The translations under genes and the position numbers were made by a program. The notes under the pieces were generated by a model. The model searched no databases. It was not told the DNA's origin and saw only the letters and a list, made by a program, of their open reading frames with translations. A stretch of 64,000 nt of DNA. Source: Armatimonadota bacterium. Its GTDB lineage: Bacteria > Armatimonadota > Zipacnadia > Zipacnadales > Zipacnadaceae. Below, one piece after another: positions 1 to 64,000 of the stretch (its first letter is position 1; every line of letters starts with the position of its first letter). The DNA is taken from the NCBI GenBank assembly GCA_036504235.1, contig DASXVN010000030.1:12677-76676 (forward strand). Direction: 5' to 3'.

Positions 1-2
1 TG

Positions 3-1451
3 ATGGCGCGTTTCCTCAGCTACACCGACGCGCGCTGGGACTTCCACCCCGAGGGTTGGCACGAGGTCTCCACCTGTATCACCCTCGGCGGCTGCGACGC
101 GGCGGGTGCGCCGCTGGGCAACGAAGTCACCCGCCTGGTGCTCGAGTCCTACCTGGAGTTTCCCCTGGTCAACCCCAAGCTCAACGCCCGCGTGACCGCC
201 GGCAGCCCCGACTGGTACCTGGAACTGCTGGGCCGGATCATGCTCAGCGGGCGCAACGTGCTGGCCACTTTCAACGACGACGTGATCATCCCCGCTCAAG
301 TAGCCGAGGGCAAAGCGGTCGCCGACGCCCGGCTGTACGTCTCCGGCGGCTGCCAGGAGTTGGTGCTGTCCGGCCGGGAGTGCAGCGACCGCGCCGGGGG
401 CGGCCTGTGGCTGCGCACCATGCCCAAGTTGCTGCTGCTGGCGCTGGGCGGCGTGACCGGCGTGCCGCTGGTGGAGCGTCAGGAGGAGCTGCTCGCGGAC
501 TTGGGGCTGAGCTTCACCGGCGCGGAGGGCGCGGATTTTGAGTCGCTCTACGGGGCCTTCCGGACCACCGTGCGGACGCTGCTGGAGCGCCTGGCGACGG
601 TGGCGGCGGAGGGGGCCCGGCTGGCCTCCGTGGCCAACCCCTGCCCGCTGGTCTCCGGCGCGATCTACGATTGCGTTGCACGGGCCGAGGATTTCTACGC
701 CGGCGGGGCGCGCTACAATGGCCTGACGGTCAGCTACGCCTCGGTCGGCACGCTGTATGACGCGCTGTTCGCCGTGCGCCGGGCAGTGTATGAGGAGCAG
801 CGGCTGACGCTGGCGGAACTGGCGGGGGCGCTGGGGGCGGACTTTGCGGGGGCGGCGGAGCTGGAGAGCTACCTGCGGGCGCTGCCCAAGTACGGCCACG
901 GCCGGGCGGAGCCGGATGCCCTGGCCGAGCGGGTCGCGCAAGACCTGCTGGCGGCGGCCGCGAACCTGCCGCAGGGCCGCGGCGGGCGCACCGAGCCTGC
1001 TTTCTTCACCTACTGGTGTTTCGCCGACGCCGGACGGGCCACCGGCGCCACGCCCGACGGCCGCCGCGCGGGGCAGTACCTGTCACAGGGCTGCGGGGCC
1101 TCCCGCCTCCGCGCGGTGGAGTCCCCCACCGACGCCATCCGCTCGCTGGAGAGCCTGCATCTGGACCGCTGCTCGGGCGGCGCGATCCTGGACGTGACCT
1201 TGCCCCTGACCCTCGCCGCCGGCAGTTCGCCGGCCTGGGCCGCCGGGCTTATTCGCGGCTTTCAGGCCCACCGGGGCTCCATTTTGCAGGTTAGCGTGCT
1301 GGACCCGGGCCTCCTGCGCGAGGCGCAGGCCGACCCGGCGAGTCACCCCGGCTTGCAGGTGCGCGTCGCCGGCTATACGGCGCTGTTCACGTCCCTGCGC
1401 CGCGACGTGCAGGACGAGATCATCGACCGCGCCTCCGCCGCGGGCGCCTAG
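3..1451 (+). CDS. Glycyl radical enzyme (pyruvate formate-lyase-like), C-terminal ~480 aa; 5' end truncated by the window edge
   Basis: Catalytic Cys loop 'VSGGCQELV' and C-terminal glycyl-radical motif 'QVRVAGYTALF'. It aligns to the C-terminal two-thirds of the paralogue at 6080..8203. The ATG at position 3 is not the true start. Confidence 0.85.
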   Translation: MARFLSYTDARWDFHPEGWHEVSTCITLGGCDAAGAPLGNEVTRLVLESYLEFPLVNPKLNARVTAGSPDWYLELLGRIMLSGRNVLATFNDDVIIPAQVAEGKAVADARLYVSGGCQELVLSGRECSDRAGGGLWLRTMPKLLLLALGGVTGVPLVERQEELLADLGLSFTGAEGADFESLYGAFRTTVRTLLERLATVAAEGARLASVANPCPLVSGAIYDCVARAEDFYAGGARYNGLTVSYASVGTLYDALFAVRRAVYEEQRLTLAELAGALGADFAGAAELESYLRALPKYGHGRAEPDALAERVAQDLLAAAANLPQGRGGRTEPAFFTYWCFADAGRATGATPDGRRAGQYLSQGCGASRLRAVESPTDAIRSLESLHLDRCSGGAILDVTLPLTLAAGSSPAWAAGLIRGFQAHRGSILQVSVLDPGLLREAQADPASHPGLQVRVAGYTALFTSLRRDVQDEIIDRASAAGA

Positions 1452-1771
1452 CGGAAGCACACGGGCAGCCCGGTGCCCTCCACGTTCCAGTGGTTGCGCA
1501 GGCACTCGCAGCAGACCCCGTGGTTGCCGCAGGCCTCGGCGGTGCAGGTGCACATCTCCAGGTTGATCTCCCGGCGCGGGCAGGACTCCGCCGCGCCGTG
1601 CAGGCTCAGCGTTTCCTCCGAGCGCGGGCCGCGCAGGCACATGGTCAGCGAGTCGCCGGAGCGGTGGGCCTCCATACACAGGCAGCAGGTCCCCCGGTTA
1701 CCGCATTCCCCATTGCCGCAGGTGCACATTTGCACGTTGATCTCGTAGTTGGGACACTTACCCTCGGCCAT
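1448..1771 (-). CDS. Small Cys-rich protein made of two tandem copies of a ~45-aa Cys/His module (resembles the DUF6485-type C-x-C...G-x-CC-x-C...H...C pattern)
   Basis: Repeat 1 is 'CPNYEINVQMCTCGNGECGNRGTCCLCMEAHRSGDSLTMC'. Repeat 2 is 'CPRREINLEMCTCTAEACGNHGVCCECLRNHWNVEGTGLPVC'. The stop codon overlaps the stop of the convergent glycyl radical enzyme gene (4-nt overlap, 1448..1451). Confidence 0.7.
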   Translation of the reverse strand: MAEGKCPNYEINVQMCTCGNGECGNRGTCCLCMEAHRSGDSLTMCLRGPRSEETLSLHGAAESCPRREINLEMCTCTAEACGNHGVCCECLRNHWNVEGTGLPVCFR

Positions 1772-1814
1772 CGTGATTCCTCCGTAGTAATTTTCTTAGT
1801 TCGGGTGTGGCAGT

Positions 1815-1972
1815 GTAGGGGCGGAAGTTGCGGGTCCGCCCGCAATCTCCGCCCGCGCCAACCAATAACCAGCCTATCATCAACGCCAAACGGGAGGCGA
1901 ACGCCTGCGGCCTGAAGGTCAGCGGTAGCCGCGGGCGGAGATTCGGCGCTGACGCCGAACTTCCGCCCCTAC
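1815..1972. repeat. 158-bp MITE-like element bounded by 43-nt imperfect terminal inverted repeats
   Basis: Left arm 1815..1857 is 'gtaggggcggaagtt...aatctccgcccgcg'. The reverse complement of right arm 1930..1972 matches it in two perfect blocks (15 nt and 14 nt; 36/43 overall). It lies in the gap between two minus-strand genes. Confidence 0.6.
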
Positions 1973-1995
1973 GTGAAACGGCGGTCCCGTCCGGG

Positions 1996-4605
1996 CTAGC
2001 CGCTGATCAGCAGCGACTGCCCTTCCTTCAGCGTGACGCCGGGCGCGAAGCTGCACACCAGTCGGCCCGCCTCCGCCTGCACCGAGCAGGCCACCGGCGC
2101 GGCGCCGACCAGGGCTTGCAGCGTCCCGGCCGCTCCCGGCAGGGCCAGGCTCTGCAGCGTCTGCTCGCCCCACTCCACGGACAGCGTGGCCTGCAGGCCG
2201 CCCGCGCCGGCGCGGAGCTGGAAGCTCCCCCAGGCGGTGGGCGTGGACCAGAAGCAGCGGAAGTCCTCGGCGTTCACGCGCGGGGCGAAGGACATGGCCC
2301 CCGACGGCGCGGACCAGTGGAAGCCGGACAGCGCTAGAATCGGCCCCCAGGCGGCCATGGCCCGGGCGTAGTGGTGACCGCATTCCGGCTCGTCCCAGGG
2401 GTTGCGGCGCGCGCCATCGTGGCGGGCGCGGGCGGTCTCGACGATGCGCAGGCCCTCCTCGACCAGCCCCTCGTAGATCAGCGAAGTGGCGGCGATGTAC
2501 TCGATGCCGGTCCACACCTCATCCGCGTAGGGCGTGGGGATGGCCGGGCGGCCGCCTCGCGGCCAACTGCAGATCAGCAGGCCGCCCTCGTCGTTCAGCG
2601 CGTAGGTGCGCATGGCGCTAACGTGGGCGCGCAGATCGTGCTTGTAGTTGTAGCGGTAGATGGCCCGCATGGCCTCCTGCACGTGCGCCGGGTCCAGCAG
2701 GTAGCCCAGGTCAGACACGGAGGCCATGTACTGCGCCAGCAACTGGTCGCTGAGGCAGCCGGGGCCGAGCTGGTAGAGCGGGTCGGCGCCCACGGCGGCG
2801 CCCATGCCGATGGTGAGGCCCTCCGCCACCGGCTTGCCGGCCTGCGAGCGGACCTCCTGGATGTAGAACTCCCCGTTGAACAGGTGCTCGTCCCACCAGC
2901 GGCTGCCGCGCTCGAAGAGTTCCTGGTAGGTCGTGGCGGTGGTCTCGTCGCCCAGGGCGTGGGCCATCTCGGCGGCGGCGCGCAGCGCGCCCAGGTACCA
3001 GAAACCGGTCTGCGGAGTGGGGCCGTGATACTCCACGTCGTAGGTGTTGTGCTGGATGCCCTCCATCACCCCATCGCGGTCGGCGTCCCAGCCGCCTTCC
3101 ACCCAGGCGAACTCCACCGCGGCCTTCACGTGCGGCCAGAGCTGGCGCAGCCAGTCGTCGTCGCCGTTGAGCTGCCAGTCGCGGTACAATCGCATGACCG
3201 AGCCCATCTGCCCATCGGCGGCGGCGCGGCCGTTGCGGGGGCTGCCCAGGGGCAACTCGGTGCGGAAGCTCATCAGCCCGTTCTCGGCGGTGTCGTTAAG
3301 GAACTCGGTGTTGCGCAGCGAGCGGCTCAGACTGGGGTACATGAAAGCGGTGGTCTGCTCATAGTTCCATACGTGCGTGCAGGTGCCGTGGCAGCAGCCG
3401 CTGTTGTCGCCGCAGCCCTCAAAGCCGTGGAACTCGCCGTCGGCGGTGCGCATGCAGGTCTGGGTGCGCAGGGTGGAGACGTTGGCCATGGCTGCGTCCA
3501 GCACGTAGTCAGGCAGCGTGCTGTCCAACATGGAGCGGACATAGCGCACCGATTTCTCCTCCAGGTCCGGCAGGTTGCGGATCGCGTACTCGGCGGCGGA
3601 CCAAGCGTCGCCAAAGCGAGTGCTGTAGTGATTGCCGATGATGGTCTCACTCGCGCCCCAGCCGGAGCCCTTGACGGTGCGGTTGGGGAAGTGCCAGGCC
3701 AGCACCACCGGCATCTCCACGCTCTCCCCCGGCTCCAGCGAGGCGGACATCGCCAGGGCGCAGGAGGTGGTGGCCTGATCCTCGGTCGGCGCCACCGGGT
3801 ACTGGTCCTGTAGCCGGCCATCCTGCAGATCCTCCCAGTAGGTCAGGAACTGGTCCCACGCCCAGTGCTGGTCGGGAAGCGTCCAACTGGTCCGGTAGCT
3901 GCAGTCCTGCCAGGTGGTGGCCAGCGCCAGGCTGCCGTACTGGATAGCGTCGGGGGCATAGCGGCTGGAGGTCAGCCGCAGTCCGCGGAGGTCCTCGCCC
4001 GGCACCCATTCGTTAAGGTTCTGCCCGTACTGGTGCCCGCGGTAATTCCCGGCGACGTCGCTGCCCCCGAGGCCAATGGCGTTGAACAGCGCCCAGGACA
4101 GCGTGGTCTGCACCGGCCGGGGGGCCAGGTTGCGGATCCGGTAGCGCAGAATGGCCACGGGCAGGCCGGAGTCCTCCGCGTCCAGGGGGATTAGCGGATT
4201 GAAGGCGGTCAGGGACAGCTCCACCGGCAGCGCCGGGTCGCTCATATCCAGGCGGGCGAAGGGATAGGCGCCGGTGAAGACGCCGCGCTCCAGCCGGGGC
4301 AGGCCGGTCCCGCCGGAGGGGGAGAGGCCAAAGCCCGCCGAGTAGGGCGGCTGCAGTTGCGCCTCGGCCAGGCGCAGGACCGGCTCGCGCCCTTCCTCGC
4401 AGGCCCAGATGGCCGCGCCGCTATTGGGCAGCAGCATGCCCTTGGAGGGACGGTTGAAGATCTCCCAGTCGCGGAAGTCGCCGTAGCCGCCCAGCGAGAC
4501 GGTGCCGGTGCCGATGCCGCCCAGCGGGAAGGCGATCTCGTGGAGTTGCGGCCCGGAAAAGCGCCGCGCTTTGCCGCTATCGAAAAGGTCCTGCAGTGAA
4601 CTCAT
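1996..4605 (-). CDS. Glycoside hydrolase family 116 (GBA2-type beta-glucosidase/glucosylceramidase-like)
   Basis: N-terminal 'FPLGGIGTGTVSLGGYGDFRDWEIFNRP' signature and an ~870-aa length. The start was moved to the ATG at 4605 (MSSLQDLF), which has a GGAG-type RBS upstream. The ORF-track extension to 4875 overlaps the divergent gene. Confidence 0.8.
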   Translation of the reverse strand: MSSLQDLFDSGKARRFSGPQLHEIAFPLGGIGTGTVSLGGYGDFRDWEIFNRPSKGMLLPNSGAAIWACEEGREPVLRLAEAQLQPPYSAGFGLSPSGGTGLPRLERGVFTGAYPFARLDMSDPALPVELSLTAFNPLIPLDAEDSGLPVAILRYRIRNLAPRPVQTTLSWALFNAIGLGGSDVAGNYRGHQYGQNLNEWVPGEDLRGLRLTSSRYAPDAIQYGSLALATTWQDCSYRTSWTLPDQHWAWDQFLTYWEDLQDGRLQDQYPVAPTEDQATTSCALAMSASLEPGESVEMPVVLAWHFPNRTVKGSGWGASETIIGNHYSTRFGDAWSAAEYAIRNLPDLEEKSVRYVRSMLDSTLPDYVLDAAMANVSTLRTQTCMRTADGEFHGFEGCGDNSGCCHGTCTHVWNYEQTTAFMYPSLSRSLRNTEFLNDTAENGLMSFRTELPLGSPRNGRAAADGQMGSVMRLYRDWQLNGDDDWLRQLWPHVKAAVEFAWVEGGWDADRDGVMEGIQHNTYDVEYHGPTPQTGFWYLGALRAAAEMAHALGDETTATTYQELFERGSRWWDEHLFNGEFYIQEVRSQAGKPVAEGLTIGMGAAVGADPLYQLGPGCLSDQLLAQYMASVSDLGYLLDPAHVQEAMRAIYRYNYKHDLRAHVSAMRTYALNDEGGLLICSWPRGGRPAIPTPYADEVWTGIEYIAATSLIYEGLVEEGLRIVETARARHDGARRNPWDEPECGHHYARAMAAWGPILALSGFHWSAPSGAMSFAPRVNAEDFRCFWSTPTAWGSFQLRAGAGGLQATLSVEWGEQTLQSLALPGAAGTLQALVGAAPVACSVQAEAGRLVCSFAPGVTLKEGQSLLISG

Positions 4606-4768
4606 GGGGGTCACTCCTGGGGAAGACTGTAATCTCCGGGACGCGGGCTCGCCGGTGAGGAGCAATTCGCTGTCGGGTCCGGTCTGCCCTCCTGCGCGTC
4701 CCGGAGGATTTGCCGGCCCGGTGGCGAATCGGCCCTCATCATTTCGGTCACCAAGGAGAGATACCCCG

Positions 4769-5845
4769 ATGACTTCACGCGAACGCGTGCAGATGCTGCT
4801 CCGCCGCGAACTGCCGGACCATATGGGCCTGTACGAGCACATGTGGCCGGAGACGATTCCCCAGTGCTGGGTCAACGAGGGCTACCCCGAGGGGCAGCCG
4901 CCGGAGGAGGTCTTTGACTACGACCTGCGCGGCGCGGGGGGCTGGCTGGACAGCACGCCCTTCCCGGGCGTCAATGAGCTGGTCGAGGAGACCGACGAGT
5001 GGCGGGTCAGCCGCGATGGCCGGGGCGCCACGCTCAAGCACTGGAAGAACAAGTCCGGCACCCCTCAGCATATCGGCTTTACCGTCACCGATCCCCAGAA
5101 GTGGCAGGAATACAAAGAGCCGCTGCTGGCCACCAGCCGGGACCGGCTGGGGATTGACACGGCCCGCGCCGACCTGGAGAAGGTCCGCGCGGCCGGCAAG
5201 TTCGCTTTCTTTGGCAACCTGATCTTCATCGAGCTACTGCGGGGGATGCTCGGCGACCTGGTCTGGCTCCCGTCGCTGCTCACTGAGAAGGCCTGGATCC
5301 ACGACATCAACCGCACCTTCCTCGACTTCTTCAAGCGCCACTACGCGCTGCTCTTTGCTGAAGTCGGGGTCCCGGACGGCATGTTCATGTATGACGATAT
5401 GGCCTTCAGCAACGGCCCCTTCGCCTCGCCCGCGACCATGCGTGAGCTGTTCCTGCCCTATTGGCGCGAGCTGAACGGCTTCTTCCACGACTACGGCCTG
5501 CCGGTTATTCTGCATTCCTGCGGCGACGTGCGCCAGCTTATGCCGATCATCGTGGAGGCGGAGTTCGACTGCCTGCAACCGATGGAGGCCAAGGCGGGGA
5601 ACAACGTGGTGGAGTTCGCGAAAGAGTACGGCGACAAGCTGGCTTTCATGGGCAATATTGACGTGACGGTGCTCAACACCAACGACCGCGCCAAGGTCCG
5701 CGCCGAGATCGAGGGCAAGCTAACCGCGCTCAAGCAGCTCCGCGCGGCCTACTTCTTCCACTCCGACCACTCCATCCCGCCCGACGTGCGCTACGAAACG
5801 TACCAGTACGCGCTGGAGGTCTATCGGGAGTTGCGGGAGTACTAG
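4769..5845 (+). CDS. Uroporphyrinogen decarboxylase (URO-D) family protein, paralogue 1
   Basis: The N-terminus 'MTSRERVQMLL' parallels the paralogue at 31062..32102. AGGAGA RBS lies before the ATG at 4769. The C-terminal '...HSDHSIPPDV' region is typical of URO-D/MtaA-like TIM barrels. Confidence 0.75.
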   Translation: MTSRERVQMLLRRELPDHMGLYEHMWPETIPQCWVNEGYPEGQPPEEVFDYDLRGAGGWLDSTPFPGVNELVEETDEWRVSRDGRGATLKHWKNKSGTPQHIGFTVTDPQKWQEYKEPLLATSRDRLGIDTARADLEKVRAAGKFAFFGNLIFIELLRGMLGDLVWLPSLLTEKAWIHDINRTFLDFFKRHYALLFAEVGVPDGMFMYDDMAFSNGPFASPATMRELFLPYWRELNGFFHDYGLPVILHSCGDVRQLMPIIVEAEFDCLQPMEAKAGNNVVEFAKEYGDKLAFMGNIDVTVLNTNDRAKVRAEIEGKLTALKQLRAAYFFHSDHSIPPDVRYETYQYALEVYRELREY

Positions 5846-5930
5846 GGAGAAAGGGCTTGCTGATGTAAGGCAGGGACTACGCAGGATGTCCTGAGCCTGT
5901 CGAAGGGTCCCCCGCCGGCCGTTTGCCTGG

Positions 5931-6073
5931 CCCACCCCGCCCTCGGCGACTCGGGCACCCCTCCCGGTGCGGGAGGGGCTTGGGAGACATTAACGGCGGG
6001 GCTTGGCTAAGGGATTCCCCCGGCCCCTCCCATTATGGGAGGGGTGCCCGAGGTCTTCCGAGGGCGGGGTGGG
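5931..6073. repeat. Nested palindromic intergenic element; probable bidirectional terminator or REP-like structure between convergent genes
   Basis: A perfect 16-bp outer stem (5931..5946 'cccaccccgccctcgg' with 6058..6073 'ccgagggcggggtggg') encloses two similar hairpins: CCCCTCCCG-gtg-CGGGAGGGG (5958..5978) and CCCCTCCCA-tta-TGGGAGGGG (6024..6044). Confidence 0.6.
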
Positions 6074-6079
6074 CCGCCT

Positions 6080-8203
6080 CTACCCGTGCTCCACGCGCTC
6101 CAGAATGGCCCGCCTCACGTCGGTGTCCAGGCGGCTCCAGTACTCGGAGTAGCCGCCCACGCGGATGATGAGGTCGCCGTACTTCTCCGGTTCGGCCATT
6201 GCCGCCTGCAGTACCGCCTGGTCCACCACGGTCATCTGGAGCTGCATGCCGCCCAGCTCGAAGTAGGTCAGCAGCAGGTCGCGGAGCTTGCGGCGCTGCT
6301 CGCCGCGGAAGAACTGGGGCGCGAGGCGGATGTTGACGACCAGCGTGCCGGGGGCCAACTCGTGCGGGATCTTGGCCACCGACCGGAGCAGCGCGGTGGG
6401 GCCGGAGACGTCGCGGCCCTGCATGGCCCCCGCCGAGTCGGCAATGGGCTGCCCCGCGTGCCGCCCGTCCGGCGTGGCACCCACCGGCTTGCCGAACTGG
6501 GCGTAGGTGACGAACATCAGGCAGGCGGGCAGATAGCGCCCGCCCCGCCACGGGGTGTAGCGCCGCAGTTCCTCGAAGACGTAGGTAGACAGCTCCCGCA
6601 TGATCTCGTCCACGTAGGGGTCATCGTTGCCGAAGTGGGGCGCGAGCGCCAGCCGCCGCCGGAGCGTCTCGTCCCCGGCGAAATCCGCCGCCAGCGCAGT
6701 AAGCAGCTCCTCGCGCGTGGCTCCGCCCTGCTCGTAGACGACCTGCCGCAGCGCCGCCAGGGAGTCCGCGACGTTGGCGAGGCCCATGACGTTGACGACG
6801 CACCAGTTGTAGCGTGCCCCACCGGCGTTGTACTCGCGTCCCTTCTCGATACAGTCGTCGATCAGCAGCGTCCGCATCGGCTGCGGCTGCCACCGCGCCT
6901 TGCTCTCCTGGTTCCGGTTCCAGGCCTCCACCGACTGCCGAATGTACACCGCGAAATCCTCCCGCAGCCCCGCCCAGAACTCCTCGTAGGTGGCGCAGTC
7001 GGCCAGCCGCCGGTGCAGGCTCGCCACCAGCACTTCCGGTAGATTCAGGTCGCCCTCCAGCGAGCCGACGTTGCTCTTGCCGTGGATCATCAACTCGGTG
7101 CAGCCGCCGAAGGCGTACTGCGCCAGGTCCTCTTCCGACACGCCCAACTCGGCGGCGCGGATCGCGCGCAGGTAGGCCTGCTCGTTGTACAGCGCCGGCA
7201 GGCCGCCCCCGCTGGCCAGGCAGTCGAAGGTCGCCTCCCAGACTTCCTCGGGCATCTCCGGGGGAATCCGCAACGCCAGGTTGGGCCGGCGCCGGCCGGT
7301 GGCAGCCTCAAGGCACAGCCGCGTCAGCTCGTTGACGGCCGTCGTGCCGTCCGCGCGCAGCCCGCCCACCGCGACGTTCCAGCCGGTGGCGCGGTCCAGC
7401 TTGCCCCACAGCTCGCCAATCCACTCCCGCGCCTCCTCCGGCGTGATCTCCCCGGCGGTCCGCGACGCCTCGTAGAAAGGCAGCATGAACTGGTCAAAGC
7501 GCCCCAGATTGTCGGTGCCGTCGAGGTGCAGTATGAAATTCATACAAATCATCGCCTCGGCGAAGCTGCGCACCGGGGCAGAAGGCACCTGCCCAAAGGC
7601 CGCCAGGAGCTGTCGGCGGCGGGACTCGCCCTCCCCGGTGGGCTGCGGGGACTCCTCCAGGACCGCTACGACCCGGGCGTGGTAGGCGGAGATGCCTTCC
7701 AGCAGGGCTAGCAGGCAGGTGTACAACTCCGTCCTCGCCGGGTCGGCGGCTGCCTCCATCCGCTCCCGGTAGGCGTCCAGGCCCTCGGCGAGCAGGCGGT
7801 CATAGTGGGGGATGCTGTGCGTGTAGCCGCCCACGCGGGGATAATCCTGCAGCGCCGTGGCGAGCGCCTCCAGAGCGGCCGCCTGCTCGGCGGTAGGCGC
7901 GGCGGCGGCCTTCTCGCGGATCCGAGGCACGTCGTAGCCCAGGCAGTTGGAGTAGTGCCAGCCGGTCGTGTCCTGCTCCGCGTAGAGATTGTCGCCGGTG
8001 CCCTCCGGCCCCACCGGGTACAGCCGGGTGCCGCGATAGGGGGACAGCTCCACGTGGCGCAGGTAGTGGACCAAGCCGTTGGTCATGCGGGCCAGGGGGG
8101 AGGCGGCGGGCAGTTCCATCCACCCAGCCGCGAAGTGCTCACCGGTCTCGTGGAGGGCCGCGGCGGTTTCGAGGGGAGTCAAGCACAAGGTTGACGCAGA
8201 CAT
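6080..8203 (-). CDS. Glycyl radical enzyme (pyruvate formate-lyase family protein), full length
   Basis: Cys loop 'AFGGCTELMIHG' and glycyl-radical motif 'IIRVGGYSEYWSRL' close to the C-terminus. The ATG at 8203 is preceded by GGGAGG; the TTG at 8218 is less likely. Confidence 0.85.
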   Translation of the reverse strand: MSASTLCLTPLETAAALHETGEHFAAGWMELPAASPLARMTNGLVHYLRHVELSPYRGTRLYPVGPEGTGDNLYAEQDTTGWHYSNCLGYDVPRIREKAAAAPTAEQAAALEALATALQDYPRVGGYTHSIPHYDRLLAEGLDAYRERMEAAADPARTELYTCLLALLEGISAYHARVVAVLEESPQPTGEGESRRRQLLAAFGQVPSAPVRSFAEAMICMNFILHLDGTDNLGRFDQFMLPFYEASRTAGEITPEEAREWIGELWGKLDRATGWNVAVGGLRADGTTAVNELTRLCLEAATGRRRPNLALRIPPEMPEEVWEATFDCLASGGGLPALYNEQAYLRAIRAAELGVSEEDLAQYAFGGCTELMIHGKSNVGSLEGDLNLPEVLVASLHRRLADCATYEEFWAGLREDFAVYIRQSVEAWNRNQESKARWQPQPMRTLLIDDCIEKGREYNAGGARYNWCVVNVMGLANVADSLAALRQVVYEQGGATREELLTALAADFAGDETLRRRLALAPHFGNDDPYVDEIMRELSTYVFEELRRYTPWRGGRYLPACLMFVTYAQFGKPVGATPDGRHAGQPIADSAGAMQGRDVSGPTALLRSVAKIPHELAPGTLVVNIRLAPQFFRGEQRRKLRDLLLTYFELGGMQLQMTVVDQAVLQAAMAEPEKYGDLIIRVGGYSEYWSRLDTDVRRAILERVEHG

Positions 8204-8312
8204 GGAGGCCTCCCGCAACGAGCTAGCATACGTGCGGTGGTTTACACGGCGGGAAAGCGTATGTCAAGAGGCGGCGCTAGGGACGAAAGGTGGGCGCCAT
8301 CAGCGCGCCCCC

Positions 8313-9647
8313 TCAGGTTTCCGTTGTAGCAAAGCGCAGCCCGCGCACATACTCGTTGGTCTCCAGCCCCAGTTCTTCGGGGGAATGAATGGTTCGCCCG
8401 GCGATGCGTAGATCCTCGAAGAGGACATCGTCAATCAGGTGGTCCGCGTCATGCCCCAGCAGTCGGCTCGGGAACCGGAAGGGCTGTTCCGCGCTGATTT
8501 TGCGGAAGCACAGCCTGCTGAAGCGGCCCCACTCGCCTTCCTGCTGCGACCAGAGATTGCGTTGCATGAAGACGTTGATCAGGCGGGCACAGCGCCCCTC
8601 GATGCGGATATCCTCGAACAGGAGGTCGTGCAGGTGGGCCGTGCCGCCGTGCCAGCTCGAGAAGACGGAGCCGGTCCATTCGTCCGCCACCGTGCAGAAG
8701 GGCATGTGGTGGATTACATCGCAGTCGCGCACCACCGAGCCGCCGCTGTCCTCCAGCGAGTTCCACGACAACTGGAAGGCGGCGGCCCGATCGGCCCAGA
8801 CCACACAGCGGGTGATGCGGGTGTCGCTGACGGACGGCTTGAGGGCGTCGTCAGCGACGCGCAGGAAGCAGTCATCAATCCGGGCGCCGGGACCGGAGGA
8901 AAGGCCGTCGGTGTTGAAGTGCCAGGCCAAGACCTTCAGGTCCCGGAAGCAATTGTCCCGGCCCCCAGCGACCACCACGTAGTACGGCGAATCCACCAGC
9001 GTGACGCCGGAGAGCTCCAGGCCGTCACCGGCCAAGTTCACCAGGTCCACCCGCTCGGGGCTCCCCTCTTGCAGATGCCCCGGCCACTTGTAGGCGGCGC
9101 CGGACAGCACCCCGCGACCGAGGATCCGCGTACCGTCGCCGCCGCCGGCGAAGGAGCCCTTCAGAAACGCGCCGGGGGCCAGGTAGTAGGTCAGGCCCGG
9201 TTGCAGGGCGTAGAACTTCCCAATTTCGTGGACGCCCGGCCCCCACCAGACGACCCGGGGATCGTCCGGGGAGGGTATCTCGCTCTCCGGTTCGTTGGCA
9301 AAGAGGAAAAGGACGTCGGTCAGGTCGCCGTCGCACTCCAGGCAGAGCTTGCCGGGCTGATCCAGGCGCAGGACCACCTCGCCCCGATCCACCTCCGCCT
9401 GCACCGAGGAGGCCAGCGGCCGGACCACGGCCTGGCTGATAGGCCGGCCCAGTCGGCGAATCCGGACCTCGCACCGACCGCGCAGGTCGAAGCTCGTCCA
9501 GGATGAGGTATGGCCGGCAGTGAACTCCGCCTCCGCCGGGCCGGTGGTCAGGTACGTGAACGACGGCTGCCCGTCCACGGTAACCGCATAGCGCGACGAG
9601 GCCGGAACGCCGTCGGGGGCCGGATAGGTGGTGCTGGTGGTCTCCAT
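8313..9647 (-). CDS. Right-handed beta-helix (pectin-lyase fold) glycoside hydrolase-like protein (GH28/GH49-like)
   Basis: Repetitive beta-helix-type sequence ('...GRGVLSG...VTLVDSPYYVV...NTDGLS...'). The start was set at ATG 9647 (METTSTTYP) with a GAGGAGA RBS. The upstream part of the tracked ORF runs through a palindromic repeat. Confidence 0.6.
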   Translation of the reverse strand: METTSTTYPAPDGVPASSRYAVTVDGQPSFTYLTTGPAEAEFTAGHTSSWTSFDLRGRCEVRIRRLGRPISQAVVRPLASSVQAEVDRGEVVLRLDQPGKLCLECDGDLTDVLFLFANEPESEIPSPDDPRVVWWGPGVHEIGKFYALQPGLTYYLAPGAFLKGSFAGGGDGTRILGRGVLSGAAYKWPGHLQEGSPERVDLVNLAGDGLELSGVTLVDSPYYVVVAGGRDNCFRDLKVLAWHFNTDGLSSGPGARIDDCFLRVADDALKPSVSDTRITRCVVWADRAAAFQLSWNSLEDSGGSVVRDCDVIHHMPFCTVADEWTGSVFSSWHGGTAHLHDLLFEDIRIEGRCARLINVFMQRNLWSQQEGEWGRFSRLCFRKISAEQPFRFPSRLLGHDADHLIDDVLFEDLRIAGRTIHSPEELGLETNEYVRGLRFATTET

Positions 9648-9722
9648 CGTGAGGTTCTCCTCGTTGGCTTTTGCTTTCGCGCGCGGCGCGGTCGTAAGGT
9701 GCGCCGGAGGCGGGTGTTTCCC

Positions 9723-9856
9723 GTAGGGGCGCGCGTTTTGCCCGTCTGCGGGCAACACCCGCCCGTTCGCTGCCTGTCAGTTAGCGAGCGGGCGTGTGTG
9801 GCTCCGCTTCGCTCCGCCAAACGCGCCCCTACACGGAAAGGGCCTCGCGCCCCTAC
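9723..9856. repeat. Palindromic GTAGGGGCGCG-type element cluster (REP/MITE-like)
   Basis: 'gtaggggcgcgcgttt' at 9723..9738 is inverted relative to 'aaacgcgcccctac' at 9819..9832. A third copy, 'cgcgcccctac', sits at 9846..9856. An inner hairpin, cgcccgttcgc/gcgagcgggcg, lies between them. Confidence 0.55.
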
Positions 9857-11589
9857 AAATACCTCTTCAGCAACGCTTTTTCCGCCTCCCTGGTCCAAAG
9901 TCCTCCCGGACCCAGCAGCGCCGCTACCTCCGGCATCTGCTCCGCCAGGTCGGTGATCGCGGTCAGGGGCAGGCCGCTGATCTGCGGGTAAATGACGATC
10001 TTGCCGGGGAAGGCCATGCCCAGGACCGCCTCCAGGCCCGCGTGGACGGCCTCCAGACCGCCGATGCCGGCTACCGAGGCGTTGGTGTCAATCTCGCCGC
10101 TCTCGGTCATGTGCAGGGTGGTGCGCAGGTCCGCGATCAGCGAGCCGCTGGTCCCCTGGAAGCGCACTTGGCGCTCCACCACCGGCCCCAGGTCGGTGGC
10201 GGCGAAGCTGCCCCGGGGGATGCCGGCGAAGATCTCCACCAGCCCGCGGCGACCGGCGAAGCGCACCGCGTCGGCGATCAGCGTCGGCACCGGCACCAGC
10301 ACGTGGATATCGTCAAAGCCTTCCGGCGCAATCTCGCGCAGCCGGGCCTCGAAGGCCTCCTGGCCCAGCGCTTTGGGGTTGAGCAGCACGATCTCGCGGC
10401 CCCGAGCGCGGGCCACCGGCTCCATGCGCTCGCGGACCAACTCCAGCCGCTCGTCGTCGAGGTCGCTGACCACGATGACGCTGGGGCCCTCGCTGCCCTG
10501 CGCGGCGATCTGGACGTGCATCTGGCCCATCGGCCCGGCGCCGCCCATGATCCAGGCCTTGCCGCCGGGGGTCAGTCCCGGAGCGCGGGTCTCCGCGTAG
10601 GCGGCGGCCAGATCACGGCCGGGGGCGCCGTAGTAGCGGGTGTAGTCATAATGGATGCGGCCCAGGTCGAGGTTGAGCGGGCGGGAGGGGGCGGCGCCGA
10701 CCAGCGCCAGGACGCCCTCGCGCCCCAGCACGGCGGCGGCCGCCTCGATCAGCTCCGGGCAGTGGGCGCCCAGCAGGACCACGTCGTCAAAACCCTCCGG
10801 CGCCTGCTGCTGTTTGAGCGTCTCTAGCAGGCCCTCGTGGAGCGGCTCGGACACCACGATCTCCGCGCCCCAGGCGGCAGCGGCAGCGGTGATCTCGGCG
10901 GTCAGGTCAGCGGGGACGTCGGTGAGCACGATCTTCTGGGGACCAGGCCCGGCGGCCAGCGCGCCCAGGGTGTAGCCTTCCTTGCCCGCGCCGCCGATGA
11001 TCAGGAGCGTTCCGCCGGGGGCGAAGTTGCGCCGGAAATCGGTGCGGTGGGCGCAGACCACGCAGGCCCACGGCTCGGCCAGGGCGGCCTCCGCGTAGCC
11101 CGTCTCGGCCTGCATGGGGATCAGGTAGCTGCCCTCGTCGCCGCGCAGGACCTCATCGCCGAGTATCACGTACTGCTCGAACGCGCCGGGCAGCATGTAG
11201 CCAAAGGCGAGATTCTTGCCGTTCACGTACACATCGGCCTGCACCACAAAGCGGTCGCCGACGTGGTACTGGTAGCGGAGTTGCTCGCCGACCTCGACCA
11301 CCGTGAGCGCCACCTCATGGCCGGGCACGATCGGGTCATGGCGCAGGTCGCGGCCGTACAGGCGCGGGTGGTCGCCGCCCTGCTTGATGATCTTGATGTC
11401 GGAAAAGCAGATCCCGGCGGCGTCAATCCGCGCCAGGAGCTGGTCGGGACCGGGGCGGCCCACCGGAATCTCCACCGGCTGCCCCTCCTGTCCGACGTTC
11501 TCCAACCCCGCGCCATAGACGTGCCAGGCGCCCTGGGTGGTCGGAATCGCGGTCGCGCCGCGCTGATAATTGGTCAGTTTGTCACTCAT
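9853..11589 (-). CDS. Zinc-type medium-chain dehydrogenase/reductase (alcohol dehydrogenase family) with an extra inserted nucleotide-binding-like segment (578 aa)
   Basis: GroES-like N-domain 'PGHEVALTVVEVG'. There are two GxGxxG-type segments: 'IIGGAGKEGY' and 'IMGGAGPMGQMHVQ'. Confidence 0.75.
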   Translation of the reverse strand: MSDKLTNYQRGATAIPTTQGAWHVYGAGLENVGQEGQPVEIPVGRPGPDQLLARIDAAGICFSDIKIIKQGGDHPRLYGRDLRHDPIVPGHEVALTVVEVGEQLRYQYHVGDRFVVQADVYVNGKNLAFGYMLPGAFEQYVILGDEVLRGDEGSYLIPMQAETGYAEAALAEPWACVVCAHRTDFRRNFAPGGTLLIIGGAGKEGYTLGALAAGPGPQKIVLTDVPADLTAEITAAAAAWGAEIVVSEPLHEGLLETLKQQQAPEGFDDVVLLGAHCPELIEAAAAVLGREGVLALVGAAPSRPLNLDLGRIHYDYTRYYGAPGRDLAAAYAETRAPGLTPGGKAWIMGGAGPMGQMHVQIAAQGSEGPSVIVVSDLDDERLELVRERMEPVARARGREIVLLNPKALGQEAFEARLREIAPEGFDDIHVLVPVPTLIADAVRFAGRRGLVEIFAGIPRGSFAATDLGPVVERQVRFQGTSGSLIADLRTTLHMTESGEIDTNASVAGIGGLEAVHAGLEAVLGMAFPGKIVIYPQISGLPLTAITDLAEQMPEVAALLGPGGLWTREAEKALLKRYL

Positions 11590-11656
11590 GATTCATATGC
11601 TCCATGTGGGCTCGATTCACGAAGCCCCGTAAGTTAGTCATCTCTTCTCGTTGCGG

Positions 11657-12709
11657 CTATGTGCCCGTTGAGGAAGTTGCCTTCATTATCTCTCGGAGTT
11701 CATCGGGAGACAGCAGTAGGCCTCCGCGGTGCAGCATGCGGTGGCAGTTGGCGCATACGCATACTGCACTTCTTTCGTCAGACAGTTTTGCAGCAGTCAG
11801 ACTGGCCAGAGGCTCAAGATGATGGCACTCGGCGAAGCCAATACCTCGCTCCCCATAGGCCTCGTCGTAAGAGAACCCACAGACTGTGCAGGTGTAATGC
11901 GCTTTGGCCTTAACCTTACTAGCGAAGAGAGGGTTCCGCATGTGGGCGCGTATCTCCACTATGCGCGTCTGCCCTTCCCAATACCCGCCGTCTACATCCT
12001 GCGGGATTTCGCTTTCGGCGGCTTCGCGCCGAGTAGCCGAGACCTGGTCGGCGGAACTTCGAACGGCGGCGCTCTGAACTGCAGAATCTTCTGGCGGGTA
12101 TGCGACAGTGTTTAGGAGCGATTCCAGTAATTCGATCTTCATGCCCAGAACCGCTTCTCGGTTGTCTCCCCACACTCGTCGGTGTTCGGATAGGGCATCT
12201 TCGAGAATCGCCGTCGCCTCTGTGTCTCCGATGTTTGTGATGTTTCGTCCAACTTGCTTCTTAAGCTCAGGCACGTGACGTTGCTTATCATATGGGACCT
12301 GCGCTTCCCGGAGAAAGAGTACTGCCCAATCCTGCGGCGCTCTAAGGTTCCACGGCGAGCCATCAGGAAGGATTTCATCGACTTCGTCAGGCCTGAACAC
12401 AGAACAGCAGCCATACAGGCCGACTATGAAGCGCTTGTGCCTCTTCGGATCCAATGAGTGAAAGAAACATATTCCTCGTCCATCGTTCGCCACATAGTAG
12501 TCTCTGGGTAAATTCCCAGTGGTTTCTACGTAGCCATGAATGACTTTCCGTCCTTCAACTGTCTTCCTGTTGCGTCGATTACGGAAGGCGAAGTTGTAGC
12601 CCTCGTGAGGGTTATTGCCGGACTTGACCCATCCGAAGTTGACTCCTTCCAGGGTGGGTTCGGTCCAATCGTTTGATGACCACGCGACGTTAGCCAGCAG
12701 GTGATTCAT
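11657..12709 (-). CDS. HNH endonuclease (McrA/COG3183-like C-terminal nuclease) with an uncharacterised ~250-aa N-terminal region
   Basis: C-terminal 'CTVCGFSYDEAYGERGIGFAECHHLEPL...VCVCANCHRMLH' is an HNH/Cys4 motif. The gene sits in a visibly lower-GC segment: two 60-nt lines counted by hand gave 47% and 55%. Confidence 0.8.
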   Translation of the reverse strand: MNHLLANVAWSSNDWTEPTLEGVNFGWVKSGNNPHEGYNFAFRNRRNRKTVEGRKVIHGYVETTGNLPRDYYVANDGRGICFFHSLDPKRHKRFIVGLYGCCSVFRPDEVDEILPDGSPWNLRAPQDWAVLFLREAQVPYDKQRHVPELKKQVGRNITNIGDTEATAILEDALSEHRRVWGDNREAVLGMKIELLESLLNTVAYPPEDSAVQSAAVRSSADQVSATRREAAESEIPQDVDGGYWEGQTRIVEIRAHMRNPLFASKVKAKAHYTCTVCGFSYDEAYGERGIGFAECHHLEPLASLTAAKLSDERSAVCVCANCHRMLHRGGLLLSPDELREIMKATSSTGT

Positions 12710-12738
12710 AGATTCGACCCCCCGTGCGAAAGTCGTGT

Positions 12739-13536
12739 CTAGAGCCGCAAGGCGTCCGCGTACCCCAGCCCCTGCAGATAGTCGTGATTGTACTGCTGGT
12801 CGGTGTAGGGCGTGATCGTGGTCTGGTCTTGCTCGACACAGGCCCAGCCCCGGAAGCCGGCGCGCTCCAGGGACTCCACGCAGGCGGGCAGGTCAATTCC
12901 CGCGTTGCCGCGGCCCAGCTCGCAGAAGCGCACATGCTTGCCCTGCGCGTCGAGCACCGAGTCCTTCAGGTGACAGTGTACCACGCGGCGCCCCCACTTT
13001 TCCAGCAGGGCCAGCGGGTCGGCGCCTCCGGAGGCCGCGTGGCCCAGGTCCGCGCACCAGCCGATCTCGGTCTCGGCCAGGAAGCGCTCGATCTGCGCCG
13101 GCGTCTCGGTGACGGTGCCCAAGTGGTTGTGGAAGCCCGCGGGTATGCCCATTTCCTGGGCGAGCTGGTGCATCGCGGCGCAGTCGCGGACGAGCTGGGC
13201 GAAGACAGCCTCCTCGTCATCCTCGGGGCCGCAGTTGCCGCCGCCGACCATGAGCGCGGTGCCGCCGGTGACCTGGAGCATCTCGATTTTGCGGCGCGCC
13301 GTCTTCAGGTCCGCAACTGAGGCGGAAAAGCACACCAGGCGCAGGCCCAGGTCGTCGCACTCCTGCTTGACCGCCTCGGGTGCGGGCATCTGGTCGAAAA
13401 AGCCGCCGGTCATGTCCACGCCGGCAAAGCCGGTCAGCGCGACCTCCGCGAAGACCTGGCGATAGCCGACGGTGGAGCCGTACTGGTTGCCGTAAGCGAT
13501 CCAGCCGAAGGTCTGGCAGCCGATCTGGTAGGTCAT
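12739..13536 (-). CDS. Sugar phosphate isomerase/epimerase (xylose isomerase-like TIM barrel)
   Basis: '...GFAGVDM...', '...FHNHLGTV...' and '...HCHLKD...' are metal-ligand-type motifs of the AP-endonuclease-2/XI-like TIM family. The start was set at ATG 13536 (MTYQIG) with an AGGGAG RBS. Confidence 0.75.
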   Translation of the reverse strand: MTYQIGCQTFGWIAYGNQYGSTVGYRQVFAEVALTGFAGVDMTGGFFDQMPAPEAVKQECDDLGLRLVCFSASVADLKTARRKIEMLQVTGGTALMVGGGNCGPEDDEEAVFAQLVRDCAAMHQLAQEMGIPAGFHNHLGTVTETPAQIERFLAETEIGWCADLGHAASGGADPLALLEKWGRRVVHCHLKDSVLDAQGKHVRFCELGRGNAGIDLPACVESLERAGFRGWACVEQDQTTITPYTDQQYNHDYLQGLGYADALRL

Positions 13537-13705
13537 AGGGGGACTCCCTTCGCGCGCCGGGGCGACCGGCGCTTTACGGTGCGTACGGGGGGCCACTTCC
13601 CCGACGCCGTCCGGCCTTCCTCCCGCGCCGGCGCGAGGAGGAGAGTGTGGCGCGGACGCGGAACCATTACCACTCCACTGTTTCGACAGCATCGCCAGGT
13701 CCGCT

Positions 13706-14467
13706 ATGGGAACTTCCACCTCACATCGCTCTCCCGCCACGCCCGAATGGGACCGGGTACGGGAGCTATACGAGCTAGCTCACCCCTCGCCCCGCGAGGT
13801 GGTCAGCCGCATCGTGGCTGCTCTGGATGAAGCCACGCAGCAGCGGCTGCACGCGGAGGCGCCCGTCCGCTGCCTGGACGCCCTGCTGCACGGCAGCGCC
13901 GGCGCCGCCGCGCCGGGCGCCGTCTGGCCTACCGTCACCCCCTCCACCGGCTGCGCGGCGCTGGACTTGGCCGCTCATCTTACCTCCACCGCGGAAGCCA
14001 GTGTCGGCGCCGCCCGCGCCGGGTCGCTTTTCGGCACGCTGGCCCGCGAGGCGATCGCGCCCACGCTGATCGCCAGCCTGCAAGCGCCGGTGGCCTGGGT
14101 GGAGCTGCCGCCGGAGACCGTGCAGACCCAGTACGGGCGCTGGGCGCGCGAGGGGCGGCTCAGCGATCTGGCCGCCGAGTATGTCGCCCAGGACCTCGGC
14201 CAGACCTTCCGCTACTTCGTCACCCGCGACCTCGCCGACTTCGTGGGCCGGCCCCATCTGCCCGGGATCAACGCCGCCCGCGCCCTCACCGAGAGCGTCG
14301 CCGATTACTGCCGCACGCGCACCGGGCTGTCCCTCACCGCTCGTTGGGAACAGGATTTGCAGGAGGTCATGACGCTCGACCGGGAACAGCGCGTCCCGGC
14401 GCTCACACCTTTGATGAGCCAGGCCGTGCAGACCGGTCTGGCTAATCTCGCCGGGGGGGAGCGTTAA
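13706..14467 (+). CDS. Hypothetical protein beginning Met-Gly-Thr-Ser (QatB-like partner of the downstream QueC-family enzyme)
   Basis: A 253-aa ORF whose stop lies 2 nt before the GTG start of the next gene. The N-terminus 'MGTSTSHRSP' would expose Gly after Met removal. I recognise no catalytic motif. Confidence 0.65.
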   Translation: MGTSTSHRSPATPEWDRVRELYELAHPSPREVVSRIVAALDEATQQRLHAEAPVRCLDALLHGSAGAAAPGAVWPTVTPSTGCAALDLAAHLTSTAEASVGAARAGSLFGTLAREAIAPTLIASLQAPVAWVELPPETVQTQYGRWAREGRLSDLAAEYVAQDLGQTFRYFVTRDLADFVGRPHLPGINAARALTESVADYCRTRTGLSLTARWEQDLQEVMTLDREQRVPALTPLMSQAVQTGLANLAGGER

Positions 14468-14469
14468 TC

Positions 14470-15813
14470 GTGCGGGGCTTCGTGGTCCAGGCGGAAGGGC
14501 TCCCGGCGGCGGTCCGCGCGCAAGCGGAACGGCGCGCCCCCGTGTGGCTGGATTGGCGCTCGGCGCAGCGCAACGCCGCCTGCGACCACTCCGAGCTGCC
14601 GCTGCCGAGCGGCCCAGAGCGGGCGGTCGCCCGGGACTTGCTGGACATGGCCACCGCGATCTATCTGGCAGATCTGGCCGTGCCGCGCGGGCGCAATGAG
14701 GACTTTGTACGCGAGTTGGAGCTGGTGCTGCCGGTGCGCGAGCCGGACTTCTGGCAGGCGCAGGAGCCGCACCTGGCCTGGCTGCTGCAGCGGCTGTGCG
14801 GCGACCAGGTACACCTGGAGTTCCATCCGCGCGAGGGCGAGGACTCGCCGGTCGAGTCGGCCCGGCCCTGGATTGAGGCGGACAGCGTGTCGCTGCTCTC
14901 CGGCGGGCTGGATTCCGCCGCGGGGGCGGCGCTGCTGCTGCGCACCGACCGGCGGCCCCGGCTGATCATGCACCGCTCAGGCAATCCGGCGGTGGCGCAG
15001 GCCCAGGACCGCCTCACCGATACCCTGGCCCAGAAATGGCCCGACCAGTTCCGGCTCAGCGCGGTCCGGCTGGCGCCCAGTTCGCACCGCACCGGGGCGC
15101 TGCCCTTCCCCGGGCCGGAACTGCGGGAGAGCACCCGGCGCTGCCGCTCGCTGCTCTACCTGGCGCTGGGCGCGGTGGCGGCGGCGGGAGAGGGCGTGGA
15201 CGAGCTGTACCTGTATGACAACGCGGTGCTGACCTCGGCAGTGCCGCTGTCCGCGGCCCGCTGCGGCAGCTTCACTACGCACAGCACCCATCCCGCGGTT
15301 CTGGCGCAGTTCAACGAACTGCTGCGGGCGGCCGGTCTGACCGTCCAGGTGCAGAACCCCTTCCTCTACCAGGCCAAGGGCGAGCTGATCCGCACCTGCC
15401 TGCAGCCGGTGTTCAGCCCGCAGGAGATTCTCCAGACCGTCTCCTGCTGGGCGGTCGGCCGCCAGCAGCGCCAATGCGGCGGCTGCGTGCCCTGCCTGCT
15501 GCGGCGCATCTCGCTGCTCGCGGCGGGCCTGCCGGATGAGGTCTACGAGCGCGACCTGCTGGGGCATCCCTATCACTACCAGGACACCGACGGCCACCGC
15601 AACCTCACCGACCTGCTGGGCTGGGCCGCCTGCGTGCTGTCCACGCCGGAGCTGCGGCTGCCGCTGGAGTACCCCTCGCTGCTGGAGGTCCAGGCCGGCG
15701 GTGCGCAGGTGATGGAGGTAGTCCGCGCCCTGCGCCGCCAGGCTACCGAGATCTTCGACGTGGTCCAGCGCCACTTCCCGGCGGCCGCGGCGCTGATGAA
15801 CGACGGGCGCTAG
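14470..15813 (+). CDS. QueC-family PP-loop ATP pyrophosphatase with ~140-aa N-terminal and ~100-aa C-terminal extensions (QatC-like)
   Basis: PP-loop 'SLLSGGLDSAAG' at aa 141-152. QueC-type Zn site 'C326-x9-C336-x2-C339-x2-C342' (SCWAVGRQQRQCGGCVPC). GGGGGAG RBS lies 9 nt before the GTG start. Confidence 0.8.
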   Translation: MRGFVVQAEGLPAAVRAQAERRAPVWLDWRSAQRNAACDHSELPLPSGPERAVARDLLDMATAIYLADLAVPRGRNEDFVRELELVLPVREPDFWQAQEPHLAWLLQRLCGDQVHLEFHPREGEDSPVESARPWIEADSVSLLSGGLDSAAGAALLLRTDRRPRLIMHRSGNPAVAQAQDRLTDTLAQKWPDQFRLSAVRLAPSSHRTGALPFPGPELRESTRRCRSLLYLALGAVAAAGEGVDELYLYDNAVLTSAVPLSAARCGSFTTHSTHPAVLAQFNELLRAAGLTVQVQNPFLYQAKGELIRTCLQPVFSPQEILQTVSCWAVGRQQRQCGGCVPCLLRRISLLAAGLPDEVYERDLLGHPYHYQDTDGHRNLTDLLGWAACVLSTPELRLPLEYPSLLEVQAGGAQVMEVVRALRRQATEIFDVVQRHFPAAAALMNDGR

Positions 15814-15888
15814 GCGGCCGCCTCTTGCCTCCACCCCCCCGGAGCGCTATGCTGGTGAGGGGATTCTCCCCGCCGAGGTGCTCTGGGC

Positions 15889-16806
15889 ATGACTCGCAAG
15901 CAATTCCTCAAATTGGGACTGGGACTGGCCGGCGCCTACGTGGTGGGCGGTACGGGCGCGCGGGTGCTCTGGGAGAAGTACGACCTGCGCCTCACCGAGT
16001 GGGAGGTGCCGCTGCCCCGCCTGCCCCGCGACCTCGAGGGCCTGCGCGTCGCCCACCTCTCCGACCTGCACCTGTCGCCCGAGGTCCCCTTCGACTACCT
16101 CGTGGAGTCCCTGGAGAAATCTAGCCAGCTCGGCGCGGACGTCGTGGTGCTCACCGGGGACATTCTTTCCACCTACTACAAGCTGATTGAGCCGTACCGC
16201 GCCGCCCTGGCCGCGGTTTCCGCGCCCCGGGGCAAGTACGCGGTCCTGGGCAACCACGACTACTTCTCGCGCCGCACCCGCGCCGTAGTGACCATGCTGC
16301 AGGAGACCGGCTGGACCGTGCTGCGCAACGAGAGCGTGCCCCTGCCGGGCACCGGCGGGCGGGTCTGGCTGCTGGGCCTGGACGATCCGGTCACCGGCCA
16401 CGATGATATGGACAAGACCATGCACGGGGTGCCGCCGGAGGCGGTGCGGGTGATGCTGGCGCATACCCCGGACGTGATCGGTCCGGCGGCCGAGCACCAC
16501 GTGGACCTGCTGCTGGCGGGCCACACCCACGGCGGGCAGGTGGTGCTGCCGTTCATCGGCCCGCTGGCGGTGCCCTCGGAGTACGGGGCCAAGTATGCCT
16601 GGGGGCTGTTCGACTACGCGGGCACGCGCCTGGAGGTCACCCGGGGCGTGGGGCTGGTGCCGCCGCGGGTACGCTTCAATTGCCCCCCGGAGATCGCCCT
16701 GCTGACCCTGCGCCGCGGCGAGTGGCCCCTGTCGGCCGGCAATCCCTCGCTGGTGACACATCCCTACCGGCGCCTACGGCTCTTGCGCCGGCGCCTTTTC
16801 CGTTAG
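15889..16806 (+). CDS. Calcineurin-like metallophosphoesterase with an N-terminal Tat/TM-like segment
   Basis: 'VAHLSDLHL', 'LTGD', 'GNHDY' and 'GHTHGGQ' metallophosphoesterase motifs. The N-terminus is 'MTRKQFLKLGLGLAGAYVVGG'. Confidence 0.85.
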   Translation: MTRKQFLKLGLGLAGAYVVGGTGARVLWEKYDLRLTEWEVPLPRLPRDLEGLRVAHLSDLHLSPEVPFDYLVESLEKSSQLGADVVVLTGDILSTYYKLIEPYRAALAAVSAPRGKYAVLGNHDYFSRRTRAVVTMLQETGWTVLRNESVPLPGTGGRVWLLGLDDPVTGHDDMDKTMHGVPPEAVRVMLAHTPDVIGPAAEHHVDLLLAGHTHGGQVVLPFIGPLAVPSEYGAKYAWGLFDYAGTRLEVTRGVGLVPPRVRFNCPPEIALLTLRRGEWPLSAGNPSLVTHPYRRLRLLRRRLFR

Positions 16807-16896
16807 GGGACCTGCGATTTGCCGCCGGGGAGGAATTGGGGCGGCCGCGCGGAATTTGAGGGGGTAGTTACCAGTCCCTTCAGGAGGTGAAACCCC

Positions 16897-17085
16897 ATGG
16901 CAGCTCCAATCGTGGATGCGGACCTGTGCACCGGGTGTGGCTTGTGCATGCAGATCGCCGAGAACACCTTCGTCCTCAACGACGAGGGCGTCGCGGAAGT
17001 CAGCAACGCCACCGGTGATGATTCGGACACCATTCAGGAGGCAATTGACTCCTGTCCGGTGGAAGCCATTTCGTGGGGCGAGTAG
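16897..17085 (+). CDS. Small single-cluster [4Fe-4S] ferredoxin, copy 1
   Basis: 'CTGCGLC ... DSCPVEAISW' (CxxCxxC...CP). AGGAGGTGA RBS. Confidence 0.85.
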   Translation: MAAPIVDADLCTGCGLCMQIAENTFVLNDEGVAEVSNATGDDSDTIQEAIDSCPVEAISWGE

Positions 17086-17197
17086 TAACTCGCGCCGCGC
17101 CGTAGGAAAGTAGGGGACGCGGGCGGTCGCTCGGCTGCCCGCGTCCCGCTGGTCTAGCGACAGGATAAAGGACCATCAAGCGAAAGAGGGATCAATC

Positions 17198-17419
17198 ATG
17201 GCAGTACAAGTAGATGCTGATCTGTGCACCGGCTGTGGCCTCTGCGCCCAAGTGGCGGAGGAGGTCTTTGCGGTGAATGACGAGGGCCTCGCCGAGGTCA
17301 ACGCGGCGGCGGATTGCCAGCCGGATTCGTGCGCGGCGGAGAGCCCCTGCTCATACTGCGCCAACGTGCAGGAGGCTATCGACTCCTGTCCGGTGGAAGC
17401 CCTTTCGTGGAGCGAGTAG
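17198..17419 (+). CDS. Small ferredoxin, copy 2, with an inserted four-Cys segment
   Basis: It has the same 'CTGCGLC...DSCPVEALSW' frame as copy 1, plus the insertion 'ADCQPDSCAAESPCSYCAN' (C-x4-C-x5-C-x2-C). Confidence 0.85.
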   Translation: MAVQVDADLCTGCGLCAQVAEEVFAVNDEGLAEVNAAADCQPDSCAAESPCSYCANVQEAIDSCPVEALSWSE

Positions 17420-17448
17420 TAACTCGCACCGCGCCGGAGGTCAATGCC

Positions 17449-17640
17449 ATGCGCGTACCGTACGTGGACCCCGATTTGTGTCAGGGAGCTTACATCTGCG
17501 AGAGCATCGCTCCGCGCACCTTCAAGGTCAATGACGAGGGAGTCTCGGAGGTGGTCAACCCGACCGGGGACGAGGAGACCGCTATTCAGCAGGCCATCGA
17601 CTCTTGCCCGTATGGGGCGATCTCCTGGAAGGAAGCATAG
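17449..17640 (+). CDS. Small ferredoxin, copy 3, [3Fe-4S]-type ligand pattern
   Basis: 'CQGAYIC...DSCPYGAISW' (C-x2-A-x2-C...CP). The start was set at ATG 17449 with a GGAGG RBS. Confidence 0.8.
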   Translation: MRVPYVDPDLCQGAYICESIAPRTFKVNDEGVSEVVNPTGDEETAIQQAIDSCPYGAISWKEA

Positions 17641-17654
17641 AGGCGTGGGACGCG

Positions 17655-18134
17655 CTAGTTGGGAGCCAGACGCTCCAGCTTGGTGACGTACTCTGGGGGT
17701 AGCTTGAAGTCCTGGGCCGCTCGCACCAGCGTGTCCACCAGTTCGGCGGAGGGCAGATAACTGTTACGGTTCACCTCGGCGTCGGGAGCGAAGTAAGCCT
17801 GCGCCTGCAAGACGTGCCCCTCGCCATCATCGACTTCCACCGGTCGGCGTTCAAAGACGTTCTCTCCGTCCGGCCCCCTAAAGCCCTGGTACTTGTCCAT
17901 CTGCTCAAGGCACAGGTTGTCGCCCTCCCAGAGAACTCCCCAGACGTCCTCATTCTTGGACTTGCGCAGGCTGGGGATGCCCCCCATCCATACACCGGAG
18001 ACGCGCGGGAAGCAGAGCTTGTAGCCGTGCAGGACCGCGCGCCCGATAGGGCGTGCCCGGGGGCATAGCTGCTTCATCTGACCCCGGCTCATCAGCACGG
18101 CGTACGAGAAGTACACGAACTTTTCGCTCCTCAT
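17655..18134 (-). CDS. Gamma-glutamylcyclotransferase (AIG2/GGACT-like) family protein
   Basis: N-terminal 'FVYFSYAVLMSRGQMKQLCP' (the family's YGS-L-type motif) and a ~160-aa length. Confidence 0.65.
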   Translation of the reverse strand: MRSEKFVYFSYAVLMSRGQMKQLCPRARPIGRAVLHGYKLCFPRVSGVWMGGIPSLRKSKNEDVWGVLWEGDNLCLEQMDKYQGFRGPDGENVFERRPVEVDDGEGHVLQAQAYFAPDAEVNRNSYLPSAELVDTLVRAAQDFKLPPEYVTKLERLAPN

Positions 18135-18272
18135 GGGTTGGCGTCCATGCTCTTGGCCGCGTGCTGCCTTTTCGCGGACGCGAACCGGTCTCCGCGGGGG
18201 GGCGGCTGTGAGTAATCATGTGGACGCACGAGAAGCCGGGGGGTTCAGTGCGACGAGGAGGGCGCCCCGGGG

Positions 18273-19115
18273 CTAGTTCGCGCAGGCTTCGAGGGTGTAT
18301 TGCACGTTGAGGGCGATCTGGTCCTCGTATTTGGGGAACATCCCCACGACCACCGCATCCTGCGGTTTGATGCTGTCAAAGGCGTACCGGAAGGCGTCGC
18401 GTACCGTCTCCTGGGTGGCGCAGCGGCGGGTGGCGCCGAGAATCTTGAAGGCCAGCACCTGCTTGTCCGTCCGCTGGATGGTCTCCACCATCTTGGGCGG
18501 ATCGTCCTCGCTGAACCACTCCTGCGCCGCTACGGTGCCCTGGCCGCTGACCAGCCCGCTTTCCCGGGGCTTGACGCTCAGGTTGTAGAAGCAGGCCATG
18601 TAGAAGTCCAAGTCCCAGCCCTTTTCCTCGGCGTACTCAATGACCACCGGCATATGCGTTCCCAGGCCCACCCGTATCCCCAGGTCGCGCATATATTTGA
18701 GGTAGTCCTCGACCTTGTCTATCTCGCCGGCCAGCCACATATTGTCGGTGCGGGTGCCGTGGTAGTAGATGCCGATTGCCCCAGCGGCGGCCATGACGCG
18801 GATATTCTCAAAGTGGTCGTGCATCTCGGGGGCCACCTGGCCGATCCAGTGCAACCGCCCGCCCTCCCGCTGAAACAGCTCGCGCCAGTGTAGAATCCGG
18901 TGGAAGTCTCCCCGCGCCTGCAGGGTGTTGATCCCGTGCCGCTCGAGGTCATGGAAGTATGAAACCGCACCCTGTTCAGAGAAGTACGCCTTCATATCGG
19001 CGTCCATCTCCGGCGAGAGATGAGACAGCCCGCACACAGGATTGGCCCCGCTGATGAGGCGGGTGATCTGGTAATCGCCAAAGGGGACGGTGGGCAGTGT
19101 AGGCGCTTCGGACAT
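18273..19115 (-). CDS. Hypothetical cytoplasmic protein (280 aa), function unknown
   Basis: Clean ORF with an ATG at 19115. No motif I can name with confidence. Confidence 0.55.
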   Translation of the reverse strand: MSEAPTLPTVPFGDYQITRLISGANPVCGLSHLSPEMDADMKAYFSEQGAVSYFHDLERHGINTLQARGDFHRILHWRELFQREGGRLHWIGQVAPEMHDHFENIRVMAAAGAIGIYYHGTRTDNMWLAGEIDKVEDYLKYMRDLGIRVGLGTHMPVVIEYAEEKGWDLDFYMACFYNLSVKPRESGLVSGQGTVAAQEWFSEDDPPKMVETIQRTDKQVLAFKILGATRRCATQETVRDAFRYAFDSIKPQDAVVVGMFPKYEDQIALNVQYTLEACAN

Positions 19116-19206
19116 GAATTGGCACTTCCTGAGTTGGAATGAAGCGACGAATTATTGGACGGGTGAGGGGGGATGAAAGGTCCCGCGAGGTGGGCCTCAC
19201 CCCCTG

Positions 19207-19252
19207 CCCCCTCTCCGTGGCGCTCGCCGACGAGCGCCCACAGGAGAGGGGG
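19207..19252. repeat. Long near-perfect hairpin of the CCCCTCTCC...GGAGAGGGG REP-like type
   Basis: 'ccccctctcc gtggcgctcg ccga cgagcgcccac aggagaggggg'. A related copy lies at 31012..31036. Confidence 0.5.
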
Positions 19253-19285
19253 TGAAAGGCAGACGGCGAGAGAGAAGAAGAGCCC

Positions 19286-19636
19286 CTATCCCTCTTGCAG
19301 GTTGCGCAGCAGAGTCTCTACCTGCTTTTGCAGCTTGGGCAAGTGTTCCTGGATGACCTGCCAGACCTGGTCGTGCTCGACCAGTTCGTACCCATGGATC
19401 AACAGGTTGCGGAAGGCAATAATGCGCGGGTAGTCGCCGATGGCCGCCGCGGTCTCCGGATCGTGCTGGGCTAAGCGTTTCATGGCCTCGCCGATGATCT
19501 CGAAATGCCGCTCCACCGCGGCATGCACCACGGGGTCCGCCACGTAATCGGCCAGCGTCTTGCCCGCCGTCAATTGCAGAATGAAGTCAGCGGAAGTACG
19601 CAGGTCGTGAAGCCACTTGGGCGACTTAGGCTGCAT
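19286..19636 (-). CDS. hepT: HepT-like (DUF86) ribonuclease toxin
   Basis: R-x4-H-x-Y motif 'RNLLIHGY'. 116 aa. Overlaps the upstream MNT gene by 11 nt. Confidence 0.85.
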   Translation of the reverse strand: MQPKSPKWLHDLRTSADFILQLTAGKTLADYVADPVVHAAVERHFEIIGEAMKRLAQHDPETAAAIGDYPRIIAFRNLLIHGYELVEHDQVWQVIQEHLPKLQKQVETLLRNLQEG

Positions 19637-19943
19637 ACAGAACCCTCCGGGTACGCGCTGCTTCGCGGGCGAAATAGGGGTTTTCGAAGCTGCGCGCGTG
19701 GGACATGACCAGGTCCACCGGGCGGCCTATCAGCGCCGCTAAGTCTTCGCGGAGGGCGAAGTAGCGCTCCAGCCAGGCGCCCAGTTCGGTGCCCGGCGCG
19801 AACTCCACGATGAAGTCAACGTCCGAGCGCTGCGGGTCGAAATCTCCCTCCGCCGCCGAGCCGAAGACCTCCAGCCGCGCCACGCCGTACCGGCGGCACA
19901 ACTCCTCCAAGGCGGCGCGATGGGTTTCGAGTAGGTCAATCAT
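19626..19943 (-). CDS. mntA: MntA-type nucleotidyltransferase antitoxin
   Basis: 'VFGSAAEGDFDPQRSDVDFIVEF' (GS-x9-12-D-x-D minimal nucleotidyltransferase motif). GAGGAGG RBS. Confidence 0.85.
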   Translation of the reverse strand: MIDLLETHRAALEELCRRYGVARLEVFGSAAEGDFDPQRSDVDFIVEFAPGTELGAWLERYFALREDLAALIGRPVDLVMSHARSFENPYFAREAARTRRVLYAA

Positions 19944-19961
19944 CGCCGAGGTTTGCCTCCT

Positions 19962-21086
19962 CTAGCCGTAACTCTCGAACAGTTTCCCCCAGCCGGTTTC
20001 GCGCTTGATCTTTTCGGCGCGCTTGCTGCCTACTAGCGGGAACCAGCAGGTGTCGTGGTAGAACTTGCTGGCGAAGACCGACCAGGGGCTGATCTTGGTG
20101 CGCAGCAAGGTCTTCTCGAAGGGGCTCAGGCAGCCGTGGTAGATGCACTTCTGGCCGCGGCTGGCCAGGGTCTCGCCTACCGTGAAGCCCCAGTCCTCCT
20201 GGCGCAGGTCCTCGTCGCCCAGGACCTCGATCTCCCGCATGTCGCCTACGCCCAGGCCCTTTTCGTGCGCCAGGCGGATGTAGTCAATGCGCAGCGGATC
20301 AAAGCCCATCATCGAGGCCGCGACCGCGTCAATCGCCACCTGGTCGGCGGAGGCCAGGATCACGTTCTTCACGTGCGGCTGCATGCAGCGCGGGCCGGGG
20401 CCGGAGCCGGCGATGGTCCCGTCCATGACCGCGAACAGGCCAGGGTGAATCTCCTTCTGGATGGTCAGCAGATCCACCAGGGTCTCGTGGATGTGCTTGT
20501 GGGTCCAGTGGCGGTTGTTGTTGAGCAGGCCGCCGAAAGCGTTCTTCATCGCCCCGGTGGTGGTGGTGAAGACGTGGGTCTTGACCGTGGGCAGATGCAG
20601 GGCGTTCTTGCCGAGGAACAGCTTGGGGATGGAGATGCCGTCCGGGAAGATCATGGGCAGCACCATCATCTCGCCCTGCGGCTCGTAGTTGACCCATTCA
20701 ACCTCCGGCTCGAATAGCCAGACGTACTCCAGGCCATGCTGCTTGATGACTGACTGCAAATGGTTGTTCACCGAGCCCAGCTTGGGGTCCACCACCACGG
20801 TGGCGTTCTGGGCGGGGATGAGCGTCTCCGGCGTCCAGCCGGCCTGGAGCATGGCGCGGGTGACGCCGTCCAGTTGCCAGGGGGAGGTCGAGCAGGCCGG
20901 GTAGTAGTGGTGCCAGGAGATGTTAATCTTCAGCAGCGTCTCGGCCGCGGCGGGGAGCGCCGTGGTGTAGCCGGCCAGGTCCATCAGGCGCTGGACATCC
21001 TCGAGGATCGTCTCAGGGCTGGTGCGCAGGGCCGCGACCTTGCCGCGTAGCGCGTCGTCGGGCCGGTTCTGAGCAAACGTCGCCAT
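19962..21086 (-). CDS. DUF362 domain-containing protein
   Basis: 'LLKINISWHHYYPACSTSPWQLDGV' and the overall length and order resemble DUF362 proteins. GGAGG RBS. Confidence 0.65.
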   Translation of the reverse strand: MATFAQNRPDDALRGKVAALRTSPETILEDVQRLMDLAGYTTALPAAAETLLKINISWHHYYPACSTSPWQLDGVTRAMLQAGWTPETLIPAQNATVVVDPKLGSVNNHLQSVIKQHGLEYVWLFEPEVEWVNYEPQGEMMVLPMIFPDGISIPKLFLGKNALHLPTVKTHVFTTTTGAMKNAFGGLLNNNRHWTHKHIHETLVDLLTIQKEIHPGLFAVMDGTIAGSGPGPRCMQPHVKNVILASADQVAIDAVAASMMGFDPLRIDYIRLAHEKGLGVGDMREIEVLGDEDLRQEDWGFTVGETLASRGQKCIYHGCLSPFEKTLLRTKISPWSVFASKFYHDTCWFPLVGSKRAEKIKRETGWGKLFESYG

Positions 21087-21179
21087 GGGTCATACCTCCG
21101 GGACTAGGGTCGGATAGTCACCAGTAGTATAGCAGCAAAAGAGGGGGAATGCATCCGGCAGAGGGGGCCGCACGCCTGG

Positions 21180-23165
21180 CTAGCCGGGCAAGAGGAAATG
21201 CCCGTGGGCGCCGACCATGGCATCCACGATGCGCCACAGGATCATCATGAACACGTCGCCGAAGGCCAGACCCAGGAAGAAGGGCAGAGCTTTTCTCATC
21301 ACCTGCGGCCCGCCGTAGCGCATCAGGGCCGACTTGATAATCGCGGAGATCATGATGGAGAACCACATGAAGGCGACCGGGTGGGTCTGCATCATGATGA
21401 ATCCCACCGGATGCGGCCAGAACCACAGGTAGCGCTGGCGCATGGCGGAGACGCCCAGCACGAAGACCGCGCCGATCGCCATCCAGACCATGATCGCCAG
21501 GTTGGGCGGCTCCGGCCGGCTGAGCCAGGTGCTGAGCTGATCCCAGCCGCCGGTGCCGGAGATGTGGCAGAACCACTGGTTCATGCCCGCCGCACCGTGG
21601 CGATAGTAGAGCCACAACTGGCTGATCGCGGTGGTGGGCACGGAAGCGGCCAGCGCCACCCACAGGACCATGAACATCTGCCGCCGGCTGATGCCGCCTT
21701 CCTCCGCGATGCGCAGCCCCTGCACCAGGCTGGGGCCGATGGTGGCGCGCAAGTCCGTCGAGTAGGCGCGCTCGAAGAACATCCCGGCGGTCAGGCTGCG
21801 CGCCCCGACCGTGTTGGTGCCAAACAGGTAGTTGAGCGCCTGCACCGGGGTGACGGTCTGCTGCACGAACAGCAGGCCGACCTCGGCGACCACCTTGCTG
21901 AGGATGATTATGATCATGGTGTAAACCAGGATCACGAAGGCCGCCGTCCACAGGCTCATCCCCGCGACCACCAGCCACCAAGTGGCGGCGGCCAGGCACA
22001 GGCCGATGCCGATCAGGCAGGTCCGGTAGCTCAGACCCCCCTCCTCGGTAGCCGGGGCCTTGCCGGTCAATTCCGCCCAGGCCCCGGCCAGGTGGCGCCG
22101 CGCCGACCAGAAAGTCAGGCCGATGTATGCCACATAGCCGCCCCAGGGCTGCGCGCCCAGCCACAGGGGATAGCCGGCGATGGACAGTCCCTGCGCGCGG
22201 AAGCCCAGCATCCCGCCGACCAGCCGCTGCACCCGGTTGAACAGGAAGAAGCCCACGATGGAGAAGGCCACCTCGGTACGCAGCAGCATGCTGACGCCGA
22301 TGACGGCCGGGTAGATGATAAAGGGCGTCCAGCCCCAGAACTGGCCGATCCCCTCCTGCGGCGTGTAGGCCCACTCCATGCGGATACCGCCGACCGAGGG
22401 GTAGTAAAAGCGCAGTCCGGCGAGGCCCTGCACCAGCACGGTGAGGCCGAAACCGATCCACATGACCGGATTGCCCCAGAAAGCCTTGTCGGCCAGCGGG
22501 TGGGAGGGGTTCTGGGTCATCTGCATGGGCAGGGCGACCAGCGGGAAGGAAAGCCGCTCGTAGTTGGCCCATTGCGGGTAGAACAGGGCGCTGGCGAAGG
22601 TGGCCAGCAGATAGAGCACCACCAGCAGCACGCCCCAGGCCATGAAGGGAATGATCCAGTCGCTCCAGGGAATGGCAACGCCCGGCGGCAGCCCCTCATA
22701 GAAGCCCTTGATGGCCAGGTCGGAGGTGGGGTGCAGCCAGGTGGGCACGTACTGGAAGAAGATGGAGGCCCAGCCATTCGCGGGCGTGGCATAGTAGAAG
22801 GCGGAGACGCTGACCGGGACAAACACGCTCTCCGAGCCGTGACTGGGCACCAGCGTGGAGATGAGCAGCATGGTGTAGATGACCAGGAGCTCGGCGCGCG
22901 CGAAAGGCAGGCGGGGCGACAGCAGCCGCAGTAGCGGGTTGAGCACCAGCACCAGCAGCATGAGCATGAACACGGCGCCCGGGGGCAGGTGCTGGCCGCC
23001 GATGAAGGTGCCCTGCACGTAGTGGTCCATGTAGGGGACCACAATTCCGCAGCCCACCGACAGGACAAAGCCCACCGCTACGCTGCGCACGGTGACGCCG
23101 CGGCGAGGGGAATCGCTCTCGCTAGCGGAACTGGAATTGGGTCCTAGCTCGGTGACGGTAGCCAT
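21180..23165 (-). CDS. Large polytopic membrane protein (~660 aa, more than 12 predicted TM segments), function unknown
   Basis: Hydrophobic segments run throughout. The start is uncertain: ATG 23165 or TTG 23210. It lies 93 nt upstream of the DUF362 gene on the same strand. Confidence 0.7.
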   Translation of the reverse strand: MATVTELGPNSSSASESDSPRRGVTVRSVAVGFVLSVGCGIVVPYMDHYVQGTFIGGQHLPPGAVFMLMLLVLVLNPLLRLLSPRLPFARAELLVIYTMLLISTLVPSHGSESVFVPVSVSAFYYATPANGWASIFFQYVPTWLHPTSDLAIKGFYEGLPPGVAIPWSDWIIPFMAWGVLLVVLYLLATFASALFYPQWANYERLSFPLVALPMQMTQNPSHPLADKAFWGNPVMWIGFGLTVLVQGLAGLRFYYPSVGGIRMEWAYTPQEGIGQFWGWTPFIIYPAVIGVSMLLRTEVAFSIVGFFLFNRVQRLVGGMLGFRAQGLSIAGYPLWLGAQPWGGYVAYIGLTFWSARRHLAGAWAELTGKAPATEEGGLSYRTCLIGIGLCLAAATWWLVVAGMSLWTAAFVILVYTMIIIILSKVVAEVGLLFVQQTVTPVQALNYLFGTNTVGARSLTAGMFFERAYSTDLRATIGPSLVQGLRIAEEGGISRRQMFMVLWVALAASVPTTAISQLWLYYRHGAAGMNQWFCHISGTGGWDQLSTWLSRPEPPNLAIMVWMAIGAVFVLGVSAMRQRYLWFWPHPVGFIMMQTHPVAFMWFSIMISAIIKSALMRYGGPQVMRKALPFFLGLAFGDVFMMILWRIVDAMVGAHGHFLLPG

Positions 23166-23337
23166 GGCGGAAACATATTCGCCGGAGCATGCAACGTTTC
23201 CTGCTTCCAACTTTCACCGGCTGACCGGCGTCAGCAGGGGCGTCCCGCGGGCGCGGGCGGCGCGGAAGGAATATGCGCCCCGCGCAGGAAAGTACTTCTC
23301 AGCCGGCGCGCGGGTCGCGGCGCGCTCGCCCCTAACT

Positions 23338-24654
23338 ATGTCTACCTACCTGGAAATCTTGGTGCTGCTACTGATGATCTTGGCGAGTGGTTTCTTCGCC
23401 ATGTCCGAGATGGCGCTCGTCTCGGCCCGCAGGGCTCGGCTGCAGCAACTGGCCGAAGAAGGCAACCCTCGCGCGCGCCGCACGCTCGAGTTGGTCTCCT
23501 CCGCCAACCGCTTTCTGGCCACCGCCCAGATCGGCATCACGCTAGTCGGCGTGCTGGCCGGCGCCTTCGGCGGCGTGACTCTCGCCGAGCGGCTGGACCC
23601 GCACCTGCAGACGATCCCCTGGCTGCAACCCTACAGCCACCCGCTGTCCGTGGGGCTGGTCGTCATCTTCACCACCTACCTGACCCTGACCCTGGGCGAA
23701 TTGGTCCCCAAGCGCATCGGAATGTCGCGCCCCGAGGCCCTGGCGATGCGGGTCTCCGGCCCTATGGGCGGCCTGTCGCGGCTGGCCGCCCCGCTAGTCT
23801 GGGTGCTGGGGATATCCACCGAGGGCGTGCTGCGCCTGCTCGGCGTGCGCCCCTCCGCCGAACCGCCGGTCACAGAGGGGGAGATCCGCATTCTCCTGGA
23901 GCAGGGCGAGAAGGCCGGCGTCTTTGAGGAGGCGGAGCTGGCGCTGGTGCAGCGGTCGCTGCGCCTGAATCGGCGCCGGATCAGCGGCATCATGACCCCG
24001 CGGCCCGACGTGGTGTGGCTGGACCTGGAAGACCCGCCGGAGGAGTTCCGCCGCCGCCTGGTCACCGAGCCCTACTCGCGCTTCCCGGTCTGCCGGGGGA
24101 GCCTCGATGAAGTGGCGGGAATCCTCCAGGTCAAGGACTACTTGACCCAGGTGCTGGCCGGCGAGCCGGAGGATTTCGAGACGATTTTGCGCGAGGTCTT
24201 GTTTGTGCCCGAGTCCATGCCTGCCCTGCAGGCGCTGGAGTCTTTCGAGCGGGCGGGCCGGCACATCGCCCTGGTCGTGGACGAGTACGGCGGCGTGCAG
24301 GGGCTGGTCACCATGAATGATATCCTGGGGGCGATTGTGGGCGAGGGCGCGGCTACGGAGGGTCCGGAAGAGCCGGAGGCCGTGCGTCGCGAGGACGGCT
24401 CGTGGCTCCTGGACGGGGTCCTATCGGTGGAGGAACTGCGGGAGCTGCTCGATCTACCTCCGCTCCCCGGCGAGGAGCGCGGCAGTTTCACCACCCTCGG
24501 TGGATTCGTAATGAGCCAGATGGGCCGCATCCCGGCCCCGGCGGAGACCTTCGACTGGGCCGACTACCACTTCGAGGTCCTGGACATGGACGGGCACCGC
24601 GTGGACAAGGTCCTGGTAACTCCGCATACCAAGGATACCGCGGAGGAGCCGTAG
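23338..24654 (+). CDS. Hemolysin/CNNM family protein (DUF21 TM domain, CBS pair, CorC_HlyC)
   Basis: 'ILASGFFAMSEMALVSARRARL' DUF21 N-terminus, followed by CBS-pair and C-terminal transporter-associated regions. Start at ATG 23338. Confidence 0.9.
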   Translation: MSTYLEILVLLLMILASGFFAMSEMALVSARRARLQQLAEEGNPRARRTLELVSSANRFLATAQIGITLVGVLAGAFGGVTLAERLDPHLQTIPWLQPYSHPLSVGLVVIFTTYLTLTLGELVPKRIGMSRPEALAMRVSGPMGGLSRLAAPLVWVLGISTEGVLRLLGVRPSAEPPVTEGEIRILLEQGEKAGVFEEAELALVQRSLRLNRRRISGIMTPRPDVVWLDLEDPPEEFRRRLVTEPYSRFPVCRGSLDEVAGILQVKDYLTQVLAGEPEDFETILREVLFVPESMPALQALESFERAGRHIALVVDEYGGVQGLVTMNDILGAIVGEGAATEGPEEPEAVRREDGSWLLDGVLSVEELRELLDLPPLPGEERGSFTTLGGFVMSQMGRIPAPAETFDWADYHFEVLDMDGHRVDKVLVTPHTKDTAEEP

Positions 24655-24665
24655 CGGTTGCCGTC

Positions 24666-24741
24666 CTGTAGGGCGGGGGCTCGTACCCCGCCGGACTAAC
24701 GGTTGCCTAGCGACGGCGGGGTACAAGCCCCCGCCCTACAG
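24666..24741. repeat. 27-bp inverted repeat (1 mismatch) of the GTAGGGCGGGGG type, 22-nt loop
   Basis: 24666..24692 'ctgtagggcgggggctcgtaccccgcc' pairs with 24715..24741 'ggcggggtacaagcccccgccctacag'. Confidence 0.6.
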
Positions 24742-24854
24742 TAACGGCGGACCTGCCCGGCGGCCTCCGCCGGTCCTCTTGACACCTGCCGCCGGCTGTG
24801 TTAGATTACCTTTCGCCGTCCCTGTGCGCTAGGGGGCGGAATATTCGTCTTAGT

Positions 24855-24932
24855 GGGGTTGTAGCTCAGTCGGTTTAGAGTGCTGGCCTGTCAAGCCAGA
24901 GGTCGCGGGTTCGAGCCCCGTCAACCCCGCCA
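24855..24932 (+). tRNA. tRNA-Asp (anticodon GTC), CCA encoded
   Basis: Manual cloverleaf: acceptor GGGGTTG/CAACCCC, anticodon stem CTGGC/GCCAG with loop CTGTCAA, T-arm GCGGG-TTCGAGC-CCCGT, discriminator G plus CCA. Confidence 0.9.
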
Positions 24933-24944
24933 TATGTTACTCAC

Positions 24945-24978
24945 AGGCCCTTCTGCCCTCCGGCAGGAGGGCCTTTTG
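24945..24978 (+). terminator. Rho-independent terminator after tRNA-Asp
   Basis: 'aggcccttctgcc-ctcc-ggcaggagggcct' followed by a T-run. Confidence 0.75.
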
Positions 24979-25125
24979 ATTGTCTCAAGCCTCCGGGGTG
25001 GCTGCCGCCGGCCGGACCGGGACCAGCCGACAGGCCGCGGCGGAGGTGGTTGGCAGCGGCAGGCTGAATCAACTCCGCGCGTCTTACCATCATTATCCAC
25101 GTCGTTTCGATAGGGAGCCCCGCTA

Positions 25126-28100
25126 ATGCGTCTCTCTGTGCAAGCTCTGCTCGTTTGCGTTCTGCTCACCGGCCTACTAGCCGCGGCCGGTTGGTCTCAG
25201 ACTAATGAGGGCAATCTGCTGAAGAACCCCGGCTTTGAGGACCCCATCCCGGGCAAGATGGACAATCCGTTCGTCAACTGGGCCTTCGCCGACAACGGGC
25301 AGACGGAATACCGGGGCGAGATTACTGCGCAGGAATTCCACAGCGGCCTCAAGGCCGCCTCCGTCACGGCCGCGGCCGGCTGCAAGGTGTACTCCGCCTG
25401 GGCGCAGCATGTCCCGGTGAAGACCGACGCCGAGCTGCCCGATCAGGTCTCCGTCTGGTACCGGGCGCCACAGAACGGGGCCATGATTGTCCTGAGTTTC
25501 ATCGGCTTTGACGGCGACAAGTCGGTACCCAAGGGCGGCGACTCGATTGCCCTGCCGCAGAGCGCCGACTGGACGCAGATCAAGGCGACCATCCAGGTGC
25601 CCGCCGGGACGCGCGATATTCAGTTTGAGCTGCGGGTAGACAAGCCCGGCAGCTACCTCTTTGACGATGCCGCGCTGGTGCGGACGCCGGCGGCGGCGGC
25701 CGGCGGCAAGCCCGATCGGATTCTCTTCGTGGTTCCGGCCGCCACCAAGGTCACCTACTTGTGGGAAGCGGCGCTCAAGAACGCGGGCTGGCAGCGGGTC
25801 AGCTATGAGACCTGGGACAACCTGACCCCGGAACTGCTCAAGCAGTGCCGCGTGGTGGTGATCGTCTATCTGCCTCTGCGCCCCGAGGTGAGCGACGCGG
25901 ATCAGGCCACGATCAAGCTGCTGGACGACTACGCGAAGGCGGGCGGCGGGCTGATGCTCAACCAGCAGTCCGGCCAGATGCTCACCGCCATGACGCTGTG
26001 TTGGGCGCTGGCCCGGAACTTCGGCACCGATATTCTCTGGGAGTACACCACCTCCGACCCGGCGCGCACCAGAAAGGTCGGCGCCTGGGACGGGGACACC
26101 TTCACCTACACCGAGCAGGTCTCCGGTCCGGTGGCCCAGGGCGTCAAGGGTGTGCTCTACCAGTCGGTGATGCAGATCGGCGCTTACGCGGGCATCATGC
26201 CCCTGATGCCGAATGACCCCTGGCAGGTAGTCCTGACCACCGGCGCCAACTCCAAGACCACGCCGGTGCTGGTGGGTCTGGAGGAGATTGACAAGCGCTC
26301 CCGGCCGGCCGGATATACCTCCGACGTGCCGTTCGCGGGGATTCGCCCATATGGCCAGGGCCGCGTCGCCTACTTCGGCATGTATCCCGACGTCATCTTT
26401 ACGCGGCTCATCAATACCGACGACGACCGCAAGGTGCATGAGTCCCACCTGGTCAAGGGCACGGACGGCTTCGGCAGCGACCTGCAGAAGCTGTATCTGA
26501 ACACCTTCCAGTGGCTGGGAGCGGGCGGCGATCAGCTCATGACCGCCAACCTGCAGCGGCCGGCGATGAAGCCGGTCCAGTATGTCACCGCCTTCAAGTC
26601 CTTCAAGGGCCTCATCGGCCCGCGCACCAAGTACTCCAGTGGCCAGTCCACCGCGGAGGAGTACGTGACCCGCGCCCGGGCCGCCGGCTATGACTTCGTG
26701 ATCTTCCTGGAGGACTTCGCGGCGCTCCAGCCGGGCGGCTTCGAGGCGCTCAAGGCCGACTGCAAGCGGCTGTCGGACGGCTCCTTCCTGGCGCTTCCGG
26801 GGGTAACCTATCAGAATACGGACGGCAACCACGAGTTCGCCTGGGGCAAGCACCTCCAGTTGCCCTCTGCCCTACTCCTGGGGCCGGACGGCAAGCGTTT
26901 CCTGGCGGTCGGTGGCGCGGAAAAGCCCGGGACCGACCTGACCTGGCTGTATACCCTGCTGGGCTTCGAGAACCAGTCCGGCTGGTACCTGTTCGGCCAG
27001 AACCCCTACCCGCACTTCGACGCCCGCGCCGTCAACGCGATGGGCGTTATCACCCAGGAGGGCGGCAAGACGCTGGAATCCGTAGTGGATTCCTACGCGG
27101 CCGAGGCTCGCAACGGTCAGTTCATGTGGCCGATCGCCCTGACGCTGATGAAGAACGCCAGCGAGATTGCCCTGGCGCAGAGCGGCGTCTACTACCACAA
27201 CGAGATCGGCATCGAGGGCGTCGAGAAGCTGGATACCTGGCTCAATACCCTGGGCGGCCGCAGCGCCAAGCAGCTCTATCCCGGCGCCCCGGACTTCGGG
27301 GAGGTCTTCCTCACCAACGGGCCCCGCATTGATCTGAAGATGCCGCGGGGCGACACCGATCCCGAGGGCAATCTGTGGAGTCCGCGTCTGCAGGAGTGGG
27401 CCTTTGACCTGAAGGTCAGTTCTCCGGTGGGGCTGCGTGAGGTGCGGGTGATGGACGGGACGACGATGATTCGCCGGCTCCTGCCCGGCGGAGCCAAGGA
27501 GTTCGACCACGTGACCAGCCTGCCCCGCGAGCGCCAGAAAGGGATCTGGGTCCGGGCGATTGACACCCAGGGCCGCGAGGCGATCAGCCGCGACATTACC
27601 TCCGACTCCTGGCTGCTGCGCGAGTCGCAGTGCGCCGACCGCGAGAACCAACTGCTGGACTCGCGCCAGGTCCGCGCGGACGGCACGCCCTTCTTCGTGG
27701 GCTACGGCGGGGACACCGCCATCCCCGACAAGGGCTCCTGGAATGGCCGCACCCGTCCGGTCGGCTGCTTCGTCTTCGACCAGAAGCTGGGCGCCGGCTC
27801 CATGGCCTACGACGGTTCGCCCGAGAATCATCCGGCGGTCTGCTTCAGCCCCTCGCTGTGGTACGGCGACAGCCAGCCGCAGGGCCTGGGCATCGTGAAC
27901 CAACTGATCGGCGGCCGCGAGGGCGGGGCGCATGTGCAGCCCTCCCGCGTGTCGGCCTCCTCCGACGTGCTCATTGGCGACCGCATTCTGGACGGCGTCT
28001 TCCCGGTGAACGCCAAGCCGGTCTACCAGGTCTGGGGCACCCTGTACCCGGTGACCCCGAGCCAGTACCTCAAGACGACGGCGCGAGAGTACCTGTACCT

Positions 28101-29046
28101 CATCAAGCCCGACGGGGCCAGCGTGTACCTGTGGGACCAGAGCTTCGAGTTCCTCCAGGACGTGCCGGTCACGACCAAGACCGCTTTCGCGCTGGGCATG
28201 GGCTACATCGGGGCCAGCAGCGCCACGGAGCGCGTCATCGTCAGCGGCGGGAAGATAGTGGACACCGGCAAGATAGCGGGCAAGCCGCTGGAGAGCTGGG
28301 ACTTCAACAAGGGCGATTACGTCGGCCTGATTAAGAGCCCCTTCGGCTCGCTGGCGGTGTATAGCCTGACCGACGGACTGGTGATCGCCGGCGACGGCGT
28401 GAACTACAGCGTGGGCTTCAAGCCGACCGGCGCGGTCTACGCCCAGGGCGCCAAGCTGCGCGCCCGCATGATGATGGTGGGGATGCACCGGCTGGTCACC
28501 GACCCGGCGGCCTTGGCCGCGCAGTTCGCGGTGGACTACGGCCTCACCGGTACGCCGACCTGGAAGTTCGAGCCGTTCCAGGGGACGGTTCTGCCCGCTG
28601 ACTATCCGGCGGCGCTGCAGGCCGGCCCCGGCCAGTGCTTCGTCGGTCGCGTGAGCGGCGTGGACAAGCTGGCCGCCAACCTGGGCGTCGCGGTCTCGGG
28701 CCTGCGGGACAACTGGACGGCCTTCTGCCAGACCCAGGGCGCGGGCGGACAGACGCGGATCATCTCCGTGGAGAGGGGCACCGGCTACGCCGTGGTCACC
28801 GCGGCGGAAGAGGGCAAGACGCTGTTCTTCGGCCACCCGCTGATCGCGGATAACGCGGAGGTCGGTATCACCGTAGCCCGCAGCGGCGACTGGAAGTTCT
28901 GGGTGGCGGAGATCCACAACCCCACCGACAAGCCGATCATGGCCACCGTGCGGAGCAACCCGGCTTGCCAGGGCCCTAACTTCAAGGAGACCCTGACGCT
29001 GGCGCCGGGCAGTTCGGTGATCCGGATCCTGGGGCCGGCGGGGTAG
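25126..29046 (+). CDS. Very large secreted protein (1306 aa) with an N-terminal CBM4_9-like jelly-roll module; remainder uncharacterised
   Basis: Signal peptide 'MRLSVQALLVCVLLTGLLAAAGWSQ'. 'NLLKNPGFEDP...FDDAAL' is a CBM-like module. A following segment (ILFVVPAA...VVVIVYLP) looks like a class-I-amidotransferase-like fold. Confidence 0.75.
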   Translation: MRLSVQALLVCVLLTGLLAAAGWSQTNEGNLLKNPGFEDPIPGKMDNPFVNWAFADNGQTEYRGEITAQEFHSGLKAASVTAAAGCKVYSAWAQHVPVKTDAELPDQVSVWYRAPQNGAMIVLSFIGFDGDKSVPKGGDSIALPQSADWTQIKATIQVPAGTRDIQFELRVDKPGSYLFDDAALVRTPAAAAGGKPDRILFVVPAATKVTYLWEAALKNAGWQRVSYETWDNLTPELLKQCRVVVIVYLPLRPEVSDADQATIKLLDDYAKAGGGLMLNQQSGQMLTAMTLCWALARNFGTDILWEYTTSDPARTRKVGAWDGDTFTYTEQVSGPVAQGVKGVLYQSVMQIGAYAGIMPLMPNDPWQVVLTTGANSKTTPVLVGLEEIDKRSRPAGYTSDVPFAGIRPYGQGRVAYFGMYPDVIFTRLINTDDDRKVHESHLVKGTDGFGSDLQKLYLNTFQWLGAGGDQLMTANLQRPAMKPVQYVTAFKSFKGLIGPRTKYSSGQSTAEEYVTRARAAGYDFVIFLEDFAALQPGGFEALKADCKRLSDGSFLALPGVTYQNTDGNHEFAWGKHLQLPSALLLGPDGKRFLAVGGAEKPGTDLTWLYTLLGFENQSGWYLFGQNPYPHFDARAVNAMGVITQEGGKTLESVVDSYAAEARNGQFMWPIALTLMKNASEIALAQSGVYYHNEIGIEGVEKLDTWLNTLGGRSAKQLYPGAPDFGEVFLTNGPRIDLKMPRGDTDPEGNLWSPRLQEWAFDLKVSSPVGLREVRVMDGTTMIRRLLPGGAKEFDHVTSLPRERQKGIWVRAIDTQGREAISRDITSDSWLLRESQCADRENQLLDSRQVRADGTPFFVGYGGDTAIPDKGSWNGRTRPVGCFVFDQKLGAGSMAYDGSPENHPAVCFSPSLWYGDSQPQGLGIVNQLIGGREGGAHVQPSRVSASSDVLIGDRILDGVFPVNAKPVYQVWGTLYPVTPSQYLKTTAREYLYLIKPDGASVYLWDQSFEFLQDVPVTTKTAFALGMGYIGASSATERVIVSGGKIVDTGKIAGKPLESWDFNKGDYVGLIKSPFGSLAVYSLTDGLVIAGDGVNYSVGFKPTGAVYAQGAKLRARMMMVGMHRLVTDPAALAAQFAVDYGLTGTPTWKFEPFQGTVLPADYPAALQAGPGQCFVGRVSGVDKLAANLGVAVSGLRDNWTAFCQTQGAGGQTRIISVERGTGYAVVTAAEEGKTLFFGHPLIADNAEVGITVARSGDWKFWVAEIHNPTDKPIMATVRSNPACQGPNFKETLTLAPGSSVIRILGPAG

Positions 29047-29075
29047 GGCGCGAACGACCTCCATATGTTACCCAC

Positions 29076-29109
29076 AGGCCCTTCTGCCCACCAGCAGAAG
29101 GGCCTTTTG
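29076..29109 (+). terminator. Rho-independent terminator after the 1306-aa gene; near-copy of the tRNA-Asp terminator
   Basis: 'aggcccttctgc-ccacca-gcagaagggcct' followed by a T-run. Confidence 0.75.
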
Positions 29110-29310
29110 TCTTTTGGCCGCTAGCTAGATTACCCCGTGGTCGCCGATCTCCGGGTCCGCGAAGAGGTTGTCCTGCGGAACCGAGGGCATCGAGCATTCC
29201 AGCAGCAGCGCAGTTCCCGGGTGTCGCGAAGGCCCTGCTACCGGTGGTAGCAGGGCCTTCCGTATATGGTCTAGCGACGGTTCTCGCCCTCGTCAGCGGT
29301 GCTTACCTGC

Positions 29311-30453
29311 TCATAGCGCCGGCACGAGTGCGCCCGCGCGCGGGCTGCCCAGGCCGGTCACCAAGTCGTAGCCGGTGGTGCATGAGTAACTCCGGTTCGT
29401 GCCACTGGTGATGTCCAGGAAGTAGGTGCCCAGCGACGTGGGGCTGCCCAGGGCATACAGGGCGGCGTCGGCGCTGCTCAGGCGGCTGCCCCGCGCGGCG
29501 TTCGCTCGCGCCAGCAGAGCGGCCCACTGCGGGGCGCCCGCGCTGGTGCCGCCGACCTGCACCCAGGCCCGCGAGCCCTTGCCGCTGGCGCTGCAGTATA
29601 CCGGGAATCCGGTGGCCGGGTTCGCGTTGTAGCTGACATCCGGCATGGTCCGATGCCCGGTGGACTGCGAGGCGGTCTGATAAGCCGGCTGGTCCTCGTA
29701 GGCGCTGGGGCCGCCGTTGCTGCCCGACCAGGCGGTCTCGGACAAGCGGTTCCCGGCGCTATCCAGGGACAGGCTGGTTCCGCCCACGGAGACTACATAA
29801 GGCGACACCGCCGGCCACTGCGCGCCCCCGCCGCTGTCGCCGGAGGAGGCGGTGAAGGTGACGCCGGTCTTGTTGAAGTGGAAGTCGTACAGGGTCTCGC
29901 CGGCAAACTCATTGCCGCCCCAGCTCATCGACACCTGCCCGGCGCGCGCGGCGGCGTAGTCGACGCAGGTCAGCAGGGAGTTGAAGCTGGCATCATTGGC
30001 GACTACCAGCAGGATCGTCGCCCCGGGGGCCATGGCGTGGGCCCACTCGACGTCCAGGGAGGTCTCCAGCGCCCAGCCGGCATTGCTGCGGCGTTTGCCG
30101 CCCTGGGGGTAGGCGATCTGGACGGTCGTGGTGGGCAGGCCGAACTGCGTGCAGAAGGTGTTCAGGTCGCTCTGGATGGTCGAGCTACCGTAGGCGTCCA
30201 CGATGGCGATGACCTCCCCGGAGCCGGTGCCGGGAAGGGTGTCAAAGCCGTAGGCGTGGCGGATCTGCTGGGGGGTGTAGCCGGAGAGCGCCGCCGGGCC
30301 CACCTGCTGGATGTGGACAGGCGGACGCGCCTCCCAGCCCGAAGGCACAGGGGCCTGCCCGGCGGGATCACCCGATCCGCCGCAGCCCGTCAGCAACAGG
30401 GCGGTGCAGGCGAGTAGCACAGCGAGACTGAACAGAAGCGATCGATACCACAT
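29311..30453 (-). CDS. S53 (sedolisin/kumamolisin-like) serine peptidase, lipoprotein, no recognisable pro-domain
   Basis: Lipobox 'LLLTGCGG'. 'SSGDSGG' and 'VGGTSAGAPQWAALLA' are sedolisin-type motifs. 'YTPQQIRHAYGFD' is a catalytic-domain start. Confidence 0.7.
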   Translation of the reverse strand: MWYRSLLFSLAVLLACTALLLTGCGGSGDPAGQAPVPSGWEARPPVHIQQVGPAALSGYTPQQIRHAYGFDTLPGTGSGEVIAIVDAYGSSTIQSDLNTFCTQFGLPTTTVQIAYPQGGKRRSNAGWALETSLDVEWAHAMAPGATILLVVANDASFNSLLTCVDYAAARAGQVSMSWGGNEFAGETLYDFHFNKTGVTFTASSGDSGGGAQWPAVSPYVVSVGGTSLSLDSAGNRLSETAWSGSNGGPSAYEDQPAYQTASQSTGHRTMPDVSYNANPATGFPVYCSASGKGSRAWVQVGGTSAGAPQWAALLARANAARGSRLSSADAALYALGSPTSLGTYFLDITSGTNRSYSCTTGYDLVTGLGSPRAGALVPAL

Positions 30454-30650
30454 ACGGATTTCCCTCCTCGATCTGCGGCCGAGGCAACCAGACCGCTTGG
30501 CCTCTTATCCAAATCAGTGGACGCTGTCCACGGTAGATTGTTTTGCTGCGGGAGCGGTTGGAACCACTCTCCTTGCTAGTGTTCGCCGCGAGCTGAAGCT
30601 CTTCTGCTTGGCGTCCGTTCCCGCGCTCGGGTGTGTCATCCGCCGCGCCC

Positions 30651-30974
30651 CTAGTCCTGATGGAAAACTTCCTCCAGGGGCGCCCACCACTCGCCCTCGG
30701 CCGCCGTCTCCACCGGGTGCTGCAGGGGGTCGCAGATCTCCCACCACTGCTGAGTCACCGGGTCCGCGGCCATCTTGGCCATGTCGGCCGCGTAATCGAC
30801 GCCGTGGTACTCGAAGTAGCTGAACAGAAGGCCGTCGCGGTAGAAGATCGAGTAGTTGCGGATATTGCACTCGGTGATCGTCTGAGCCACGCCGGGCCAG
30901 ATCGCCACGTGCAAGCGCTTGTACTCCTCCAGTACCTCGGGGAGTAACCTGATGACGGCTCCGTATCGCTTCAT
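30651..30974 (-). CDS. rhaM: L-rhamnose mutarotase
   Basis: 'MKRYGAVIRLLPEVLEEYKRLHVAIWPGV...NYSIFYRDGLLFSYFEY' is typical RhaM. Start at ATG 30974. Confidence 0.85.
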   Translation of the reverse strand: MKRYGAVIRLLPEVLEEYKRLHVAIWPGVAQTITECNIRNYSIFYRDGLLFSYFEYHGVDYAADMAKMAADPVTQQWWEICDPLQHPVETAAEGEWWAPLEEVFHQD

Positions 30975-31061
30975 TGCTGAGGTCCTTTCCATGCGCTAAC
31001 TTGGTTTTGCTCCCCCTCTCCTGCCCGGAGAGGGGGTTAGGGGGTGAGGCCTCCCCCGGGT

Positions 31062-32102
31062 CTATCCGTACCAGCCCTCTTCCAGAAGGGTGTCGCACAT
31101 TGCCAGCACGTTTTCGACGGGGGTCTCCTCGAGGATGGTGTCGTGGCTGGCGCCGGCGATATAGCCGCCGCCCGGCGCCATGGTCTTGAGCACCGCCCGG
31201 GTCTGTTCGCGCACCTGCGCGGGCGTGCTCTCGATCAGCACGTGGTGCGAGTCAATCGCGCCGTTGAAGACGATCCGGCTCCCGAAATCGCGCTTGAGCG
31301 TCGCCAGGTCCATGCCGCTGCAGGAGGGCTGCACGGCGTGCAGGGCGTCCAGCCGCGCCTCGATGAGGCTGGGAATCAGCGGCGCAATCCCACCGCAGCA
31401 GTGCATCATGACCGGCAGGCCATAGTCGTGGCCGAGGTCAATCAGCCGCTGCAAGTGCGACAAAAGGAAGCGCCGGAAGAGATCCACGCCCAGCAGTGGC
31501 CCGGTCTGGCTACCCAGGTCGTTGCCCATAAAGAAAATGTCAATCGCGCCCGCCGCGGCGTCGAAGATGCGCCGGCTGACCTCCGCGTAATAGTCCACCA
31601 TGTGCCCCAGGAGCGCGTCCACGGTCTCCGGGGCGTCGTACATGGAAAAGTAGAGCTGCTCCATGCCCATCAGGTCAATCGCGTCATGCCAGAAGGGCGA
31701 CCAGTCGCCGCCCAGAATCGCATACTGCCCGCCCCCGGCGAGGGCCTCCGCGCGCAGGTGCGAGGTATCCATCGCGGCGGCGTCGGGCCAAGGGTAGGCG
31801 TGCACTTGCGCCGGCGTCGCGCCGGCCAGGGGGTGGCTGATCGGCTGTCCGAAGCCCAGGCCATGACGATCCACGCCAAAGATCGTCCGCACCGTGACGC
31901 CCTCCGGCAGCGCCGCCGGGGCCGGCTCGCGGGCGAACACCCGCCGAAAATCATCCCCAAACCGCAGCCGCAGGCCCTCCACGTCGAGGTGCAGCTCCTG
32001 CTGCGCCTTGGCCCAGAACTCCTCCGAGCAGCCCACCCACAGCGGCACGCGGTCCGGCTCGTCATGCGCAAAGGTCGTCAGCACTCGCTCGCGCGAAGTC
32101 AT
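31062..32102 (-). CDS. Uroporphyrinogen decarboxylase (URO-D) family protein, paralogue 2
   Basis: 'MTSRERVLTTFAHDEPDRVPLW...' and C-terminal '...PGGGYIAGASHDTILEETP'. Confidence 0.75.
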   Translation of the reverse strand: MTSRERVLTTFAHDEPDRVPLWVGCSEEFWAKAQQELHLDVEGLRLRFGDDFRRVFAREPAPAALPEGVTVRTIFGVDRHGLGFGQPISHPLAGATPAQVHAYPWPDAAAMDTSHLRAEALAGGGQYAILGGDWSPFWHDAIDLMGMEQLYFSMYDAPETVDALLGHMVDYYAEVSRRIFDAAAGAIDIFFMGNDLGSQTGPLLGVDLFRRFLLSHLQRLIDLGHDYGLPVMMHCCGGIAPLIPSLIEARLDALHAVQPSCSGMDLATLKRDFGSRIVFNGAIDSHHVLIESTPAQVREQTRAVLKTMAPGGGYIAGASHDTILEETPVENVLAMCDTLLEEGWYG

Positions 32103-32332
32103 CTCATGCTCCCTCTCCGGCCGGTAGTCACCAGCCTTCCCGTAGCGAGAGTTCCGGCTCCCCGGTGCTGATTCCTCCCGGCCCGGGCGGCAACCGAGGA
32201 CTCGCGTCCGCGGAAAGGGACTGGCTGCGGGGAACCAATCGTGTTATGATTCAGTCATTAGTGCTACGAAGGAAGGAAACGACGCCAGGCGGCTCTGCAG
32301 GGCCGTCGTCGGACCCTGAGGTAAGGCCGCCC

Positions 32333-32983
32333 ATGCATATACCTGACGGATTTGTGGATTTGCCCACGGCGCTAGCCACCGGCGCGTTGGCTGCCGGGGG
32401 CGTGGGCTATGCCTCCTGGCGACTGAGCCGGACGCTGGCGCCGGAGAAGGTGCCTTTGTTGGGAGTCGCCGGGGCTTTCGTTTTTGCCGGGCAGATGGTC
32501 AATTTCCCGGTAGCGGGCGGCACCTCCGGGCATCTACTGGGCGCGGCGCTGGTGACGCTGCTGCTGGGGCCCTGGGCGGCGATGCTGGTAATCACCTCGG
32601 TCCTGGTGGTGCAGTGCCTGGTCTTCCAGGACGGCGGTCTGAGCGCGCTGGGGGCGAATGTGCTGAATATGGCGGTAATCGGGCCGCTGGTGGCGGCCGG
32701 AGTCTCGGGCGCGGGGCAGAGCCTGTTCCGCGGACCGCGCGGCCGCTGGGTGGCAGCCGGCGGGGCGGCGTGGGCCACGGTGGTCGCGGCGGCGCTGGCG
32801 GCCGCGCTGGAGCTGATTGTCTCCGGCACGGCCCCGGCGGTGGTCGTGCTGCCGGCCATGGTCGGCGTACACGCGCTGATCGGCCTGGGGGAGGCGGCCC
32901 TGACCGTGGGCGCGCTGGCGGCGGTAGTCGCGGCCCGTCCGGACTTGTGGCCGGTGCGGCCGCGGGCGGAGGTGCAACTATGA
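32333..32983 (+). CDS. cbiM: ECF transporter substrate-capture component CbiM/NikM
   Basis: Canonical N-terminus 'MHIPDGF'. Multiple TM segments. The stop overlaps the next start (ATGA). Confidence 0.85.
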   Translation: MHIPDGFVDLPTALATGALAAGGVGYASWRLSRTLAPEKVPLLGVAGAFVFAGQMVNFPVAGGTSGHLLGAALVTLLLGPWAAMLVITSVLVVQCLVFQDGGLSALGANVLNMAVIGPLVAAGVSGAGQSLFRGPRGRWVAAGGAAWATVVAAALAAALELIVSGTAPAVVVLPAMVGVHALIGLGEAALTVGALAAVVAARPDLWPVRPRAEVQL

Positions 32984-33282
32984 AGAATCGCGGGTGGCTC
33001 GCAATTTTGGTGATAGCTGTCGCGGTGGCGGCCCTGGTGGCGCCGTTTGCCTCCTCCTGGCCGGATGGCCTGGAGAAGGTGGCGGGCCAACTGGGCTTTG
33101 CCCCCCGCGCGGCCGCGCCCGCGCCGGGCTATGCTCTGCCGGGCCTACCGGAGGGGCATGTTTCCACCGGAGTAGCCGGTATTCTGGGTACACTAATTGT
33201 ATTCGCGGCGGTCTACGGGCTGGCGGCCTTGCTGGCGGCCCGCGCGAGGAAGCGTAATGTGCAACTCGAAACTCATCAATAA
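32980..33282 (+). CDS. PDGLE domain-containing small membrane protein (CbiN-position component)
   Basis: 'SSWPDGLEKVA' motif flanked by two TM segments. Translationally coupled to cbiM. Confidence 0.75.
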   Translation: MKNRGWLAILVIAVAVAALVAPFASSWPDGLEKVAGQLGFAPRAAAPAPGYALPGLPEGHVSTGVAGILGTLIVFAAVYGLAALLAARARKRNVQLETHQ

Positions 33283-34039
33283 TCACGGAGGCGCGGCGAG
33301 GGGGGGCGGCTGGCTGCAGGACGGTCTGCGGCGGCTGCATCCGGTCAGCAAGGTGCTGGCCTGCCTGGGTCTGGTCCTGGGCGCGGTGAGCCTCGCTCCG
33401 CTGGCGCAGGGGCGGCTGGCCGCGGTCGGGGGCGGCCTGGCGCTGCTCTGGCTGGTCGCGGGCTTCTCGCCGCTGACGCTGGCTAAACGCCTGGCCGTCG
33501 CCGCGCCGTTTGTCGGTCTGGCCGCGCTCTGTGTGCTCTTCGGCTCGCCGCATACGGTCACGGCGGGCGTCGGCGCATTCACGTTTCCGCCAACCCCGGA
33601 AGCGGTGGCCCGGTTTGAGCTGCTGCTGCTCAAAGCGGGTGTCTCCCTGGTGGCGCTGAGCCTGCTGGGGGCGACGACCACCCCGGAGGAGCTGCTCGGC
33701 GCGCTGCGCACCTTGCGCGTCCCGGCGCTGCTGGTGACCACGTTGGCCCTCACCATCCGCTACCTCAGCGTGCTGCGCGAGGAGGCCCAGCGGATGCTCC
33801 AGGCCCGCGATTCCCGCGGCTGCCCCACCGGGCTGCGGCGGCGTGCCCGGGTGACCGGCAGCATGATCGGTTCCCTGTTCCTGCGCTCCTACGAGCGGGC
33901 CGAGCGCGTGGGCCACGCCATGGCCGCGCGCGGCTTCACCGGCTCCTTTCCCGGGGACGAGCCCCGGCGCCTCACCCATCCTGATCTGCTGGCGCCGCTG
34001 CTGACCGTCGGCATGATGTGCTGGCTGGTGCTCTGGTGA
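33257..34039 (+). CDS. cbiQ: ECF transporter transmembrane (T) component CbiQ/EcfT
   Basis: Position within the cbiM-(N)-Q-O order, TM-rich sequence, 'ARDSRG' motif region. The start (ATG 33257) is uncertain. Confidence 0.75.
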   Translation: MCNSKLINNHGGAARGGGWLQDGLRRLHPVSKVLACLGLVLGAVSLAPLAQGRLAAVGGGLALLWLVAGFSPLTLAKRLAVAAPFVGLAALCVLFGSPHTVTAGVGAFTFPPTPEAVARFELLLLKAGVSLVALSLLGATTTPEELLGALRTLRVPALLVTTLALTIRYLSVLREEAQRMLQARDSRGCPTGLRRRARVTGSMIGSLFLRSYERAERVGHAMAARGFTGSFPGDEPRRLTHPDLLAPLLTVGMMCWLVLW

Positions 34040-34785
34040 TCACTCCCGCTCTGCGCCTGGATAACCTGACCTACCGCTACCCCGACGGCCACCCGGCGCT
34101 GGCCGGCCTGTCGCTGGAGGTGGCCCCCGGCGAGTCGGTGGCGCTGGTCGGCCCCAACGGGGCGGGCAAGTCCACCCTGCTGCTGCACCTCAACGGCGTC
34201 CTGCGCGGGGAGGGCGCGGTGGAGATTAACGGCGAGCGGCTGGAGGACAGCAACCTGCGCCGCCTCCGCCAGCAGGTGGGGCTGGTTTTCGAGGACCCCA
34301 ACGATCAACTTTTCATGCCCACCGTGGGCGAGGACGTCTGCTTTGGCCCGCTCAACCAGGGGCTGTCCGCGCCCGAGGCGGAGCGGCGCGCCCGGGAGGC
34401 CCTGGCGGCGGTCGGTATGGAGCCGGCCTGGAGCAAGCCCCCCAGTCACCTGAGCCTGGGCCAGCGCAAGCGGGTCGCGGTCGCTACGGTGCTGGCGATG
34501 GAATCCGCGATTCTGGCCCTGGACGACCCCACCGGCGGCTTGGACCCGGAGGGGCGCGAGCAGTTCCTGCGCCTGATCGCCGGGCTACCCCACACCAAAC
34601 TGATTGCCACTCACGACCTGGAACTGGTCTGGGACACCTGTCACCGCGTGGCCCTGCTGGACGCGGGTCAGGTAGTCGCGGTGGGGCCCACCCGCGAGAT
34701 TCTCAGCGACGAGCCCCTGCTGCGCGCGCACGGCCTCCGGCTCCCGGCCTGCGCCGCGTCTCCGGCGCTCTGCCCGGCGCGCTAG
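34018..34785 (+). CDS. cbiO: ECF transporter ATPase CbiO (ABC ATP-binding protein)
   Basis: Walker A 'GPNGAGKSTLL', signature 'LSLGQRKRV', Walker B 'ILALDDP'. The start is either GTG 34018 or GTG 34036, which overlaps the cbiQ stop as GTGA. Confidence 0.9.
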   Translation: MLAGALVITPALRLDNLTYRYPDGHPALAGLSLEVAPGESVALVGPNGAGKSTLLLHLNGVLRGEGAVEINGERLEDSNLRRLRQQVGLVFEDPNDQLFMPTVGEDVCFGPLNQGLSAPEAERRAREALAAVGMEPAWSKPPSHLSLGQRKRVAVATVLAMESAILALDDPTGGLDPEGREQFLRLIAGLPHTKLIATHDLELVWDTCHRVALLDAGQVVAVGPTREILSDEPLLRAHGLRLPACAASPALCPAR

Positions 34786-35013
34786 TCGCTGCCCTCTGAT
34801 TTTCCCTCGGCAGGAACTACCCTCACGGAAGCGGAACTCCTCCCGGCAGATGCACCCTTTGATTCCGGAGGCTCGGACATGACCCGCAAGGAGCTCAATC
34901 TGGCTGTTTTCGCGGGGACAGTTGAGGCAATCAGCGAACTGATCGACAAGGAGTACGGACTGGCCGAGTAGCCCCGCGAGGGGCGAGGTGGTCCGGGGAA
35001 AGGTAACGACAAG

Positions 35014-36978
35014 ATGAGTGTGTTGAAACGACGCGTGCTGACCGGGCTGGTGGTGCTGGGCATTATATCAGCGCTGGCGGTGGCGATCCCGAGGCTGGCG
35101 GCCGAGCGCGCCAACAATACCGTGGCCCTGGCCGCGGACGCTACGGAGTTGCAGAACCTCGCCGACCTGAGCGGGCTCACCCTGCCGGAGGTGCTGGCCC
35201 AGGCCAGACGGCAGGGCATCACCCACGTCGCGTTGGCCGAAATGACCCTGGATGAGGCGGTCAAGGCGCTGCCTTACCCCACGCCTCGCTTGCTGCCCGA
35301 TAATGTGGTCTGGCAGCTCAAGCAGAAGCTGCCCAAGTCGGAGGCGGCCAGCGATTTCTCCGGCGCCACGCTCACCGCCGTGGCGCAGCGCTTGCCCCGG
35401 CTGGGTGTCGGCTACAACTACCCGGTGGCCGAGGCCATCCGCGCGGCGGGCCTGCAGGTCATCGCTCGCCCCAGCCCCGACTTTTCCGACACCACGACGG
35501 CGATCGGCGCCTCCCTGGACGCCGTCCGGGCCACCGGCGCGCGGATCGTCGTCTTCAACGGGACCCAGGTGCTGGGCAACGGCGGCCTGCTCAAGCAGAC
35601 CGCCTCGGCGCTCGCGGCCCGCAAACTGGAGTGGGGCTTCGTGGAGTTGATCCCCCAGGAGGGCGCCTCCGAGCTGGCCCACGACGTTGATTATCACCTG
35701 GTGCGGGTCCATTCCATCAGCGAGGCCGAGATGGCGCAGAAGATGAAGCCCGCCTCGGCCATTGACCGCTACTCCCTGGCGGTGCGCGAGCGCAAGGCCC
35801 GCGTCTGCTACGTGCGCATGTTCTTCGACCAGGGCGAGAACCCGCTGACCGCCAACCTGCAGTACGTGGGAGACCTGTCCCAGACGCTCCGCGACGAGGG
35901 CTTCCAGTTGGGCGATCCGACGGACTTCTCCAACCCGGAAGTCGGCCGGCTGGCCCGCATCGGGCTGTACTTGGGCATCGGTGCCGCCACGCTGTGGATG
36001 GTGCAGATGTTCTTCGGCTTGAGCCTGACCTGGTTCTGGGGGCTGCTGGTGCTGCTCGTGGTGGGGTCCGTCGCCGAGGGCGTGGTCGGGATGCGCATCT
36101 CCGCGGACCTCGCCGCCCTGGCCGCAGCGGTTATCTTCCCCATCTGGGGCATTTTGGCCGTGGTCTGGCCGGAGCAGCCGCTCCGCTCGCCGGTGGCGCA
36201 GGCGGTGCGCACCTTCCTGGGGATCAGCGCCTTGACTCTGGTCGGGGCCCTGCTGGTCGCCGGCGCGATCACCACCGCCCCGCACCTGATGGGCATCGAG
36301 GCCTTCCGGGGCGTCAAGCTCGCCGCGGTGCTGCCGCTGCTCCTGGTCGGGCTGGTCATGGTGGCCCGGGCCATGCCCCGCTATCGGGAAACGCGCCTGG
36401 AGTTGGGCGAGGCCGCCCCGGAGATCTGGTCCCTCCGCGAGGGGCTGGCCGAGGCCTTCAGTTTCGCGGTGCGCTACTGGCACTGCGTACTGATTGTCGT
36501 GGGTCTGGCCGCGATGGTGATGCTGGTGATTCGCTCCGGCAACGACACCCCGGTGGGCGCTTCGGAACTGGAGCGGACCTTCCGCGCGATACTGGACCAT
36601 CTGCTCTGGGTCCGCCCGCGCACCAAGGAGTTCCTGTTCGGCCACCCGGTGCTGCTGCTCTCGCTGATCTGGCTCTACTCGGGTCGCCGCCGCGGCGTCT
36701 GGATTGGCCTGGCCGCCGGTGCGATCGGCCAGATCTCGCTGCTCAACACCTTCTGCCACCTGCACACGCCGCTGATGGTCTCGCTGGTGCGCTCCTTTAA
36801 CGGCCTCTGGCTGGGTCTGGGTATCGGCCTGCTCGTGTGGCTGATCATCACCCGCCTGACCCGCCCTGCTCACGCACCCCAACCCCAGGCCGAACCCGCG
36901 GCCCCGGTCGCCGACGAGGATGACGACGACTGGGACGACGAAGAGCCGCTCATACGGCCGAATTTCGAGGAGAAATGA
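35014..36978 (+). CDS. Polytopic membrane protein: N-terminal TM anchor, a ~280-aa extracytoplasmic domain, a multi-TM C-terminal half and an acidic tail; function unknown
   Basis: 'MSVLKRRVLTGLVVLGIISALAVAI' anchor. C-terminal 'ADEDDDDWDDEEP'. The stop overlaps the next start (ATGA). Confidence 0.7.
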   Translation: MSVLKRRVLTGLVVLGIISALAVAIPRLAAERANNTVALAADATELQNLADLSGLTLPEVLAQARRQGITHVALAEMTLDEAVKALPYPTPRLLPDNVVWQLKQKLPKSEAASDFSGATLTAVAQRLPRLGVGYNYPVAEAIRAAGLQVIARPSPDFSDTTTAIGASLDAVRATGARIVVFNGTQVLGNGGLLKQTASALAARKLEWGFVELIPQEGASELAHDVDYHLVRVHSISEAEMAQKMKPASAIDRYSLAVRERKARVCYVRMFFDQGENPLTANLQYVGDLSQTLRDEGFQLGDPTDFSNPEVGRLARIGLYLGIGAATLWMVQMFFGLSLTWFWGLLVLLVVGSVAEGVVGMRISADLAALAAAVIFPIWGILAVVWPEQPLRSPVAQAVRTFLGISALTLVGALLVAGAITTAPHLMGIEAFRGVKLAAVLPLLLVGLVMVARAMPRYRETRLELGEAAPEIWSLREGLAEAFSFAVRYWHCVLIVVGLAAMVMLVIRSGNDTPVGASELERTFRAILDHLLWVRPRTKEFLFGHPVLLLSLIWLYSGRRRGVWIGLAAGAIGQISLLNTFCHLHTPLMVSLVRSFNGLWLGLGIGLLVWLIITRLTRPAHAPQPQAEPAAPVADEDDDDWDDEEPLIRPNFEEK

Positions 36979-37997
36979 TCATGGAGAACCCGACCGTAGT
37001 ATTCCCCGGCCCCAAGCAAGTCATCATTGAGGACCGCCCCCGCCCGACCCTGGAGGCCGGCGAGGTGCTCCTGCAGACGCGGTGCTCGCTGATCAGCACC
37101 GGCACCGAGCTGACCATCTTCAGCGGCGAGTATCCCGCCGACTCGCTCTGGGCGACGCGCTGGGGCAAGTTCCCGGCGACCCCCGGGTACAGCAACATCG
37201 CGGACGTCGTGGAGATCGCGCCCGACGTGGACCCCAGTTGGCTGGGCCGGCGGGTCGCCTCCGGCGCCACCCATCGCCGCTACATGAACCTGCCCACCTC
37301 CCGGATCAACCTTATTCAGCACCCGGAGATTCCCGATGAGGACGCCTCTTTCTTCACCATCTCCGGCATCGTCATGAACGGCGTGCGCCGCGCGCAGGTG
37401 AAATGGGGCGACTCGGTGGTCATCTTCGGCATGGGCCTGCTGGGGCAGATGACAGCCCGCTATTGCCGCCTGTCCGGGGCCTGGCCCGTCATCTGCGTGG
37501 ACGTTTCCGACGCGCGCCTGGCGATGCTGCCCGACGATCCCGGGATCATCCGGGTCAACCCCCGCGAGCGGGCTGTCCTCGAAGTCGTCGAGGAGGCCAC
37601 CCGCGGCCGCAAGGCCGACTGCGCCTTCGAGTTGACCGGTAACCAGGACCTCATCCCGCAGGAGATCACCGTCGTCCGGCGCCAGGGGCGCTTCGCCATC
37701 CTGAGCAGCCCGCGCGGGAACACCGACTTCAACTTCTGCGACCTGTGCCACTACCCGAGCATCACCATCATCGGCATCCACACGCTGTCGCACCCGGCCG
37801 TGGAGACCCTGGACTACCAGTGGACCTTCGAGCGGCACACGGAGCTGTTCTTCGATTATCTGGCGGCGGGCCAGGTGCAGACCGCGCCGCTCATCACCCA
37901 CCGCGCCCCCTGGTCGCAGGCGCCGGAGATGTTCCAGATGCTGCTGGCGGACCGCTCCGCGGCGATGGGCGTGGTGTTGGACTGGACGGCGGAGTAA
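36975..37997 (+). CDS. Zinc-type medium-chain dehydrogenase/reductase
   Basis: 'GEVLLQTRCSLISTGTELTIFSG' and 'VVIFGMGLLGQM' (GxGxxG). Confidence 0.8.
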   Translation: MIMENPTVVFPGPKQVIIEDRPRPTLEAGEVLLQTRCSLISTGTELTIFSGEYPADSLWATRWGKFPATPGYSNIADVVEIAPDVDPSWLGRRVASGATHRRYMNLPTSRINLIQHPEIPDEDASFFTISGIVMNGVRRAQVKWGDSVVIFGMGLLGQMTARYCRLSGAWPVICVDVSDARLAMLPDDPGIIRVNPRERAVLEVVEEATRGRKADCAFELTGNQDLIPQEITVVRRQGRFAILSSPRGNTDFNFCDLCHYPSITIIGIHTLSHPAVETLDYQWTFERHTELFFDYLAAGQVQTAPLITHRAPWSQAPEMFQMLLADRSAAMGVVLDWTAE

Positions 37998-38018
37998 GAC
38001 CCGGAAGGGAAGCCTGCC

Positions 38019-39980
38019 ATGTTGAGACTCGCGCTCTCAGTACTGTGCGGCGCGCTGTGCTTGGCGACGGCCGCTGCGGCGGCGGTCACCATCACTCCGG
38101 ACGGCGCTGGCTTTGCCATTGCCACGGAGGTCTATGCCGCCAAAGTTGACGGCCAGGGCGCGTTGTCTTCTCTGGCCATCAACGGCCAGGAGTTCCTCGC
38201 CCCGCCCACTCAGCTCATTTGGGCGGACCAGGGCGGGATGACCACCGGCGTGTACGCCTCGCCGATGAACCAGTTCTACGTCATCCTGCCCCTGCCGGGA
38301 ACGCCGACGGTTGCCGAGAACACCGTCACCGCCGAGGGTCACGGCTGGAAGATCGCCTATGCCTTTGGCCCCGACACCATTGACCTAACCTACTCAGGCA
38401 CGCCGGAAGGCACCAAGCTCGGCTTCCGCGCCGGCTACCCGCCCGCCGAATTGTACCTGAGCCTAGCCCACGACCTGGACCGGGCCTGCGACCCGGACAA
38501 CCAGGGCGAGCTGGGCTGGCCGGTCGTCCGCCCGCACGAGCCCGGTGTTTTCACCATCCTCGCTAAGAACGGCGCCGGCTTTACCGCCACCGACGTCTGC
38601 CGGATGCAGGCCGTCACCAGCGATCCGAATTTGCCGGCCGCGCCTCACCGCCTGGACCTCATGGTCTTCAACACCTACGACCAGATCCCGCAGCCGATCA
38701 CGCACCGGCTGACCTGCTTTACGAAGGCCGACCTGGCCCATTCGTTGACTATGGAGATCACCTCGCCCAATCCGGGCCACCTCTTCCCAGCCCCGGAGCC
38801 GGTGACGTTCCCGGTCAAGGTCAACGCCCTCTACGGGCACACCCTGAGCGGCACGCTCAACTTCAACGGGTCGCCTTATGTCTGGCAGAAGCCGCCGCTG
38901 ACCGCCGAGGTTCCGCTCACCCTCACCGCCGAGCAGCCCTCGCAGACCGTGCAATTGCCGATTGTGCCCCAGAAGCCCGGTCACTACACGGGCAAGATCG
39001 AGGTTAGCGAGGGGGGCAAGGCTCTGTACAGCCAGCGGCTCGGCTTCATCTACCGCCCCGAGCAGATTCCCCCGGCCACGCCGCCGGCTGACTTCGACAA
39101 GTTCTGGGATGACACCCTGGCCGAACTGGCCAAGGTGCCCCTGGACCTGACCCTGGAGGAGCAGGTCGACAAGGCGACTCCGACCGGCAAGGTCTACAAG
39201 GCCAAGTACCGCTCCTGGCAAGGCAAGTGGGCCTGGGCCTGGCTGTACGTGCCGACGGATGGCAGCAAGCAAGTGGACGGGTTCCTGCGCCTGCCGCCCG
39301 TGAGCGTCTGGCAGCCGCCGCCGCCGAACCTGGTCCCGCCGGACGGTAGCCTGACCATGGCGGTCGCCATCCACGGGGGCGATGTTGGCGACTACCCGGC
39401 CAAGCCGGAGGGCGGCTTTGACTACATGATGACCGGCATCACCTCGCGCGAGACCTACGCCTTGCGCTACGCCTATTGCTGCGTGGCGCGCTGCTACGAT
39501 ATCCTCAAGGCCCGCCCGGAGTGCAACGGGACCATCCACGCGCGCGGCGGCAGCCAGGGCGCGGGGCTGACCTTCGTCGCGGCCGGCTTGCGCCCGGTGA
39601 CCGACGCCGCCGGCGCGGCCATCGCCCTGTGCCGGATAGACTGGACCGTCCTGGGCTATGCCTCCTGGGGCCCGCACGCGCCCGAGGGCACCGACCCGCA
39701 GGAGATCGCCAAGGTCGTGGCCTACTTCGACCCGGCCAACTTCGCGCACCGCATCCATGCGCCCATGCGTCTGGCGCTCGGCCTCTTCGACTTCTGCGCC
39801 CCGGCGGAGGGCATCTTCACCGCCATCAACGCCCTGCCCCCAGACACCAAGTGTGAAGTCTTCGTCGATCCCTTCGGCGGCCATTTCACCCTCAATGCCA
39901 CGGGCTTCAACGCCGGCGAGCCCGGCGTCCAGGTCCCCAGGTGGCAGGGCACGGCGGAAGAGAACAAGCTGAATAAGTGA
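38019..39980 (+). CDS. Secreted two-domain protein with a C-terminal acetyl xylan esterase (AXE1/CE7-like) alpha/beta-hydrolase domain
   Basis: Signal peptide. 'PADFDKFWDDTLAELAKVPLD...' is an AXE1 N-terminal signature, and the nucleophile elbow is 'GGSQGAG'. Confidence 0.75.
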   Translation: MLRLALSVLCGALCLATAAAAAVTITPDGAGFAIATEVYAAKVDGQGALSSLAINGQEFLAPPTQLIWADQGGMTTGVYASPMNQFYVILPLPGTPTVAENTVTAEGHGWKIAYAFGPDTIDLTYSGTPEGTKLGFRAGYPPAELYLSLAHDLDRACDPDNQGELGWPVVRPHEPGVFTILAKNGAGFTATDVCRMQAVTSDPNLPAAPHRLDLMVFNTYDQIPQPITHRLTCFTKADLAHSLTMEITSPNPGHLFPAPEPVTFPVKVNALYGHTLSGTLNFNGSPYVWQKPPLTAEVPLTLTAEQPSQTVQLPIVPQKPGHYTGKIEVSEGGKALYSQRLGFIYRPEQIPPATPPADFDKFWDDTLAELAKVPLDLTLEEQVDKATPTGKVYKAKYRSWQGKWAWAWLYVPTDGSKQVDGFLRLPPVSVWQPPPPNLVPPDGSLTMAVAIHGGDVGDYPAKPEGGFDYMMTGITSRETYALRYAYCCVARCYDILKARPECNGTIHARGGSQGAGLTFVAAGLRPVTDAAGAAIALCRIDWTVLGYASWGPHAPEGTDPQEIAKVVAYFDPANFAHRIHAPMRLALGLFDFCAPAEGIFTAINALPPDTKCEVFVDPFGGHFTLNATGFNAGEPGVQVPRWQGTAEENKLNK

Positions 39981-40038
39981 GCCGAGTAGGGTACCGGCGC
40001 GCGTGGTATAATGACCCTAGTTGGGCGGAGCGACCACC

Positions 40039-40329
40039 ATGAGCATTTACGACACGATCGAGGAAAAGCGTCAGGAGATACTGGCCCTGGCCGCCGCGCA
40101 CGGAGCCCGGGCCGTTCGGGTGTTCGGGTCGGTGGCGCGCGGCGAGGCGGACGAGGCGAGCGACATTGACTTCCTCGTCGAGATGGAGCCCGGCCGCAGC
40201 CTGCTCGACCTCACCGGGCTGCTCCTCGACTTGGAGGCTCTTCTGGGCCGTTCGGTGGACGTGATCACGGAGCCGGGCCTCAAGCCCCGCATCCGCGCGC
40301 GGGTGCTGCAGGAGGCCAAGGCACTGTGA
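40039..40329 (+). CDS. mntA: MntA-type nucleotidyltransferase antitoxin (second locus)
   Basis: '[23 protein letters not shown]'. Confidence 0.85.
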
Positions 40330-40671
40330 GGGATGATCGCGAGCGGCTGCTGGATATCCGCGAGGCCCTAGAGCGCATCCAGCGCCTACGCGGCGCAGGG
40401 ACGAGAACGTTTCGCGGCTGATGAGCTGGTGGAGGTTTGGATCGTTCACCATCTGCAGGTCATCGGCGAAGCGGCGGGCGCCCTTTCGGCCGAGCTCCGC
40501 GAGCAGTACCCGCAAGTGCCCTGGCAGAAGATCATCCGCATGCGGCACGTCCTGGTGCATCATTACTTTGGCGTCGATGTTGATCTGGTGTGGCTGGTCG
40601 TCGAGCACGACCTGCCGGACCTGGCAGCAATCGTAGACGCGATGCTGCAGGCCCTTCCCGACGAACCCTAG
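40326..40671 (+). pseudogene. hepT: HepT-like (DUF86) toxin gene interrupted by a +1 frameshift near 40384..40386
   Basis: Frame A starts at GTG 40326 (GTGA overlap with the mntA stop), reads '[20 protein letters not shown]' and then hits TGA at 40419. Frame B continues the family sequence 'YAAQGRERFAADELVEVWIVHHLQVIGEAA...RMRHVLVHHY' to 40671. One extra C in 'cagcgcctac' reconciles the two frames. Confidence 0.75.
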
Positions 40672-40698
40672 GCTGATGAAACGAGGCTCACTCCCCCG

Positions 40699-41166
40699 AT
40701 GCAAATGCGCACCCTAACCATCGCTGACGCCGCTGCGCTGCTTGATTTCTACCAGTCCCTCGGGGAGCAGACCGTGTACTTCTTTGCCCCCTGGCCCTTC
40801 ACGGAGGAGGCGATCCGCGACCATCTCACCCTGACTGACCAGGGCGACGCGGTCTCCCTGGGCCTGGTCAACGAGACCGGGGAGATCGAGGGGCACGGCT
40901 TCCTCAAGTGGGTGCGCAGCGAGACGCCCTCCTTCGGTATCGGCTTGCGCGAGCGGGTGCAGGGGCAGGGCGAGGGGCGGCGGCTGATGGACGCGGTGAT
41001 GGCCCGGGCCGACGAGTTGGCGCTCGCGCAGGTCGGGCTGGGCGTCCGCCAGGACAACCTCCGGGCGATTGCGCTCTACCAGACGCTGGGCTTCGTCATC
41101 ACCGGGGAGCACCCCAACGACGAAGGCAGCGCCTCCTGGACCATGTGCCGCCCGCGGCCGGTCTAG
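40699..41166 (+). CDS. GNAT family N-acetyltransferase
   Basis: '...RVQGQGEGRRLMDAVMARA...' acetyl-CoA-binding (Q/RxxGxG/A) segment. 155 aa. Confidence 0.75.
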   Translation: MQMRTLTIADAAALLDFYQSLGEQTVYFFAPWPFTEEAIRDHLTLTDQGDAVSLGLVNETGEIEGHGFLKWVRSETPSFGIGLRERVQGQGEGRRLMDAVMARADELALAQVGLGVRQDNLRAIALYQTLGFVITGEHPNDEGSASWTMCRPRPV

Positions 41167-41170
41167 TTGT

Positions 41171-42334
41171 CTAGTCCGGCACCGCCCACGGGCCGAAAAC
41201 CGGCGCGCCCATGTCGGCCTCGTCGGCGAGGTTGCAGAAGTCGGTCATCCGGCGACCGTACCACAGGACGCTGCCGGAGGGTATGGCACAGTAGCCGCGG
41301 ACCAGCATCGTGCGTCCGTCCGCCGGGTCGGGAGAGGCTGCGCAGACCAGGTTGCGCTCGCTGCCGGGGGCCAGAACCGCGAAGCCGGCGACGCGGTCGG
41401 TCGGCTGGAGCGAGCCGGTGACGCCCAGGTAGGCTACGCGGAGTTGGCTGGAGTCCTGCGGGTCGCGGGTGACGCTGACGGGGCGCGGACCGCTCTCAAT
41501 CGTCGCGTCGCCGTACGCCCCGCGCGCGGCCAGGCGCGCCAGGCGGCGGCCGAGTCGCCGCTGGCCTAGCGTGGAGAGGTGAATCCCATCCCCCAGCGGC
41601 AGGTCCACCGCGGTAGTCAGGCCGCCCGGGGCCAGTTCCGGCTCCAGTTGCAGTTGCAGCGTCTGGACCGTCGTCCACTCGGGCAGTTCCTCCGCCGTCT
41701 GCATGAAACAGTTGCCGATCTGCACCGAGAACCAGGGCAGCTCGGGCTGGCCCAGGTCGCGGCGGAGCGCGGCGACGAGCCGGCGCATCCGGTCGGCAAA
41801 GCTGCGGCTCTGGCCGTCGAAGCTGTCCGACTCCCCCTGATACCACAGCACCCCGGTGAGCGGTCGCCCCACCTGGCGCAGCCGCGCGAGGGCCCCCGCG
41901 TACAGCGCCATGTACGGGCTGCCTGCCCAATCCGGGTCCCACTCGCTCAGCCGCGTGTCGCCCTTGGCGCAGAAGATCAGCCCCACGGGGCGGCCGGTAG
42001 TCGCGGCGAGGGCCTTGCCGAAGGTCAGCCCCAGCCCCGCCCCGCCATAGCCCTGGCGGAGGCGGCGCGCGAAGCCAGGCGCAAGTCGGCGGCAGTGGTC
42101 GGGATTGGCTTCCGCCCGGGCCAGTTCCGAGCGCATGACCGCAAAGCCGGGCTCGGTGGACTCGTAGCGGTCGCCCCAGAAGGGCTCCTCGGCGATTTGC
42201 CACTGGCCCCGCAGATTGTAGAGCCAGACCTGGTTCGAGGGGGGCTCGTAGGGCAGACCAAACCCCGACCCGGCCATATTCGACTGCCCGGCGAGCAGCC
42301 ACAAGTCCATGTCTTCCGGCGGATGATTCGGCAT
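41171..42334 (-). CDS. SASA-type carbohydrate esterase (sialate O-acetylesterase family, SGNH-like)
   Basis: 'DLWLLAGQSNMAGSG' motif and 'VLWYQGESD'. Confidence 0.75.
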   Translation of the reverse strand: MPNHPPEDMDLWLLAGQSNMAGSGFGLPYEPPSNQVWLYNLRGQWQIAEEPFWGDRYESTEPGFAVMRSELARAEANPDHCRRLAPGFARRLRQGYGGAGLGLTFGKALAATTGRPVGLIFCAKGDTRLSEWDPDWAGSPYMALYAGALARLRQVGRPLTGVLWYQGESDSFDGQSRSFADRMRRLVAALRRDLGQPELPWFSVQIGNCFMQTAEELPEWTTVQTLQLQLEPELAPGGLTTAVDLPLGDGIHLSTLGQRRLGRRLARLAARGAYGDATIESGPRPVSVTRDPQDSSQLRVAYLGVTGSLQPTDRVAGFAVLAPGSERNLVCAASPDPADGRTMLVRGYCAIPSGSVLWYGRRMTDFCNLADEADMGAPVFGPWAVPD

Positions 42335-42405
42335 AGCGGCGGTGCGCCTCCCGCGCTGAGGATCGTTTCGCCGGTGGTTCCGCGACGGCGGCCGCGAATC
42401 CTGCC

Positions 42406-45099
42406 TCAGGCGGGTGGCACGTACTCGCCCACCAGCAGCGAACAGATCGTGGGCAGCAGGGCCCGACCGTCACTCAGCGCCCCGCCTAGCATTACCTGCA
42501 CGCTGCCGCTCAGGTCGCCAGGCCGCCGCAGGGGCACCACCTCGCCGGGCGGCGTAACGCCCGACACTAGCGGCCACGGCTGGGGGCCGCCGGGGAGGGT
42601 GAAGCGGAACACCAGCGGCTCCGACACCCCGCCCGCCGCCACGCTGAAGGGCAGGGAGGCAGGCTCCGGCGTCCAGGCTTCCGACAAGGTCAGGGTGAGC
42701 GTGCCGCTGACCGGCTGCGGCGTGTAGTTGTGCACCAGGCAACTGATCTCGTGCGTCTGCCCGGGGATCAGGGTGAGCGCCTTGACCAGTTGCGTCGCGG
42801 TCACGAAATCGGGCGCGACGGTCACGCCGGTGAGCACCGGCGGCTCGAGCTGCGCGTAGAGGGAGGCGGCCAGGTACATGCCGCGCGCCGCTCGGTACGA
42901 GCCCGGTCCCTGAGCGGCCCCCACCCGGCTCAGGGTGTCGCGCGAGCGCCGTAGCGACTGTTCGGTGAGCGGGCGGGTCAAGCCGCGTTCGGGATCGGCG
43001 GCGGCCAGGCTGAGCCGATCCTGGGCCTGCTGCAACTGGTTCAGCGTGCCGGGCGGGGTCCGGAACTGAGGCCAGCGCCAACTGTACTCATCCACCACGC
43101 GCCCCAGCCACTCCGACATGGTCTCCAGGCGCCAGACCGTGGCCTGGGCGCGCGTATTCACGCTGCCCAACGTCTGGCACTTGGTCAACTCGCGCGAGAT
43201 CTGGGCGTTGATTTCCCCCTGGGCCAGGCCCAGCAGCGGCCCGCCGCGTACCGGCTGGGCGGTCACGGCCCGGGTGGCCGTGGCCAGCGCCGCGCGGAAG
43301 GTCGGCCCCCAGTCGCCTCCCGCCCAAGCGGCGTCCCGTTCGAGGGTGCCGAGGTAACCAAAGGGGCGGGTGCTGGCAAAGCCCTGCGGGGTCCCCAGGT
43401 ACAGCTCCGCCTGGCGGGTGATCGCCTCGGCCAGGTATGAGCGGTCCAGGCCCCGCAGCACGCGCGGCGCCGGGCCCACGGTAAAGGAGGTCCGGCCGCC
43501 GGCTACAGTCAGGGGGGTGGCCTTACCCATCTCGTCCAGGACGGTGGCTCCGGCCCCTGCGCGCAGCGTCACGACCGTGGGGGTATCCGCCCAGCAGACC
43601 ACCACCGGGTAGCTGTGAGCGAGGAAGAGCTGCGCCTGCACTCCGTCGGCCAGTTGCACCGGGCCGGTGTAGGCCGCGTCGGAGAGCAGCCAGCGGGCCA
43701 CCGCCAGGGCCACATACTTGGCGTTGGGGGCGAGATTGTCCTTATCCGGCTGCCAGAGCAGCGCCGCCTTCTGCGTCTGGTATTCACCGGCGACCCGTAC
43801 GAAGTCAGTGGGGGCGACGCCGGCCGCCACGTCCGGGTCTCCGATCACCCGCCCGCCATCGTAGGCGCAGAAGGTGTCCACGGGCCACTTGCGCAGCACC
43901 GTGTAGAGGCGCAGCATGTACTGGGCCTCGGTGAGATTCGCCGGACAAAACGGGTATGACTCGGTCATGGTGGTGGGCCGGTAGAGCCCGTAGCCATTGC
44001 CGATCTGGGGCGCGCCCGTGTAGTAGTTCTCCAGGACTTGGTCAAAGTCGGTGCCGCCTGGGTGGATGCTGAGCCGGTCGAAGAAGAACTGCCCCGCCGT
44101 CTTGTAGGTCATCCCCAGCTCGGTCCAGTGGCCGCAAGAGCCGCCGTACAGGACGGTCGCCGCCGGGTCGCCCCGCTTGATCTCCCCGTGAGCGATCCGC
44201 AGTAGGTCCAGGTAGCGCCCCCAGTAGCCATAGTAGAAGTTCTGGTCCACCTCGTTCCAGATCTCCCAGGAGTGAACCAGCGGCAGCGAGTCGGTCTGCG
44301 AGGCCTGCTGCGGGGCCAGGGCGGCCCGCGGGGGCCAGGCCACGCGCATCGGGCCCAGGTACTCGACCAAGGCCGAGACGTACTTGCGCCATTCTCCGGT
44401 GCTCGCCGGCGGCCAGGTATGGGTGGCGACCGCGGCGCGGCCGGTAGCGTTGACCGGTCTCAGGCCCGCCCAGCGGGGCGAGTAGCCCAGGATCGGGATA
44501 AGCTGCATCCCGTACTCCTGAGCCAGGGTCGCGAACACCCGGGCCTTGGTCAGGTCCATGGGCCCCGGCGTGGTTTGGAGGCTGACCCAGTCCATGTCGC
44601 GACGAATCAGCCGGCAGCCGACTTGGGCCAGCGCACACCAGTCCTGCCGCCGGTCGGAGGAGAAGTGCCACGAGAAGGGGCCGTAGTCTCCCGGCTGCGC
44701 ATCAGGCCGCGGCAGCACGCAGTACGCGTCTCGCTGGGTTGCCCCGTTGCTGAACTCCAGGCTCAGGTAGAACACGCCGTAGTCCCGGGCGATCCCCAGC
44801 GCCAGGGCCCGGGGGATGTCTTTTCCCACCCGCAGATAGCCGGGGAGGCTCTGGTGGCCGTAATAGTCAGTCACCTGGTAGGTGCAGCCCAGGAGCGGCC
44901 CCGCTACCTGCAGCGAGAGGACAATCCGCTCGCCGGGGTAGAAGGCGCGGGCCGGTCGCGCGGCCGAGATCGAGCACAGCGGGGCGGCCTCGCCCGGCGC
45001 GTCGACCAATCCGAGCAGCAGGAGCAGGCCCCCGACGGCGACGCTCAGCCGGAGCCGGCGAGAGGGAAGCGCACGTGAGCGAGGGCGGGAGAAGATCAT
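42406..45099 (-). CDS. Secreted clan GH-A (TIM-barrel) glycoside hydrolase-like protein, 897 aa
   Basis: Signal peptide. 'HSWEIWNEVD' is the NE(P) acid/base motif typical of GH5/GH39-type enzymes. AGGAGG RBS. Confidence 0.65.
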   Translation of the reverse strand: MIFSRPRSRALPSRRLRLSVAVGGLLLLLGLVDAPGEAAPLCSISAARPARAFYPGERIVLSLQVAGPLLGCTYQVTDYYGHQSLPGYLRVGKDIPRALALGIARDYGVFYLSLEFSNGATQRDAYCVLPRPDAQPGDYGPFSWHFSSDRRQDWCALAQVGCRLIRRDMDWVSLQTTPGPMDLTKARVFATLAQEYGMQLIPILGYSPRWAGLRPVNATGRAAVATHTWPPASTGEWRKYVSALVEYLGPMRVAWPPRAALAPQQASQTDSLPLVHSWEIWNEVDQNFYYGYWGRYLDLLRIAHGEIKRGDPAATVLYGGSCGHWTELGMTYKTAGQFFFDRLSIHPGGTDFDQVLENYYTGAPQIGNGYGLYRPTTMTESYPFCPANLTEAQYMLRLYTVLRKWPVDTFCAYDGGRVIGDPDVAAGVAPTDFVRVAGEYQTQKAALLWQPDKDNLAPNAKYVALAVARWLLSDAAYTGPVQLADGVQAQLFLAHSYPVVVCWADTPTVVTLRAGAGATVLDEMGKATPLTVAGGRTSFTVGPAPRVLRGLDRSYLAEAITRQAELYLGTPQGFASTRPFGYLGTLERDAAWAGGDWGPTFRAALATATRAVTAQPVRGGPLLGLAQGEINAQISRELTKCQTLGSVNTRAQATVWRLETMSEWLGRVVDEYSWRWPQFRTPPGTLNQLQQAQDRLSLAAADPERGLTRPLTEQSLRRSRDTLSRVGAAQGPGSYRAARGMYLAASLYAQLEPPVLTGVTVAPDFVTATQLVKALTLIPGQTHEISCLVHNYTPQPVSGTLTLTLSEAWTPEPASLPFSVAAGGVSEPLVFRFTLPGGPQPWPLVSGVTPPGEVVPLRRPGDLSGSVQVMLGGALSDGRALLPTICSLLVGEYVPPA

Positions 45100-45278
45100 G
45101 AGGACAACTACCTCCTAGTGTAGGCTTACCTCGGCACGCCCCCGCTTCCCCTTGAGGTCGCGAAGGTGGTTTCGCCCCGGGGAGGGAACAAGCCGCCGTG
45201 CCTCGCCCCGCAACGTTGCAGGAGCGGGGCAACGGTGGCGCTGCCGGGGAGCGCCCAATCTAACCAGGAGGATTTCTT

Positions 45279-46319
45279 ATGGCTAAGAAGCTTAAGGTCG
45301 GCATCATCGGGACCGGCGGCATCGCCCAGGCGCATCTGGCGGCCTGGGACCGCTGCGCGGACGTGGAGATCGCCGCGTTGTGTGACGTGCGGCCGGAGGC
45401 GCTCACCACCGGCGCCGAGAAATGGCAGGTAGCCGCGGACCACTGCTTCAGCGACTTCAAGGTCATGCTGGATAACGCGGACCTCGACATCGTGGACGTC
45501 TGCACCCCCAACTCCGCCCACGTAGGCCCGACGGTTGCGGCCCTCAAAGCGGGACGCCATGTTATCGTCGAGAAACCCGCCGGCACCTCGGCCCGCGAGG
45601 TCGAGCGCATGGTGCAGGCCGGCACGGAGTCCGGCAAGCTGCTCATGGTCGCCCAGGTCATGCGCTTCAGCAGCGAGGGCCAGCTCTGCAAGCACTGGAT
45701 CCGCCAGGGCCTGGTCGGGGATATCTACTGGGGGCGCGCGGAGTACCTGCGGCCCCGCGGCGTGCCCGCCTGGGGCGCCTTCATCAACCAGGAAGCCTCC
45801 GGCGGCGGCCCCTGCTACGACATCGGCGTGCACGTCCTGGACATGGCCCTGCACCTGATGGACTTCCCCGAGCCGGAGACCGTCAGCGCGGGGACCTACC
45901 TCAAGCTGGCCAACAAGCCCTCCGTGATGAAGCACGACCCCAAGAAGTACACGGTTCCCGAGGACTTCGCGGTGGCCCTGGTGCGCTTTGCGGACGGCCG
46001 AACGCTATCGCTGGGCGCAAGCTGGGCGCTGAACCTCAGAGAGGAAATCCGCCAAGTCCTGGTCTGTGGCGAGAAGGGCTCCGCTTCCCTGTGGCCGCCG
46101 ACGCTGGTCACCGAGAGCGAGGGCGTTATGGCCACTACCACGCCGCAGGTCACCGTCTTTGACGGCGCCGACGCCTTCTACAACGAGTGCTCGGCCTTCG
46201 CCGCGGCGATCCGTTCCGGCGGACCCTCGCCGGTGCCGGGGGAGCAGGCGCTCATCACCCAGCGGATCCTGGATGCCGTCTACAAGTCCGGCGCCAAGGG
46301 CCGCGAGGTACGCGTCTAG
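45279..46319 (+). CDS. Gfo/Idh/MocA family oxidoreductase
   Basis: 'KVGIIGTGGIAQAHL' Rossmann motif and 'EKPAG'. Confidence 0.9.
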   Translation: MAKKLKVGIIGTGGIAQAHLAAWDRCADVEIAALCDVRPEALTTGAEKWQVAADHCFSDFKVMLDNADLDIVDVCTPNSAHVGPTVAALKAGRHVIVEKPAGTSAREVERMVQAGTESGKLLMVAQVMRFSSEGQLCKHWIRQGLVGDIYWGRAEYLRPRGVPAWGAFINQEASGGGPCYDIGVHVLDMALHLMDFPEPETVSAGTYLKLANKPSVMKHDPKKYTVPEDFAVALVRFADGRTLSLGASWALNLREEIRQVLVCGEKGSASLWPPTLVTESEGVMATTTPQVTVFDGADAFYNECSAFAAAIRSGGPSPVPGEQALITQRILDAVYKSGAKGREVRV

Positions 46320-46577
46320 CCAGGCTGTCGGTAAGCGTAGTTAGCGGGCCGGAGTTGAGGGGCACCCAGCGTGCCTCCCCGCTCCGGCCTGTTGGCGTTG
46401 TGGCGCCTTTTCTGGCGGATAACACAACCTTGCCCCACACATTATAGAACCGACGTGGAGAATAGGTTTTGTTCTTCACTCCTATGGGTATACCCACCTT
46501 GCGCTCATCTTGAGCTAACCATTCCCCCACGCTGGTGTATCGCGAGGGGTATTTTCGGGCGGGGGGGGGAGTACTGC

Positions 46578-48194
46578 ATGGCGGCGACGTCGCCGGCGAG
46601 CTACGTCGGCTCAGCCTTGGTGCATCAGGTTGACAAGGTCAAAATCTCCCTGGTCTTCTTCTTCGTCGGGGTTTTGCTCACCGCCAATGGCACGCTGGTC
46701 CACGAACGCCCCTTAATCGGCTTTGCGGTCAGCTTTTCGGCGCTGCTGGTGATCTGGAGCTACTACCTTCTGCGCTGGGAAGAACTGCAAGCGCAAGGGC
46801 AATGGCAGGTGGTCGCGACCGTCTTCACGGTCCTCGACCTGGGCGTAATCGCCGTCTTTGTGGAGGCCACCGGCGGCTTCCGCAGTCCCTTCTGGGCCTT
46901 GCTGCTGCTGCCGCTCATCTTCGCCGCGATCTACTTCAGCCAGGCGCGGCTGGCCGTACCCCTGACTGCCGCCCTGGTGACCTGCGTTTATCTGGCCGAG
47001 TCCAACGAGATGGGCGGCTGGCGCCACAACGAGTGGGACCTGCTGGGGCGCCTGATCGTCGTAGCCGCGGTGGCCTGGCTGTCCTGGCTGCTTTCCTCCG
47101 TTCTCTATCGGGAGCGGCAGGCGCATGAGGTCATGGCGCAGCACCTGGCCGCCGGGGTCCTGGTCCTGCAGGGCGCGGACCGGGTGTTTCTGGCTAACCC
47201 GGAACTGGCGCGGCTGCTCAGTTGGCCGCAGACGCCGGCGGCGGGGCAGAGCCTCCTCGAACTCCCCGCGGGCCCGGGCACTGAGCTGCTCCGCGAGGTC
47301 GTCGGCGCGATCTGTCGGCCGGAGGCTCGTCCGGTGGACCGGGAAATGAGTGGCGACGGGCATCCGCGGCGGTACCTGCGCTTCTACGCCACGCCCTGGA
47401 GCCAGGCGGAGGCGGGCGGCTGGGTGCTGACCGTCGAGGACGTCACCGAGATCCGCGCCGTGACCAGCACCAAGGAGAAGAGCCTCAGCCTGCTCTCCCA
47501 CGAACTGCGCTCTCCGCTAACCTCCATGCGCGGGCTGGCGCGCACCCTCGCCGGCAAGGCGGGGGAGCTGACGCCGGAAGAACGCCGCCACGCCACCCGC
47601 TGCCTGGAGGCCGAGAGCGACCGCCTCTCGCGCTTGGTCAACACCCTGCTGGATGTCTCGCACCTGGAGCAAGGCAAAGCGGAGTTGTGCCTGCAGGCGG
47701 TGTCGCTGGCGGAGATTTCCGCCCGGATCCGGGAGCTGTATACGGCGCGCGCCTGCGAGAAGCGGATCAGCCTCCTCAGCGAGGTGCCGCTGGACCTGCC
47801 CCCGGTACGCGCCGACGCGGACCGCCTGGAGCAGATTCTGGTGGCCCTGCTGGACAACGCCCTCAAGTATACCCCCCGCGGCGGGACGATCCGCCTGCAG
47901 GGCTGCCGGCAGGAGGGTCACGCAGGCCTGATTGTGAGCGACACCGGCCGGGGCATCCCCGAGGCCGCCCAGGAAATGGTTTTCGAGCGCTTCGGGCGCG
48001 TCCCCTCGGAGCGCGAGTACCCCTTCGGCGAGCCCGGGCTGGGCCTGGGGCTGTACCTGGCGCGGCTCCTGGCGCGCGAGCAGGGCGGCGACCTGCTCCT
48101 GGACAGCACCCTCGGCGGCGGTAGCAGCTTCACTGTGCTCCTGCCCCTCCGCCGGCCGGCCGAGCGCCGCGCCGACACCGCCGCAATTGCCTGA
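46578..48194 (+). CDS. Sensor histidine kinase (multi-TM N-domain, PAS-like, HisKA, HATPase_c), paralogue 1
   Basis: H-box 'LSHELRSPLTSM', N/G boxes 'DNALKYTP' and 'DTGRGIP...GLGLGLYLAR'. Start at ATG 46578, after a G9 tract. Confidence 0.85.
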   Translation: MAATSPASYVGSALVHQVDKVKISLVFFFVGVLLTANGTLVHERPLIGFAVSFSALLVIWSYYLLRWEELQAQGQWQVVATVFTVLDLGVIAVFVEATGGFRSPFWALLLLPLIFAAIYFSQARLAVPLTAALVTCVYLAESNEMGGWRHNEWDLLGRLIVVAAVAWLSWLLSSVLYRERQAHEVMAQHLAAGVLVLQGADRVFLANPELARLLSWPQTPAAGQSLLELPAGPGTELLREVVGAICRPEARPVDREMSGDGHPRRYLRFYATPWSQAEAGGWVLTVEDVTEIRAVTSTKEKSLSLLSHELRSPLTSMRGLARTLAGKAGELTPEERRHATRCLEAESDRLSRLVNTLLDVSHLEQGKAELCLQAVSLAEISARIRELYTARACEKRISLLSEVPLDLPPVRADADRLEQILVALLDNALKYTPRGGTIRLQGCRQEGHAGLIVSDTGRGIPEAAQEMVFERFGRVPSEREYPFGEPGLGLGLYLARLLAREQGGDLLLDSTLGGGSSFTVLLPLRRPAERRADTAAIA

Positions 48195-48259
48195 CGAGCC
48201 ACCCTGCCGTCCCCCGCTCACCGCTTTGCTCCGCCCGCGTGCTACTTTCGACCAGGGCC

Positions 48260-48289
48260 TTGACAGGCGAGGACATTAGCTGTTAACAT
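48260..48289 (+). promoter_or_regulatory. Candidate sigma70-type promoter TTGACA-N17-TAACAT
   Basis: TTGACA at 48260..48265 and TAACAT at 48284..48289 (an N17 spacing is also possible with TTAACA). It lies ~175 nt upstream of the kinase start in a lower-GC gap. Confidence 0.35.
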
Positions 48290-48465
48290 GAGCAGGAATT
48301 GAGCATTTCTTTACCGCAAAGATATTCGCCCGGATGGTCTGGATGGGCCATTTCTGAGGCGCTCGCTTCCGTCAGGTTTGGCGGGGCGATTACCGGGTAA
48401 ACTAAAGAAATACACAAGGTTGTGTAAAGATACCGTTTCCTGACGCGCGGAGGTGAGAATAATCC

Positions 48466-50133
48466 GTGCCCGAGGAATTTGAACTTGAGTCAAAGGGGGA
48501 AGCGGCGGACATGAATCGCGCTGCCGCAGAGAGACATCTTGAATTCGGTCTGGTGAGGCAGGCAGACAAGATTCGCGTGGTCTTGGTCTTCTTCCTGATC
48601 ATCATCACCGTGGGCGCTCGCCCGGCGACTCTGGCCAACCCCGAGTTGGCGGGCATCGCGCTATCGCTGGCGGCCCTCGCCTCGATCTGGAGCCTCTTTT
48701 TTCTGCGCTGGGATGAGCTGCTGCTGCGGGGCCGCTTGCCCCTGGCGGTCGTGGCGCTCAACCTCTTCGACATCGGCTGGATGGGCGCTTTCGTGATCGC
48801 CAGCGGCGGGGCGACCAGCCCCTTCTGGGCGATGCTCCTGCTCACCGTGGTCTTCGCCGGCGCTTTCTTCAGCGACGTCTCCTGGGCCTTGCCCTTCACC
48901 GCGGTCATCGTGGCCCTGGTGTACGTCGGGCTCGCCGGCGCGTCGGGGCCGAGCCCCATTCTGGTGTGGGACACCTCCGCGCGCCTGCTGGTAGTCTTTT
49001 GCGTGGCCTGGTTCACCTGGGGCCTCGCCACGGTCCTGGAGCGGGAGCGGCAGGCCAACCAGCGCATCGTGCGCTACCTCACCGAGGGCGTCACGCTGCT
49101 CAACCGCGACGGCGTCATCATCCTCGCCAACCCCCAGATGGCCAAATTCTGCGGCCTGGGCGTGGACGACATCGTCGGCAAGCACATCCTGGAGACCAGT
49201 GGGCGGCCGGGCTACGCGCTCTTGCGCAAGATGCTCGGCGACGTGCTCAAGCGCCCGGCCAGTCTTCTGACCACCGATCTCACCCTGGAGGGCAAGCAGG
49301 TCTATGATCTGCGCTGCTCGACGGTCCCCTGCGGCTCGGTCAACGGCAAGCCGCTCGGGTGGGTGGTCGTGGTGCAGGACGTAACCGATATCAAGGCGCG
49401 GACCCGGATGCGGGAAGAGGGACTGGGGCTGGTCTCTCACGAGTTGCGCTCGCCGCTGGCCTCGCTCCGCGTGATGGCTCAGGTGCTCAGCGGCATGGCC
49501 GGCGAGCTGAACGAGGAAGAGCGGGACCGAGTGACGGTGACCATCGAGCGGGAAACCGACCGGCTGTCCCGACTGGTGGCCGACCTGCTGGACCTGGCCC
49601 GGCTCGAGCAACCCGACTTTGTCCTCGAGCAGCGGCGGCTGTCGCTGCCGGAAGTGGCCGACCGGGTGGCGGACATCTTCTCGCTGACCGCCGAGAGTCA
49701 GGGGCTGACCGTGATCAACGAGGTGCCGAACGACCTCCCGGCGGTATGGGGCGATCTCGACCGCGTGGTGCAGGTGCTGACCAACCTCATGGATAACGCC
49801 CTCAAGCACACCCCGCGCGGCGGCCAGGTAAGGCTGGGCGCGGATAGCGAGGAGGACGGGGTCCGCATTTGGGTGCGCGATGCCGGCTGCGGCATTCCCC
49901 CGGAGATGCTGGAGCATATTTTTGAGAAGTTCGGCCAGGCCCCCCACCAGGCCCAAAGCCATGCGCCCAAGGGCGTGGGTCTGGGCCTCTATGTCTCGCG
50001 CATGCTGGCCCACAAACAGGGCGGCGACCTCTATGTCAGCAGCGAGCCCGGCGAGGGGAGCACCTTCACCCTGGTCCTGCCGCGCGTCGCCGAGCCGGTC
50101 GCAGCGCTGCGCCAGCCGATTTCGGCTGCCTGA
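48466..50133 (+). CDS. Sensor histidine kinase, paralogue 2
   Basis: H-box 'VSHELRSPLASL' and 'DNALKHTP...DAGCGIP...GVGLGLYVSR'. GTG start at 48466 with a GGAGGTGA RBS. Confidence 0.85.
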   Translation: MPEEFELESKGEAADMNRAAAERHLEFGLVRQADKIRVVLVFFLIIITVGARPATLANPELAGIALSLAALASIWSLFFLRWDELLLRGRLPLAVVALNLFDIGWMGAFVIASGGATSPFWAMLLLTVVFAGAFFSDVSWALPFTAVIVALVYVGLAGASGPSPILVWDTSARLLVVFCVAWFTWGLATVLERERQANQRIVRYLTEGVTLLNRDGVIILANPQMAKFCGLGVDDIVGKHILETSGRPGYALLRKMLGDVLKRPASLLTTDLTLEGKQVYDLRCSTVPCGSVNGKPLGWVVVVQDVTDIKARTRMREEGLGLVSHELRSPLASLRVMAQVLSGMAGELNEEERDRVTVTIERETDRLSRLVADLLDLARLEQPDFVLEQRRLSLPEVADRVADIFSLTAESQGLTVINEVPNDLPAVWGDLDRVVQVLTNLMDNALKHTPRGGQVRLGADSEEDGVRIWVRDAGCGIPPEMLEHIFEKFGQAPHQAQSHAPKGVGLGLYVSRMLAHKQGGDLYVSSEPGEGSTFTLVLPRVAEPVAALRQPISAA

Positions 50134-50157
50134 CCCGCCGCCCCCCGACGGTAAAGC

Positions 50158-50188
50158 AAAGGGGCGACCCGTATGGTCGCCCCTTTTT
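50158..50188. terminator. Bidirectional rho-independent terminator between convergent genes
   Basis: 'aaa-ggggcgacc-cgtat-ggtcgcccc-ttttt'. Confidence 0.8.
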
Positions 50189-50215
50189 AGTGTCAACCGG
50201 TTACGGTGGGACTGG

Positions 50216-51178
50216 CTACCACATGCCGCAGGCCGCGCGGGCGCGTTCCAGGGTAATCCGCGCCTGAGCCCGAGCCCGGGCCGCCCCGGCGGCCAGGACC
50301 TCGCGCACCTGCTCCGGATGGGCCAGCAACTCCTGGCGCTTCTCTCGCGCCGGCGCGAAATGCTCGGTCATCAGCTCCGCCGTGCGCTTCTTGACCTCCC
50401 CGTAGGCCGCTCCGCCCTCGCGATAGAGCCGCTCCATCTCCTGCCGCTCCGCCTCCGGGGCAAAGAGCTTGAAAAGCTGGAACACGTTGTCGCTATCCGG
50501 GTCCTTGGGCTCCTCGACCGGCGTCGAGTCGGTCTTGATGGACATGACCAGCTTGCGGAGCGGCTTGGGCTCGGCGAAGATATCGATCGTGTTGCCGTAG
50601 CTCTTGGACATCTTCCGGCCATCCACCCCCGGCACCACCGCCACTTCCTTGAGGATCAGCGGCTCGGGCACTACAAAGACCTCGCCATAGCGGTTGTTGA
50701 AGCGCAGGGCCAGATCACGGGTGACCTCCACATGCTGCTTCTGATCCTGGCCCACCGGTACCAGGTTGGAGTCGTAGATGAGGATGTCGGCCGCCATCAG
50801 CACCGGGTAGGCGAACAGTCCATGCTCGGCGGGAATGCCCTGGGAGACCTTATCCTTGTAGGCGTGGCAGCGCTCCAGCAGGCCCATCGGGGCGACCGTG
50901 GAGAGCAGCCAGGATAGCTCGGTAACCTCCGGCACGTCCGACTGGACGAACATCGTGGCGACCGCGGGGTCCAGGCCCAGGGCCAGGAAAGTGACGGCTA
51001 CCTCCTCGGTCAGGCGGCGCAGCTCCGCCGGGTCGTGCAGGGAGGTCAGGGCGTGGTAGTTGGCGATGAAATAGAAGCCCTCATGCTCATACTGCAGATC
51101 GAGATACTGGCGCAGGGCGCCGAAGTAGTTGCCGATATGCAGGGCGCCGGAGGGTTGGATGCCGGACAAAACGCGCAT
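50216..51178 (-). CDS. trpS: Tryptophan--tRNA ligase
   Basis: 'SGIQPSGALHIGNYFGA' (HIGH) and 'KMSKS'. 320 aa. Confidence 0.95.
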   Translation of the reverse strand: MRVLSGIQPSGALHIGNYFGALRQYLDLQYEHEGFYFIANYHALTSLHDPAELRRLTEEVAVTFLALGLDPAVATMFVQSDVPEVTELSWLLSTVAPMGLLERCHAYKDKVSQGIPAEHGLFAYPVLMAADILIYDSNLVPVGQDQKQHVEVTRDLALRFNNRYGEVFVVPEPLILKEVAVVPGVDGRKMSKSYGNTIDIFAEPKPLRKLVMSIKTDSTPVEEPKDPDSDNVFQLFKLFAPEAERQEMERLYREGGAAYGEVKKRTAELMTEHFAPAREKRQELLAHPEQVREVLAAGAARARAQARITLERARAACGMW

Positions 51179-51279
51179 GGCTTACACCTCATGGTGGATG
51201 GGTGGAAAAAGCCGCGACCCAGGGGAGGCTCGCGGCCGGAAGACAACGAGGAGACCTTACAGGCCGGGCGCGCGGCTTG

Positions 51280-52536
51280 TCAAGAGGCCTCGGCCCGCCG
51301 CTCGGCGGCGCGGCGCATCAGGGGCCAGACCACCAACTGGGCCAGCCCCATGACCACGGCCAGCGCGGCGACCAGCAGCAGGGAGCCCCGCAGCGCGTTC
51401 TCCAGGCCCAGGCGCGCGATCATGGACTCGGCCAGCACGCCACTGACCAGGCCGCCGGTGACGCCGCCCAGCCCCACGACGGCCTCATGCAGGGCCGTAG
51501 AGGCGGCGCGGCCCGACTCGCGCCCGTGCAGGGCGTAATACAGCGAGGTCGAGACGCTGAGCGCGGTGCAGACGCCGGCGATCAGGCAGGCGCCCAGGAA
51601 CATCGGCAGCGAGCGCGCGCTAGCCACCGCCCCCATCCCCACCACGGCCAGGGGCGCGGGCAGGATCAGCGGCCACAGCCGGTACTGCCAGCGGCTGGAG
51701 GTGCGCCCCGCCCAGAGCAGGAGGACGATCGCGAAGTAATAGGCGGCGATGGACAGCCCGGTCTGGTTCTCCGGCATGCCCAGCAGCGAGGCCAGCTTGG
51801 GCAAAATGGTGAGCAGCACCCCGGTCATGAACCAGGAGAGAAAGGAGACCAGCCGGGCGCTGACCAGGAAACGGCTGGTGACCGCGGGGTCCACCGTCGG
51901 CTCGGGAGTCGCGGCCTCCGGGGATATCTCCTCGGACACGGATTCCACGGGGCGGCGCTGCGGGACCCAGAACAGGGCCACGCCGACGGTGACCAGCAAA
52001 GCGACCAGGGCGAGAAAAGTGAGCGGCCCGATGGCGCGCCAGAGCACTCCGCCGATCACCGCGCCGAGCACCATCCCGCTGGACCAGGCCACGTTGAAGT
52101 TGCCCAGGGCGCGGTTGAGTGCCCCGGGGCTGAGGGAGGCCAACTCGGAAAACCAGGCGGAGGTCGTGGGCCAGAAAAGCGACATGGCCAGCCCGTAGAT
52201 CGAAGACCAGACGACTAGCTGCCAGACCTCCGCGGACCAGTAGTGGCCGGCGGCGCAGAGGGCAGCCAGTCCCAGGCCCATGAGCGCCGAGTTGCGGCGG
52301 CCCAGCCGGTCCGAAAGGTGGCCCAAGGTGAGGCAGCCCACCGTGTAAACCGCCGGGCCGGAGGCGGCCAGGATACCTAGCTCGACAGGCGAGGCATGCC
52401 AGTTCACGGCCCGGAAGGCGGCGGCCAGATTGCGGCAGTTGACCGACAGGTCGCAGGACATGGCGGCGCCCATTAGCAGCAAGATCGCCAGGCGTCCGTT
52501 TGTGCGCGCCTGGACGGCAGTCAGGCGGGCGCTCAT
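51280..52536 (-). CDS. MFS transporter
   Basis: ~12 TM segments and a 'GHLSDRLGRR' MFS loop-2/3 motif. Confidence 0.85.
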   Translation of the reverse strand: MSARLTAVQARTNGRLAILLLMGAAMSCDLSVNCRNLAAAFRAVNWHASPVELGILAASGPAVYTVGCLTLGHLSDRLGRRNSALMGLGLAALCAAGHYWSAEVWQLVVWSSIYGLAMSLFWPTTSAWFSELASLSPGALNRALGNFNVAWSSGMVLGAVIGGVLWRAIGPLTFLALVALLVTVGVALFWVPQRRPVESVSEEISPEAATPEPTVDPAVTSRFLVSARLVSFLSWFMTGVLLTILPKLASLLGMPENQTGLSIAAYYFAIVLLLWAGRTSSRWQYRLWPLILPAPLAVVGMGAVASARSLPMFLGACLIAGVCTALSVSTSLYYALHGRESGRAASTALHEAVVGLGGVTGGLVSGVLAESMIARLGLENALRGSLLLVAALAVVMGLAQLVVWPLMRRAAERRAEAS

Positions 52537-53303
52537 GCGTCTGCCTCCGCGTCAGCCGTACCGCCGACGTGCTCCCACAGGCGGGGATAGGCCCACGCCA
52601 GCAGCGTCTCCAGATTCTGCACGTCGGCCGCGTTGTAGCGGACCAGCAGGTCCAGCGCCCGCGGGCTGCCGGCCAGATACTCGTGCCAGAGATAGACCGC
52701 GTCCTCCCCGGAAAGCCCGTCGAGGTCGTCGTCCCGGGCCAGCCCCAGGCGGCGCTCGATGACCTTGAGCCCCCCGCGCAGGCCCAGGCGGTGCAGCGCG
52801 TGGCACAGGTCTACGTGCAGCAGATTGCGCGGCAGCCCCCGGAAATGGCGGCGCAGGAAGGGCAGGTCAAAGCTAGCGCCATTGAAGGTGACCAGCAGGG
52901 CGAATTGCTCCAGGTCCTCGGGAAAGTCGCCCAGGTTGTCGCCGGCCACGTAGGTGCGCATGAGGTGGCCGTCCCACAGGCCCACGACGGTGATCTCCGA
53001 GCCATAGCCGGTGCCGGTGGTCTCAATGTCGAGGAAGCCGATGTGGTTGCTGAAGTCGGAGAGGGCGCGCCAGTGGTCCGCCGGGGCCAGATTGAGGGCA
53101 AAATAGCGGTGGTCGTGGCGCTGCAGGCTGTGCAGGGAGTCCTCGACGTGATCGCGGACCTCATCCCAGCGGACCAGCGAGAAGCCCGAGGGCGGCGAGT
53201 CGAGGTCCAGGGCGGACTCCCAGTCGCGCACGCCCAGGCGCCAGAGCTTGCGCTCGGTGCCGTAGCCGATCTTGGGGAGATGGACGAAGGTTCGTTTCAG
53301 CAT
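52533..53303 (-). CDS. RNase H-like domain protein (YprB/COG3359-type predicted exonuclease)
   Basis: 'IGFLDIETTG' motif. Start set at ATG 53303. The stop overlaps the MFS start (ATGA). Confidence 0.7.
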   Translation of the reverse strand: MLKRTFVHLPKIGYGTERKLWRLGVRDWESALDLDSPPSGFSLVRWDEVRDHVEDSLHSLQRHDHRYFALNLAPADHWRALSDFSNHIGFLDIETTGTGYGSEITVVGLWDGHLMRTYVAGDNLGDFPEDLEQFALLVTFNGASFDLPFLRRHFRGLPRNLLHVDLCHALHRLGLRGGLKVIERRLGLARDDDLDGLSGEDAVYLWHEYLAGSPRALDLLVRYNAADVQNLETLLAWAYPRLWEHVGGTADAEADA

Positions 53304-53370
53304 AAGCAAGCAGGCCCGCCATGCCAGCGGGCCGGTCAGGGTACGCAATTCCGGATGGTGGGAGCGGCGC

Positions 53371-54714
53371 TCAGGCCTTGGCAGTCTCGCGGGCGGGGGC
53401 CGCCAGGGGCTCCAGCGCCTTGAGCGCCTGAGCCGCGGCCTCGGCTACAGCGGCGTTTTCATCGTGCAACAGCGCTTGCAGCGGGGCGATGGCCTCCGCC
53501 ACTTGCAGGGCGGCCAGCGACTCCACGGCAGCCTTGCGCACCTGGTCCTTCTTGTCGCGCAGGGCGTTGACCAGGACCGGGGTAGCGGCCTTGCGGTCGC
53601 CGACCTTGCCCAGCGAAGCGGCCGCGTGCATGCGCACGCACCACTCGCGGTCGCCCAACGCGACGCACAGCGACTTGGCGCCGGCGGCTCGCCCGACCAG
53701 GCCCAGGCCGCGGGCGGCGGTCATCCGGGTGGCCCAGTCGCCATCCTGCAGCAGGCGGGTAAGCGGCTCGACCGCCTTGTAGTCGCGCGCGTAGGACAGC
53801 CCGGTCGCGGCGGCGCAGCGGATGGTGGCAATCGGCGACTTGACCAGCTTGGCGAGGTGCTTGATCGCCCCGTCGCCCGCCAACCGACCGAGCGAAGCGG
53901 CGGCGCGGCAGACGACGCTCTCGTTGCAGTCAACCAGGCCGGCGACTAGCGTGTCAATCACGCGCTCGTCACCGATCTCGCCCAGAATGCTGGCCACATG
54001 AATGCGGACGCGGTGGTCGGGGTCCTCGAATTTCTTCAGCAGAGGGGGCACAGAGCGCTTGCCAATCAGCACCAGCGCCTGGGCGGCCGCCTCCCGCACG
54101 TCGTCGCTGGGGGAGCTAAGCGCGTCAATCAGGGGTTTGACCGCCTGGGGGCTCTTGATCTTGCCCAGCGCCTCCGCCGCGGCGCGCGCCAGTTCGACGT
54201 GTTCCGAGGAGAGGATCGCAATGAGCGGGTCAATGGCAAACTTGCTGCGCAACTCGCCGAGGGCCGTGATCGTGGCGCGCTGGACCTCGGTGTTGGGGTC
54301 GGCGAGCCGCGTGACCAGACTGGCGGCCACGGAGGTGTCGCCGATGCTGCCCAGCGCCTCGGCGGCCCAGCGACGGGCGCCCTGATCCTTGGAGATGAGC
54401 GCCTCCAGCAACTCTTCAACGGCCGCTCCGCCGACCTTGGTCAAGGCCTCAGCGGCGGACCGCTGGGCATTGACGCTGGAATCGGCGAGCAGCTCGATGA
54501 GGTTGGAGACGGCGCCGCGCCCGGCTATGTTGCCGAGGGCCTCAGCAGCGGCCCCGCGCAGGCGATAGTCGCTGCTTTCGAGGTGCTCAATCAAGAAGGG
54601 GATGGCCTGCTCGCCGACCTCCGTCATTTGCTGCAGGAGGTCCTGGCGCTGGGCCGGGCTGGCGTCTTCGAGACGCGCCGACAGGTCGGAGAGTTGGCGC
54701 TCTTGACCGGTCAT
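53371..54714 (-). CDS. HEAT-repeat (PBS-lyase-type) protein
   Basis: More than 10 repeats of the '...VRxxAAxALGxIGD..AVxPLIxALxD' pattern. Confidence 0.85.
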   Translation of the reverse strand: MTGQERQLSDLSARLEDASPAQRQDLLQQMTEVGEQAIPFLIEHLESSDYRLRGAAAEALGNIAGRGAVSNLIELLADSSVNAQRSAAEALTKVGGAAVEELLEALISKDQGARRWAAEALGSIGDTSVAASLVTRLADPNTEVQRATITALGELRSKFAIDPLIAILSSEHVELARAAAEALGKIKSPQAVKPLIDALSSPSDDVREAAAQALVLIGKRSVPPLLKKFEDPDHRVRIHVASILGEIGDERVIDTLVAGLVDCNESVVCRAAASLGRLAGDGAIKHLAKLVKSPIATIRCAAATGLSYARDYKAVEPLTRLLQDGDWATRMTAARGLGLVGRAAGAKSLCVALGDREWCVRMHAAASLGKVGDRKAATPVLVNALRDKKDQVRKAAVESLAALQVAEAIAPLQALLHDENAAVAEAAAQALKALEPLAAPARETAKA

Positions 54715-54880
54715 CTAGCGCCACCTCCTCCCGACAAGCGGGGCAGAATCGGAATGGACCAAGGAGCCAGGTTACGAGTACTGCGAGCCATATGCGGGCG
54801 GCCACCAAGCCGAAGACGGAGCCCCGAGGCGACCAGTAGCGGCCTCGGGCCACTTCCTCCGCGATGCTAACGTTGTTTGC

Positions 54881-55564
54881 CTAACCGGCGGGCGGTGCGG
54901 GAACGGCGGGAGCGGGCGCCGGAGCCTCGCTGGGCGCAGGCAGCGCCGGGGCCGGCGCGGCAGCGGCGCCCGTGTCAGGCGCGGCCGGGGCCGGAACCGG
55001 AGTCGGCGAGCCGGGCGCCTCGGCGCCGGCGGGAGCCTCGGTGGCCGCGGGGGCCTTGGCCTGGCCGTCGCTGACGGTCTTGGCCAGACCGGTAAGCTGG
55101 TCGGTCACGAGCGCCTGCAGGGCTTCCCGCTGCTCCACTAGCTTCTTCTTGGCCGACTCGAGGCCCGCCTTCTTGGTCTGCAACAGACCGACGGCCTCCG
55201 TGTCCTTGTTGGCCTCGGCGTCCAAAATCATGCTGTTAAGTGACTTAATGCCCTTGTCGAGGGCGGTCTCGCCGGCCAGGAGGTCGCCGGCCTGGACCTG
55301 GGCGAGAGCGGCCAACAGGTCGGTGCCCAAGCGGGTCGTCTCCAGCGTGCGCATCTGCTGGCGCTGATCGGCCTCGCGCTGGGCTGCCAAGCGCTTCTGG
55401 TTCATCGTGTACATGAGGGCCACTACGACCACCACGGCGATGAGGATGACCACGACCAGGAGACTACCCCGGCCGCCCTTCTTGCGCCCTGCAGCAGGCT
55501 CCAAAGTGAGATTCTCGAGATCGTCGGAACCGGCGTGGGACTGCGTATCGTTCTGGTCGGCCAT
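54881..55564 (-). CDS. Single-pass membrane protein with a coiled-coil region and a Pro/Ala-rich C-terminal tail
   Basis: TM segment 'LLVVVILIAVVVVVALMY' and tail 'PAPAAPDTGAAAAPAPALPAPSEAPAPAPAVPAPPAG'. GAAGGAGGG RBS before ATG 55564. Confidence 0.65.
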   Translation of the reverse strand: MADQNDTQSHAGSDDLENLTLEPAAGRKKGGRGSLLVVVILIAVVVVVALMYTMNQKRLAAQREADQRQQMRTLETTRLGTDLLAALAQVQAGDLLAGETALDKGIKSLNSMILDAEANKDTEAVGLLQTKKAGLESAKKKLVEQREALQALVTDQLTGLAKTVSDGQAKAPAATEAPAGAEAPGSPTPVPAPAAPDTGAAAAPAPALPAPSEAPAPAPAVPAPPAG

Positions 55565-55822
55565 GCGTCGCCCTCCTTCAGAAAACCCCACTAGCAGGCT
55601 TTGCTAGTTATTAATCGCTAATTATAGGGGCATTTCCCCCGAGTGTCAAGCCGGGACCGGAGAGCCCGCCCTTGGCAAAGGCCGCGGCTGGTGCTATAGT
55701 AGCACCCGGTTTGCACGCGCCCCGGGGCCGGTCCGGCGGGAGTTGACGCTCTCGCGGGAGCCCGGGTGCGCCGCTTTTCCCCAACTTACTTCAGCGCCTC
55801 CGAGGCGCGCCCCCGCGAGGTC

Positions 55823-56836
55823 ATGATGAGCCAGATTATCGCCGATATCCGCACCCGCGCCGCCCGTTTGGGCAAGCGCATCGCCCTCCCCGAAGCCGAA
55901 GACGACCGCACCCTGATCGCTGCCCGCCAGGCTACCGACGCCGGGCTGGCCCAGATCGTCCTGATCGGCTCTCCCGACGAGATTGCCGGCCGCGCCGAGC
56001 TGATCGGCCTGGACCTGTCGGACGTGACCGTGGTCGATCCGCAGGACCCGGCGGTGCGCGCCAAGTGCGTCGCCCTTTATATGGAGGCGCGCGCCGCCAA
56101 GGGCGCCACGGAGGCGGAGGCGCTGGAGCAGGTCGCCGACCCCATGGTCGTCGCGGCCTGTCTGCTCCGCGCGGGCGAGGTAGAGGGCAGTGTTGCCGGC
56201 GCCAGCCACTCTACCGCCGAGACGCTCCGCCCCCTGCTGCGCATCGTGGGCCTGCAGAAGGGAATCTCGGTGGTCTCCAGTTGTTTCATTATGGTGACTC
56301 CCGCGGTGACTATGGGCGAGCAGGGCGTATTCGTCTTTGCCGACGCCGGCGTGGTGCCCCAGCCGACCGCGGAGCAACTGGCCGATATTGCCATCACCAC
56401 CGCCCAGAGCGCCGCCCTGTACCTGGACTGCCAGCCGCGGGTCGCGATGCTATCCTTCTCCACCAAGGGGAGCGCCTGCCACCCGGACGTGGACAAGGTC
56501 GTCGAGGCGACCCGAATTGCCCAGGAGAAGGCGCCGGAGCTGCTGATTGAGGGCGAGTTGCAGGCTGACGCCGCGCTGGTGCCGGCGATCTCCGCCTCCA
56601 AGGCCCCCGGTAATAAGCTGGGCGGGCGGGCCAACGTGCTGGTCTTCCCCGACCTGGATGCGGCTAATATCGGCTACAAACTGGTCCAGCGCCTGACCGG
56701 CGGCGAGGCCTACGGGCCGCTGGTGCAGGGCCTGGCTAAGGCCGGGATGGACCTGTCGCGCGGCTCCTCGGCGGACGAGATCACCAATGTGATCGCGATC
56801 GCGGCCCTGCGCGCCGAGGCCCTGGCGAAGAGCTAG
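55823..56836 (+). CDS. pta: Phosphate acetyltransferase
   Basis: 'RIALPEAEDDRTLIAARQA...' and 'ANVLVFPDLDAANIGYKLVQRL', typical of Pta. Confidence 0.9.
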   Translation: MMSQIIADIRTRAARLGKRIALPEAEDDRTLIAARQATDAGLAQIVLIGSPDEIAGRAELIGLDLSDVTVVDPQDPAVRAKCVALYMEARAAKGATEAEALEQVADPMVVAACLLRAGEVEGSVAGASHSTAETLRPLLRIVGLQKGISVVSSCFIMVTPAVTMGEQGVFVFADAGVVPQPTAEQLADIAITTAQSAALYLDCQPRVAMLSFSTKGSACHPDVDKVVEATRIAQEKAPELLIEGELQADAALVPAISASKAPGNKLGGRANVLVFPDLDAANIGYKLVQRLTGGEAYGPLVQGLAKAGMDLSRGSSADEITNVIAIAALRAEALAKS

Positions 56837-56863
56837 GCGCGCCGACGATCTACCACCAACAAA

Positions 56864-56893
56864 ACGACCCGGAGGCTGGCGCCTCCGGGTCGT
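56864..56893. terminator. Bidirectional terminator hairpin between pta and the convergent prepilin-like gene
   Basis: 'acgacccggaggc-tggc-gcctccgggtcgt', flanked by an A-run on one side and a T-rich run on the other. Confidence 0.7.
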
Positions 56894-56926
56894 TTGGGTT
56901 TGACGGTGCTGGTGCGGCGGATGCTA

Positions 56927-57625
56927 CTAGTCGGTGCCGTACCAGAAGTGGCGGGCGGTCTTGTAGTTGGGGTCCGCCGGGGTGGTCAGAGCCGTGTTGC
57001 TGAGGCTGCTGAGGAAGACCTGACCGGCCAGCCACTTGGAGTGTCCATCCATGAAGCCGATGTTGCCGCCCGAGTTGTGCCGGGAGGCGACGTAGAGGTC
57101 GCCCGTGCCGGTGGCTGCCGGCGCAGAGTTGCCCTGCAGGATCTCGAGGACGCGTCCGTTCTCGGCCGGGAACTCGATAGACGTGCCGTTGAAGGTGTTG
57201 TTCGCGCCGCCGACGCGATAGTGCTGCTGGAAGCCGTAGCCGATGTAGACGGGGATGCCCCAGGGGTTGGTGCCGTTGTAGTCGCCGTAGCCGCCGTAGT
57301 CAGCGACCGTGCTGATCGGGTCTTTGCCGGCGCTCCCGGGCAGGGCCGAGGGGCACTGTAGAATCTGAACGTTCTTGATATACGGGAAGATCTGGCAGTC
57401 CCAAGCGAGGGGATAGCCGCCACCGTACATGGGCAGCCACTGGTCGTTGTCGGCCGCGTACATGAGGACGCCGAGAGTGATCTGCTTGACGTTGGACAAG
57501 CAGTTGGACTGCTGGGCTTTGGCCCGGGCCCGGGCGAATACCGGGAACAAGATCGCGGCCAGGATCGCGATAATCGCGATAACGACGAGCAACTCGATCA
57601 AGGTGAAACCCTTTCTGGTCTGCAT
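56927..57625 (-). CDS. Prepilin-type N-terminal cleavage/methylation domain protein of the DUF1559 / H-X9-DG class
   Basis: '[30 protein letters not shown]' and C-terminal '[16 protein letters not shown]'. Start at ATG 57625 with a GAAGGAGTGG RBS. Confidence 0.9.
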
Positions 57626-57924
57626 CTTAACCACTCCTTCATGTGAGATAAGCGCAGGGCGCAGTCCTCGCGGACTTGCACTCTGAGCGGTGCGGACAGA
57701 TCGTTTCATAAAACCAGTTGTTCCGATGTAATTGGACATCGGCGGCTATCGCTTATGGTGACTATGCGCAGCTTACAATCAAACCGAGCAAGTGTCAAGC
57801 AAAATGTGGCCGATTGCTACGATTTCTCTGACGCCGCGGGTTTGCGCCGAGTTCGGAAGGGCGCTGAGGCGGATACGCTACGTACCCGGTCTCGAACAGG
57901 TGGCCCGACAGTGCGCCACCAGGG

Positions 57925-57953
57925 TTGACATAGGTTCGGGCTTGTGATAACAT
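57925..57953 (+). promoter_or_regulatory. Candidate sigma70-type promoter TTGACA-N17-TAACAT upstream of rpsE
   Basis: TTGACA at 57925..57930 and TAACAT at 57948..57953. A leader hairpin 'gcctccc-agttacgc-gggaggc' follows. Confidence 0.4.
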
Positions 57954-58019
57954 CACCGGGCTTGCCTCCCAGTTACGCGGGAGGCTTAGACATTCTGTGG
58001 GCGGAGGTTCCAGGACAAG

Positions 58020-58625
58020 GTGCTACAACAGCGCGAGCAACTCGCAGAGGAAAAGTTTGAAGACCGTGTCATTCGTATAGATCGGACCCGCAAGACCGTT
58101 AAGGGCGGCCGCATCTCGTCCGCCCGCGTGGTCGTCGCTATCGGCGACGGCAAGGGCCGGGTCGGCCTGGGCGTGGGCAAGGCGCTGGCCGTGCCGGACG
58201 CCATCAACAAGGCGATCAAGCAGGCCCGCAAGAACGTCATCCGCATCCCGATGGACGGCGTGACGATTCCCCACACGATCCAGGCCAAGGTCGGCGGCGC
58301 GCAGATCATGCTCAAGCCCGCCTCCCGTGGTACCGGGATCATCGCCGGGGGCGCCACTCGCCAGCTCATCGAGATCAGCGGCATCCGCGATATCCTGACC
58401 AAGTCGCTGGGTAGCGGCAACGTCTTCAATCGCGCGCAGGCCTGCTTCAAGGCCCTGCAATTGCTGCGGAGCCCTGAGGAAATGGCAGAGCTGCGCGGCC
58501 AGACCGTCCAGCAGATGCTCGGCCGCACCGTCGTAGACGCCTACGCGGACAAGCCCGCCCCGGAGCCCGTGGAGGAGCCGGTAGTCGAGGCTCCCGAGGC
58601 CCCGGCGGCTCCCGCGGCCGGCTAG
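58020..58625 (+). CDS. rpsE: 30S ribosomal protein S5 with a Pro/Ala/Glu-rich C-terminal extension, encoded outside any ribosomal operon
   Basis: 'VKGGRISSARVVVAIGDGKGRVGLGVGKALAVPDAINKAI...LKPASRGTGIIAGGATRQLIEISGIRDILTKSLGS'. GTG start at 58020 with a GGAGG RBS. Confidence 0.85.
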   Translation: MLQQREQLAEEKFEDRVIRIDRTRKTVKGGRISSARVVVAIGDGKGRVGLGVGKALAVPDAINKAIKQARKNVIRIPMDGVTIPHTIQAKVGGAQIMLKPASRGTGIIAGGATRQLIEISGIRDILTKSLGSGNVFNRAQACFKALQLLRSPEEMAELRGQTVQQMLGRTVVDAYADKPAPEPVEEPVVEAPEAPAAPAAG

Positions 58626-58656
58626 GTACGCGGTCAGCAGTACCCGTGAATACAGG

Positions 58657-58687
58657 CGGCCCCGGCGATTGCCGGGGCCGTTTCGTT
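58657..58687 (+). terminator. Rho-independent terminator after rpsE
   Basis: 'cggccccggc-gatt-gccggggccg' followed by 'tttcgtt'. Confidence 0.7.
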
Positions 58688-58709
58688 GTGCGGGGCGGGC
58701 GGGGGGCGG

Positions 58710-60335
58710 TTAGGCGACCAGGCGCTGGTCGGAGTCGAGGGGCTCCTCGCCAAAGCCGGTGGCGGCCGCCGGCAGGATGACCTCGAAGATGCTGCCCAGG
58801 CCGATCTCGCTGGTCAGGCGGATCTCCCCGCCGTGCAATTCCACCAGTCTGCGGGCCATGAACAGCCCCAGCCCCAGGCCCTCCGGTCCCCCGTCGCCGT
58901 GGTGGTGGCGGGCGCCGCGGCAGAACTTGTCAAATACGGCCTGGCGCTCCTCGGCGGGGATGCCCGGGCCGGTGTCGCTGACGCTCAGGCAGACCGTGTC
59001 GGCGTGGCCGACCGCCATCAGCGTGACGCTCCCCCCGTCCGGCGTGTACTTGAGCGCGTTCTCCCCCAGGTTGCACAGGACCATCTCCAGGCGCAGCGGG
59101 TCGCCCCAGACTACCGGCAGGTCCGACATGATCATGCAGTTGATCTCCAGATCGCGCCCCTCCGCCCGCAGTTGCAGGACCTCGGCGACGCGCCGGACCA
59201 GGGCCTCCGGGTCCAGGTAGGCAAACTCCAGAGTGTAGACGCCGCGCTCGAGGTGGCTGCAATCCAGCAGGGTGCTGACCAGGCGGCTGAGGCGGCGGGT
59301 CTCGCGGTTGAGGGCGTCCAGGGCCTGGGTGCGCTGATCCTGGTTCATGTCCTCGCCCAGCGTACCGAGCACCTGGGTGACCGCCCGCAGGGTGCTTAGC
59401 GGGGAGCGCAATTCGTGGGAGACCACCGCCAGGCCCTCCTCCCGCATGCGCGACGCGGCCCGCAGCTCGGTGATGTCCTCCGCCACCACGACCCAGCCGA
59501 GGGGGACCTGGGCCCCCCGGGGGCAGGCCACCGTGGAGACGCGCAGGTCCCGGGGCTGCTCCCCGTCCAGCTCCACCAGCCGCACCAGCGGGCCGGTGGA
59601 GTCCAGCGACGTGTGCACATCGGCCAGGAGCTTGCTCAGGTGCGGATGATCGGAGGTATCCTGGGCCAGCCGACCGATCAGTTCGCCGGAAGGCAGGTTG
59701 AGAATCTCGCCCATGCGCTCGTTGGCCAGGACGACGCTGCCGGCGGCGTCCAGCAGGAGCACGCCCTCGGTGAGTTGACCGACGACCTGCTCGTTGGTCT
59801 GCCGCTCGCGGTCCAGCACTCCGGCCAGCGCCTGTCCCAGCCAGCCGACGGCCACCGCCGAGACGACTTCCCCGACCAGAATCCAACCGGTCTTCTCGTT
59901 CAGCCCGTTGGCGGCAGCGCAGGCGGTGAACCAGGCGATCACCGTGGCCGTGGTAAAAGGGAGGGCCAGCGGCATGGAGTTGAAAAAGACCCCGGCAAAG
60001 AGAATGACGATCAGCATCAGGATGGTGAAGGGGCTGGTGAAGCCGCCGGTGCCGGCGATCAGCAGCATGAGCCAGGCCAGATCGCCCAGCAGCACACAGC
60101 AGGCCCCCAACCCGGTGGCGCCCCGCTCCTCCAGGCGCTCCCAGTTGATCAGCCAGCGGCTGGCGACGCTCAGCGAGGCCGCCAGGGCCAGGGCCAGCCA
60201 GGCCACCAGCACTCCGGAAGGCTGCTCCGGTGAGGCGAGCAGGAACAGCCCGGCGAAGGCCACCAGGAAGCTGCGGACCTTGTCCGTTTCGTGGAGCAGA
60301 CTGAGTTCTTTCTTGCAGGCACGGGAAATGGTCAT
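58710..60335 (-). CDS. Sensor histidine kinase, paralogue 3
   Basis: H-box 'VSHELRSPLSTL' and 'ENALKYTP...DTGPGIP...GLGLGLFMAR'. ATG 60335 (MTISRACK) with a GGAGG RBS. Confidence 0.85.
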   Translation of the reverse strand: MTISRACKKELSLLHETDKVRSFLVAFAGLFLLASPEQPSGVLVAWLALALAASLSVASRWLINWERLEERGATGLGACCVLLGDLAWLMLLIAGTGGFTSPFTILMLIVILFAGVFFNSMPLALPFTTATVIAWFTACAAANGLNEKTGWILVGEVVSAVAVGWLGQALAGVLDRERQTNEQVVGQLTEGVLLLDAAGSVVLANERMGEILNLPSGELIGRLAQDTSDHPHLSKLLADVHTSLDSTGPLVRLVELDGEQPRDLRVSTVACPRGAQVPLGWVVVAEDITELRAASRMREEGLAVVSHELRSPLSTLRAVTQVLGTLGEDMNQDQRTQALDALNRETRRLSRLVSTLLDCSHLERGVYTLEFAYLDPEALVRRVAEVLQLRAEGRDLEINCMIMSDLPVVWGDPLRLEMVLCNLGENALKYTPDGGSVTLMAVGHADTVCLSVSDTGPGIPAEERQAVFDKFCRGARHHHGDGGPEGLGLGLFMARRLVELHGGEIRLTSEIGLGSIFEVILPAAATGFGEEPLDSDQRLVA

Positions 60336-60524
60336 AAGCTTTCGCCTCCGCGCCGAGACTTGGGGCACGGTAGAGTGGGCGTGCGGACAGTGAGGTTATC
60401 GGCGAGGGGCAGGCAAACCCAAGGGGCGGCCTCGATTTCGGCAGGAAAGCGATAGCCGCGCCGTTTCGCCCGGGGCTGCCGCCGCCCCGGCGTGTCCGCG
60501 TGCTCAGGATGAGGGCCGAGGCGC

Positions 60525-62132
60525 TCAGCGGGCGGGAATAGTCCGGTACGCCGCGGGCGTCACCGTGATGACGGCGACCAACTCCGAGCGCGCCGGTGTG
60601 GAGGCCGGCGCGGGGCCTCCCGCCGTTGGAGGGGCCGGCGCCGGGCCGCCCGCGAGTCCCTCCAGCGAGGCAATCGTTACGCCTGGGAACCCCACCACCA
60701 GCCATTCCTTGCTCTTCGCCGTAACCTGCGAAGTGAGCGGGTCGCTGATCTGGAGGTCGCCAGGATTCAGGCGCACCGGCGGGGCGCACGGCTGGCCCGT
60801 CCCGACGCGGGAAGTGTCCACGGTCAGGGTGACGCTGTCGTCCGCGCTGATGATCAGGGGCGTCAGGCATAGGGACACGCCGGCGAAGCCTGCGCGCGGC
60901 TCCCACAGCCTCTCGCCGCGGTCGCCCGCGCGCGAAGCGTATCCGCGATAGAGCGAACCCCACAGGGTCGTAAGGGTCCGGTTATTGTTCACCATGTACT
61001 TGCCGGACCCGAGCTGTCGGGCGATACCCTTGTTAAGCTGGGTCCGCAGGGTCGCGGCGAGCTTGGGCGGGGCAAGACCCACCGCTCCGGGCACCTCCGG
61101 CTCCCCTTCGGCAAGGAGTATCTCCACCAAGTTCACGCACACAGTAATCTCGCGCCGGGGCTGGTCGAGCAACGTGAGAACCTCGCGAAATTGCAACACC
61201 CCCTCGGGCGGGCCGGACACCAGCAGCGTGTTACCGGTTTCGTCGGCCATGATCCTCACATCCGCCGGGAGGAAACTCTTCATGTCCTCGCCGCGGCTCC
61301 GGGCGGGTCCGTAGTTGCCCACCGGAACTGCGTTGAAGGTGAGCTGGTTCTTCAGTCCCGCGCCGGGGTCTCCGGTTGCGGGGAGCGTGATTCCCAGGAA
61401 CGCCTCGTTCAGCAGCCGCGACACCCGCGGCGCCAGGACCTCGGGTAGCTGAACCGAGGGGACCGGCGTGTCCCCAAAATACGCCGTCGCCGTCTCCGCC
61501 GCCGAGACATACTTCAGCGGCAGGCTCTCGATCACGAGGCAGTCCGCGCGGGTCGGCGCGACGGGGTCGGCGGAGGCAGCCAGGGGCACCAGCACCGCCG
61601 CGCCGGAGGACGGATGCGCCGGGGGCAGCCAGGGGCTGACCTCGCCCAGGGGCGGGGCGGGGATCACCGGAGGCATATACTGGAGCCCCGGCGGCGGCAG
61701 GATTACTGAAGGCCCGTACTCAGGAGGTTCAGGGCGGGGCGGGGACAGCAGGCGCGGTGTCGGCGTCGGCCGTGGGATCGGGGCCGCCTCTGCTGCCGGG
61801 GCGTCAATGACATAAGCGTTCCCCCGCTTGCTCAGGGTCATTCCCGCTGCTTGGGCGACGGCGGTGAGGGCCTGTTCGGCGGATACGTCCTTCACCTCCA
61901 CGTTCTTAACGTTCCCCTTGACTCCGGCCCCCATGAGCAGGTTGATCCCGCCCGCTCGCGCGATTGTGGCCAGCGCGTCCGCTACCGGGGTGTCCTGGAA
62001 GTGGAAACTGAGGAGGGCGCCCTCCGTCGGCGCCGGACCTAGCGGTGTGGGGACGGGATCAGCGAAAGCAGTAGGAACCAGCACGGCAGCGCCCAGGAGA
62101 ACGGCCAGCAGGAGACGAGGCAGGTGTATCAT
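60525..62132 (-). CDS. Secretin-like outer-membrane protein (STN-like N-domain plus GspD/PilQ-type C-terminal region)
   Basis: Signal peptide 'MIHLPRLLLAVLLGAAVLVPTAFA'. 'FQDTPVADALATIARAGGINLL...' is STN-like. C-terminal '...REITVCVNLVEI...VSLCLTPLIISADDSVTLTV...ELVAVITVTP' follows the secretin pattern. The family assignment rests on motif resemblance only. Confidence 0.55.
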   Translation of the reverse strand: MIHLPRLLLAVLLGAAVLVPTAFADPVPTPLGPAPTEGALLSFHFQDTPVADALATIARAGGINLLMGAGVKGNVKNVEVKDVSAEQALTAVAQAAGMTLSKRGNAYVIDAPAAEAAPIPRPTPTPRLLSPPRPEPPEYGPSVILPPPGLQYMPPVIPAPPLGEVSPWLPPAHPSSGAAVLVPLAASADPVAPTRADCLVIESLPLKYVSAAETATAYFGDTPVPSVQLPEVLAPRVSRLLNEAFLGITLPATGDPGAGLKNQLTFNAVPVGNYGPARSRGEDMKSFLPADVRIMADETGNTLLVSGPPEGVLQFREVLTLLDQPRREITVCVNLVEILLAEGEPEVPGAVGLAPPKLAATLRTQLNKGIARQLGSGKYMVNNNRTLTTLWGSLYRGYASRAGDRGERLWEPRAGFAGVSLCLTPLIISADDSVTLTVDTSRVGTGQPCAPPVRLNPGDLQISDPLTSQVTAKSKEWLVVGFPGVTIASLEGLAGGPAPAPPTAGGPAPASTPARSELVAVITVTPAAYRTIPAR

Positions 62133-62320
62133 GGCGGATATCCTCCCCGACAAACAGGTGTGAAAGACGAGTGGTTACATATCATACATCTGACTCGCGG
62201 AGAAGGTTCCCGGGGGAGTCTGAAAGATCGCGGCCCTTCTTGCGGAGGAGTGACCGGGGCGGGTAGGGAATCCTACGGCGGTTCTTAATAGCTGACGGAG
62301 CAGATTAGGAGAGAGTTGCG

Positions 62321-63442
62321 ATGAGCGAATACCTGTTGCCTTTGGAGAAGCCTCAGCCGGATGTGGAGGCTTTTGTGCGGAGCATGAAGGGCGAGATCGT
62401 GCCCGCGCGGGTGCCCTTTGTGGAGTATATCGTGGATGACGTGCTGATGAAGCCGCTGCTGGAGCGGATGGGGCGGAGCTGGGTGGACCCGCCTGCGGAG
62501 GGCACCCACGGCACCGCCGACGCCCGGCCCTCGCGGGACCCCGCTTACTGGGACAATTTCATCGCCTTTTGGCACCACATGGGCTACCCCTATGTGCGGC
62601 TGGAGGTCTCGCTGGGCTTTCCCTACGCCCACCGGGCCGTGGCCGATACCGCCACCGGGGTCGAGGCCGACCGCTCCTGGCCAGACCAGCACCACGGCAA
62701 GATCACCTCGTGGGACGACTTCGAGAGTTACCCCTGGCCGCAGGTGGAGAACTTCGACTTCTGGCCCTTTGAGTACCTGGCCTCGCACTTGCCGGAGGGC
62801 ATGGGCCTGATCGCCAATCACGCCGGCGGGCCGCTGGAGTGGACCAGCCACATCCTCTCCTATGAGGGGCTGTCCATGATGCTCTACGACGACCCGGCGC
62901 TGGTGCAGGCCATCTGCGACCGGATCGGCGGGCTGTCGCTGGAGGTCTACAAGCACCTGGTGGAGCTGCCCAACATGGTCGCGGTCTTCCCCGGCGACGA
63001 CATGGGCTTCAAGACCGGCACGCTGATTCACCCGGACCATCTGCGCCGACTGAATCTGCCCTGGCATCAGAAATACGCTGCCCTGGCCCACGAGCACGGG
63101 TTGCTGTACTTCCTGCACTCCTGCGGGCAGCTCTCGGCCATCATGGACGACCTGATTGACGTGGTCGGCGTGGACGCCAAGCACTCCTATGAGGACGCGA
63201 TCTGCCCGGTGACCGAGATGTACGAGCGGTACCACGAGCGCATGGGTCTGCTGGGGGGTATAGATATTGACGTGCTCACGAGGGCGAGCGAGCCGGAACT
63301 GCGGGCCTACGTGCGCCGGGTGCTAGACGTCTGCGCCAGCCGCGGGCGGTATGCGCTGGGCTCCGGGAACTCGGTGCCGAGCTACATTCCGCTCGATAAC
63401 TACCTGATCATGCTGGATGAGGGGTTGAGGTGGGGGAAGTAG
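62321..63442 (+). CDS. Uroporphyrinogen decarboxylase (URO-D) family protein, paralogue 3
   Basis: '...FLHSCGQLSAIMDDLID...' and C-terminal '...YALGSGNSVPSYIPLDNY', as in the other two paralogues. Confidence 0.7.
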   Translation: MSEYLLPLEKPQPDVEAFVRSMKGEIVPARVPFVEYIVDDVLMKPLLERMGRSWVDPPAEGTHGTADARPSRDPAYWDNFIAFWHHMGYPYVRLEVSLGFPYAHRAVADTATGVEADRSWPDQHHGKITSWDDFESYPWPQVENFDFWPFEYLASHLPEGMGLIANHAGGPLEWTSHILSYEGLSMMLYDDPALVQAICDRIGGLSLEVYKHLVELPNMVAVFPGDDMGFKTGTLIHPDHLRRLNLPWHQKYAALAHEHGLLYFLHSCGQLSAIMDDLIDVVGVDAKHSYEDAICPVTEMYERYHERMGLLGGIDIDVLTRASEPELRAYVRRVLDVCASRGRYALGSGNSVPSYIPLDNYLIMLDEGLRWGK

Positions 63443-63458
63443 TGAGGTTTTCCGGTCT

Positions 63459-63539
63459 CTCTCAGTGGCACCGGCGTCTCGCCGGTGTCGGGCGGCACCT
63501 TGCGAGCGGACACCGGCGAGACGCCGGTGCCACTGAGAG
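63459..63539. repeat. Perfect 31-bp inverted repeat (19-nt loop); each arm contains its own 19-bp palindrome
   Basis: 63459..63489 'ctctcagtggcaccggcgtctcgccggtgtc' is the exact reverse complement of 63509..63539. The inner palindrome is CACCGGCG-tct-CGCCGGTG. Confidence 0.8.
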
Positions 63540-63588
63540 GGGGGAACGGCCGGCGCTTCTCGATTGTCTATGCTAAGGGCGAGAAGAA

Positions 63589-64000
63589 ATGACTACGCGT
63601 AACCTGATCCGAAGCGGAATGCTGCTGGCGGCGCTGCTCACGGTGGGCGCGGTATCGGCGCAGATGGAGGTGCCGACGGCGCTGCGCCAGGCGGAGGCGC
63701 CGCGTTTGCAGGGGCGCTATGCGCAGGCGCTGGAGCTAACCGGCCGGCTGGTGGCGCAGGCGGCGGACTCCGGGCCGGCGCGGACCGAGCGGGGGCTGGA
63801 CTACCTGGCCCGGCGGGATTACGAGTCGGCGCAGGCGGACTTCACGGAGGCGCTCAAGCTGCAGGCCGACCAGCCGCTGGCCCTGGCCGGGCGCGGGGCG
63901 GCTTACGTGGCACTGGGGAAGGCGGACCTGGCCGGGCCGGACCTCGACGCGGCGATCAAGCTGGCGACAGCCGCCGTGACCGCCGACGGGGCGGACTATA
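63589..64000 (+). CDS. TPR-repeat protein with signal peptide; 3' end cut by the window edge
   Basis: 'MTTRNLIRSGMLLAALLTVGAVSAQ' signal. 'ERGLDYLARRDYESAQADFTEALKLQADQPLALAGRGAAYVALGK' is TPR-like. The ORF is open to the window end. Confidence 0.65.
   Translation, partial: MTTRNLIRSGMLLAALLTVGAVSAQMEVPTALRQAEAPRLQGRYAQALELTGRLVAQAADSGPARTERGLDYLARRDYESAQADFTEALKLQADQPLALAGRGAAYVALGKADLAGPDLDAAIKLATAAVTADGADY

Follow-up and report, generated by a model that had tools for sequence, protein, structure and literature searches.

A two-gene QatB/QatC-like pair kept without QatA and QatD genes in a mostly Armatimonadota lineage

Two adjacent genes of the window, i.e. the whole stretch of 64,000 nucleotides of Armatimonadota DNA which was analysed, encode a protein of 253 aa (13706..14467, plus strand) and one of 447 aa (14470..15813, plus strand). 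Taken together, they probably constitute a self-contained QatBC-type module, where one protein would modify the other, and whose likeliest role would be anti-phage defence without QatA and QatD. Judged from its sequence and from its predicted structure, the 447-aa protein is a true enzyme of the QatC type; the 253-aa protein, going by its homologues, is a member of a second QatB-like partner class, which comprises about 320 clusters. The pair is a natural minimal variant, not a new type of system: a lineage of Armatimonadota keeps only the two-gene core of the four-gene QatABCD.

The positions and strand given above for both ORFs, first proposed in a preliminary description of this DNA, were confirmed. 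The partner gene, whose all-alpha product was defined from the ORF, its homologues and an AF2 model, ends with a TAA codon at 14465-14467 and is followed, after a gap of 2 nt, by the GTG start of the enzyme gene at 14470. A Shine-Dalgarno-like sequence, GGGGGGGAG (14453..14461, plus strand), can be read within the 3'-terminal part of the partner ORF, 8 nt ahead of the GTG, and may couple translation of the QatC-like gene to that of the partner gene. On the other side, a divergent intergenic region of 169 bp (13537..13705) lies between the partner gene and a sugar-isomerase gene, whose called start is at 13536 on the minus strand (public gene calls mapped to window coordinates). This region is presumed to act as promoter; a consensus scan found no sigma-70-like site within it, and a promoter/terminator scan of positions 13300-17000 was uninformative. 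The deposited gene calls shorten both proteins, to 222 aa (partner) and 423 aa (enzyme), and the MGTS and GTG starts therefore rest on homologue alignment and structure models. Codon usage is host-like in both genes (GC3 0.85 and 0.92).

The 447-aa protein had been regarded as a QatC-type enzyme, rather than a biosynthetic QueC or a member of the ThiI or TilS families, and profiles, comparison with solved QatC and fold all agree on this placement. The PADLOC QatC profile matches the protein with an E value of 1.1e-60, and the NCBIfam QatC model NF041925 scores 220.6 bits, which is under its 280-bit equivalog cut-off, as is the score of the non-canonical QatC of L069 (208.7 bits). By using phmmer, solved QatC chains were matched over residues 53-360 (9vlk_A, 3.8e-38; 9zee_B, 5.7e-35). 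The AF2 model (pLDDT 91.2) consists of a N-terminal beta/alpha extension, a QueC-type Rossmann core and a C-terminal helical extension, and both extensions match 9y01/9y02; Foldseek comparison with the QatC chain 9y02_B gave an E value of 2.7e-22, with TMq 0.73 and TMt 0.76 over 471 aligned columns.

The QatC signature, as described in literature, is composed of SGGxDS, D63, D..R..WxR, DxW/YxxxF, RxRxxxF/Y, T276/T278, HP, P(x)4TK, a Cys4 Zn site with RR, and Y376 (PMC13329287, PMC13279940). Residues of the signature kept in the window enzyme are D56, D68, R73, R81, D112, F118, SGGLDS, R224, R226, Y230, T270, H274-P275, K303, C326/336/339/342, R345 and Y359, while departures are F79 for W, V114 for W/Y, S272 for T278, A302 for T and the x9 spacer of the Zn site. 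Both motifs pointed out in the preliminary description turned out to be conserved. The PP-loop SGGLDS (aa 144-149; 14899..14916, plus strand), an ATP pyrophosphate-binding motif, aligns with the SGGLDS of E. coli QatC, and S144, G145, G146, D148 and S149 are invariant in 29 homologues. The four cysteines of the Zn site (C326-x9-C336-x2-C339-x2-C342, then LLRR; 15445..15495, plus strand) are also invariant in the 29 homologues, together with R345; the site aligns with the CGxCxxC..RR motif of solved QatC, the first spacer being of 19 residues in canonical QatC (PMC13279940, PMC13329287) and of 9 here. A third element, T270-H-S272-T-H274-P275 (15277..15294, plus strand), is equivalent, by alignment, to T276-R-T278-T-H280-P281 of E. 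coli QatC, whose role in the substrate site is taken from published work on the residues of the T276/T278 region (PMC13279940, PMC13639016). Within this motif T270 and P275 are invariant in the 29 homologues, and Ser occupies the position of the second Thr, 'invariant' in canonical QatC, both in this enzyme (S272) and in the majority of the clade.

The 253-aa protein is, as originally suggested, a conserved Met-Gly protein, co-inherited with the enzyme: in 38 of 38 related loci its gene immediately precedes that of the enzyme. Its best-conserved stretch is MGTSTSHRSPATPEW. Comparison of 22 homologues revealed that M1, T3, S4, R8, S9, P10, T12, W15, V18, R19, L21 and Y22 are invariant, and G2 nearly so. 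A putative N-terminal acceptor motif, aa 1-22 (MGTSTSHRSPATPEWDRVRELY; 13706..13771, plus strand), was defined on the basis of homologue conservation and of the QatB pattern. MGTS...P...W is common to the partner and to canonical QatB of QatABCD loci, e.g. MGTSKGYKMPSGGDW, and is also found in every other QatC-adjacent partner type; in QatB, MGTS, Pro16 and Trp18 are essential or conserved (PMC13279940). Gly2 is the predicted modification site of the partner, after Met removal. Both the AF2 model and the alignment indicate that the disordered, Gly/Ser-rich N-terminal tail of canonical QatB, 30-90 aa long, is missing from the partner, whose model shows order from residue 13 or so onwards, with a first helix at 13-21 and a pLDDT of 94 for residues 11-20. 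For these reasons, the docking geometry may differ from that of QatB.

The definition of the protein as QatB-like stands for the N-terminal 22 residues or so, which share the QatB signature, but not for the helical body, which is missed by all QatB models. The body gave no match at E<=1 to PADLOC QatB, NCBIfam NF041924 or Pfam PF28083, and canonical QatB was detected by the same profiles in control searches; precomputed PF28083 matches are missing from the partner homologues, unlike canonical QatBs, and no match was found when the partner was compared to PDB sequences. Its homologues form 52 clusters of about 250 aa, and 321 representative clusters were collected by profile search. The hhalign comparison of the partner to canonical QatB gave 9% when small alignments were used (22 vs 5 sequences); with broader ones (36 vs 30 sequences) it reached a borderline 41.8%, at E 2.7e-4 and across 119 columns of the C-terminal part, where FRYFVxRDxxxFVG is paired with xxNDIG. 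A Foldseek search with the AF2 model of the partner (pLDDT 90.3, 12 helices) found no QatB chain among the best 50 of 206 matches (E<=10; best E 0.25), a negative which is meaningful, because the QatC model matched 9y01/9y02 in the same library, and at the same time weak, since the protein is all-alpha.

Recurrence of the pair, which had been indicated as a point to check, was found in 38 related genomes, mostly Armatimonadota, where the two genes are adjacent in 38 of 38 loci and no recurrent third gene accompanies them. Intact ORFs were found in 38 species-level genomes and in over 100 clusters of metagenomic proteins. Purifying selection acts on both genes (omega 0.11-0.38), and in any given pair of genomes B and C have similar dS values. 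In the QatC tree the BC-only clade is monophyletic, with identities of 38-70%. The pair is chromosomal and syntenic with housekeeping genes, which, at the subclade level, encode GNAT, SurA-like PPIase and CapA-like proteins, while the immediate neighbours vary between subclades. A further, large syntenic protein was read by eye as Wzz/tyrosine-kinase-type. Pairwise divergence ranges between 62 and 67% for C and B, and between 63 and 81% for the flanking genes, and the divergence of the pair correlates with that of the SurA-like gene (rho 0.69). No partner homologue was found on plasmids or phages; plasmid matches to the enzyme correspond to canonical qatC only, at about 30% identity.

QatA and QatD are absent, as first noted, from the surroundings of the pair: their models matched none of 40 window proteins, neither gene was seen at the 38 related loci, and tblastn of the window with QatA and QatD from canonical loci gave no match, the positive controls of these searches having worked on canonical loci. 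Domain records within +/-10 kb include no KAP NTPase or TatD domain and, in line with the preliminary description, no queD, queE, queF or tgt. The 40 window proteins are not matched by CD-NTase and Cap models. The window contains no homologue of canonical QatB or of C2, which, with C4, is an accessory gene of a four-gene architecture described below; C4 queries only gave two chance-level tblastn matches (about 31 bits), inside unrelated genes.

The neighbouring genes are those initially recognized, namely the sugar isomerase (PF01261), a metallophosphoesterase 75 nt downstream, a low-GC HNH gene and a HepT/MntA pair. The defence-island flavour attributed to them was not supported, the neighbours here and in the relatives being metabolic or housekeeping. 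PADLOC matches in the window are isolated, each on a single protein; two of them are mREase_IV on the HNH gene and PDC-S10 on the phosphoesterase, and no other falls on the ten largest window proteins. In addition, 138 neighbour proteins sampled from related loci contain no recurrent defence family, and the defence-island reading was rejected on these two grounds. In L002, the closest relative keeping the upstream flank, no full-length HNH or sugar-isomerase gene is found there.

For the QatBC-type module the following mechanism may be proposed. B and C would be co-transcribed and probably translationally coupled. Methionine aminopeptidase would take Met1 off the 253-aa protein, exposing Gly2, and the N-terminal peptide (GTSTSHRSPATPEW...) would enter the enzyme's active site, within a putative complex of the two proteins like the 1:1 one of QatB and QatC. 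The PP-loop, with ATP, would then adenylate a carboxylate, by analogy that of 7-carboxy-7-deazaguanine or a related acid, and the activated acid would be ligated onto the alpha-amine of Gly2. The active species would be the modified partner or a B-C complex, and its role, by analogy with Pseudomonas and E. coli QatBC, would be anti-phage defence without the QatA ATPase and the QatD nuclease. QatBC is enough on its own to protect against lambda-vir and P1 (PMC13279940, PMC13434339), the G2D substitution of QatB abolishes defence (PMC13279940), and LC-MS/MS has revealed the GTSKAY peptide of QatB in NDG-modified form (PMC13639016); the canonical QatC reaction has so far not been reconstituted in vitro (PMC13279940). 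The genomic context, i.e. housekeeping neighbours, subclade synteny and a divergence comparable to that of flanking genes, lends no support to a defence role.

The same chemistry could instead belong to a system of protein modification peculiar to this lineage of Armatimonadota, with a housekeeping or regulatory function and no part in immunity, which is a real but less likely possibility. Besides the subclade synteny with GNAT, SurA-like PPIase and CapA-like protein, and a B/C divergence resembling that of flanking genes and related to that of the SurA-like gene, such a role would fit with a monophyletic clade found (mostly) in Armatimonadota only, with native codon usage, with the lack of defence-gene enrichment nearby and with the absence of the partner from plasmids and phages. 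However, all experimentally studied relatives, QatC and Cap9, defend against phage (PMC13279940, PMC13639016, bioRxiv 10.1101/2025.04.06.647259), and the sister clade joins the same partner class to a probable PD-(D/E)xK nuclease, C2, of a kind typical of defence; furthermore, 'core gene' status is unproven, and the immediate neighbours change from one subclade to another. A more far-reaching view, speculative and rather unlikely, would see in the BC-only clade an ancient system, passed on vertically, which conjugates a nucleobase to the N-terminus of a protein, with a partner structurally unrelated, or very remotely related, to QatB, where either the modified partner would be a complete immune effector or the system would have a non-immune role in the cell; the tag of about 22 residues and the QatC cavity would in both cases be a portable unit, joined to different bodies and accessory genes at least 4 times. 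If true, a non-immune role would be the first QueC-type protein modification outside phage defence.

Other readings compete far less well with that of a QatBC-type defence module. A three-gene system, where the effector, in place of QatD, would be the membrane-anchored metallophosphoesterase (15889..16806), is very improbable. The gene is on the same strand as the pair, with no terminator-like site in the 75 nt between them, its product has a weak PADLOC PDC-S10 match (E 2.4e-4), and the closest relative, L003, has a downstream copy with 66% identity; the proposal that it acts as alternative effector is nevertheless contradicted by its recurrence in 1 of 38 related loci, at about 600 bp and another ORF from QatC, and by its best matches, which are to the YaeI/LpxG family (134 and 119 bits, under cut-offs). 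Being conserved in one relative only, it was rejected as third component. The absence of A and D, and the rare truncated qat forms in the published survey (PMC13434339), could recall a decaying, non-functional remnant of a QatABCD operon after loss of qatA and qatD, but this reading, hardly credible, already runs counter to what selection and conservation show: ORFs intact across the species-level genomes and metagenomic clusters, the low omega values, the invariance of catalytic and acceptor motifs, and the age and monophyly of the clade. That the enzyme is a biosynthetic QueC, as implied by the name '7-cyano-7-deazaguanine synthase' used in public records of relatives and by a Pfam QueC match restricted to the C-terminal Zn region (aa 276-349, 32 bits), is practically untenable, given a TIGR00364 score of 17.2 bits against a cut-off of 150.3, a PP-loop at residue 144 instead of the N-terminus, a length of 447 aa with QatC-type extensions, Thr/Ser in place of the Tyr/Asp reading deazaguanine in QueC and Cap9 (alignment, PMC13279940), the absence of queD/E/F genes nearby and the failure of E. 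coli QatC to complement a queC deletion (PMC13329287).

The statement that a BC-only architecture would be new was too strong, since, according to work of 2026, operons truncated to QatBC are enough for defence against some phages (PMC13279940, PMC13434339). No published report was found of a natural BC-only lineage and of the divergent partner class, which are absent from the published survey of qat architectures. A BC-only lineage kept for long shows the pair to be stable as a functional unit in the absence of ATPase and nuclease, and therefore a minimal system for biochemistry; it bears on the restriction mechanism of QatBC and on the product of QatC. The divergent partner class indicates that the conserved elements are the N-terminal tag and the enzyme, not the QatB body. 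PADLOC, NCBIfam and Pfam overlook the divergent partners, and gene callers clip the MGTS start; in addition, the '7-cyano-7-deazaguanine synthase' labels could introduce errors into metabolic reconstruction of the queuosine pathway. Missed by the tools, named as QueC and clipped at their starts, such pairs therefore escape the present defence censuses.

Compared with known systems, the pair shares with QatABCD (E. coli, P. aeruginosa; PDB 9y01/9y02, 9vlk, 9zee) the order B then C on one strand. QatC and the 447-aa enzyme have the same three-part fold, signature motifs, deazaguanine-reading Thr and Zn site; QatB and the partner both start with MGTS, Pro and Trp following at about positions 10-15 in the partner; and against some phages the QatBC of QatABCD needs neither A nor D. 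Unlike QatABCD, qatA and qatD are absent at the window locus and in the 38 relatives. The helical domain of the partner, unlike QatB, is missed by PF28083, NF041924 and PADLOC and is not preceded by a long disordered linker, while the enzyme differs from canonical QatC in the Zn loop (x9, not x19), in S272 for the second Thr, and in F79 and V114, which correspond to W88 and W123 of E. coli QatC. In contrast with qat systems on plasmids or in defence islands, the pair is chromosomal, in housekeeping synteny and mostly found in Armatimonadota.

Type IV CBASS (Cap9-CD-NTase, PDB 9nto) similarly combines a QueC-family PP-loop enzyme with an adjacent Met-Gly partner, deazaguanylated at the alpha-amine of Gly2. 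Cap9 is a minimal QueC core of about 185 aa which, unlike the 447-aa enzyme, keeps the Tyr/Asp nucleobase-reading residues, and its chain 9nto_B aligns to the enzyme over the PP-loop region only (E 0.056; TM 0.31 of query). The substrate in type IV CBASS is the CD-NTase, and a Cap10 TGT-like protein is added; neither is present at the window locus. With biosynthetic QueC (TIGR00364, PF06508) the enzyme shares the SGGxDS PP-loop and a C-terminal four-Cys Zn site, where its x9 first spacer is near the x8 of QueC; QueC is of about 220 aa with a N-terminal PP-loop, whereas the enzyme is twice as long, with an internal PP-loop, no detected catalytic motifs of QueC (as judged from its TIGR00364 score) and no que operon.

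Finally, an unnamed four-gene architecture found here, C2 - short MGTS partner - QatC-like - C4, where C2 is a probable PD-(D/E)xK nuclease, uses the same partner class as the 253-aa protein. It is spread over many phyla, with two accessory genes and a partner of about 190 aa, whereas the BC-only clade has neither accessory gene. The hhalign comparison of the 253-aa partner to the shorter partners of this architecture gave 98.9% (E 2.7e-17), and in the QatC tree the C2/C4 architecture is the sister clade of the BC-only one.

Both ORFs of the preliminary description were confirmed. The partner gene (13706..14467, + strand) encodes 253 aa starting with MGTSTSHRSPATPEW, and the enzyme gene (14470..15813, + strand) encodes 447 aa from a GTG start, placed 2 nt beyond the TAA stop codon (14465-14467) of the former. 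The run GGGGGGGAG ends 8 nt 5' of this GTG; judged from sequence, its position and the 2-nt gap fit a translational coupling of the pair. GC3 values are 0.85 for the partner and 0.92 for the enzyme gene, and the codon signature is that of the host. The window comes from a JGI metagenome contig of 409,752 bp. Public gene calls set both starts too far 3', yielding proteins of 222 aa (partner) and 423 aa (enzyme), with the loss of 31 partner codons, including the MGTS start, and 24 enzyme codons. The longer starts are favoured by the lengths of homologues (250-260 aa and 440-455 aa, respectively), by the first 22 residues of the partner, which are its best-conserved stretch, and by residues 2-7 of the enzyme, which form a confident beta-strand in its AlphaFold2 model.

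The 447-aa protein belongs to the QatC type of enzyme: its match to the PADLOC QatC model has E 1.1e-60, and that to the NCBIfam QatC model scores 220.6 bits, under the equivalog cut-off of 280 bits; the match to the biosynthetic QueC model TIGR00364 is weak (17 bits, cut-off 150), and the Pfam QueC match is restricted to residues 276-349. Residues 53-360 align with QatC sequences of solved structure from E. coli and P. aeruginosa (E 3.8e-38 and 5.7e-35). The AlphaFold2 model, for which 29 homologues were used (pLDDT 91.2), matches over its full length the QatC chain in the crystal structures of QatB-QatC, 9y01/9y02 (E 2.7e-22, TM 0.73/0.76, 471 columns), so that it includes both the N- and the C-terminal extension specific to QatC; the next fold matches, to YcfA, Cap9 and ThiI, are far weaker (E>=1e-3). 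Among the QatC signature residues, taken from Libby et al. (PMC13329287) and Gao et al. (PMC13279940), D56, D68/R73/R81, D112...F118, SGGLDS (144-149), R224xR226xxxY230, T270, H274-P275, K303, C326/C336/C339/C342, R345 and Y359 are kept. Differences from canonical QatC are S272 at the second invariant Thr, F79 and V114 in place of two Trp, A302 in place of a Thr, and a first Zn spacer of 9 residues instead of 19. NCBI and JGI records name relatives of the enzyme '7-cyano-7-deazaguanine synthase', which is likely a misannotation.

The partner matches nothing in PADLOC, Pfam, NCBIfam and PDB sequences, the same libraries recognising, as a positive control, canonical QatB from QatABCD loci; Pfam PF28083 is present on canonical QatBs and on none of the window-type homologues. 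The 52 close homologue clusters, all of about 250 aa, share the nearly invariant N-terminus MGTSTSHRSPATPEWERVRELY, and the canonical QatBs fetched here begin with MGTSKGYKMPSGGDW: MGTS, Pro10 and Trp15 are common to both. In QatB, MGTS, Pro16 and Trp18 are conserved and G2D kills defence (PMC13279940); the QatB tail occupies the QatC active site, and an NDG-modified GTSKAY peptide has been detected (PMC13639016). The partner model (pLDDT 90.3) is all-alpha, with the first helix at residues 13-21, and does not have the disordered, Gly/Ser-rich tail of 30-90 aa found in canonical QatB. Foldseek comparison against PDB gave no significant match, though QatBC entries sit in that library. Profile-profile comparison with canonical QatB gave 9% with small alignments and 41.8% (E 2.7e-4) with broad ones, over the C-terminal 119 columns only, where FRYFVxRDxxxFVG is paired with the canonical ..NDIG.. 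motif; a homology of the two bodies is possible. Among 1.84 billion representatives, a search by profile collected 321 clusters of the partner class, including forms of ~190 aa and 'MGH' forms of ~260 aa.

QatA, QatD and CD-NTase models have no match among the 40 window proteins, and tblastn of the window with QatA, QatD, canonical QatB and other accessory proteins revealed nothing real. The interpretation first offered is partly upheld: what stands is an enzyme of QatC-like kind, paired with a Met-Gly protein and accompanied by neither QatA nor QatD. Scanning a single genome for each species yielded 80 QatC-family loci, and in the 38 closest (38-70% identity) an MGTS partner lies directly 5' of the enzyme. 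Of the 38 records, 33 carry the label Armatimonadota, Armatimonadia or Ca. Zipacnadia, two that of candidate division WS1, and three read 'bacterium' only. The entire BC-only set falls in a single clade of the QatC NJ tree, and clustering of all neighbour ORFs found no third gene common to it. The two genes are co-inherited; dN/dS is 0.11-0.38 for both, and dS is similar within each genome pair.

Canonical QatA-B-C-D is one architecture among the fetched loci. The sister clade of the BC-only set has a four-gene form, found in ~20 loci from many phyla, in which a protein of ~311 aa (cluster C2), a short MGTS partner (~190 aa), QatC and a protein of ~205 aa (cluster C4) follow one another, at ~8.4-11.8 kb in each of L041, L042, L046, L049, L052-L054, L056, L057, L061, L066, L072 and L079. 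A PD..(10)..D.K motif is conserved in C2, which also matches REase_II weakly; C4 has no match in any library. The short partner is homologous to that of the window (profile-profile 98.9%, E 2.7e-17). In other contexts, an 'MGH...' partner (~260 aa) accompanies a QatC of 640-700 aa with a C-terminal extension of 200-250 aa (L069, L071, L077, L078); in Pyrinomonadaceae (L047, L050), a 768-aa protein (C88), a 441-aa protein (C89), TPR-like as read by eye, an 'MGSQ' partner and QatC are found in this order.

Two further ideas, that of the membrane-anchored metallophosphoesterase (15889..16806) as effector and that of a defence island, did not hold. The phosphoesterase was found again in one relative only (L003), separated from QatC by another ORF, and PADLOC on 138 sampled neighbour proteins revealed no recurrent defence gene. 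The alcohol dehydrogenase gene was found again only in L002, the closest relative with the upstream flank retained, which contains no full-length HNH or sugar-isomerase gene, a 29-aa sugar-isomerase fragment being the sole match. In one subclade, two large proteins (C11 and C12, the latter looking, by eye only, of Wzz/tyrosine-kinase type) precede the pair, followed by GNAT, SurA-like PPIase and CapA-like genes; in another, the order is HAD, DHDPS-like, two small proteins and the pair. In the former, divergence of the pair (62-67% identity) and of flanking genes (63-81%) is about equal, and that of the pair correlates with the SurA-like gene (rho 0.69).

In the window, GC drops from ~0.70 to 0.57-0.63 at a low-GC gene of 350 aa (11657-12709, - strand). 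The C-terminal region of its product is of HNH/CxxC type, and the protein weakly resembles a type IV methyl-directed restriction enzyme (E 6.6e-6); since tblastn found no homologue in L002, the gene was probably inserted recently. An overlapping HepT-like/MntA-like (nucleotidyltransferase) toxin-antitoxin pair (19286-19943, - strand), 3.5 kb downstream of the two genes, is not conserved beside them in relatives. Three small tandem ferredoxin-like genes (Fer4_13/Fer4_15; 16897-17640, + strand) follow the phosphoesterase and, beyond them, lie a GGACT/AIG2-like gene and a DUF362 gene on the other strand; these surroundings are a metabolic, not a defence, context. Isolated PADLOC matches among the 40 window proteins (HEAT-ARM_XIII 7e-35, PDC-S09 5e-33, mad3 2e-27, an AriA/GajA-like ATPase and others), none among the ten largest, may, to judge by the family names, reflect generic domains, such as HEAT repeats and ABC-type ATPases.

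The model with the best support is that of an enzyme and its substrate forming an autonomous pair. Met1 of the partner would be cleaved off, since methionine aminopeptidase accepts Gly at position 2; the conserved N-terminal peptide would enter the QatC-like active site, where an ATP-activated carboxylate, by analogy 7-carboxy-7-deazaguanine, would be joined to the amine of Gly2. Family placement, conserved motifs, adjacency, co-inheritance and the lack of A/D come from the present data; that a complex forms, which donor molecule is used and that the outcome is phage defence are inferred from work on E. coli and P. aeruginosa. A non-immune role is possible, as the genes around the pair are of housekeeping type and inheritance appears to be vertical.

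In the survey of 631 qat clusters by Wang et al. (PMC13434339), 98.1% are full qatABCD and six rare forms are described, none BC-only; Libby et al. (PMC13329287) found qatA or qatD near only ~34% of their QatC cluster, the rest being left undescribed. Since the published surveys and QatBC papers describe no such form, a lineage that naturally has BC only, and the partner class it carries, appear to be unreported in the literature found on QatBC. The novelty first claimed was nevertheless too strong, as the principle behind a BC-only pair is already known: protection against lambda-vir and P1 has been shown for QatBC truncated artificially (Gao, Wassarman and Kranzusch, PMC13279940; Wang et al., PMC13434339).
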